DNA of 35,687 nt from a virus. Under the pieces are notes generated by a model. It had not been told where the DNA came from, did not search any database, and was given only the letters and a program-made list of their open reading frames with translations. Positions 1 to 35,687 of this stretch are shown one piece after another. The translations under genes were made by a program, and so were the position numbers. The stretch lies in IMG/VR virus record IMGVR_UViG_3300027566_000018, positions 1 through 35,687 of that record; one strand, 5' to 3'. Numbering within the stretch: the stretch's first letter is position 1; every line of letters begins with the position of its first letter.

Positions 1-2019
1 CGCGACCTGCCGGTCCGCGACGACCTGCCGGTCCCATCGACCCCCGACGACGTGATCGGGCTGGAGCGCGGCCACGGCCGCGAGTACTACCTCTCCCAGC
101 GACTCATCGGCCACTGCGCATTGATCCGAAAACGCGAGATGGAACGGAAAGCGGACGACCCCCGGGCGGCTGCCGAGGCGCATCTCTCGAAGGAGATCGC
201 GATCGCGATCGAACGGGAGTACCCCGTGGCCTCCGTGATCGAGTATCTGATCGACTCCTCGCAGCCGATCCCCGCCGACGAGGTCCGGGAGATCGTGAGC
301 CGGCGGTACGCCGAGGCGGAGATCGAACGGGAGCGCCGCGAGGCTCAGATCCAGGCCGACCTGGAGGCGATGCAGGCCGCCATCGATGCGGTCGACGTCG
401 AGGAGAAGCGGAAGGAGCTCGAGCAGATGCTCCGCGCTCACGCCCGGTCGAACTTCCTCCACAAGAAGGCGACCCCGCAGGAGGTCCTCGCCAGTGCAGG
501 GGTCTACAACACCGGGTACGCGTACGCGCTCGACACGGGCTCGCTGATGACGCTCGTGGCCGAGGAGTACGAGCGCGTCCGGAAGACGCGGCTGCCGGTC
601 ACGAAGCTGTCGAAGCACGAGGACCACTACACCGAGATGGGGCTCGCCGAACGGTTCGTCGCGGCCCACTGGGAGGAGGTCCTCTTCTGCCACCAGATGA
701 AGACCTGGCTCATCTGGGACAAGCGGGTCTGGGTGCCGGACCGGACCGATGCGATCCGGATCCGGGCGAAGGCGACGGCCCGCCGGCTCTACGCTGAGGT
801 CTCGCAGATCGAGGACGACCAGGTCAAGCGCGCCCTCCTGCAGTTTGCGAAGAAGGCCGAGTCGGCCAGAACCCTAACAGCCATGCTCGAGCTCGCCCGG
901 TCGGAGGTTCCGATCTCGGTCGAGGAGTTGGATATGGATTCGAATTTGTTCAACGTCAGAAACGGAACGATCGAACTCGACGAGGTTCGATTCAGAGAGC
1001 ACCGCCCCGAGGACTATCTGACCAAGATGGCCGATGTCGACTTTGATGAAAAGGCCGAGTGTCCGCTCTGGCTCGCCCACCTCGATCGCATCTTCGCCGG
1101 GGACCGGGAGGCGATCGACGGGTTTCAGCAGATGTGTGGGTACACCCTGCTCGCCGACAACCCGGCCGAGGTCTTCTTCATCCTCTACGGCACCGGCGCC
1201 AATGGCAAGAGCAAGACGCTCGAGATCCTCTCGACCATCTGGGGGGCCTACTCGAAGAGCGCGGACTCCTCGAAGACGCTGCTCAAGCGCCGGCACGCCG
1301 ACGGCCCGAAGACGGAGCTCGCGGACCTGGTCGGAGCCCGGCTGGTGACGACTTCGGAGAGCGCCGAAGGGGCCCGGCTCGACGAAGAGGCGGTCAAGGC
1401 GATCACCGGTCGCGACCGCATCAAGGTGCGCCGGCTCTACGAACGCGAGTTCGAGTACGTGCCGGGCTACAAGATCTGGTATGCCACGAACCACCGCCCC
1501 GTAGTGTCGACCGACCCCTCGATCTGGAGGCGGATATGGCTCGTACCGTTCACGGTCACCATCCCCCCGGAGGAACGCGACGAGGCGATCGCAGAGAGGC
1601 TGCTCGCCGAGCGGAGCGGGATCCTCAACTGGTGCCTTGCCGGCTTGAAGGCCTACCACGATGCCGGGTCCCGATTGGTCCGACCATCGACATTTGCCGT
1701 AGCTACCGAGGAGTACCGGCTCAACGCCGATGCGGTTTCAAGGTTCCTGGACGAGGAGTGCATCATCACCGGCAACCAGAACGATCGCGAGGTCAGGAGC
1801 GATCTCTATGCCGCGTACAAGTCGTTTGTGAAAGATAACGGTGGATCGATCGTCTCCGCGGAGAAGTTCTCGGCCGTACTCAAGGATCGGGGGGTCGTCG
1901 GGGACCCGAAGCGTGCCAGGCTGATCAACGCGAAGGGGGAAACAGAATTCGTCCGGTACTGGCTTGGAATCAAGTACAAGACCAACGACGAGCGCCGTTT
2001 GGAATGGGGGGGGATCTAG
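1..2019 (+). CDS. P4/D5-family primase-associated SF3 helicase, 5'-truncated
   Basis: Frame 1 is open from base 1 (RDLPVRDDLP...). It has the D5_N-like segment (FVAAHWEEVLFCHQMKTWLIWD), Walker A GTGANGKSKT, Walker B region LVTTSE, VKAITGRDRIKVRRLY and WRRIWLVPF. Confidence 0.92.
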   Translation, partial: RDLPVRDDLPVPSTPDDVIGLERGHGREYYLSQRLIGHCALIRKREMERKADDPRAAAEAHLSKEIAIAIEREYPVASVIEYLIDSSQPIPADEVREIVSRRYAEAEIERERREAQIQADLEAMQAAIDAVDVEEKRKELEQMLRAHARSNFLHKKATPQEVLASAGVYNTGYAYALDTGSLMTLVAEEYERVRKTRLPVTKLSKHEDHYTEMGLAERFVAAHWEEVLFCHQMKTWLIWDKRVWVPDRTDAIRIRAKATARRLYAEVSQIEDDQVKRALLQFAKKAESARTLTAMLELARSEVPISVEELDMDSNLFNVRNGTIELDEVRFREHRPEDYLTKMADVDFDEKAECPLWLAHLDRIFAGDREAIDGFQQMCGYTLLADNPAEVFFILYGTGANGKSKTLEILSTIWGAYSKSADSSKTLLKRRHADGPKTELADLVGARLVTTSESAEGARLDEEAVKAITGRDRIKVRRLYEREFEYVPGYKIWYATNHRPVVSTDPSIWRRIWLVPFTVTIPPEERDEAIAERLLAERSGILNWCLAGLKAYHDAGSRLVRPSTFAVATEEYRLNADAVSRFLDEECIITGNQNDREVRSDLYAAYKSFVKDNGGSIVSAEKFSAVLKDRGVVGDPKRARLINAKGETEFVRYWLGIKYKTNDERRLEWGGI

Positions 2020-2021
2020 GT

Positions 2022-2117
2022 GTGCCACGTTGCCGGTCGGATCCGGAAACTTTTCCCTTGTCAACTATCCTTGCGTAGGGGGTTTCCCGTACTTGGCACA
2101 ACCTGGCACCCTGGCAC
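2022..2117. repeat. TGGCAC hexamer cluster after the helicase (possible origin iterons)
   Basis: TGGCAC at 2094, 2104 and 2112, with an inverted copy GTGCCA at 2022. Confidence 0.3.
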
Positions 2118-2198
2118 GGGCCTGGATCTGCTCTCTGCGACTCCTCTTTTCGGACTCTCCTGCCTCACGTCGACCGTCGAAAATCGTACTATCAGAAG

Positions 2199-2597
2199 GT
2201 GACTCAGATGGACAAAACCTGCACAGGACCTGACACGAGTAACGCTGTTAACAACGCACTCGACAAGGCCGAGATCGTTCGCATCCTCGGGACCATCCTC
2301 GAAGATGTCAACATCGACGAGAACCTCGATGTGTATCACGGCCTGGGTGAACTTATCTCCGCGATCGAGTCCGGCGACTTCGACCTGTCGACTGAGGCCC
2401 TGGTCTCCGCGTTGGTGATGAGGGCAGACGTCGAGGCCGGGCTCGAGGTCGCAGCCGACTGCGAGGGCATTGGGACAGTGTATGCCAACCCCAACGACGG
2501 CATCCGCATCAGGGTCGCGGTCGGGGCGCATCGGTTCCGCCCGTTCTGGAATGCAATCAGATCCGGCGATCTCGTCCCGATGGAGGCGAGCAAGTGA
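2199..2597 (+). CDS. Hypothetical protein with BC1881-like segment
   Basis: 132-aa ORF coupled to the next gene; contains DLSTEALVSALVMRADV...VYANPNDGIRIRV. Confidence 0.7.
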   Translation: MTQMDKTCTGPDTSNAVNNALDKAEIVRILGTILEDVNIDENLDVYHGLGELISAIESGDFDLSTEALVSALVMRADVEAGLEVAADCEGIGTVYANPNDGIRIRVAVGAHRFRPFWNAIRSGDLVPMEASK

Positions 2598-2725
2598 CCG
2601 CCCCGCTCGAAGACGTCCCGATCCCCGTCCTCAAGGCCGAGCTCCAGCGCCGGCAGGTCTCGCCTGTCGACCGGCTCGAGCCCGAGGAGTGCCCGGAGGA
2701 GTGGAAGACAGGAGGAGACGAATGA
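2594..2725 (+). CDS. 43-aa small protein (not in ORF track)
   Basis: GTG overlaps the upstream TGA and its TGA overlaps the downstream ATG. Translation: MTAPLEDVPIPVLKAELQRRQVSPVDRLEPEECPEEWKTGGDE. Confidence 0.7.
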   Translation: MTAPLEDVPIPVLKAELQRRQVSPVDRLEPEECPEEWKTGGDE

Positions 2726-2919
2726 AGCTCGGACTGAAGGGCTATTCCCGCTCCGCGCTCCTCGCCGAGCTCCTGACCCGGCCGGGCGTCCAGTCCCGCG
2801 CGTTCACCGCTGGCGAAAAGATCCGGGTCGAGACCCGCAAGACCGAAGGCGGGCAGACCTACCCTGTCGACATCTGGCACGAAGACGGCCCGGCCGTCCT
2901 GCTGAAGGTGATCCCTTGA
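2722..2919 (+). CDS. BC1881-family-like small protein (65 aa)
   Basis: GGAGG RBS at 2711-2715. Sequence LKGYSRSALLAELLTRPGV...GPAVLLKVIP resembles the BC1881 pattern as I recall it. Confidence 0.6.
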   Translation: MKLGLKGYSRSALLAELLTRPGVQSRAFTAGEKIRVETRKTEGGQTYPVDIWHEDGPAVLLKVIP

Positions 2920-4565
2920 CCGGAACCATCACCATCGCCCCGGTCGGCAACGACGCCCCGGCCGACGTCCGGCTCGACGGCAAGACCGACATGGCCGTGC
3001 TCGCGAAGTACTGGACTGTCGCCGGCGCGAACGTCCACATGCTTTCTGGAAAAGTCAACCTCAACGGCGGCTCATCTGGCGACCCGTCCGGGGGCGGCTA
3101 CCTCCGGCCCGGCAAAGGGGCAACGATCACCGGCGAGCCCGGCACCGTCCTCGAGGCCAGGTCGTCAATCGTCCGCATCACCATCGACAAGCCCGGCGTC
3201 ACCCTGAAGCAACTCGTCTTCGAGGGCCGGGCCCATCTCCAGTGGTTCGATACGGGCGGCGACTTCGTCGGGGAAGACCTCACCGTCGACCAGGACGACC
3301 AGTTCGGAAACTATGACGACTGGAAGGCGTTCGCGGAGTCGCAGCCGTCGTATGCGAAGCCCAACACCTACTATGACCTGAAGCGGAACTGCACGGCCGC
3401 GTTCCTCTTCTATGCGAAGCCCGGCAAGACCCTCAAGAAAGTGACCCTCCGCCGGTGCTGGGCCGTCCGGTCGTATCACCACGGCTTCTCGTGCCATACC
3501 TACGGCGCGCAGGAGGGCGGCACGTTTGCGGACTTCCTCTGGGAAGACTGCGAGGCGATCTCGTGCGGGTCCGGCCTCCTCTCGCCTCGCGACTGGAGCT
3601 GCGGGTTCCTGGTGGATACGGGCAACATCATTCGCATGACGTGGCGCCGGCTCCTCGCCGTGGACACGTACCAGAGCGGGGGCCACACCGACGGATCGTG
3701 GACGGGGCATCGGCAGGACGTCGAAGACTTCGTCATCGAGGACTTTGTCGCGATCGACTGCGGCCGACGATGCAGCCCGGCCGAGGTCGAGCGGTTCTGT
3801 TGCGGGATCTATGTCCAGTCGGCGCAGCTCATCAACTGCCGCACCGAACGCTGCGCCCTCGCCGGCATCGGGATCAAGAATGAGAAGCCAAACTCGCTGG
3901 TAGTGCGCGGCTGCCGCGACACGGGCTCGAAGTACGGGATGATCGCCGAGTATGCCTGCAACGGCGCCAAGATCCAGTTCACGAGCGACGGGGCGAAGGT
4001 CAGAGCCTTCCAGGGCCAGGTGACGGGCTCGGGCACGCTCGACCTGACCGTGATCAATCCCCCGCCTGAGCCGGCCATCCTCTTCGGCCGGACGGCACGC
4101 ATCGACTACTTCGACTGCCCCGGGCACGCGGCACAGGTCCGCGACAAGTACGACGTGCTCAAGTACACCCTGATCGGCGGGAACATCATCATCTCGGGCG
4201 AGGATGTCCCGACGTATGAGGTCTGGGGGGACAGCGTCCTCAAGGGCCTCCCGTCATACGCCCCGCTGGACGACGAGCCCGAGAACCCCCCGGTCGACAT
4301 CCCGAACCCGATCCCATCCGGGAGCCTCTACGTCGAGGACGGCGAGTGGATCTGGTTCCAGCCTCCCGAGGGCCGGCCCGAGCAGTTCCGGATCAACGGC
4401 ACCGCGCAGACGATCCCCCCTGCCTACCTGCAGGCCGGCGGCGTCACCCTCCGTGCGGTCTACGGCCAGGTTAGGGTCTCTGCGACCGGCCTCCCCGAGC
4501 TCGCACTCGGTTTCCTCCCCGACCTGGTGCGACAGTTCTATGGCGATGTGAAGGGGGTGGTCTGA
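2916..4565 (+). CDS. Right-handed parallel beta-helix (pectin-lyase-like) protein
   Basis: 549 aa, TTG start overlapping the upstream stop. Periodic beta-coil motifs (ATITGEPGTVL, VTLKQLVFEG, VTLRRC, FLWEDCEAISCG, FVIEDFVAIDCG, LINCRTERC). No signal peptide. Confidence 0.65.
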   Translation: MTGTITIAPVGNDAPADVRLDGKTDMAVLAKYWTVAGANVHMLSGKVNLNGGSSGDPSGGGYLRPGKGATITGEPGTVLEARSSIVRITIDKPGVTLKQLVFEGRAHLQWFDTGGDFVGEDLTVDQDDQFGNYDDWKAFAESQPSYAKPNTYYDLKRNCTAAFLFYAKPGKTLKKVTLRRCWAVRSYHHGFSCHTYGAQEGGTFADFLWEDCEAISCGSGLLSPRDWSCGFLVDTGNIIRMTWRRLLAVDTYQSGGHTDGSWTGHRQDVEDFVIEDFVAIDCGRRCSPAEVERFCCGIYVQSAQLINCRTERCALAGIGIKNEKPNSLVVRGCRDTGSKYGMIAEYACNGAKIQFTSDGAKVRAFQGQVTGSGTLDLTVINPPPEPAILFGRTARIDYFDCPGHAAQVRDKYDVLKYTLIGGNIIISGEDVPTYEVWGDSVLKGLPSYAPLDDEPENPPVDIPNPIPSGSLYVEDGEWIWFQPPEGRPEQFRINGTAQTIPPAYLQAGGVTLRAVYGQVRVSATGLPELALGFLPDLVRQFYGDVKGVV

Positions 4566-4825
4566 TGCCATACATATCGCCCGATGAGAGGGAGAGAATT
4601 GACGCGGGTCGCGGGCCCGAGACCCCTGGTCAGCTGAACTACGTCGTCTCCCGGTTGATCGACGAATACCTGGCGCGCAAGGGGCCGATCCGGTATGGCC
4701 ATGTGAACGAGGTGGTCGGGGTTCTCGAATGCGCAAAGCTCGAACTCTACCGCAGGATCGCAGCCCCGTATGAGGACCGGAAACTCGCCGAAAACGGGGA
4801 CGTTTACGAGGTGGCGCCCCGATGA
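4565..4825 (+). CDS. DUF6899-like conserved phage protein
   Basis: MPYI...GQLNYV...Y..VNEVVGVLECAKLELYRRIAAPYEDRK..ENGDVY signature. Confidence 0.75.
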   Translation: MPYISPDERERIDAGRGPETPGQLNYVVSRLIDEYLARKGPIRYGHVNEVVGVLECAKLELYRRIAAPYEDRKLAENGDVYEVAPR

Positions 4826-5343
4826 AACTCCTTTACCTCGCCGGCCCGTTCAGCGCGCCGGAGGGCGACCCCGACCCCCTGCATACCATCGAGCAGAACA
4901 TCCTCGCGGCCTCTCGGATCGCCCTCGAGGCCGCCCGCGCCGGCTGGATGCCTATCACGCCGCACAAGAATTCTGCCGGGTTCCAGCACTGTCCGGACAT
5001 CCCTGCCGTGTTCTGGTACGACGGCGACCTCGAGCTCATGAAGCGATGCGACGCGGTCCTAATGCTGCCGGGCTGGAGAGAGTCGAAGGGCGCGGCCGTC
5101 GAGCGAGCCGTGGCCGTCGCGCACGGGATCCCGGTCAGCGAATATGAGCGAGGGGGCATACCGGCCCCCGGGCAGACCGTCTATCCCCGGGCGCCGATCC
5201 AATTTATCAAGATTGACAAGCCCGTCGGCGACGACGTTGCCTATGCAGAGAAGGTCTTGCGGGAATGGGGGATAGATCCCGATCCCAAGCCCCGTTCAAA
5301 CATGAAGGTCGTCGACAGCAACGGCGAGGGGGTAGAGCTATGA
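4822..5343 (+). CDS. DUF4406/DUF1937 nucleoside-2-deoxyribosyltransferase-like protein
   Basis: YLAGPF...NI..A...A...G..PITPH...W...DL.LMKRCDAVLMLPGWRESKGAAVERAVA...GIPV. Confidence 0.8.
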   Translation: MKLLYLAGPFSAPEGDPDPLHTIEQNILAASRIALEAARAGWMPITPHKNSAGFQHCPDIPAVFWYDGDLELMKRCDAVLMLPGWRESKGAAVERAVAVAHGIPVSEYERGGIPAPGQTVYPRAPIQFIKIDKPVGDDVAYAEKVLREWGIDPDPKPRSNMKVVDSNGEGVEL

Positions 5344-5894
5344 TCCCCGGAATCCCGGACGGCCTCCTCGATCCCAACCCGGCAGACAACCCGGCCCGGG
5401 CCGGCACTCGCGCAGCCTTCCGCAGCGGCGAGATCTGGGTCGAGTTCGAGAACATTCCCAGCCGGCACCTGGCCCGCCTCGAAGCCCCCCCCGCCTTCGA
5501 CGGCGAGGCCCTGCGCGGGATCTTCCGCCTGGTCCAGCCGATCTATACCTCCCTCCCGGACGGCCAGGGGGCCGGCATGGAGGTCTTCAAGGTCACCACC
5601 AGGAAGCCGATCCTCTCGGCCTGGTCCTCCCTCTCCCTCACCGAGGCGGGGCCGGTCTTCGTCACCCAGCAGAACCTCCTCCCGTATGTCTTCGAGGAGA
5701 ACACCATCCACCCGCTCGGGATCCCGCTCGCCCTAAACCGCACAAAGACCACTCGAAAGTTCGACGCTGATCGCGTGATCTGGTATCTCCGAGCACAGCG
5801 GGACGACGAGAGCGCCGAGAAGGTCCAGACCATACGCGAGACCCTCGACGGAGTCCTCGCGTCCCTCAACACCACGGAGTATGATATACGATGA
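5340..5894 (+). CDS. Hypothetical protein, paralogue A (DADRVIW family)
   Basis: ATG at 5340 overlaps the upstream TGA. Aligns by eye with 12694..13224. Confidence 0.75.
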   Translation: MIPGIPDGLLDPNPADNPARAGTRAAFRSGEIWVEFENIPSRHLARLEAPPAFDGEALRGIFRLVQPIYTSLPDGQGAGMEVFKVTTRKPILSAWSSLSLTEAGPVFVTQQNLLPYVFEENTIHPLGIPLALNRTKTTRKFDADRVIWYLRAQRDDESAEKVQTIRETLDGVLASLNTTEYDIR

Positions 5895-6193
5895 CCGCGG
5901 CTGCCGGCAACTCACAGCAGTACGCCACGACCGAGGACCGAATCGAAGAGTGGGGCCGGCATGTCCACATCCACCACACCCTCAAGGCGGCGACCGTGCA
6001 CAAGCGGGTCGAGATCCTAAAACGAGTGGTCCGAGAGGGAGGCGGCGAGGCCGGCCTGTACTCGGACGACCCGCAGAAGGTTGGCCTCCGCCTCCACGGC
6101 GGAAGGCGCCACGGCCGGCAGGAGACGGCCCTCGTCCGCGAGGTCGTCTCCGTTCTGACCGATTTCAGAGGTTGGGCCTCAAGGGCCCACTAA
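5891..6193 (+). CDS. Hypothetical 100-aa protein (weakly resembles an integrase N-terminal SAM-like domain)
   Basis: Coupled ATGA start; IEEWGRHVHIHHTLKAATVHKRVEILKRV helical pattern. Confidence 0.5.
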   Translation: MTAAAGNSQQYATTEDRIEEWGRHVHIHHTLKAATVHKRVEILKRVVREGGGEAGLYSDDPQKVGLRLHGGRRHGRQETALVREVVSVLTDFRGWASRAH

Positions 6194-6505
6194 CCCTCCT
6201 CCAACGAGGGAGGACCAGAAGATAAGCAGGAACCAAGGCCAGAGCAGCTGCACAACCTGAATCAGCTGTGCGACGTCTGCCAACCTGGATATCCGCGTCC
6301 ACCATCGTCCTTTCGACAATAAATTATGGTCCTTCTGCGTTTCAGAAGGCACATTATTTATGTAATAATTGTTAACGGTTACCTGACCCAGGTAATAGTT
6401 CGTTTCGACCTTTTTGCAGAAGGTCGGGCAATGCGAACTCGGAAAATAATACGAGTTGATTATATTCCGATTATCTATTGGTATGTGGGCCATAAAAACA
6501 CCCAT
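6179..6505 (-). CDS. Possible AT-rich antisense membrane protein (moron-like)
   Basis: 108-aa ORF in an AT-rich island. C-terminal hydrophobic helix (LIQVVQLLWPWFLLIFWSSLV). Minus-strand TTTAAAGA lies about 20 nt before the ATG. Confidence 0.4.
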   Translation of the reverse strand: MGVFMAHIPIDNRNIINSYYFPSSHCPTFCKKVETNYYLGQVTVNNYYINNVPSETQKDHNLLSKGRWWTRISRLADVAQLIQVVQLLWPWFLLIFWSSLVGGGLVGP

Positions 6506-6540
6506 ATATAATTGACTTCGCTTCTTTAAATACTTAATTA
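6505..6540. promoter_or_regulatory. Overlapping divergent archaeal TATA boxes
   Basis: Plus-strand TTTAAATA at 6525-6532 matches the archaeal TTTA(A/T)ATA consensus; the same TTTAAA reads TTTAAAGA on the minus strand. Confidence 0.55.
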
Positions 6541-6594
6541 CCTTTACGATAAGTCAACGATGGCTTTTTCCATACGTCGTATCTTACCCTTGTA

Positions 6595-6837
6595 ATGTCA
6601 GAGTTCGACACTCTTTTGGAGATCGCACTCCTCGCGATCGGCATCGTTGGCGGATACGCCGCGTTCAAGTGGGCCGCGATGGTCAACGTCATCAAGACGT
6701 TCCTCCTTGCGATCCAGGCCATCCGCGCTGCAAAGGCCGACCAGGTCGTCACCGACGCCGAGAAGATCGCCATCGCCGACGCCGCCCTGATCTTCGAGGC
6801 CGCCATCTCGACCTGCATCACCACCGTTCGGCGGTGA
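6595..6837 (+). CDS. Small membrane protein (holin-like)
   Basis: 80 aa with N-terminal TM helix (LLEIALLAIGIVGGYAAF), an amphipathic segment and a basic C-terminus; first gene after the promoter. Confidence 0.6.
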   Translation: MSEFDTLLEIALLAIGIVGGYAAFKWAAMVNVIKTFLLAIQAIRAAKADQVVTDAEKIAIADAALIFEAAISTCITTVRR

Positions 6838-6840
6838 GAC

Positions 6841-6966
6841 ATGGCCGCCGGTTGGAGTTGGGAAAACCTGCCGACCCCTCCGGGCCGGTATGGCCCCGAG
6901 TTCGAGGAGCGCGCGCCGCCCCGACCACCGACGCCGGCCGGTGAACCTGTGGGGCTGACTGACTGA
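6841..6966 (+). CDS. 41-aa Pro-rich small protein (not in ORF track)
   Basis: MAAGWSWENLPTPPGRYGPEFEERAPPRPPTPAGEPVGLTD; its stop overlaps the next ATG (TGATG). Confidence 0.55.
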   Translation: MAAGWSWENLPTPPGRYGPEFEERAPPRPPTPAGEPVGLTD

Positions 6967-7196
6967 TGGCCGCCGGAGATCCCGAGACCTTCAGCCTCCC
7001 GTCGACCGAGCGATTCGTCGCGCCGGCCGACCCCCTCGACGCGCTTGTCCAGGTCGCGGAGCTCAAGACCGCAGTCTCGCGGAACACACTAACCCTCGCC
7101 CGCATCGAGGACAAACTCGATCAGATCCTCGCGGAGCTGCAGGCGCGGCCGAACACCTATCCTGAGGCAGAGTATGGATTCCCCGGACCACGATGA
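6966..7196 (+). CDS. Hypothetical coiled-coil protein (76 aa)
   Basis: Coupled start; heptad segment LKTAVSRNTLTLARIEDKLDQILAEL. Confidence 0.65.
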   Translation: MAAGDPETFSLPSTERFVAPADPLDALVQVAELKTAVSRNTLTLARIEDKLDQILAELQARPNTYPEAEYGFPGPR

Positions 7197-7250
7197 CGAG
7201 ACAATCCCGCTCGCGGCCCTTGACCGTGGGCTGAAAGCCTGGCTCGAGTC

Positions 7251-7811
7251 ATGCCCGTAGACCCTGCAGACCTCGCCCGGGAGTACGAAGCCGGCGCCGG
7301 CCTCCGCCCGCTCTCGAAGAAATACCACATTCCGTATGCCAAGGTCCGCGAGCTCCTCGTCGAGGCCGGCGCCACCATCCGGTCGCCGAACGGCGGCACG
7401 TCGAAGGAGCAGCAGATCAGCTCGATCGAGCGCGATGCCCGGGTCCGGGCGGTCCTCCGGATGATCGTCGTCGACGGAGCCGCAGACCGACAGGACGTCT
7501 ACGCCCTGGCGACGGATCCCGAGGGCCCGTATCGGTGGGAGGTCGTGATCGAGACCATCGACGGCTACCTCTCCGACGCCCGGGCCCTGCTCCGCGATCG
7601 GACTGCGGCCGAGATCGAGGATCTCCGCGCTCTCCTGGTCGCACGGCTCGAGCTGCTCTGGCAGGAAGCCCCTGACACGAAGACGAAGCTCGAGGTGGTC
7701 CGCGAGCGCGGCAAACTCGGGGGCGCCTACCCGGCGACGAAGATGGAGCACACCGGCACCCTGACCTGGGCGGAGCTGATCCAGAGTGCGAGCGAAGGAT
7801 CCGACGACTGA
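7251..7811 (+). CDS. terS: Terminase small subunit (putative)
   Basis: Immediately upstream of terL. N-terminal HTH (LAREYEAGAGLRPLSKKYHIPYAKVRELL), helical oligomerisation region, C-terminal KMEHTG. Confidence 0.75.
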   Translation: MPVDPADLAREYEAGAGLRPLSKKYHIPYAKVRELLVEAGATIRSPNGGTSKEQQISSIERDARVRAVLRMIVVDGAADRQDVYALATDPEGPYRWEVVIETIDGYLSDARALLRDRTAAEIEDLRALLVARLELLWQEAPDTKTKLEVVRERGKLGGAYPATKMEHTGTLTWAELIQSASEGSDD

Positions 7812-9291
7812 GGAGCGGCGCGCCATCCTTCGGCGCTCGCTCGACGACCCGGCCTGGTGGGTTCGCGAGGTCCTCGGCCACGAGCTCTGGCCGGGCCAGG
7901 TCCGGATCCTCGAGTCCGTGCGGGACAACCGGGAGACGACCGTCAAGTCCTGCCACGGGGCCGGCAAGAGCTTCAACGCTGCGGCGACGGCGCTCTGGTG
8001 GCTCTACTCTCATCCGCATTCGACCGTGATCACGACCGCCCCGACCGATCGCCAGGTCAAGGGCATCCTCTGGAAAGAGATTCGGCTCGGTCACCAGCGG
8101 GCTCGCCGGCCTCTGGGGGGCGAGCTGCTCAAGCAGGAGCTCAAGATAGCGGACGACTGGTGGGCCTGGGGGTTCACCGCGCCCGACTACGACCCCGACC
8201 GGTTCCAGGGCTTTCACAGCATCTACACCCTCGTGATCGTCGACGAGGCGAGCGGGGTCTCGGACGACATCTACGACGCGATCGACGGGGTCCTGACGGC
8301 AGACGAGAGCCGGCTGCTGATGATCGGCAACCCGACCAACCCGAGCGGACGGTTCGCCAAGGCCTTCAAGACGCCCGGGATCGCGAAGGTCAGCATCTCG
8401 GCCTTCGACACGCCCAACTTCACGACCTTCGGCATCACGGAGTCAGACATCATCGCCGGCACCTGGCAGGAGAAGATCACGGGCCCGTTACCCCGCCCCT
8501 ACCTCGTCACCCCGCGATGGGTCGCGGACCGCTACCAGCGATGGGGACCCGGCTCCGCGATGTACGTCGCGAAGGTGAAGGCGCAGTTCCCGGCCGCCGG
8601 GACCGACACCCTCATCCCGCTCCACTGGATCGAGGCGGCCGTCGCCCGGACCCTGCCGCCCTCGGCGCCCTCCGAGCTCGGGGTCGACGTCGCCCGGTAC
8701 GGCTCGGACGAGACCGTGGTCATGCACCGGGCCGGGCCGGTCGTCCGGACAGTCCTGGTCATGCCTATGAGCGATACGATGGAGGTCGCCGGCCGCGTGA
8801 TCCAGCTCCGCCGCGAGCTCGGGGCCAGGGTCGCGAAGGTCGACGCGGTCGGCCTCGGCGCCGGCGTCTTCGACCGGATCGCCGAGCTCGACCGGGAGGC
8901 CAAACGCTACGACGCCGTCGAGGAGATGCAGAGCGGCGCCCGGGCCGAGGACCCCGAACGGTTCGCGAACACCCGCGCCGAGTGGTACTGGGGCCTGCGC
9001 AAGCGCTTCGAGGAGGGAGACATCGACCTCGAGGACGACGAGGTCCTCGTCCAGCAGCTCGCGGACCTGAAATACAAGGTCAACTCGCGCGGGCAGACGA
9101 TCATCGAATCGAAAGAAGACATGAAGCGGCGGGGCCTCTCGAGCCCCGACCGTGCGGATACCCTCATGCTCACCTTCGCGAAGGGCGTCGACCACGACGC
9201 GGTCGCCATCCCCGGCTCCGCGATCCCCTCGGGAAATTCATTCCCATCGTTCATGGGCCGGACCTCCTCCGGCATACCGAGGATCTTCTGA
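7786..9291 (+). CDS. terL: Terminase large subunit
   Basis: Walker A SCHGAGKS, Walker B VIVDEASG, motif III IGNPT, RNase-H-like LGVDVARYGSDET and SPDRADT. Confidence 0.96.
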   Translation: MRAKDPTTEERRAILRRSLDDPAWWVREVLGHELWPGQVRILESVRDNRETTVKSCHGAGKSFNAAATALWWLYSHPHSTVITTAPTDRQVKGILWKEIRLGHQRARRPLGGELLKQELKIADDWWAWGFTAPDYDPDRFQGFHSIYTLVIVDEASGVSDDIYDAIDGVLTADESRLLMIGNPTNPSGRFAKAFKTPGIAKVSISAFDTPNFTTFGITESDIIAGTWQEKITGPLPRPYLVTPRWVADRYQRWGPGSAMYVAKVKAQFPAAGTDTLIPLHWIEAAVARTLPPSAPSELGVDVARYGSDETVVMHRAGPVVRTVLVMPMSDTMEVAGRVIQLRRELGARVAKVDAVGLGAGVFDRIAELDREAKRYDAVEEMQSGARAEDPERFANTRAEWYWGLRKRFEEGDIDLEDDEVLVQQLADLKYKVNSRGQTIIESKEDMKRRGLSSPDRADTLMLTFAKGVDHDAVAIPGSAIPSGNSFPSFMGRTSSGIPRIF

Positions 9292-9292
9292 C

Positions 9293-10690
9293 ATGGCATC
9301 CAACACATTCACAACCGACGAGTCCGGCGTCACCTACGTCGCGAACATCTACGGCTACGGGGGTTTCTCCACATCGGACGTCACCGCAGAGAAGCTGTAC
9401 AAACTCCGCGGAAACCTGCACGGCCGCAGCCCGATCGACAAGCTCGTCAACGAGGTCTTCCCCGAGGAGCCGACGATCGAGGCTGTCGACAGGGACGAAA
9501 ACCCCGCGACCGACCTCGAGCGCGAGCTCCGGGCGATGCTCTTCGCCGAGGACGTCGACGTCCCGACACGGATGCGGCAGACGTTCATCGACCGCTGCTG
9601 GTTCGGGGCGTCGATCCTCAACTGGGTATGGGCCGTCGAAGGAAACCGCGTCGTCCTGAAGGCCCTGACCTGGCTCCAGCCCTGGTCGTTCGGCACGCTT
9701 CCCTCTGGATGCTCGACGGTCTGGTCCCCCATCCTCCAGGGGATTGTCAAGGGAGCGGACAAGAAGACGATCGAGTTCCACCAGATGCAGGACGGCGCGA
9801 GGCTCCCGACGAAGCTCGACGAACGATCCATCCTGATGGTCCTGGACCCGACCGATGGCGAGCTCGCCGGCGACCCTCTTCTCCGCCCGGTGGTGCCGCA
9901 CCTCGAGATGCTCTCGTTCTGCTACAACGCGACCATGCAGCTCGTGAACCGGTGGGCCGTCCCGCCGCTCTTCATCAAGATCATGAAGCCTCAGCCGGCA
10001 TCGCCGCTCAACGGCAATGTCGGCGACGTCGACTACGCGAACATGGTCCTCAAGCACTGGGGCAAGGATAACGCCTACCCCATTCGCGACAACATGGAGT
10101 TGATCACGTTCGATGGGAAAGAGGGGAGCATCAACGTCGTGGATATCATCAAGCTGCTGATCAAGGTCGTCGAGGACTACACGAACCCGTCCAACCAGCT
10201 CGCGAAGTCCGGCACCCTGATCGGCGGCTCGTCCGAACCCGAGGCCGACCTGACCCGGACGTACATCCGCGGTCACCACCGGTGGATCGAGGCGGGATAC
10301 AACAGGATCATTCGGTATTACCTGGACGCGAACGGCTATACCGAGAAGGGCTACACGGCCCGCTTCAGGATCCCCGAGCGAGCATCCGACCGGTCCCGCA
10401 TCCAGCTCGAGCAGGCCCGGGAGATGCGCGAGGCAAAGAACATCATGCCGAACGAACACCGGATGCTCTGCGGTGCGACCGATGCCCTCAGTGACTCGGA
10501 CCTCGCAGAGGCGAACGCCTACTGGACCGCGAACGCCCCCGCGGCGACTCCCTTCACCTTCACGAACGCCGCACCGGCCGACGCATTCGCGCACCACGAC
10601 CGCATCGCCGGACAGACCTACCGGAACCTCGACGACGCGCTGAAACGCCTGGAGCGGGACGTCGTGGCGGCCCTGGAGGCGTCGGCGTGA
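9293..10690 (+). CDS. Portal protein
   Basis: ATG at 9293 directly after terL; 465 aa; position between terL and the gpF-like gene; C-terminal MPNEHRMLCG typical of portals. Confidence 0.8.
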   Translation: MASNTFTTDESGVTYVANIYGYGGFSTSDVTAEKLYKLRGNLHGRSPIDKLVNEVFPEEPTIEAVDRDENPATDLERELRAMLFAEDVDVPTRMRQTFIDRCWFGASILNWVWAVEGNRVVLKALTWLQPWSFGTLPSGCSTVWSPILQGIVKGADKKTIEFHQMQDGARLPTKLDERSILMVLDPTDGELAGDPLLRPVVPHLEMLSFCYNATMQLVNRWAVPPLFIKIMKPQPASPLNGNVGDVDYANMVLKHWGKDNAYPIRDNMELITFDGKEGSINVVDIIKLLIKVVEDYTNPSNQLAKSGTLIGGSSEPEADLTRTYIRGHHRWIEAGYNRIIRYYLDANGYTEKGYTARFRIPERASDRSRIQLEQAREMREAKNIMPNEHRMLCGATDALSDSDLAEANAYWTANAPAATPFTFTNAAPADAFAHHDRIAGQTYRNLDDALKRLERDVVAALEASA

Positions 10691-10959
10691 GCGAGCCCCA
10701 GTACCTCGGCAGGCCGGCCCAGACCGAACCGGAGCCCGCCCCGGTGCCGGTCGCACCGCCGGCCCCCGCCCTCCCGCTCGACCCACTCCGGCTCCGCATG
10801 ATCGCGAACGCGCACAAGCGGATCGCCGAGGCCTACGACCGGCTCGCCGACGACCTCACGCAGATGGACACCCTCGACCGCGACCCGGACGACACAGCGT
10901 TCCAGGCCGAAGTCATGATCGCCGAGTACCGTCGGGGGAAAGCGGAGGTTGGGGAATGA
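10687..10959 (+). CDS. Hypothetical 90-aa protein
   Basis: GTGA coupling on both sides; Pro-rich N-terminus followed by a helical region. Confidence 0.65.
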   Translation: MSEPQYLGRPAQTEPEPAPVPVAPPAPALPLDPLRLRMIANAHKRIAEAYDRLADDLTQMDTLDRDPDDTAFQAEVMIAEYRRGKAEVGE

Positions 10960-11228
10960 GCTGCCCGAACGCAGTCCCAACCAATTCCGCCGAGGCGGAG
11001 TGCCATGCCCCCGACGCATTGATCGGAACCGTGTGTCAGGGCTATGTCTGCTCTCAGAATGTCCCGACACTTCAGGAGGTTACCGATGCTGTCCGTAGCG
11101 TAAGAGGGCTTGTGATGTTGTTCCGATCGCGAAATAAAGATCTGAACGAGTGGACCGCACGAACGGCAAGGGACGTCGACCTTGCGCTTTCGGACGCCCT
11201 CGACTTACTCGACGAGGCATCCCCATGA
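10956..11228 (+). CDS. Hypothetical Cys-containing 90-aa protein
   Basis: Coupled ATGA; four Cys in the N-terminal third; less GC-biased codons. Confidence 0.65.
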   Translation: MSCPNAVPTNSAEAECHAPDALIGTVCQGYVCSQNVPTLQEVTDAVRSVRGLVMLFRSRNKDLNEWTARTARDVDLALSDALDLLDEASP

Positions 11229-11305
11229 AGACCCGCTGGATCCTCTGGCTTGCGGCCCTGTTCGTCCTCGCCGCCGGTGCACTCCAGCAGGTCGGGGGAT
11301 CGTGA
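11225..11305 (+). CDS. 26-aa hydrophobic peptide (not in ORF track)
   Basis: MKTRWILWLAALFVLAAGALQQVGGS; ATGA overlap upstream and GTGA overlap downstream. Confidence 0.6.
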   Translation: MKTRWILWLAALFVLAAGALQQVGGS

Positions 11306-12084
11306 TCTCCCTCCGCGCCGAGGTCCTCGACGACCTCGTCGCGACATACAAGCAGGAGCAGATCGCGACCCTCGCCGAGGACGTCCGCCGGGCGCACATC
11401 ATCGGCGACCTCCTCGGACAGCGGCATCTCAGGAATGCCGGCGTGCACACACACGGGATCACGAACGCACTCCCGGAGAAGTGGACATATGCCCCAAAGC
11501 GTTCGACCGAGTATGGGTATACGCCGGATCTCCATTACCGGGACAAGTGGGGCAAACTGGGCAAGCTCTCCTTCGAGCATGTCGCGAAGGAGGCCGAGAC
11601 CTATCTGGTAGAATACAAACGGCAGCTCGAGGATCTCGGCGGAACCATCATCGATGGCAAGCCGGTCGCCTGGCTCGAGGACCACTGCCAGTCGGTCCGG
11701 GCCGACGTCGCCGCGACGATCGAGGACGGGATCCGGGAGGGCTGGTCGACCAAGGCCGTCGCCGCCCATCTCTCCGAAGTGATGGAGGGCAGCCGCTCGA
11801 AGCTCATGACGATCGCCCGGACCGAGATGATGCGGGTCCAACATCGGGGCGCCATCACCCGCTACCAGGCGGCCGGCGTCGAGACCGTGATCCGGATCAA
11901 CGGCCCGAACCCTTGCGACGAGTGCGCGGCCGAGAGTGGAGAGGAGTATCCGATCGATGCAGTCCCCGAGGATCATCCGAACGGGAGCTGTGATTTCATC
12001 CCGAACATTCGGATTCCACCGCCCGAGGAGGCGCTCATCGACGAGAACGAGATCGCGAAGCTGCTCGAGGAGGCCGGCGCGTGA
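11302..12084 (+). CDS. Phage Mu gpF / SPP1 gp7-like minor head protein
   Basis: GTG at 11302; TIARTEMMRV...PCDEC...EDHPNGSCDFIP signature. Confidence 0.88.
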   Translation: MISLRAEVLDDLVATYKQEQIATLAEDVRRAHIIGDLLGQRHLRNAGVHTHGITNALPEKWTYAPKRSTEYGYTPDLHYRDKWGKLGKLSFEHVAKEAETYLVEYKRQLEDLGGTIIDGKPVAWLEDHCQSVRADVAATIEDGIREGWSTKAVAAHLSEVMEGSRSKLMTIARTEMMRVQHRGAITRYQAAGVETVIRINGPNPCDECAAESGEEYPIDAVPEDHPNGSCDFIPNIRIPPPEEALIDENEIAKLLEEAGA

Positions 12085-12239
12085 TCACTCGGTATGTGTG
12101 CCCGAACTGCGGCGCAAGGATGGTCGATACCCGCCCCGCTACCTATACCAGCATACTCGAGCCGCGTCCGTGCATTAGCTGTGGCTGGTTGACAGCGGTA
12201 GTCCGACCGTCGTGTCTGACCAGCGGGGGATTGGTGTGA
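12081..12239 (+). CDS. 52-aa zinc-ribbon protein (not in ORF track)
   Basis: YVCPNCGARM...RPCISCGW; GTGA overlaps at both ends. Confidence 0.75.
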   Translation: MITRYVCPNCGARMVDTRPATYTSILEPRPCISCGWLTAVVRPSCLTSGGLV

Positions 12240-12529
12240 CATCGGGCCGGCCGTTCTCGGATCCGGAGAAGGCGTACATTATCGAGCATGCCCCGACGCG
12301 GCAGAGCTGGGGCCGGCTCGCCGCAGACCTGGTCCGCGAGTTCCCGGCGGAGTCCGGGGGCTATCGAGACGGAAAGTCGGTGAGGAACTGGTACCGCCGG
12401 CACGAGCACGAGACGACGGCGAAGATCGCAATTGTGATTCCGGTCGACGTCGCCGAGCGGCTCCGGACCGCCGGCCTCTCGCCCGTCGAGATCGGGGCGC
12501 TCGTGGTGCGGGGACTTGGTCGTGTCTGA
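12236..12529 (+). CDS. Myb/SANT-like HTH regulator with RHH-like C-terminus (start may be 12212)
   Basis: RPFSDPEKAYIIEH...SWGRLAADL...RDGKSVRNWYRRH, then IAIVIPVDVAERLR. Confidence 0.65.
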   Translation: MTSGRPFSDPEKAYIIEHAPTRQSWGRLAADLVREFPAESGGYRDGKSVRNWYRRHEHETTAKIAIVIPVDVAERLRTAGLSPVEIGALVVRGLGRV

Positions 12530-12697
12530 CCTCCTACCCCGCAGACGACCGGTCCTCGGTGCGGTCTGCACCCCCTCTCACGACAGGTCGACCCGGACCA
12601 GGCTGCGGTTATGTGGCTGCACCCCGCCTCGATCGTCGCGCTCTGCCACCGCTGCGGGCACTCGGGCATCATCCCACCCCGGTTGGTGGGACGATGA
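12522..12697 (+). pseudogene. Apparently frameshifted small Zn-finger gene
   Basis: The frame 12530-12697 (PRCGLH...LCHRCGH) ends in an ATGA coupled to the next gene but has no start before the first Cys. One extra C in the C4 run at 12537-12540 would join it to GTG 12522. Confidence 0.35.
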
Positions 12698-13224
12698 CCC
12701 CCCCGGTCCGGCTGGCCATGCGCCGCGTCCTCGATGCCGGAGAGTTCTGGGCGGAGTTCCCGCCCGATGTCCCCGGCCGGCACCGGTTCATGCGGGTCGA
12801 GGATGTCGAGGACGACGGCCAGGCCCTCAGCGCAACGTTCGAGGGGGCGGCGATATTCAACGCCCTGCCGAACAACAGCGACCCCGAGGGGGAGTTCGTC
12901 CGGATCGACGCCGGCGAAGCGATTACGCTCGGCGAAGATTGGATATTCGAGCACGAGGACGACGAGACGCCCTTCGCGACCCGCCCGAAACTCGCGCCGA
13001 TCACGATCCTGCCCGGGCACGTCATCCCGTGTCACATCAACATCACCCTGCAGCACCGGAAGGAGACGCGGTGTCTCGACGCCGATCGCGTGATCTGGTG
13101 GCTCGAGGGCGCTGCGGCGAGCGACCCGTACGCGCAGCGGGAGGAGCCGATTGCGGACCCCCTCTGCCGCATCGCCAAGGGGCTGAAGAGGGTCGAGTTC
13201 GATGTGCCGGAGGGGTCGCCGTGA
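12694..13224 (+). CDS. Hypothetical protein, paralogue B (DADRVIW family)
   Basis: ATG at 12694; aligns with 5340..5894. Confidence 0.75.
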   Translation: MTPPVRLAMRRVLDAGEFWAEFPPDVPGRHRFMRVEDVEDDGQALSATFEGAAIFNALPNNSDPEGEFVRIDAGEAITLGEDWIFEHEDDETPFATRPKLAPITILPGHVIPCHINITLQHRKETRCLDADRVIWWLEGAAASDPYAQREEPIADPLCRIAKGLKRVEFDVPEGSP

Positions 13225-13871
13225 TCTCGACATCGCAGATTCTCGAGTTCCTGAAGTGCCCCCTGTCGTTCAAGGTCAAGTACGTGCTGAAGGCCCCGTC
13301 TCCCGAGCCCCCGTCGCCGGCGCTCGAGAAAGGGTCGCGGGTCCATGGCGCGATAGCGGATGGCACAACCCTCGAGGACGCGGAAGAGCAGGCGATGGTG
13401 GAGCGGGCTCGGGCCTGGCTCGCGACCGCGCCGCCGGACCCGATCCACGAGACCACGTACGAGGACCGCAACAACCCCGGGCGATTCTTCGGCGACCTCC
13501 TCGGCACCACGCGGGCGATCGGCATCTTCGACGTCCACTGGAATGAGCCGGCGATGGCCGTCGACTGGAAGACCGGCGGGTTCAAACCGAAGTACGTCCG
13601 GCAGTAAGAGATCCAGGCATATGTCCTGGGGGAACTCTACCGGCAGCACTACGGCCGCGACCTCGAGAGGATGACGTTCGTCTTTCTCAAGGACGGCAAG
13701 ACCTACGATGCGACCTGCCTCACCGACCCTGTCGCGGAGGCCACGATCGCCGTGACTGTCTCCGGTGTTCTGCACCAGATCGATGCGGGGCTGTTCCCGA
13801 AGCGCCCCGGTCCGCTCTGCCCATACTTTGAATGGAAAACATATTGCAGACCGACCCCCGGGATCCGCTGA
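13221..13871 (+). pseudogene. PD-(D/E)XK (RecB/Cas4-like) nuclease interrupted by in-frame TAA at 13605-13607
   Basis: STSQILEFLKCP...KGSRVH, GIFDV, VDWKTG, then Q*EIQAY continuing in frame to LCPYFEWKTYC. Confidence 0.8.
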
Positions 13872-13883
13872 CCCGGCGGAACA

Positions 13884-13895
13884 CTTATTTTATGA
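13884..13895 (+). promoter_or_regulatory. Putative TATA element
   Basis: AT-rich CTTATTTTATGA in the only gap of this block, upstream of the DUF2080-like gene. Confidence 0.4.
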
Positions 13896-13904
13896 GCCCC
13901 CCAT

Positions 13905-14066
13905 ATGGGTAATGTGAGCGATTCATATACGATAGACGGCTTCGAGGTCCTCGAAAAAAAGGTCTCGAAGCACGGCAGCAGCGGGCACCTCTACGTTCCT
14001 GCGTCGTGGATCGGGGCGATTGTCAAGGTGATCCGGACCACCCCGATCAAGGAGTCTGACGAATGA
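13905..14066 (+). CDS. DUF2080-family (AbrB-like) small protein (not in ORF track; start may be GTG 13914)
   Basis: GFEVLEKKVSKHGSSGHLYVPASWIGAIVKVIR matches the archaeal EKxVxxxGNSxHxYxPxxWIGxxVxVIR pattern; ATGA-coupled to the next gene. Confidence 0.8.
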   Translation: MGNVSDSYTIDGFEVLEKKVSKHGSSGHLYVPASWIGAIVKVIRTTPIKESDE

Positions 14067-14698
14067 AAACGAATCCGAAGGAAATTCGCTGCGACATCTG
14101 CGGACTGCCGATTCTGCAGCGGCCCGATCAGATTGGGAACACCACACTCGAGGATGGTGGAGTAGCCTACCACAACGAATGCGACGCCCGCGCGCGCAAG
14201 GGCTATCGGTTCGACGGAAAGGGAGGATGCAGGCCCCCGCTCGATATGCTGAAAGGGTACTCCGACGAGGACCTGGTCGACACTCTCTTCAATCGTCTTG
14301 GTAACACCAAATTGATCCCTCCTTCGCCGGGTGAATCTGGCGTCGGCTCGATCGCCGCGAGAGGAATCGTCGGAGAAGAGCGCATCGATCTGACTCGCAC
14401 CCCTCTCCCCTCCATGGTGGAGAGGCTCCTGAAGGAGGCCAGGAGTAAGACGTCCAATTTTCCTTTCGATCTCAAAGCAGCCCCGGCCGACGATAGCGCC
14501 GATACAGATGCGATCGAGTGGGACTGTCCCGTCTGCCAGGAGACTCGGAGCGCCGCGGGATATGAACCTGCGATCTGCAAGGTCTGCGGCTACGGGTACG
14601 TGAACCCGGACCTGTCAAGAGAAGAGGAGATGGCCCGGCTCCGCCGCGAGATCGCGATCGATCGGGCCAGGCTGAACCGGGGCGAGGAGGACGAATGA
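14063..14698 (+). CDS. Zinc-finger protein
   Basis: CDICG...HNEC at the N-terminus and CPVC...CKVC near the C-terminus. Confidence 0.75.
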   Translation: MKTNPKEIRCDICGLPILQRPDQIGNTTLEDGGVAYHNECDARARKGYRFDGKGGCRPPLDMLKGYSDEDLVDTLFNRLGNTKLIPPSPGESGVGSIAARGIVGEERIDLTRTPLPSMVERLLKEARSKTSNFPFDLKAAPADDSADTDAIEWDCPVCQETRSAAGYEPAICKVCGYGYVNPDLSREEEMARLRREIAIDRARLNRGEEDE

Positions 14699-15090
14699 CA
14701 CAAGTGGTTGGATTCGATAAAACGGTGGGGCTTGGGTGCCTCGAGTGTGGATGTATGGAGTTCCTGGACGACGAATCCGGGACAACCGATAGTCTGACCT
14801 GCGTCGCGTGCGGGGCACGATTCAGCCCCGTCTCGGCACAGGACGTGACGCTAGCCCTGACCTCGCGTCCAGTGAAACCCCGGGAGAAGCCGCAGCGACA
14901 CATCCGCACCTGCTCGGAATGTTACTGGTTGCAGAACCTGGCGCCGACAAATGACGGCCGGTTCCCATGCCGTCGGTATCCGCGTATGGAACTGGTGTCC
15001 CCGCTCCACTGGTGCGGCGAGTTCTTGTTTGCGCGAGGCCGCCGGTCGGCTGCCGACGATCTTCATGACGAGGTTCCAGAGCACGATTGA
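14695..15090 (+). CDS. Double zinc-finger protein
   Basis: CLEC...CVAC and CSEC...CRRYP...WCGEF. Confidence 0.75.
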   Translation: MTQVVGFDKTVGLGCLECGCMEFLDDESGTTDSLTCVACGARFSPVSAQDVTLALTSRPVKPREKPQRHIRTCSECYWLQNLAPTNDGRFPCRRYPRMELVSPLHWCGEFLFARGRRSAADDLHDEVPEHD

Positions 15091-15099
15091 GGAGAACCA

Positions 15100-15339
15100 A
15101 TGACCCCCGAAGAGTTCGAGGACCTCACCGCCCACATCCGCGAGGCGAAGGCCGATGCCTGCCGCGTCATCGCCGACGCGCTCCGCCCGGTGCTGGAAGC
15201 CGTCGCTGCGTGGGTTGCGAAGTGGTGGCCCCTCATCGAGCGGGCGCTCCTGACCGCGCGGCGCTTCCGGGCGTTCCAGCGGCACCGGCCCGTCCGCCCC
15301 GCATGGGTGACGGGGCTCCGGCCCCGGGGGTGTGGATGA
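15100..15339 (+). CDS. Hypothetical 79-aa protein
   Basis: GAGGAG RBS; helical with a basic C-terminus; coupled to the next gene. Confidence 0.65.
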   Translation: MTPEEFEDLTAHIREAKADACRVIADALRPVLEAVAAWVAKWWPLIERALLTARRFRAFQRHRPVRPAWVTGLRPRGCG

Positions 15340-15620
15340 CCGAGAAGATCGACATCGAGGTGATCCGGTCGGGGGCCGCCGCACGGTCGGCGTTCGCCGG
15401 GCACGAGACGGTCGTGGAGGGCGCCCTCTTCGACATCAATCACGAGGCGATCGATGCGCTCCGTGAAGGCTACATAACCGCTCGGATAACGGGAACAGAG
15501 CCGGCCCCGCCCATGGTTTGGATCTGCCCCCAGTGCCGGCACGACAACCCGCTCGACGGCGACCTGCCGGAGACGTTCACCTGCGCCGCGTGCGGGATGC
15601 AGGGGCGGCGGTTGCCATGA
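15336..15620 (+). CDS. Zinc-ribbon protein (94 aa)
   Basis: ATG at 15336 overlaps the upstream stop; WICPQC...FTCAACG. Confidence 0.75.
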   Translation: MTEKIDIEVIRSGAAARSAFAGHETVVEGALFDINHEAIDALREGYITARITGTEPAPPMVWICPQCRHDNPLDGDLPETFTCAACGMQGRRLP

Positions 15621-16006
15621 CCGACGATGATTTGATCATCATTGCTGAGTCCAAAAACGCGGTACGCGACGAAGATGGAAACCTGAAAGACGGACTTGAT
15701 CTGTTCGCGTATGACAATGAGGGGGTCGGAGTATCCTGCTATTTCGCCGTGGTACGGTGCCCATCGATCAAGGAGGACGAGATTAATATCCCCTGGTCCG
15801 AGGTCCTGAAGCATGCGCCGCTAGATGCACTCGTCGAGGCGTTGAAGGCCCGGCCCGACACCGTCGTCTACCAGCCGACCGGAGAGACTTTCGTCCAGCT
15901 CTCACCTATCCCTCCGCCTCCTGAGGGTGTCGACGGAGTGTGCTCGAGAGCCACGTCGGCCGGCGCCGAGGATCTGCTCATGATCGTTCGGAGGTATGGA
16001 ACATGA
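15617..16006 (+). CDS. Hypothetical protein (129 aa)
   Basis: ATGA coupling; contains LKHAPLDALVEALKARPD. Confidence 0.7.
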   Translation: MTDDDLIIIAESKNAVRDEDGNLKDGLDLFAYDNEGVGVSCYFAVVRCPSIKEDEINIPWSEVLKHAPLDALVEALKARPDTVVYQPTGETFVQLSPIPPPPEGVDGVCSRATSAGAEDLLMIVRRYGT

Positions 16007-16287
16007 CAAACGAGACAATAATCGCAGAGACCCCCGGCGCGAAGCGGTATACGCAGAACGATGTTGATCGGGGGTTCCCCACCGTTCCGGTCGGGCATGT
16101 CAGGGAAGGGATGGAGGCCATCGCGACCGAGGCCGGCGTCCTCTTCCGATACGGCACGACCGAAGGGGGAGGCTATCAAGTCTATGACAACTTCGAGGTG
16201 TCGTGGGATCAGATCCTGGATCACGCACCGACCGACGAAATGCGAAAGGTATTGAGATCGCGCGGTGAGATCGGTGGAGGCGAGTAG
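16003..16287 (+). CDS. Hypothetical protein (94 aa)
   Basis: ATGA coupling; contains LDHAPTDEMRKVLRSRG. Confidence 0.7.
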   Translation: MTNETIIAETPGAKRYTQNDVDRGFPTVPVGHVREGMEAIATEAGVLFRYGTTEGGGYQVYDNFEVSWDQILDHAPTDEMRKVLRSRGEIGGGE

Positions 16288-16289
16288 TC

Positions 16290-16751
16290 ATGGTCGAACC
16301 CCGCGATTGTAATGCCAGTGCCTCTGAGGTGCCCGCGGAACCGGTCGGCAGTATCAGCTGCCCCCAGTATTGCGACAGTCCGATCCAGATACGGGACCGG
16401 ACCTCGCTCGCGGCCGCCCGGATCCTCTTCGAATGGATGGCCGACGAAATCGAGAGACGCGACCCCGCGCCGCCCCGACAGACCAAAGCCAAAGCGTCCA
16501 AGAAGGCCGTCGAACCGGTCGATTTCACTGCTCCGGATGATCCGAAGAAGAGAAGTCTCGTCCTCGACAAGGCAGTGAGAGCGACCATCAAGGAGTTGGC
16601 GGATGTGAGTGGACGCGCGAGCAGGACCGAGATCGTCGCGGCCCTTACCGATCGCGGATACACAGCAAAGGAGATCCTTGACAAGCTCGATAATCTCGGG
16701 AGGACCGGTGAAATAATGGAACCAAAAGATGGGATCGTCAAGCTGATCTGA
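16290..16751 (+). CDS. Protein with C-terminal winged helix resembling the archaeal MCM C-terminus
   Basis: ASRTEIVAALTDRGYTAKEILDKLDNLGRTGEIMEPKDGIVKLI (GEIxEPxxG). Confidence 0.65.
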   Translation: MVEPRDCNASASEVPAEPVGSISCPQYCDSPIQIRDRTSLAAARILFEWMADEIERRDPAPPRQTKAKASKKAVEPVDFTAPDDPKKRSLVLDKAVRATIKELADVSGRASRTEIVAALTDRGYTAKEILDKLDNLGRTGEIMEPKDGIVKLI

Positions 16752-16764
16752 CTGTAAGTGAGTC

Positions 16765-16826
16765 TATTTTTTAACTATATATTTAACCTTAGATACACTT
16801 ATCTCCTCATACGTCTATTATTATAT
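16765..16826. promoter_or_regulatory. T6 terminator-like tract plus TATA-like elements
   Basis: TTTTTT at 16767-16772, 16 nt after the stop at 16751; TATATATTTA at 16776-16785; TATTATTATATG near 16815-16826. Confidence 0.5.
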
Positions 16827-16868
16827 GTGAAGACTCATAAAGAAACTGAACCTGCGAATGCCCCGTTG

Positions 16869-17053
16869 GCGTTCGCTGAGGCACAGAACGCTGAACAGTC
16901 TCCGGTCGAGCGGCTCGCCGCCCGGCCTGATGGCATAGTTGATCTCGAGGGTATCGACATCGCAACCGCGTGCCAGTTTCCGCGGACGACGATGCCGTCG
17001 TCGTGAGCGAGCCCCCTCGGAAGAGGGAGTGGTCGGTGCCTGGTGGCACCGAT
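16869..17053 (+). ncRNA. Candidate structured RNA or long 5' leader
   Basis: Consecutive hairpins: GACGACG-ATGC-CGTCGTC (16985-17002), CCCTC-GGAA-GAGGG (17014-17027), TCGGTGCC-TGGT-GGCACCGA (17033-17052), plus GCGTTC/GAACGC (16869-16891). Confidence 0.3.
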
Positions 17054-17094
17054 AAAAAGCAACACCCAAATAGCGAGGCGACAGATGCGCCACA

Positions 17095-18405
17095 ATGCGG
17101 ATCTTTCTCCTCACCCTCAGCATCCTCCTTCTCGTCGGCGCCGCGACCGCGCCGGCAGCGGCCGCGACCATCACGAGTCCCGGCGTCTACAACCTGACCG
17201 GCGACATCACCGGCTACGATACCCAGCTCCGGATCGCTTCCTCGAACGTCGTCCTCGACGGCATGGGCCATACCATCGCGGGCGCGAACGCCGACGGTTC
17301 GTATGGGGTCGAGATCGGCTCGGGCGCGGAGGCCCGGATCGCGAACGTCGTCGTTCGCAACATGACCGTCCGCGCATGGGACACCGGCATCGGTATCCAG
17401 AACACCGACTCGGTGCTGGTCGAGCGCGTCACGGTCGAGTGGTGCACGAACGGCATCGACGCCTACTACTTCGCCTCGAACGGCACCATCCGCGACTGCG
17501 CCGTCCGCAATAACCTCTGGTACGGGATCGCGCTGGGATACCCGAGCGGGGGCTTTTACATCTCCAAAAACGACGTCTCGGCGAACCGGCGCGGCATCGA
17601 CCTCGACGAGTCGCGCGAGGGGGCGACGAGCTGGATCGTCGACAACACGGTCCACGACAACCGCGATGAGGGGATCTCGGTCTCATCGAGCGCGGCGCTC
17701 GTCCTCGACAACGTCGTCCGGGACAACGCCGGCGACGGGATCGCCATCGCCTACGGCGGTGCGGACGTGAACGGCAACACGATCACGGGGAACGGCGGCT
17801 CCGGGATCGATGCCTCGACGAAGGCCGGCGGGGCGTTCGTCAACAACACGATCGTCAATAACGCGGTCGGCGTCTCCCCGGACAACACGGATTCCGTCGG
17901 CTCGACCAGGCTCTGGAACAACTACCTGAACAACACCGAGAACGGGGCCTTCTACGGCGACGGAGAAGGGTATGGTCAGCAGATCAACACGACGAAGACC
18001 GCCGGCCCGAACATCGTCGGCGGACCGTTAATCGGCGGGAACTACTGGGGGGCGCCCGACGGCCGCGGGTTCTCGGACCTCACCCCCGACGCGAACGGCG
18101 ACGGGTTCTGCGACGCCCCCTACCGGAACCCGGAGGGCGCCGTCGATTCCCTCCCCCTGGCGAATCCGCCGGCCGGCCCCGTGCTCGTCGCCGTCCCGGG
18201 AGGAGTGGGGCTTCCCCGCGACCTGGACGGCAGCGGGCTCTTCCGCGACGTGAACGGCAATGGTCGACATGACTTCGCGGACGTCGTGCTCTACTTCGAC
18301 CGGATGACCTGGATCGCGGAGAGCGAACCCCTGGCCGCGTTCGATTACAACCGGAACGGGCGGATCGACTTCGCGGACGTGGTGTCCCTCTTCGAGGCGA
18401 TGTGA
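17095..18405 (+). CDS. Secreted NosD/CASH beta-helix protein with C-terminal type-I dockerin-like domain
   Basis: Signal peptide MRIFLLTLSILLLVGAATAPAAA; N-ladder beta-helix repeats; NIVGGPLIGGNYW...DANGDGFCD motif; twin Ca-loops DVNGNGRHDFADVV and DYNRNGRIDFADVV. Confidence 0.9.
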   Translation: MRIFLLTLSILLLVGAATAPAAAATITSPGVYNLTGDITGYDTQLRIASSNVVLDGMGHTIAGANADGSYGVEIGSGAEARIANVVVRNMTVRAWDTGIGIQNTDSVLVERVTVEWCTNGIDAYYFASNGTIRDCAVRNNLWYGIALGYPSGGFYISKNDVSANRRGIDLDESREGATSWIVDNTVHDNRDEGISVSSSAALVLDNVVRDNAGDGIAIAYGGADVNGNTITGNGGSGIDASTKAGGAFVNNTIVNNAVGVSPDNTDSVGSTRLWNNYLNNTENGAFYGDGEGYGQQINTTKTAGPNIVGGPLIGGNYWGAPDGRGFSDLTPDANGDGFCDAPYRNPEGAVDSLPLANPPAGPVLVAVPGGVGLPRDLDGSGLFRDVNGNGRHDFADVVLYFDRMTWIAESEPLAAFDYNRNGRIDFADVVSLFEAM

Positions 18406-18468
18406 TGCTCTCTCCCTGCGCTCCGAAACGGGGCCCATAGCATCGAGTACCCTGAGTCTTTGACCGGC

Positions 18469-18561
18469 ATGAAACAGGAGAAAATCCCAGCCAGCTCACA
18501 GGTGCATGTCGGCGACGACGGGAAACTGTACCTGGTATGCACCGCCTGGAAAGCAAATTGA
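18469..18561 (+). CDS. Possible 30-aa ORF
   Basis: MKQEKIPASSQVHVGDDGKLYLVCTAWKAN; no coupling or clear RBS. Confidence 0.2.
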   Translation: MKQEKIPASSQVHVGDDGKLYLVCTAWKAN

Positions 18562-18579
18562 CAAAACCCTCTGTTCTCC

Positions 18580-18630
18580 TTACTATTTTCAAATCTCTAG
18601 AAAATACCTCAAAATACCATATATCGAATA
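18580..18630 (+). promoter_or_regulatory. Putative late promoter for the head/tail operon
   Basis: AT-rich; tandem AAAATACC at 18601 and 18611, followed by ATATATCG about 25 nt before ATG 18646 (leaderless spacing). Confidence 0.5.
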
Positions 18631-18645
18631 CCGCCCAATAGTAGT

Positions 18646-20082
18646 ATGCCCGGCGGAGTGACTCATTCCACTGTCCGCGTCGACCAGCTCACTGCCCTTT
18701 TCAATGCCGCCACCTCCGTCGAGGGCTCACACCGGGTAATCGGCCAAACGCTGAACAAGTGGAAAAACTACGACGGTCGGCAACTCTTCTATGGCCTCGA
18801 AAACTTCGAGGGCACCGAGCCGTCATGGGACTCAGTCCCGGCGATCTTCGCACAGGACCATCCCGACATGGACCTGTACGACGAGGACCCGGAAGCGGCT
18901 CTCGCAGCTATCGCCACGATTGACGGCGATCCCGGGCGCGTCGTCGGATACCACTCCGAATCGATAATCTTCACGGCGGGACAGCCCCGGCTCGAGACAA
19001 GGGTGACCTTCACCGACGCCGACATCGAGAAACGATACGACGACGGCGAGCTCGCTCCCTCGACCGGGTTCCGCGCGAAGAAGATCAACGACGACGGCAC
19101 TCTCGACGGCACGGTCCGCCCCCATCACATCCTATACTTCGTCCAGGACCGGCGGAACCAGCCTCGCGACCAGGGCGCGATGCTGCTGAACAAGGAGGAT
19201 TATGTGACAGACACTCAGGACTCTACTCCCGGCAAATTCCGGGCGTTTTTCCGAGGGCTCAAAGCCCTCCTGAACACCCTCCCGGCAGACGAGGCCGAGG
19301 ATGGTGAGCCGGTCGCGAACCAGGCCGCCCCGGGCGCGACCCCGATCTCTCTTGATATCTCTCTCGAAGCGCAGCGGCAGCGGCTCGTCGACGCCCTCAC
19401 GAAGGTGATCAATCCCCGCTGGACCGACGGCACGCCGGGCTGGATCGACGTCGTCGCGACGTTCCCCGACTCGGCCATCTACCGACTCTGTTGCGGGAGC
19501 GACGAGACCTACCGGATCGCCTACACCGTCGAGAACGGCGCGTACGCGTTCGGCGTCCCGGTCGTCGTCGAGAAGACCTTCATCGAGAGCGCCCCGGAGG
19601 GCACGACCATCCCGGACCAGGCGGCCCCGGTCCAGAACCAGAACGAGGCAGACATGGATAAGAGCACCTACGAGCGGGAGCTCGAGATCGCGAACAAGGC
19701 CACGGCCGACGCGCGCACCGAGCTCACCAACAAGGATGCGACGATCGCGTCGCTGACCGAACAGATCACGAACAAAGAGATGGAGAACGCGGCTCTCAAG
19801 ACACAGCTCGCCGATTTCACGCAGAAGCAGGAGACCGCGCTCTTCGAGCAGTTCTGCCAGAAGATCAAGCCGGCCTATACGGCAACGCCCGAGGCCAAAA
19901 CCGAGCTCCGGCAGAAGTGGGACGCCGACAAGACCGCGCTCCTCCTGAACATCGACACCATGCTCGTCGACCAGAACGCCGCGACCGGCGCGACCGGTGA
20001 CGGCGCCGTCGGCGTGACGAACGCGGCGACCTCGAACACGACCGTCGGTTCGTACAACCCGGTCTCCGGGAGGTATGAGTGA
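18646..20082 (+). CDS. Prohead protease (DUF2213-like) fused to scaffold
   Basis: Located before the decoration protein and MCP. N-domain with LAPSTGF...PHHILYF...RDQGA; C-terminal coiled coil. Confidence 0.75.
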   Translation: MPGGVTHSTVRVDQLTALFNAATSVEGSHRVIGQTLNKWKNYDGRQLFYGLENFEGTEPSWDSVPAIFAQDHPDMDLYDEDPEAALAAIATIDGDPGRVVGYHSESIIFTAGQPRLETRVTFTDADIEKRYDDGELAPSTGFRAKKINDDGTLDGTVRPHHILYFVQDRRNQPRDQGAMLLNKEDYVTDTQDSTPGKFRAFFRGLKALLNTLPADEAEDGEPVANQAAPGATPISLDISLEAQRQRLVDALTKVINPRWTDGTPGWIDVVATFPDSAIYRLCCGSDETYRIAYTVENGAYAFGVPVVVEKTFIESAPEGTTIPDQAAPVQNQNEADMDKSTYERELEIANKATADARTELTNKDATIASLTEQITNKEMENAALKTQLADFTQKQETALFEQFCQKIKPAYTATPEAKTELRQKWDADKTALLLNIDTMLVDQNAATGATGDGAVGVTNAATSNTTVGSYNPVSGRYE

Positions 20083-20621
20083 TGGCAGCCGAGATCGGCC
20101 TCCCGACCCCCGTCGGGAAGATCGTCGTGGCCGGCGCTCCGCCGATCGTCCTCGAGCGGACCATCGAGACGGTCGCGAACTGCTACCCCGGCCGCCTGGT
20201 CAAGAAGGGCACGACCGACCGCGATGTCGTCGTGAACGATGCCGGTCTCCCGGTCGGCTGGCTCGGGTACGAGCAGGCCGGCACGCCGTTCAAGCCCGCG
20301 ACCCCGGCGACCATCTACGTGGTCGGCGACGAGGCCCCGGTCGTCAAGGGTGGCGGCTTCGTCATTCTCGCAAAGCTCGCAACCTCACAGACGATCGTCG
20401 CCGGCGACCAGCTCGTCCCGGCAGCGGCCGGCATGCTCGCGAAGGCGACTGCTCTCACTGGAACCATCACGGCCGGATCGACCAACGTCACCGGCGACGA
20501 CGCGACCCCCCCTGTCGTCATCACGGGCGACGTCGGGGTCCTTCCGGTCGTTGCAATCGCCGAGGAGAGCGTCACCACGACCTCCGCCGCAGCCGACATC
20601 AAGGTCAGGAGCCTGATCTAA
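20079..20621 (+). CDS. Head decoration / capsid cement protein
   Basis: Between scaffold and MCP; YPGRLV...V.V...P.GW and IVAGDQLVPAAAG motifs. Confidence 0.75.
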   Translation: MMAAEIGLPTPVGKIVVAGAPPIVLERTIETVANCYPGRLVKKGTTDRDVVVNDAGLPVGWLGYEQAGTPFKPATPATIYVVGDEAPVVKGGGFVILAKLATSQTIVAGDQLVPAAAGMLAKATALTGTITAGSTNVTGDDATPPVVITGDVGVLPVVAIAEESVTTTSAAADIKVRSLI

Positions 20622-20622
20622 C

Positions 20623-21507
20623 ATGGCAGACACTGTACTCCAGGCACTCGGGCGCCAGATCGACGCCGAGATGATCGAGCCGCTCCGGCAGCAGCTCGTC
20701 GGCCGGCAGCTCGCGCAGATCAACCCGAACCTCAAGGGCGACGGCATCTTCGAGGTCGTGCACAACACGATGAACGAGCTCGGGACCGCCACGGTCAGCT
20801 ACTCGCTGCCGCGCCCCGACGGGCCGCGCGACTCGGTCACGGCGACCCGCGCCACGCTGAAAGTCCCGGTCCTCGACAAGGGGTTCGAGATCGAGCGCGC
20901 CGACTACGACGTGTACAAGGCGAACGGCACCCCGATCGACACGAACGTCGCGCTCTCGGCCGCGCAGGTGGTCGGGGTCAAGGAAGACGATCTCATCATC
21001 AACGGCTGGAAGCCCGACGGCACCAACGCCGAGATCACCGGGTTCTACGCCGGCGCCGGCAACTCGTACACGACCAACGACGACTTCGCGACGGCCGGCA
21101 AGCCGACTACCGCACTCTCGGGCGCTCTCGCCCTCATCGAGGCGGACTCGGCGCTCGCCGACGCCTACAACTTCGTCTGTCACCCGACACAGCGTAACCA
21201 GCTCCGGGGACTCCGGAACGCGAACGGCGTGCGCGAGGAGCCCGAGTTCGTCGAGATGCTCAACCCGCGCGGCGGCACAGCCGGCAGGATCATCTCCACG
21301 ACCGCCATCACGGCCGGCACGGGCCTCCTGTCTCCTGTCGACCCGGCCCGCCGGTTCATCGAGCTGGTGGTCCCGCGCGACTACCGGACCTCGCTCGGTG
21401 TCGACTCGCGCGACCCCGACAACTCGCCGATCTACGGCCGCGTCATGTGCATGACGATCCCGAAGATCAAACAGGCGAACGGGCTCTGCAGCCTGACGCA
21501 GATCTGA
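20623..21507 (+). CDS. Major capsid protein, HK97 fold, encapsulin/Linocin-M18-like
   Basis: 294 aa; VPVLDKGFEIERADYD...GTPIDTNVALSAAQVVGVKEDDLIING. Confidence 0.88.
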   Translation: MADTVLQALGRQIDAEMIEPLRQQLVGRQLAQINPNLKGDGIFEVVHNTMNELGTATVSYSLPRPDGPRDSVTATRATLKVPVLDKGFEIERADYDVYKANGTPIDTNVALSAAQVVGVKEDDLIINGWKPDGTNAEITGFYAGAGNSYTTNDDFATAGKPTTALSGALALIEADSALADAYNFVCHPTQRNQLRGLRNANGVREEPEFVEMLNPRGGTAGRIISTTAITAGTGLLSPVDPARRFIELVVPRDYRTSLGVDSRDPDNSPIYGRVMCMTIPKIKQANGLCSLTQI

Positions 21508-21514
21508 GGCACAG

Positions 21515-21793
21515 ATGCGCGTCGTCTGTGACTGCACCGTCGGCTATAACGGGGAGCGGTACCCGAAGGGCGAGCCCTGCGACTTGCCGGATGCGGTCGT
21601 CGCCTCCCTCGGCGGCCGGGCCCGGCCCGTCCTCGAGGAGGCCCTCGCTCCTATCCAGGGCCTTCCAACCCCGCCCCCTGGCGATCCGACGGTGGCTGAG
21701 TCCATCCCCGGGGGGCATGAACCGCTCGTCGTGGACACGGCAGCGGAGTACGCGGAAGTCCGGGCAAAGACCGCCCCGAAGACGAAGCGGTGA
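21515..21793 (+). CDS. Small post-capsid protein
   Basis: TVGYNGERYPKGEPCDL motif; common location after the MCP. Confidence 0.7.
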   Translation: MRVVCDCTVGYNGERYPKGEPCDLPDAVVASLGGRARPVLEEALAPIQGLPTPPPGDPTVAESIPGGHEPLVVDTAAEYAEVRAKTAPKTKR

Positions 21794-21796
21794 GCC

Positions 21797-22198
21797 ATGA
21801 CCGCCGATGCCGCACTCGTCGAGGACCTGGCCGGGTACGTCGAGGGAACGGACTTCACATCGGCGCAGTTCGTCCGCTATCTTGGATGGGCCGAGGACCA
21901 GGTCGCGACCGACGCCCCGAACATCTCGGGCTCCGCACTCGACCAGGCCCTCGGGCTCCTCGTCGCCCACTACATCGCCCGGAAGGCGACGAACGGCGGC
22001 GAGTACCAGACCGAGAAATCGGGCGACTGGTCGGGCACGCGAGCGACCGCGGCCGGTGAGACGGCCTGGCTCGTCGCGTACCGTGCACTCCTCGAAAAGA
22101 ACGGGACGGTCCAGCCGTCGGCCGGCATCGTCCGCGCCGACCGGATCGCCTCACGGGCCTTCGCACTCTCTGACCAGCGGCTCCCGGAGGTGCCATGA
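21797..22198 (+). CDS. Head-tail adaptor (gp6/DUF4054-like)
   Basis: ALGLLVAHYIA...EKSGDWS...TAWLVAYRAL; position. Confidence 0.78.
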   Translation: MTADAALVEDLAGYVEGTDFTSAQFVRYLGWAEDQVATDAPNISGSALDQALGLLVAHYIARKATNGGEYQTEKSGDWSGTRATAAGETAWLVAYRALLEKNGTVQPSAGIVRADRIASRAFALSDQRLPEVP

Positions 22199-22530
22199 AC
22201 CTCCCACATATCTGCACGGTGATGCAGCGGACGGCCGGCACGCCGGGATCCCTTGGCTCGCCGACCTATACCTGGTCGGCCGTGGCCACGCCTCGCTGCC
22301 GGTTCTATCACAAGAACCCGAACCCGGCGCAGGTCCTCGCGGCCGGCGAGACCGTCCGGAAGATCCCGATGGTCATCCTGCCGATCGCGGTCACGCCTCA
22401 CGAGCAGCGGATCGTGACCACGGCCGAGGGCTACGCCGGAACATACGACGTCAAAGCGCCGAAGCCGTGCGGCGGCAGCAGCGCGCGGCCGCACCACTAC
22501 GAGGCCGAACTCCAGGGGGTGACGCCGTGA
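22195..22530 (+). CDS. Head closure / stopper protein
   Basis: CTVMQRT...G..T..W......CRF...YDV...HHYEAEL; position. Confidence 0.72.
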   Translation: MNLPHICTVMQRTAGTPGSLGSPTYTWSAVATPRCRFYHKNPNPAQVLAAGETVRKIPMVILPIAVTPHEQRIVTTAEGYAGTYDVKAPKPCGGSSARPHHYEAELQGVTP

Positions 22531-22868
22531 CGCCGCCGCTCGAGCCCGAGGACCTCGAGTCCCCGAGCGCGCTCAAGCTCCTGATCGAGACAGCGACCAA
22601 TGTCAAAAACCTCGGCCGGGAGATGGGCGAGATCAAGGGCGATCTCAAGTCCGTCGGGGCCGACGTGGGGACGCTCAAGACCGACATCGCCGTCTGCCTG
22701 ACACAGGAGAAGGCTGTCGACGAGCTGAAGCGGCAGGTCGGGGACCTCGACAAGAAGGTCGATGACCTCTCTACGGCGACGTCGCTTCAGGCCGGTAAGG
22801 TCGCCGGCGTCGTCAGTGTGATCGGCTTCGTCGCGAGCATGTTTGCCCCGCTCCTGGGAGGTCGCTGA
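22527..22868 (+). CDS. Coiled-coil protein with C-terminal TM (XhlA/holin-like)
   Basis: GTG at 22527; heptads followed by VAGVVSVIGFVASMFAPLL. Confidence 0.65.
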   Translation: MTPPLEPEDLESPSALKLLIETATNVKNLGREMGEIKGDLKSVGADVGTLKTDIAVCLTQEKAVDELKRQVGDLDKKVDDLSTATSLQAGKVAGVVSVIGFVASMFAPLLGGR

Positions 22869-23332
22869 TGGCCCGCGAACTCACCTTCGACGAGGCGATC
22901 GCGCTCCTGAAGAAAGTGCCCGAGCGGATCCGGCCCGAGGTCCTCGAAGCGCAGAACCTCAACGTCCTCCTCGTCGAGGGCCAGGCCAAGATCAACTGCG
23001 GGTACACCTCTGCGGACGGCCCGGCGCCGGCGACCATCCCCGGCTCCGCGTACGAGTCCTGCCCCTACGAGCACCCCCCGCACGAGGAGGGGACGCTCTG
23101 CCGTGGCAATCACGGCTGGGTCGAGGAGCTCTACGGCGGGGCCCAGATCAAGGGCCTGGTCGGCAACTCGGTCCAGGAGTACAACCTCTACGTCCACGAG
23201 GGAACCTCGGTCATGGGGGCCCGGCCGTTCCTCTTCGACGCGGTCCGGCAGCAGCGGGACAACATCACCCGGAACCTCTCGGCCGGCGTCGCGAAGGGCC
23301 TCGCCCGGGCCAAGCAGGAGGGAGGCGCGTGA
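22868..23332 (+). CDS. HK97 gp10-like tail completion protein
   Basis: VEGQAKINC...YNLYVHEGTSVMGARPFLFDAV. Confidence 0.85.
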   Translation: MARELTFDEAIALLKKVPERIRPEVLEAQNLNVLLVEGQAKINCGYTSADGPAPATIPGSAYESCPYEHPPHEEGTLCRGNHGWVEELYGGAQIKGLVGNSVQEYNLYVHEGTSVMGARPFLFDAVRQQRDNITRNLSAGVAKGLARAKQEGGA

Positions 23333-23748
23333 CGAACCCCGACCCCATCCCCGCGGTCATCGCGAAGCTCGAGGCCGACACCACGCTCCGGACCCTCCTC
23401 GGGGGGGCCGGCCGCGTTCGCTTCGGGCACCTCTCCCAGCACGAACAGATCCCCGGCGTCTACGTGACCGGCGGAACCACGAACACGTCAACCCCCGCCT
23501 TCGGCTACCGCGTGAGCCGGCTCCGGGACAACGACGACACAGTCCAGCTCGACGTGTGGGCCATGACCCCGGAGGCCGCGCTCGCCATCGCGAAGCGGCT
23601 CGACCCGGTCGTCTTCGACGGCATTTCGGGCCTGACACTCATTCACAGGGTCGGCGGCATGGACCCCGCACCCGACCCCGAACGGTCCGAGATCTGGCAC
23701 GCCACGGCGCGGTACGCGTTCGAGTACAGACTGAGAGACACGATCTAA
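23329..23748 (+). CDS. Tail terminator (DUF3168-like)
   Basis: GTG at 23329; IAKLEADTTLRTLLG...VQLDVWA...WHATARY. Confidence 0.8.
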   Translation: MTNPDPIPAVIAKLEADTTLRTLLGGAGRVRFGHLSQHEQIPGVYVTGGTTNTSTPAFGYRVSRLRDNDDTVQLDVWAMTPEAALAIAKRLDPVVFDGISGLTLIHRVGGMDPAPDPERSEIWHATARYAFEYRLRDTI

Positions 23749-23761
23749 GGAGGAAACAACC

Positions 23762-24544
23762 ATGACAATGGATCCCAACGAGAAGTTCAGCGGACAGGAC
23801 GGCGCGATCTACATCGACGACGTCCTGATCGAGGTCGTCCAGGAAGCGAACTACACGGCGACGCGCGAGCCCATCAAGCGCGCCGTGATCGGGAAGTCGG
23901 CCGAGCTGCAGTACGACGGCCCGTACAACCCCGAGTTCTCCATGAAGTACATCCAGTCGGGCTTCGACCTCTTCTTCGCGGTCATGACCGACGCCCCGAC
24001 GGTCGGCGAGGCCCACACCCTCCACGCCGGCATCGGCGACCCGACGACGACCCCCGAGCTCACCCCGATGACGCTGACCAGCTGCGGGGCCGCCTCGCGG
24101 ATCGAGCTCAAGGCCCTGACCGCCCCGGTCACGACGGCCGGCACGATCACCCTCACGGGCACGGACGTCAACGACAAGCCGAAGGCGGAGATCGTCACCA
24201 TCCCGGTAATGGCGACCGGTGGCGCGGTGAAATCGAAGGGCTTCTTCAAGACCGTCGCTTTCGCATCGTCGGCAGACTATGTCCAGGAAGGCGGAACCAT
24301 GTCGATCTCCTCGATCGTCGGCGGCCGGACGGCGAAGCCCTCCCCGAAGTCGAAGCGGATGGTCGTCGTCATGGAGGCCACGAACTCGGCCGGCCTGAAG
24401 GGCATTCTCACAATCGCCAACACCTGGCCGATCACCCACGACTTCAGCATGAAGGGCGGGGCGACGGCGCTCATGGAGCCGACCACGAAGTTCGCGATCG
24501 AGGACCCGGACCGCGACATCTCCTTCGAGGAGACGAACGTCTGA
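23762..24544 (+). CDS. Tail tube protein with inserted beta-sandwich
   Basis: GGAGG RBS; FSGQDGAIYID tube N-terminus; central TITLTGTDVNDKPKAEIVT insertion. Confidence 0.78.
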   Translation: MTMDPNEKFSGQDGAIYIDDVLIEVVQEANYTATREPIKRAVIGKSAELQYDGPYNPEFSMKYIQSGFDLFFAVMTDAPTVGEAHTLHAGIGDPTTTPELTPMTLTSCGAASRIELKALTAPVTTAGTITLTGTDVNDKPKAEIVTIPVMATGGAVKSKGFFKTVAFASSADYVQEGGTMSISSIVGGRTAKPSPKSKRMVVVMEATNSAGLKGILTIANTWPITHDFSMKGGATALMEPTTKFAIEDPDRDISFEETNV

Positions 24545-24553
24545 GGTCGGAGA

Positions 24554-25141
24554 ATGGCGGCGAAAAAGTCAGCACCCGGCGGGACCACTCCCCCCGCCAC
24601 TCCCCCCGATATGGAGTCGATGACCCCGGCGGAGCGGGCAAAGTTCCTCTACAAGGCGTCGCAGCCCGCCCGCGACAAGCGTCGGGCCGATGAGGAGGCC
24701 GCACGCCGGGCCGAAGAGCAGGCCCTCCGGCTCCAGAACGAGCAGGACCTCGCCGAGCTCGCCATGCTCCGCAGGCGCGTGGTCTCCGCGTACGAGGACG
24801 TCCCGCTCTCGAACGGCGATACGATCCGCGTCCGGACCGGTCTCGCACAGGACGAGCTCGAGTATCTCATCACGCTCATCGCCGAGGCCGACCGCATCCG
24901 TGCTCAGGCTCGCACGGAGAAGCGTGCGCTCACCCCCGACGAGGGCGAGGCCATCGATGAGATCGAGCGGCGGAAGGTCGAGGTGATCACCTACAACGAC
25001 CTCATCACGGCCGACTGGCTCCGTGAGCATCCGAACGACGTCCCGATCGTCGACCTCATGACCGCCTACCACCGGGTCATGCCCCTGATCGGTCAGGTGG
25101 CTGCAAAGCCCCAGGTGGCCGCCCGCTTTCGCGACCAGTAG
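24554..25141 (+). CDS. Tail assembly chaperone (G-like)
   Basis: Between tail tube and tape measure; helical; ends CGC TTT CGC GAC CAG TAG. Confidence 0.75.
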   Translation: MAAKKSAPGGTTPPATPPDMESMTPAERAKFLYKASQPARDKRRADEEAARRAEEQALRLQNEQDLAELAMLRRRVVSAYEDVPLSNGDTIRVRTGLAQDELEYLITLIAEADRIRAQARTEKRALTPDEGEAIDEIERRKVEVITYNDLITADWLREHPNDVPIVDLMTAYHRVMPLIGQVAAKPQVAARFRDQ

Positions 25142-25277
25142 GACCGGCAGGCGCTACGGCGCCATGCTGCACCACCTGGGGCTGACCGATATCGAGGCCT
25201 TCTGGCGACTCCCGGAGGCCTCGCAACGCTACTGGTGGGCCTACTTCGAGATGCCCGACTTCGACTGGAGCAGATAA
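25128..25277 (+). CDS. +1-frame extension of the chaperone (GT-like), reached by putative programmed frameshift
   Basis: FATSRTGRRYGAMLHHLGLTDIEAFWRLPEASQRYWWAYFEMPDFDWSR (49 aa); its TAA overlaps the tape-measure ATG. Confidence 0.72.
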   Translation, partial: FATSRTGRRYGAMLHHLGLTDIEAFWRLPEASQRYWWAYFEMPDFDWSR

Positions 25278-28200
25278 TGGTAGGCGTACTCGGCGAGGCG
25301 ATGAACCTCGTCTTCAGCATCGTCGCGAAGGACGAGACCCGGGCGGGACTCGGCACGGCAACCGCCGGGCTGCGGACCGTCAAGGGCGCGGCCGACGAGG
25401 CCGGCAGCGCAGCCGACCTGATGTCGGGCAAGTTCGGACGGGCCGCAACCGCCATCGCCGCCTCCGCCACGGCCGTCGCGGGCGGCATCACGCTCGTCAC
25501 GGCTCGGGCGAAGGAGGTCAATTCTCAACTGGACGCGATCGCCCTCTCCACGGGCAACTCCTCGGAGGAGATGCGGGCGCTCGCGAGATCCCTTCAGGAC
25601 GTCTCGTTCTCCTACGACGAGGTCGTTCAGACATTCCAGACCGCCGAGAGTTACGGCGTGCGAGGAGGGGCGGCGTTCAAGCAGATCGCCTCCGATGCCG
25701 ACACCCTCGCCGACGCGATCCACGCCTCCGCCCCCGAGTCGGCCGCCACGCTCCTGCAGATCGGTGAAGCCTTCGAGCTCAACGCCGGAAAAGCCGGCGA
25801 GCTCAAGGATGCGATCGCCGTCGCGGTCCGCTCCGGACAGACCGACCTCGGCGAGCTCGCACGGCTCACCGGACGGAGCGGTGAGGCGTTCGACGACCTC
25901 AACCTCTCGGCCGTAGACATGGTCGCGACCTGGGTCGCCCTCAAGCGCGAAGGAGCCGGGTCGAGGACCGCCCTCCGGGACATCGCACAGGCGGCCACCT
26001 CGGCCGCCGCCGCGCAGCAGACCTGGACCGACTCGATGGACGAGGCGATCGCCACGCAGGCCGACCTCACCGAGCGGATCGCCGACACCTCGGACCAGCT
26101 CGGCGACATGGGCCGGCAGATCGCGGCGTCCGAGCGCTCGATCGCCGACTACACCGAACAGATCGCCGAGCAGGAGCAGACCGTCGCCGATCTCGCGGCC
26201 GCCTACGAAGCGTCCACGACGAACACGGACGAGTTCGCGGCCGCCTACGCCCAGGTCACGGCTCAGGCAGACAGCCTGACCGCCTCCCTCGCCTCGGAGG
26301 AGCAGCAGCTCGCCTCCCTCGCCGGGCAGCTGGCCGAGGCCCGGCAGGCGCACGCAGACCTCACCGACCAGTACGCCTCGACCGCACAGGAGATCTCGAG
26401 GCTCGAGGCAGAGTACGCGACGGCCGTCACGGCCAACGACTACTTCGCCGAGGCGCTCGAACGGGCGACCTCCGACCTCGAGCGGGCCGAGGCCGCCTAC
26501 TCCTCGAACGCCGATCGAATCGCCGACTACCGCGAGCAGCTCGTCGACCTCGACGCCGCCTATCAGGACCTCGTCGAGGACCAGGCCGACGCTGCCACGG
26601 CCATCGAGAGACTCCGGGTCGAGCAGGCCCGGCAGCTGACGACCGTCACCACGCTCGAGGAGGAGTACCGGCAGCTCGCTGCGTCGACCGAGATCGTGGA
26701 CGAGGCCGAGAAGAAGCACGTCGCCGAGCTCGAGAGTCTGGAGAACCAGTACGACCGCGTCAGCGGGTCGCTCGACGACTACACGGAAAAACTCGAGAAG
26801 AACGCCCGGCAGCGCCAGGAGATCCTTCGGGACCTCGACGACGAGAACGAGACCCTCGCCGAGCTGCAGGCCGAGTACGACATGCTCACCTCTGCGCAGA
26901 ACGCGCAGGGCGGGCAGCTCTACGTCGACCCGGCAACGATGGACGCGCTCCGGGAGAAGATCGAGGCGTCCAAAGAGCGCGTCGACGACCTCACCTATTC
27001 GGCGGGAGAGAACGCCGACCAGCAGAAAGACCTGACGGCCGACCTCGCCGCCGCCCGGGCCGAGCAGGCCCGCCTCGCGCAGGAGCTCGCGAGCACCCGT
27101 GCGAACACCGACTGGTATACCGAGGCCGTCACAAAGCAGGCCGAGGCGCTTGCAGCCCTCGGGGACCGTCTCGGCGATGCCCGGGAGCGGTACGCCGACT
27201 ACAACGACCGGATCGACGACGCCCGGCAGCGGTTCGAGGAGTTCGCCGGCAAACTCGCCGACAACCGCGAGGCGGTCCAGCAGACGAACCGGGACCTCGC
27301 GACCGCGGCCGGGACGTCGAACGACCTCGCCACGGCCGTCGCCCGCGCCCGGCGAGACGTCGCCGAGTTCGGAGACGCCGCCTACACCGCGGCCGCAGGT
27401 CTCTCTCCCTACCAGGAGGCCCTCGCCAAAACACAGGATCGGGCACAGCGGGTGCAGGACGAGCTCGGCAATGCCCGGGACCGACTCGCCGACCTCGGGC
27501 AGCAGATCGCCGATAACGAGGGCTCGCAGGCGAAGCTCGTCTCGGATATGGAGACGGGTCGGCAGAAGATCGCCGACTACCGGACCGAGCTCGAGAAGGT
27601 CCAGTCCGAACTCCAGAAGTTCCGGGACGCGCACAAGGACATCGTCAAGGACGTCTCGCCCTTCGAGGAGGCACAGGCGCGGACGACGCAGAAGATCCAG
27701 GATGCGGCAACGGCGTACAAAGACGGCGTCGACCGTCTCGGGGACCTCAGGCAGGCCCGTGCCGACGAGGTCACGAACCTCTCCGAGTATCGTGAGGACT
27801 ACGAGAAGCTGAATACGAAACTCCGCGACCACCGCGACGCCCTCGACGAGGTCATCGGAAAGATCCGGACCCTCAACGCCAATCCCCCAGGGGCACCGAA
27901 GGATGAGTTCTACCAGTCCCTCGGGCTCACCCCCGAGCAGATCGCAGGCATCAGACAAGAGCTCGAGCAGCCCGGCGCGGCCGAGAGGTTCGCCGGCGAG
28001 GAGAACAAGCGGTACACCACGGCAGACCAGGCGAAATCGTGGTTGGACAAACTGATCGTCGACCTGGGGACGACGCTCGAGCCGCTCGAGCCGCTCGCCT
28101 CCCTCGCGACGATGGGCTTCAGCGCGGCGACATCGTTCGGCCTCCTGAAGCTTCTGACCGGCGGCGGGCTCGGAGCGGCGGCGACCGCGGGCGGGGCGAC

Positions 28201-30247
28201 ACAGACGACCCTCGCCGCGTTCGGGATGGGCGAGACGGCAGCCGCGGCAGCCGGCGGAGCGGGGGCCTCCGTGATCGGGGGCGGCATCGCTGCGACCGGG
28301 ATAGGGAGCTACCTCGGCTCCCAGCTCGGGCCGCTCGGCTCCCTGGCGGCGTTCGGCCCGGTCGCCGGGCCCGCCGTCGGGATATCCGGCACGGTCACGA
28401 AACCATTCTGGGACCTCGTCGAACGGGCACTCACGGGGCAGGACCTGGAGTTCGGGTTCGGCACCACCTTCAAGACGCCGACCGGGGACGTCGACATCAT
28501 CAAGCTCCTGACCGGCGGCATGGTCGAGACCGGCCGGGCCGGCGAGGTGATCCCGTGGACTGCGACGATCGATCCGACGATCACCGGGGGCATGGAGATC
28601 ACCAGGGCCACGAACGCCGAGATCGACGACGGCCTCGCCCGGGTCCCCGGAGAGTCCGAGAAGGCCTACCTGACGAGAGTCGCCGGCACGGCCGACGATC
28701 AGGGCTCGGTCTTCGGCTCGGCGAACTCACTCATCGTCAACGGGATCGCGCGGATTCCGGGCGAGACCGATAAGCAGTACCTGACCAGGATCGCGGCCTC
28801 GGCCGATGACCGGGGCACGGTCTACGGCTCGGCGTCCTCCCTGATCTCGACGCAGTCCACCCGTCTCCCGGGCGAGTCCGAACGGGACTACCTGACGCGG
28901 ATCGCCGGGCAGGCCGACGACGACGGCACGATCTACCGCAGCGCGGACGATCTGCTCACGATGCAGACTCGGAGGATCCCCGGGGAGTCCGACAGAGACT
29001 ACCTGACCAGGATTGCAGCCACGGCCGACGACGACGGGAGCATCTTCGACACGGCCGACACGGTCATCTTCAACGGCCTGGCCCGGATCCCGGGAGAGTC
29101 CGACCGGGACTACCTGACCCGGATCGCCGGCACGGCGAACGACAACGGCACCATCGGGACCTCGGGCAACAGCGCGGTCACAGAGGGGCTCAAGGTCATC
29201 CCGAAGGAGAGCACCCTCGACTTCAGGACCACGATCAACGGCATGGTCACGAACGCGGGCGACTGGTGGTCCGGGATCATGACCTCGCTCTCGAGCGGCT
29301 GGCAGTCCCTCAGCCAGTGGGTGAGCGAGCACAACCCCTTTGTCGCGAGCGCCGGCGGGGTCACGCCCCTCAGCGCGGGGGGTGCAGCCGGAACGACGCC
29401 GGTCGTAAACCCGCAGCAGTATGCAGCCGCGGCCGGCCCGGGGGTGCCTGCCGGCTCGTATATCGACCCCACGACCGGCAGGACGATCGTCCCGGCCGAT
29501 CCCACATACGACCCGACCTTCGCCGCTCAGGTAGCGAGCGGATCGGCCGGGACCGCAACCGGTTACGGGGGGGTCGGCAACACCCCCGCCGACAACTACA
29601 CGCCGGCCGCCCGCCCGACCGGCCCGGCGAACCCCGACGCCGGCGCGAGGCCGGGCGACCCCGGGGTCTCGTACGGCGGGACCGTGGCCGCCGACACGAC
29701 GCCGGCCCCGATGATCCAGGTGATCCTCTCCCCGACCTCGGGAGGCGCCCCGCTCACCGTGACCTGCATGGCCGAGACGATGAATGCGACGGCCGTGCAG
29801 TGGCGGTTCGGCGACGGCGCGATGGGTACCGGCGCGAGGACCTCGCATACGTTCTACAAGGCCGGGTCGTACGAGGTCGTCGGGACCGCGATCGGGCCGA
29901 CCGGGAAGCAGGCCCTCGCGTCCGCGACGGTCACGGTCACGGGCGGGAGCTCGGGCCGGGCCGGAACCGTCCCGCGGTTCCACGACGGCGGGACGTTCGA
30001 GGCCCCGCCGGGAGAGACCGAGGGGATCGCGGTCCTGAAGGCCGGCGAGAAGGTCCAGACCGCCGAGCAGGCATCCCTCGGCAGCACGGGTGAGATCGTC
30101 ACCCTCCTCCGGGAGATCAAGGCCCTCCTGTCCCAGGGACAGGCGGTCGACGTGAACGTGAAGGCCGACTGGGGGACCGTGGTGGACCGGGTCGTCCGCG
30201 CGGGCACGGACGCCAACAACAGGGGCGGCGTCCGGAGGAGCTCATGA
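25277..30247 (+). CDS. Tape measure protein (1656 aa) with C-terminal repeats and PKD domain
   Basis: TAATG start at 25277; NLVFSIVAKDET N-terminus; long heptad region; PKD-like SPTSGGAPLTV...WRFGDG...SHTFYKAGSYEV; RFHDGG...AVLKAGEKV motif. Confidence 0.92.
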   Translation: MVGVLGEAMNLVFSIVAKDETRAGLGTATAGLRTVKGAADEAGSAADLMSGKFGRAATAIAASATAVAGGITLVTARAKEVNSQLDAIALSTGNSSEEMRALARSLQDVSFSYDEVVQTFQTAESYGVRGGAAFKQIASDADTLADAIHASAPESAATLLQIGEAFELNAGKAGELKDAIAVAVRSGQTDLGELARLTGRSGEAFDDLNLSAVDMVATWVALKREGAGSRTALRDIAQAATSAAAAQQTWTDSMDEAIATQADLTERIADTSDQLGDMGRQIAASERSIADYTEQIAEQEQTVADLAAAYEASTTNTDEFAAAYAQVTAQADSLTASLASEEQQLASLAGQLAEARQAHADLTDQYASTAQEISRLEAEYATAVTANDYFAEALERATSDLERAEAAYSSNADRIADYREQLVDLDAAYQDLVEDQADAATAIERLRVEQARQLTTVTTLEEEYRQLAASTEIVDEAEKKHVAELESLENQYDRVSGSLDDYTEKLEKNARQRQEILRDLDDENETLAELQAEYDMLTSAQNAQGGQLYVDPATMDALREKIEASKERVDDLTYSAGENADQQKDLTADLAAARAEQARLAQELASTRANTDWYTEAVTKQAEALAALGDRLGDARERYADYNDRIDDARQRFEEFAGKLADNREAVQQTNRDLATAAGTSNDLATAVARARRDVAEFGDAAYTAAAGLSPYQEALAKTQDRAQRVQDELGNARDRLADLGQQIADNEGSQAKLVSDMETGRQKIADYRTELEKVQSELQKFRDAHKDIVKDVSPFEEAQARTTQKIQDAATAYKDGVDRLGDLRQARADEVTNLSEYREDYEKLNTKLRDHRDALDEVIGKIRTLNANPPGAPKDEFYQSLGLTPEQIAGIRQELEQPGAAERFAGEENKRYTTADQAKSWLDKLIVDLGTTLEPLEPLASLATMGFSAATSFGLLKLLTGGGLGAAATAGGATQTTLAAFGMGETAAAAAGGAGASVIGGGIAATGIGSYLGSQLGPLGSLAAFGPVAGPAVGISGTVTKPFWDLVERALTGQDLEFGFGTTFKTPTGDVDIIKLLTGGMVETGRAGEVIPWTATIDPTITGGMEITRATNAEIDDGLARVPGESEKAYLTRVAGTADDQGSVFGSANSLIVNGIARIPGETDKQYLTRIAASADDRGTVYGSASSLISTQSTRLPGESERDYLTRIAGQADDDGTIYRSADDLLTMQTRRIPGESDRDYLTRIAATADDDGSIFDTADTVIFNGLARIPGESDRDYLTRIAGTANDNGTIGTSGNSAVTEGLKVIPKESTLDFRTTINGMVTNAGDWWSGIMTSLSSGWQSLSQWVSEHNPFVASAGGVTPLSAGGAAGTTPVVNPQQYAAAAGPGVPAGSYIDPTTGRTIVPADPTYDPTFAAQVASGSAGTATGYGGVGNTPADNYTPAARPTGPANPDAGARPGDPGVSYGGTVAADTTPAPMIQVILSPTSGGAPLTVTCMAETMNATAVQWRFGDGAMGTGARTSHTFYKAGSYEVVGTAIGPTGKQALASATVTVTGGSSGRAGTVPRFHDGGTFEAPPGETEGIAVLKAGEKVQTAEQASLGSTGEIVTLLREIKALLSQGQAVDVNVKADWGTVVDRVVRAGTDANNRGGVRRSS
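28640..29194 (+). repeat. Five 111-nt (37-aa) tandem repeats in the tape measure gene
   Basis: R(I/V/L)PGE(S/T)xxxYLTR(I/V)AxxADDxG units start at 28640, 28751, 28862, 28973 and 29084. Confidence 0.9.
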
Positions 30248-30582
30248 GCGACGTGGTGATCTCATTCGAGGGGGTGGAGTTGAAGAACGTCAGCCCCCGC
30301 AAACGCAGGACCGCCGCCGGGAAGAAGAAGAAGCTCCTCTCCGGCGGCTACAACATCCAGTTTTCGGACTCTGAGATGTTCGAAGAGACGTTCAGCTGCT
30401 ACACGACCGATTACGCCGACATCCTCGCGATCAAGGCGAAGAAGAGCGTGATCGGCCGGCTCGTCATCACGGACCCGAACGACCCCCTCGACATCCGGAA
30501 CGTCGCGATCACCGAGGACATCGACGAGAATCCTGTCGGCCTCGGCTGGACCTACGACGTGACTTTTACCCAGACGGTATGA
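30244..30582 (+). CDS. Distal tail (Dit-like) protein, putative
   Basis: 112 aa directly after the TMP; beta-rich; ends WTYDVTFTQ. Confidence 0.55.
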   Translation: MSDVVISFEGVELKNVSPRKRRTAAGKKKKLLSGGYNIQFSDSEMFEETFSCYTTDYADILAIKAKKSVIGRLVITDPNDPLDIRNVAITEDIDENPVGLGWTYDVTFTQTV

Positions 30583-30618
30583 CATCATGACACACCATCA
30601 GCAGACTGGAGGCACCGG

Positions 30619-31005
30619 ATGACCATCGGCGGCACGCTCACGACGGCCGCCCGGCTCGTCCTCGCGGGACAGGTCAACGGCTCCGACGCAACGACGTTTA
30701 CCTACTTCGCGCTCGACGCCTCGGACGCCGAGGAGAGCGCGGACCACACGGGCCCGCAGAGCGAGATCACCGGCAGCCTCGGGAGGATCCCGGCCGTCTG
30801 CTCGGTCGAGGCCCCGGATCGAACGGTATTTGCCGCGACGATCACCCCGACGGTCCAGATCACCATCAAGGCCCTCTGCATCATGTCGGCCGCGACCGGG
30901 GGCACCATGCTGATCAGGGGCGTGCTCGCCACGCCCATGACGATACCGGCCGGCACCGCGCGAGACCTGCTCTGGAAGATCGGCAACGTCCAGGGGACCC
31001 TCTGA
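30619..31005 (+). CDS. Tail-collar / fibre-base-like protein
   Basis: GGAGG RBS; TFTYFALD...SEITGSLGRI...IKALCIMSAATGGTMLIR pattern. Confidence 0.55.
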   Translation: MTIGGTLTTAARLVLAGQVNGSDATTFTYFALDASDAEESADHTGPQSEITGSLGRIPAVCSVEAPDRTVFAATITPTVQITIKALCIMSAATGGTMLIRGVLATPMTIPAGTARDLLWKIGNVQGTL

Positions 31006-33389
31006 TGGCTCGTCACGTCCTCAAGCCGGCGGTACGCGCCTCACCCCGGGCCTATCTGGCCCTCCCTCTCAACGCGACCGACCTGACCCTCACCGTCGGA
31101 GAGGGACAGGGAGCGCGGTTCACGGCCTCCGGACGGCTGACCATCGGCCTCAAATCCACGGACGATCCCGAGACCTGCGACATCGTCTCGATCGTCGGAG
31201 ACGTGATCACCCTCGAGGCCCGGGCGGCAAACGCTCAGGAGTGGCCGCAGGGCACCGAGCTCGCGCGGGTTTGGACCGAGAGGGACTGGGCGGAGACGAT
31301 CGACAACGACCAGGATCACGAGGATCGCATCCTCGACCTGGAGAGGACGACCGGCACCGCCGCGGAGAGCCTCGCTCAGTTCGATTGCGTCACGCCCGGA
31401 TACGGGGGATGGGTCAAAGCCTGCAGCGATGACCCCTCGAACGCCACGGGCCCGCTCGCGATCGCGCTCGAGGCGATCGACGACGGTGAGACCGGCCCCC
31501 TCCTCCTCCAGGGAGTTGTGCATAACCCGGCCTGGAACGTTTTTGCCTCGCCGGGGATGGCCCTGATCGTCTCGACCACGACCCCCGGGGCCCTTGAATG
31601 GGCCTCCGGCACCGGCCGCATGACGCGGATCGTCGGGTTCGTGGTCGATGGGACCGGAACGATCTACTGGAACCCGGCATCCGAGGACGAGACCCGCCAC
31701 TACGAGGGGCCGGTGGTCCTCCCGTGGGAGGACGCCGGAGAGGCGATCGCGGTGAACCAGGTCGTTCATCTCGCCTCGTCCGGGGTCTGGATGCTCGCGA
31801 AGGCCGACAGCCTCGCGAACTGCTCGGGGCCGATCGGGATCGCCGTGACGCCCGGGGTCTCAGAAGAGCAATTCCAGGTTATGGTCGCCGGATATATGTG
31901 GAGCGGGCCGAGCGGACTCGACCCCGGCCCCGTCTATATCTCGGCCGCGACGGCAGGGGCAGTCACGCAGACCGCGCCCGAGATCCGCCGGGTCCTCGGA
32001 TATGCGGGAACGTATCGGGATCTGATTGTGGCCCCCGCGCCGGAACCGAGCTTCGACGGGTCAGTCCTCGCAGCAGCCGGGGCGCAATCGCTCGCCCCCC
32101 TGATCTGGTACCGCGTGGTCTCCTCGTCGGGCGGGAATATGTGGGGTCCGGTCGACGACGACGACGCCACGGCCTGGACGGAACTGCTCGGGATCACGCT
32201 GACCACCGCAGCCAGCGGGGGGGTCGGGATCAGGGTTCACATGGCCGGCCCGCTCACCGTCCCCGGGTTCTCCGGGGCCGTCGGGGCCCGCCTCTACATC
32301 GGGAACGGCGGGGCCCTGGCCACGACCCCGGGGACCTGCGGACGAGCGATCGGGTTCTGCCTTGGGGGGGATCGGATATACTTCGATCAGGACTGGCTCT
32401 ACCGGCCGCTGCGGATCGCGGACGGCGGGACCGGCACGACCTCAGCCCCCGACGACGGCGAGGTCCTGATCGGGTCGGGCGGGGCCTATGTCCAGCGGGC
32501 CCTGACGGCCGCCGACGCCGGCGCCGCACCGGCCGCGAAGGGAGTCACGAACGGGGACAGCCACGACCACAGCGGAGGAGACGGGGGACAGATCGCGTAC
32601 TCTGGCCTCTCCGGGGTCCCGTCCACGTTCGCCCCCTCGGCCCACAAGACCAGCCACGCGACGGCTGGGGGAGATGCGATCGCCCCGGCCGACATCGGAG
32701 CCGCGACGAGCGACCACGACCACGCCGGGACCTATCTCCCGGTCGAGGTCCTCGCGACCGGGTCGAACCGTGCAACCGAGGCGATCGCCGCCGACCAGGT
32801 CGTTTTCTACGCCGGCGGGGGTATGTGGTCCATCGCTGACCGCGCGAACGCCGACCTCCTGACCGCCACGATCGGGATCGCGGTCACCGCGACCACGGGC
32901 GGAGGCCAGGATCTTACGGTCCAGCTCGGGGGCATCAAGAGCATTACCGGGTTCAGCGGGACCGCCGGCCTCCCGGTCTATATCGGGGCTGCGGGGGCCG
33001 TCGTCCAGTACCAGACGGGCGAATACACGCGCCGAGAGCTGGGGATATCGCTCGGCGGGACCCTGGTCCTCCTGACGCGGCCGAACGCCCCCGAGCCGGC
33101 CCGCCTCCACTCACACACCTACACGGCCACGGGGGCCCTCGTCGCAGGGACCCACATCGCCCTGGTGGACGCCACCGCCGGGGCAGTCGTGATCACCCTG
33201 CCGGCCCCGCAGGGGGGAACCCTCGGCCAGACCTTCGTCCTGAAGAAGATCGACGCCTCAGCGAACGGGGTATCCTTCACCTCCGGAGGCTCGCCCACGA
33301 TCGACGGGAGCACCTCGACGACGCCGATCACGACGCAGTACGGGACGATCCGGGTCATCTCGGATGGGGCGAACTGGTGGATCGTATGA
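31005..33389 (+). CDS. Fibre/minor structural protein with four cement-like (DUF2190-type) repeats and an HxH segment
   Basis: Four A.E.(I/L)A...V...G.W...GI units; GGTG motif; HDH repeats; C-terminal TLP...KKIDASAN...IDG...QYG...SDGANW domain. Confidence 0.8.
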   Translation: MARHVLKPAVRASPRAYLALPLNATDLTLTVGEGQGARFTASGRLTIGLKSTDDPETCDIVSIVGDVITLEARAANAQEWPQGTELARVWTERDWAETIDNDQDHEDRILDLERTTGTAAESLAQFDCVTPGYGGWVKACSDDPSNATGPLAIALEAIDDGETGPLLLQGVVHNPAWNVFASPGMALIVSTTTPGALEWASGTGRMTRIVGFVVDGTGTIYWNPASEDETRHYEGPVVLPWEDAGEAIAVNQVVHLASSGVWMLAKADSLANCSGPIGIAVTPGVSEEQFQVMVAGYMWSGPSGLDPGPVYISAATAGAVTQTAPEIRRVLGYAGTYRDLIVAPAPEPSFDGSVLAAAGAQSLAPLIWYRVVSSSGGNMWGPVDDDDATAWTELLGITLTTAASGGVGIRVHMAGPLTVPGFSGAVGARLYIGNGGALATTPGTCGRAIGFCLGGDRIYFDQDWLYRPLRIADGGTGTTSAPDDGEVLIGSGGAYVQRALTAADAGAAPAAKGVTNGDSHDHSGGDGGQIAYSGLSGVPSTFAPSAHKTSHATAGGDAIAPADIGAATSDHDHAGTYLPVEVLATGSNRATEAIAADQVVFYAGGGMWSIADRANADLLTATIGIAVTATTGGGQDLTVQLGGIKSITGFSGTAGLPVYIGAAGAVVQYQTGEYTRRELGISLGGTLVLLTRPNAPEPARLHSHTYTATGALVAGTHIALVDATAGAVVITLPAPQGGTLGQTFVLKKIDASANGVSFTSGGSPTIDGSTSTTPITTQYGTIRVISDGANWWIV

Positions 33390-33577
33390 CGGCGCCAATC
33401 TGGGGCGAGTTCGTCTGGGGGGATTTCATCTGGGGAGGGCCGGCCGACCCGTCGGATCGTGATTTCGCGCTGACAGTCCTGGACCTCCTCGAATCCCCGA
33501 TGGGCCGACCGACCCGCCTCGACGGGCTCGCCTCGCCGATCGGCGTCCCGACCATCCTGGAGTTGATACCCGCATGA
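33386..33577 (+). CDS. Small structural protein with WGxFxWG repeat
   Basis: ATG at 33386; IWGEFVWGDFIWGG; coupled on both sides. Confidence 0.65.
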   Translation: MTAPIWGEFVWGDFIWGGPADPSDRDFALTVLDLLESPMGRPTRLDGLASPIGVPTILELIPA

Positions 33578-33876
33578 CGAACCCGAAGATCTACGTCGGA
33601 ACGATCGGCGCCGACGTCGAGATCCTGTCACATGCCGACCTCGTGACCGGGGTTCTCTCGGTTGCGATCACCGTCCAGAAGCCGTCCGGAGCGACGGCGA
33701 ACTGGACCCCGGACACGATCGACGAGGACGGAACGATCCACTATCAGACCCGGTCCGGAGACCTCGACGAGGCCGGGATTTACACCTTGCAACCGGTGGC
33801 AACGATGACGAATGAGAACCTCTGGCCGCTCGGGGCGGCCCAATGGAAGATCTGGCCCCGCTTCGGAGGCTACTGA
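33574..33876 (+). CDS. BppU-like baseplate/fibre-attachment protein
   Basis: ITVQKPSG...DGTIHYQTRSGDLDEAGIYTLQ. Confidence 0.65.
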   Translation: MTNPKIYVGTIGADVEILSHADLVTGVLSVAITVQKPSGATANWTPDTIDEDGTIHYQTRSGDLDEAGIYTLQPVATMTNENLWPLGAAQWKIWPRFGGY

Positions 33877-35687
33877 TGGCATGGGATGATCCGGTGGTCG
33901 AGCACGTCACAACGGGCCATGCCGACCAGTGGAACGGGATGGTCGCGTACCTGAAGACGCACGCGCACACAGGAACCTATCTCCCGGCCGCCGGGAAGGC
34001 GGCCGACTCGAACCTCCTCGACGGCCACGACAGCACGTATTTCTCGCCGGTCGGGCACCTGCACGCGGAGTACGCAGCCGCCGTCCACAACCACGACGCG
34101 GCCTACGCGCCGATCGCGAAGGGGGTCACGAACGGGGACAGCCACGATCATTCGGGCGGAGACGGGGCGCAGATCGCCTATGGCGGCCTTTCCGGGATCC
34201 CGTCGACCTTCGCGCCGTCGGGCCACAAGGCGAGCCACGCGACCGGTCAGGCCGACGCCCTCTCCCCCGCAGATATCGGAGCGGCCACGGCGGGGCACGA
34301 CCACGCAGGGACGTATCTCCCGGCCGGGACGAAGTTGGACGAGCTCGCCGCGCCGACGGACACGACGACGAACAACACCTCGACCACGGCCCACGGCCTC
34401 GCGCCGAAGCTGAACGGGAACGCCGACACGGTCCTGCAGGGGGACGGGATGTGGGGCCCGAAGGTCTCGGGAGAGGGAGGCGGGGACGTCACGGGGCCGG
34501 CCGCATCGGTCGACAACGCGATCGCGCGGTTCGACGGGACGAGCGGAAAGGTGATCCAGAGCTCCCTGAGCAGCATCGACGACCTCGGGAACCTCCACCT
34601 GCCGACCGGGACCACAGTCCTGATCAACGAGACCGCCATGAGCGCCGCCGATGTCGGGGCCGCGACGGCCGAGCACAGTCACCCGGGGGAGTTCGCCCCG
34701 CTCACCCACGCAGGGAACCACGCCGCGGCCGGTCCGGACTCCCTCCTCCCAGGGGACATCGGCGCCGCGACGGCAGGCCACGACCACGCCGGGACCTATC
34801 TCCCGGTCGACGGGACGGCCGCGGATGCGGCCCTCCTCGACGGGCACGACTTGTCCTACTTCTCCCAGGCGGGCCATACCCACGCCGAGTACGCTGCTGC
34901 GATCCACGACCACGACGCCGCCTACGTCTCGATCGTCGCGACCCCGACGGCCGGGAACCTCGCGGCCCTGACGGCAGGGGGAGAGATCGCGGACAGCGGG
35001 ACGGCCCCCGCCGACTTTGCCGCGGCAGGTCACGAGCACGCCGGGGTCTACGCGCCGGCCGCGGAGGGAGTCACTGGAGGGGATCTTCACGACCACAGCG
35101 GGGGAGACGGGGCACAGATCGCATATGGGGGCCTCTCCGGGATCCCGGAGACCTTCGCCCCGGAGGCCCACGCGGCGAGCCATGCGAGCGCCGGGACCGA
35201 CCCGATCGCACCGGCGGATATCGGGGCGGCAGCATCGGGGCACAACCACGACACGACCTACGCCCCGATCGCGAAGGGAGTGACCAACGGCGACGCGCAC
35301 GATCACTCGGGCGGGGACGGGGCACAGGTCGCGTATGCGGCCCTCTCAGGAGTCCCGTCGACGTTTGCCCCGTCGGCACACAAGACGAGCCATGCGACGG
35401 CAGGAGGAGACGCCCTGGCGCCCTCTGATATCGGAGCAGAGCCGGCGATCACGACCCTGCCGATCGCGAGAGGCGGGACCGGGACGGGCACGGCCCCGAC
35501 CTCCGGGCAGGTGCTCATCGGCACGGCAGCCGGGGGCTACGTCCCTGCCGTCCTCACCGAGGGGACGAACGTCACGATCACCGAGGGCGACGGCTCGATC
35601 ACGATTGCCGCAGCCGGCGGTGCGGGCGGCTCTGCCACACAAGTCTCGCCGGCCGCGATCACCATCGCCCATGCGACGACGGACGCA
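33876..35687 (+). CDS. His-x-His repeat tail fibre, 3'-truncated (absent from the ORF track)
   Basis: TGATG-coupled ATG at 33876; open for 604 codons to the window end (MAWDDPVVEH...); many HxH motifs; GDVTGP...DNAIARFDG. Confidence 0.88.
   Translation, partial: MAWDDPVVEHVTTGHADQWNGMVAYLKTHAHTGTYLPAAGKAADSNLLDGHDSTYFSPVGHLHAEYAAAVHNHDAAYAPIAKGVTNGDSHDHSGGDGAQIAYGGLSGIPSTFAPSGHKASHATGQADALSPADIGAATAGHDHAGTYLPAGTKLDELAAPTDTTTNNTSTTAHGLAPKLNGNADTVLQGDGMWGPKVSGEGGGDVTGPAASVDNAIARFDGTSGKVIQSSLSSIDDLGNLHLPTGTTVLINETAMSAADVGAATAEHSHPGEFAPLTHAGNHAAAGPDSLLPGDIGAATAGHDHAGTYLPVDGTAADAALLDGHDLSYFSQAGHTHAEYAAAIHDHDAAYVSIVATPTAGNLAALTAGGEIADSGTAPADFAAAGHEHAGVYAPAAEGVTGGDLHDHSGGDGAQIAYGGLSGIPETFAPEAHAASHASAGTDPIAPADIGAAASGHNHDTTYAPIAKGVTNGDAHDHSGGDGAQVAYAALSGVPSTFAPSAHKTSHATAGGDALAPSDIGAEPAITTLPIARGGTGTGTAPTSGQVLIGTAAGGYVPAVLTEGTNVTITEGDGSITIAAAGGAGGSATQVSPAAITIAHATTDA

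Follow-up and report, generated by a model that had tools for sequence, protein, structure and literature searches.

The DNA analysed here, referred to as the window, is a stretch of 35,687 nucleotides, positions 1 to 35,687 of the IMG/VR virus record IMGVR_UViG_3300027566_000018, and all the features described below lie on its plus strand. The central one is a putative tail assembly chaperone ORF, named G (24554..25141), which is preceded by a Shine-Dalgarno-like motif, encodes 195 aa in the zero frame (phase 2) and ends with the TAG at 25139-25141. Its 3'-end reads GCC CGC TTT CGC GAC CAG TAG, that is, an in-frame TTT followed by CGC, and the +1 frame is open from the TTC contained in these two codons. 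We propose the hexamer TTT_CGC at 25127..25132 as a +1 slip site, with UUU (the TTT at 25127-25129) in the P site and CGC in the A site. The +1 frame (phase 0) is open over 25089-25274, the preceding stop codon being the TGA at 25086, and according to the stop positions the zone of overlap where a +1 shift can give a fusion covers 53 nt in the window (25089..25141).

The part of the +1 frame downstream of the slip site, which we call the T extension (25128..25277), consists of 49 codons counted from TTC plus a TAA stop codon. This TAA (25275-25277) shares one A with the ATG of the tape measure gene (25277-25279), forming a TAATG overlap. The predicted GT fusion would have 240 aa, made of G residues 1-192 plus 48 residues, and the junction peptide predicted from the sequence is ...VAARFATSR. 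The -1 frame meets a stop at 25183, 19 codons past the slip site. An earlier sequence-only reading of this DNA had described the end of G, the open +1 frame, the early -1 stop and the TAA/ATG overlap in the same way, and every detail of that description was right; the junction peptide that it gave does follow from the sequence. From the sequence alone, a +1 shift cannot be told from a -2 shift.

G lies between a gene resembling those of tail tubes and the tape measure gene; the two overlapping ORFs are flanked by the genes of the probable major tail protein and the tape measure. The first of these neighbours, directly 5' of the chaperone ORF, encodes 260 aa (23762..24544) and is a probable major tail (tube) protein, a role suggested by its position; it matched nothing in Pfam or PHROG. 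This protein has 92% identity in the relative L002/L003, and an ORF of 243-262 aa occupies the same place in every longer homologous locus. The tape measure protein (25277..30247) has 1656 aa from ATG 25277, with matches to PF10145, PF18911/PF00801 and phrog_167 and a PKD domain near the C-terminus, and its ATG has a GGAG motif 8-11 nt upstream. The order tube-like gene, G, T and tape measure is kept in all the long loci (L008, L010, L012, L014, L015, L016 and L022).

Regarding the virus and its host, no sheath gene was seen in the window's virus and the 260-aa tube-like gene is present, therefore the virus is probably siphovirus-like. The relatives of its terminase are found in Methanomicrobiales, Methanoregula and Methanoculleus MAGs, and on the strength of these relatives the host is probably a Methanomicrobiales methanogen, which supports the label of methanogen virus that had been given to this DNA.

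An exhaustive HMMER search gathered 64 representatives of the G family, whereas a word-based protein search with G returned the query itself as the sole match. Phe is present at the slip column in 62 of these 64 proteins, followed by Arg (56), Leu (5) or His (1), and the zero-frame tail after this Phe varies from 1 to 31 residues across the family. Neither G nor T matched any Pfam or PHROG family. Among the weak BFVD matches of G (E 2e-3 to 0.3) there are many proteins that carry the name tail assembly chaperone. The AlphaFold model of G had a pLDDT of 91.7, and in an exhaustive comparison of this model with the PDB the top row was the tail assembly chaperone of HK97, 2ob9 (Z 5.5, rmsd 5.5, 97 of 104 residues aligned), a modest similarity that is tied with those of unrelated helical proteins; Foldseek gave no match of the model in the PDB at E <= 0.001. 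Phage records were searched with the DNA of the region, with the tube-like, capsid and G proteins and with two low-GC homologues of G, and no match was obtained, nor did a tblastn of G against phage records give any. Pattern scans of metagenome and genome contigs, built from the G alignments, found nothing.

The T extension has the composition of a gene. In the +1 frame the GC content at codon positions 1, 2 and 3 is 0.57, 0.50 and 0.91, values like those of the genes around it, and the codon-usage log-odds is +14.0 in this frame versus -43.1 and -37.4 in the other two. The +1 stretch is therefore coding-like and not an open frame due to chance. Furthermore, the comparison covered the DNA of 13 homologous loci, which come from different samples and independent assemblies and have a GC content of 44-70%. 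The extension is in the +1 frame at all 13 loci, with 45-64 codons, and ends at or overlapping the start of the tape measure gene. From the Phe onward the T peptides align without gaps between the window and 11 relatives, and the Gly at T position 7 is invariant. The pN/pS ratio is 0.25-0.69 in the +1 frame versus 0.94-3.7 in the other frames, so it is below 1 in the +1 frame only, and the extension is under purifying selection in this frame only. In this virus group gene callers do not annotate the T part: in 9 of the 11 fetched loci with gene calls the region appears as a gap of 100-150 nt before the tape measure gene. Annotation pipelines that look for -1 heptamers alone will miss it.

At the slip site, an in-frame TTT is present in all 13 loci and the next codon is CGC in 10 of them, CGT in one and CTC in two. 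The four bases TTTC have zero entropy in the 12 aligned loci, whereas the flanking positions nearly all have 0.8-1.9 bits; they are the sole invariant stretch in around 190 nt of anchored alignment, and the 13th locus agrees. Synonymous sites are saturated between the loci (pS 0.6-1.0) and TTT is a minor Phe codon, used for 11 of the 131 Phe codons in the genes of the window and for 7-13% of them in the six GC-rich loci with more than 3 Phe codons. Multiplied over 12 loci, the local TTT frequencies give 10^-8.4. TTT_C is thus conserved among the homologues beyond what the coding requires. Conservation of the motif had been proposed as a check on the +1 shift, and TTT_C came through it at 13/13 loci, with Phe-Arg/Leu/His in 62/64 proteins.

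The codon before TTT is not conserved, the two preceding bases being gc, cc, aa, ac or ga, and two loci have CTC in place of CGN, therefore the motif is TTT_C plus something and not strictly UUU_CGN. RNAalifold predicted no pairs in the 12 loci from -12 to +98, and we found no Shine-Dalgarno-like element at a fixed distance from the slip site in the compared loci. The usual stimulus of a hungry A-site codon is not evident, because CGC is often used for Arg here (29-31% of the Arg codons in the window, 7-46% in the relatives). The sequence-only reading had called the site informative about the archaeal decoding of CGC, which was overstated, as nothing in the present data bears on slow decoding of this codon. 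Neither the window nor the relatives were found to contain tRNA genes.

Taken as a whole, the arrangement points to a G/GT-type tail assembly chaperone pair, where the 195-aa ORF and the 49-codon +1 stretch would give a short and a long protein by means of a +1 shift at TTT_C. We give this reading, which is drawn from comparative sequence data, a probability of about 85%. According to the mechanism that we propose, most ribosomes would read G through to its TAG. In a minority of them, with the peptidyl-tRNA-Phe on UUU in the P site and CGC facing the empty A site, the ribosome would slip one base forward and the GAA anticodon would pair again with UUC. The next codon decoded would be GCG (Ala), and translation would continue as far as the TAA sharing its last base with the tape measure ATG, giving the GT protein. 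The shift would thus be ribosomal and placed exactly at UUU_C, and its efficiency is presumably low. The roles of both parts in tail assembly are putative: by analogy with lambda, the G part, common to the two products, would form a coat on the tape measure protein, and the tail tube protein would be recruited by the T part.

Three other explanations have to be considered. The first one accepts a real change of frame but by another route, be it a ribosomal shift of -2, one of +1 at a different codon, or transcriptional slippage. A -2 shift does lead to the same frame as a +1 shift. Nevertheless, re-pairing of the tRNA-Phe after a move of -2 is impossible because the two bases before TTT vary, and three T in a row are too few for the polymerase to slip. 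As for other codons, the shift zones of three relatives are narrow: the zone has only 23 nt in L012 and L015, with the motif inside it, and 35 nt in L007, therefore the shift is confined to about -11..+5 relative to TTT. A known +1-prone site, CCC_C (25109-25112), does fall inside the 53-nt zone of the window; however, it is not conserved, being CCT_G in L005, and it is outside the zone allowed in L007, L012 and L015, and for these reasons it was rejected as an alternative slip site. We consider another route to the same frame unlikely.

The second explanation is that T is a separate small gene, translated either from its own start at ATG 25164, which would give 37 aa, or by reinitiation once ribosomes have terminated at the stop of G. 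An ATG is indeed found at +37 from TTT in the window and in L002, L008, L013, L014 and L022, with TTG in L007, and a gene caller predicted small ORFs at T in L008 and L013. However, L005, whose T is the closest relative of that of the window (65% identity), has Leu at the Met position and no start codon until +124, and the T frame has none until +130 in L010 and +109 in L011; in these three loci there is no ATG, GTG or TTG for 36-43 codons after the site. Furthermore, the amino-acid conservation of T begins upstream of Met 25164, as the alignment without gaps from Phe and the invariant Gly indicate, and ATG 25164 lacks a Shine-Dalgarno motif while 15 of the 20 other listed start sites have one. 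Independent translation from this ATG had been named beforehand as a result that would speak against the shift, and with a Met that is not conserved, three relatives without a start and no Shine-Dalgarno motif, T is a downstream ORF without its own start, reached only by a change of frame in the overlap. A separate T gene is thus very unlikely, and the +1 shift at TTT_C proposed by the sequence-only reading is supported both by this test and by that of motif conservation.

Finally, that there is no recoding, G alone being made and the +1 ORF being an assembly error (an indel had been raised as an alternative) or a decaying remnant, could be suspected from a single metagenomic contig, in which open frames arise easily at 66% GC, but this is already contradicted by the comparative data and has a negligible probability: 13 independent assemblies have the identical frame arrangement, only the +1 frame has the purifying selection and the GC3 of 0.91, and TTT_C is invariant despite the saturated synonymous sites.

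The +1 chaperone shift at TTT-CGC is not new in kind, since it has already been published as a prediction for the tail chaperone pair of the HF1-group haloarchaeal myoviruses (HF1, HF2, Serpecor1 and Hardycor2; Hafunaviridae) (Dyall-Smith et al. 2020, PMC7230728). The case is therefore not without precedent: both motif and mechanism were proposed in 2020, and we saw the motif in HF2 ourselves, where the first ORF ends GAG AAG TTT CGC AGA TAG, with TTT CGC three codons before the stop and a +1 extension of 107 codons. A +1 prediction is also cited for HSTV-2 (in PMC5009743 and PMC8211752). The chaperone pair of the window resembles that of the HF1 group in having TTT CGC in frame a few codons from the end of the first ORF, in the +1 direction and in the level of the evidence, which is prediction in both, and the first ORFs of the window and HF2 both end with a basic residue followed by Phe-Arg. 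Nevertheless, there is no detectable sequence kinship (hhalign of the 64-member G profile against HrrHF2_550 gave a probability of 0.2%), T has 49 codons here and 107 in HF2, the probable host belongs to Methanomicrobiales instead of Halobacteria, and here the motif is kept across 13 deeply diverged loci of 44-70% GC, with a CTC variant. With the locus described here, the same minimal TTT_C site is seen in a second virus family, which is unrelated to the first and much larger. A 2021 review (PMC8211752) counts a single -1 frameshift with experimental proof in archaea and no +1 frameshift that has been demonstrated, and the +1 shifts of haloviruses have the status of predictions. Conserved over a wide range of GC and with a very narrow shift zone, the site lends itself to clean testing with a reporter or by mass spectrometry.

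The other reference is the tail-chaperone frameshift conserved in long-tailed phages, gpG/gpGT in lambda (Levin 1993; Xu, Hendrix, Duda 2004, as summarised in PMC5009743), where lambda and most phages use a -1 shift on an X_XXY_YYZ heptamer. The likeness lies in a pair of overlapping ORFs immediately 5' of the tape measure gene, of which the second lacks a start of its own, and in the low ratio of the long form that is expected. However, here the shift would be forward and on a single P-site codon: there is no X_XXY_YYZ heptamer in the overlap of the window, where the -1 frame is closed, and in 10 of the 12 relatives this frame closes within 2-19 codons. By analogy, then, the pair would work like G/GT with the opposite shift direction.

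The site is also that of eukaryotic RNA viruses with +1 shifts at UUU_CGN, such as influenza A PA-X (UCC_UUU_CGU) and the plant amalgaviruses (cited in PMC7230728; PMC5052127). We suggest tentatively, giving it somewhat less than an even chance, that UUU_C(G/U)N could be a general, structure-independent +1 recoding signal of tail-chaperone genes, adopted independently by unrelated archaeal virus chaperone families. If so, its adopters would be the siphovirus-like viruses of Methanomicrobiales described here and the Hafunaviridae myoviruses, and the signal, identical to the site of influenza PA-X and the amalgaviruses, would suggest that the ribosomes of all three domains share a property of tRNA-Phe on UUU and would provide the first experimentally tractable +1 frameshift for archaea. 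With the eukaryotic sites the site of the window shares the core, a P-site UUU that would pair again to UUC with CGN in the A site, and no conserved downstream structure is needed. It differs from them in belonging to the translation system of a different domain of life and in having an A-site codon that is not a rare one; in addition, there is no conservation of the codon before UUU, and CUC replaces CGN at 2 of the 13 loci.

The chaperone gene G (195 aa, 24554-25141) lies between the gene of a 260-aa tube-like protein and that of a 1656-aa tape measure protein with its ATG at 25277, and in the window its 3' end reads GCC CGC TTT CGC GAC CAG TAG. Between 25089 and 25274 the +1 frame contains no stop; counted from TTC at 25128 it comprises 49 codons, and its TAA overlaps the tape measure ATG by one base. 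The -1 frame meets a stop at 25183. All this agrees with what the sequence-only reading had described. Furthermore, the stretch 25143-25274 has a GC3 of 0.91 and a codon-usage score of +14.0 in the +1 frame, against -43.1 and -37.4 in the others. We regard the feature as real and its interpretation as recoding as well supported by comparative evidence.

The comparison at the DNA level covered 13 loci from separate samples (11 family representatives, one locus found via its terminase, and the window), with a GC range of 44-70%. An in-frame TTT is present in the chaperone of all 13, the next codon being CGC (10), CGT (1) or CTC (2); the proposed check of the motif in homologous chaperones thus found TTT_C kept throughout and CGN in 11 loci. 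The extension, T, is in the +1 frame at every locus, is 45-64 codons long and always abuts or overlaps the tape measure start. When 12 loci were anchored on the TTT, TTTC was the sole run of consecutive zero-entropy positions over about 190 nt, nearly all flanking positions having entropies of 0.8-1.9 bits. Shared recent ancestry does not account for this invariance, because the synonymous differences among the loci are saturated (pS 0.6-1.0). Among Phe codons TTT is disfavoured: it accounts for 11 of 131 in the confident genes of the window and for 7-13% in those six GC-rich loci where more than 3 Phe codons occur, and the local TTT frequencies multiplied over 12 loci give 10^-8.4.

At the protein level, an exhaustive profile search defined a G family of 64 cluster representatives. 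Phe occupies the slip column in 62 of them, the next residue being Arg (56), Leu (5) or His (1), and the zero-frame tail past it ranges freely in length between 1 and 31 residues, as expected if it merely shadows the +1 frame. One G homologue, P0008 (218 aa), aligns with the family over its first ~145 residues; the remainder is Arg/Pro/Gly-rich, without the Phe-Arg end, and looks like an out-of-frame read, owing either to an indel in the assembly or to a real disruption. The zone permitting fusion measures 53 nt in the window, 35 nt in the relative L007 and 23 nt in the relatives L012 and L015, and the narrowness of the last three places the shift within about -11 to +5 of TTT.

The simplest reading is that, with the A site empty, the P-site tRNA-Phe would slip from UUU (25127-25129) to UUC, and GCG (Ala) would be decoded next; judged from the sequences, a +1 shift at this site is well supported. 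A -2 shift would give the same resulting frame but is unlikely: the two bases preceding TTT differ among loci, which would prevent re-pairing. Independent initiation of T at ATG 25164, raised in the sequence-only reading, is very unlikely, because this start is not conserved (the relative L005, closest to the window in T, has Leu there) and lacks the GGAGG-type motif that precedes 15 of the 20 other listed window start sites. Furthermore, the first ATG, GTG or TTG in the T frame comes at +124 in L005, and at +130 and +109 in two further relatives (L010 and L011). From the Phe onwards the T peptides align gap-free over ~44 residues, position 7 being an invariant Gly and position 14 a nearly invariant Leu, and nine pairs gave a pN/pS of 0.25-0.69 in the +1 frame versus 0.94-3.7 in the two other frames. 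On this comparative evidence T is a real coding region lacking its own start. The window has one other +1-prone site, CCC_C at 25109; it lacks conservation and falls outside the shift zone common to the loci. Polymerase slippage would require a longer run than three T.

Regarding possible stimulators of the +1 shift, RNAalifold predicted no conserved RNA pairs near the slip site, and no Shine-Dalgarno-like element was found at a fixed distance from it; the preceding codon is variable. Neither is a rare-codon stimulus evident, CGC representing 29-31% of the Arg codons in the window. As no stimulator was found and CGC is not rare, there is no support for the earlier hope of learning about CGC decoding from the site. 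A bare TTT_C(G/T)N seems to constitute the signal, and by analogy with lambda (PMC5009743) such a weak site, free of structure, would be adequate where little of the chaperone's long form is required.

The assignment of G as a chaperone comes mainly from gene order and from the frameshift architecture itself. G matched no sequence family in Pfam or PHROG. Its AlphaFold model is confident (pLDDT 91.7) and largely helical with a short hairpin; Foldseek found no match in PDB and only weak ones in BFVD. Many of the latter carry the name tail assembly chaperone, and one belongs to Methanobacterium virus Drs3. When the model was aligned exhaustively to 48,161 PDB representatives, the HK97 tail assembly chaperone 2ob9 came top (Z 5.5, rmsd 5.5 A, 97/104 residues), tied with unrelated helical proteins. 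Membership of the tail assembly chaperone fold is at most suggested.

Word-based and pattern searches gave one relative only, locus L002 of IMGVR_UViG_3300040733_000068. Its tube-like protein is 92% identical to that of the window and its chaperone only 42-44% (window 23762-25141), and the break in identity falls at the boundary between the two genes. The pattern points to mosaic exchange of the module with the chaperone, and perhaps the tape measure, or to very fast evolution of G between the window and L002/L003.

The 35.7-kb IMG/VR record has a GC content of 66% and an estimated completeness of ~68%, and encodes a D5-type primase-helicase, a Mu-like portal and an HK97-fold capsid protein. 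A PKD domain (PF18911, PF00801) lies near the tape measure C-terminus (residues ~1487-1554, window 29700-29950). The NosD/right-handed beta-helix protein at 17095-18405 has a weak dockerin match at its C-terminus, and its sole genome-contig relative, from an Aenigmatarchaeota MAG, is 32% identical. The ORF at 4822-5340 has matches to DUF1937/DUF4406 and weak ones to nucleoside 2-deoxyribosyltransferase-like domains; it may act in the modification or salvage of nucleotides. Short intergenic islands that are AT-rich and contain TATA-like boxes (6330-6600, 13880-13930 and 16745-16830), in a genome otherwise 66% GC, are compatible with archaeal promoters.

Regarding the host, homologues 61-72% identical to the terminase (7786-9288) carry names from NCBI MAGs; among nine named matches listed, five were from a Methanomicrobiales archaeon, Methanoregula sp. 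(three) and Methanoculleus horonobensis, and the remaining ones were labelled 'bacterium' or Latescibacteria. The contig carrying a Methanoregula-MAG terminase shares the chaperone architecture, the site reading AAA TTT CGC AAA AAG TAG; a radical SAM/SPASM protein gene lies amid the head genes of the Methanoregula-associated relative (L022, 2592-3347). The 38.8-kb contig of L015 (JAGLJL010000109.1), with the tube-like gene, G, T, tape measure and TTT_CGC, was binned in a MAG labelled Gammaproteobacteria (GCA_023142475.1), which points either to a binning error or to a chaperone family that extends beyond archaeal viruses. Labels obtained by binning viral contigs are unreliable, archaeal and bacterial ones alike. 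The description as a methanogen virus is supported, Methanomicrobiales being the likely though not proven host.

Chaperone pairs of the lambda type, as Xu et al. reportedly described in 2004, shift -1, and Mu shifts -2. The paper on Blf4, a Methanoculleus virus, mentions neither chaperones nor frameshifts. In haloarchaeal siphoviruses -1 sites have been described, and a +1 shift was considered 'very likely' in HSTV-2 (PMC5009743, PMC8211752). For the HF1 group, Dyall-Smith et al. 2020 (PMC7230728) noted that the fusion requires a +1 shift; close to the stop of the first ORF they located a TTT-CGC motif, in 15 bp that are perfectly conserved, and they likened the case to amalgaviruses and PA-X. 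In the literature searched, only this paper ties the motif to a prokaryotic virus. We verified GAG AAG TTT CGC AGA TAG and a 107-codon +1 extension in HF2, whose chaperone shares the TTT CGC and the +1 direction with that of the window but has no detectable homology to the present G family. Recoding of this kind has thus already been proposed, though it is still unproven, and the window adds a further member. What makes it valuable is how broadly the site is conserved, and that it offers a compact system for testing +1 frameshifting in archaea.
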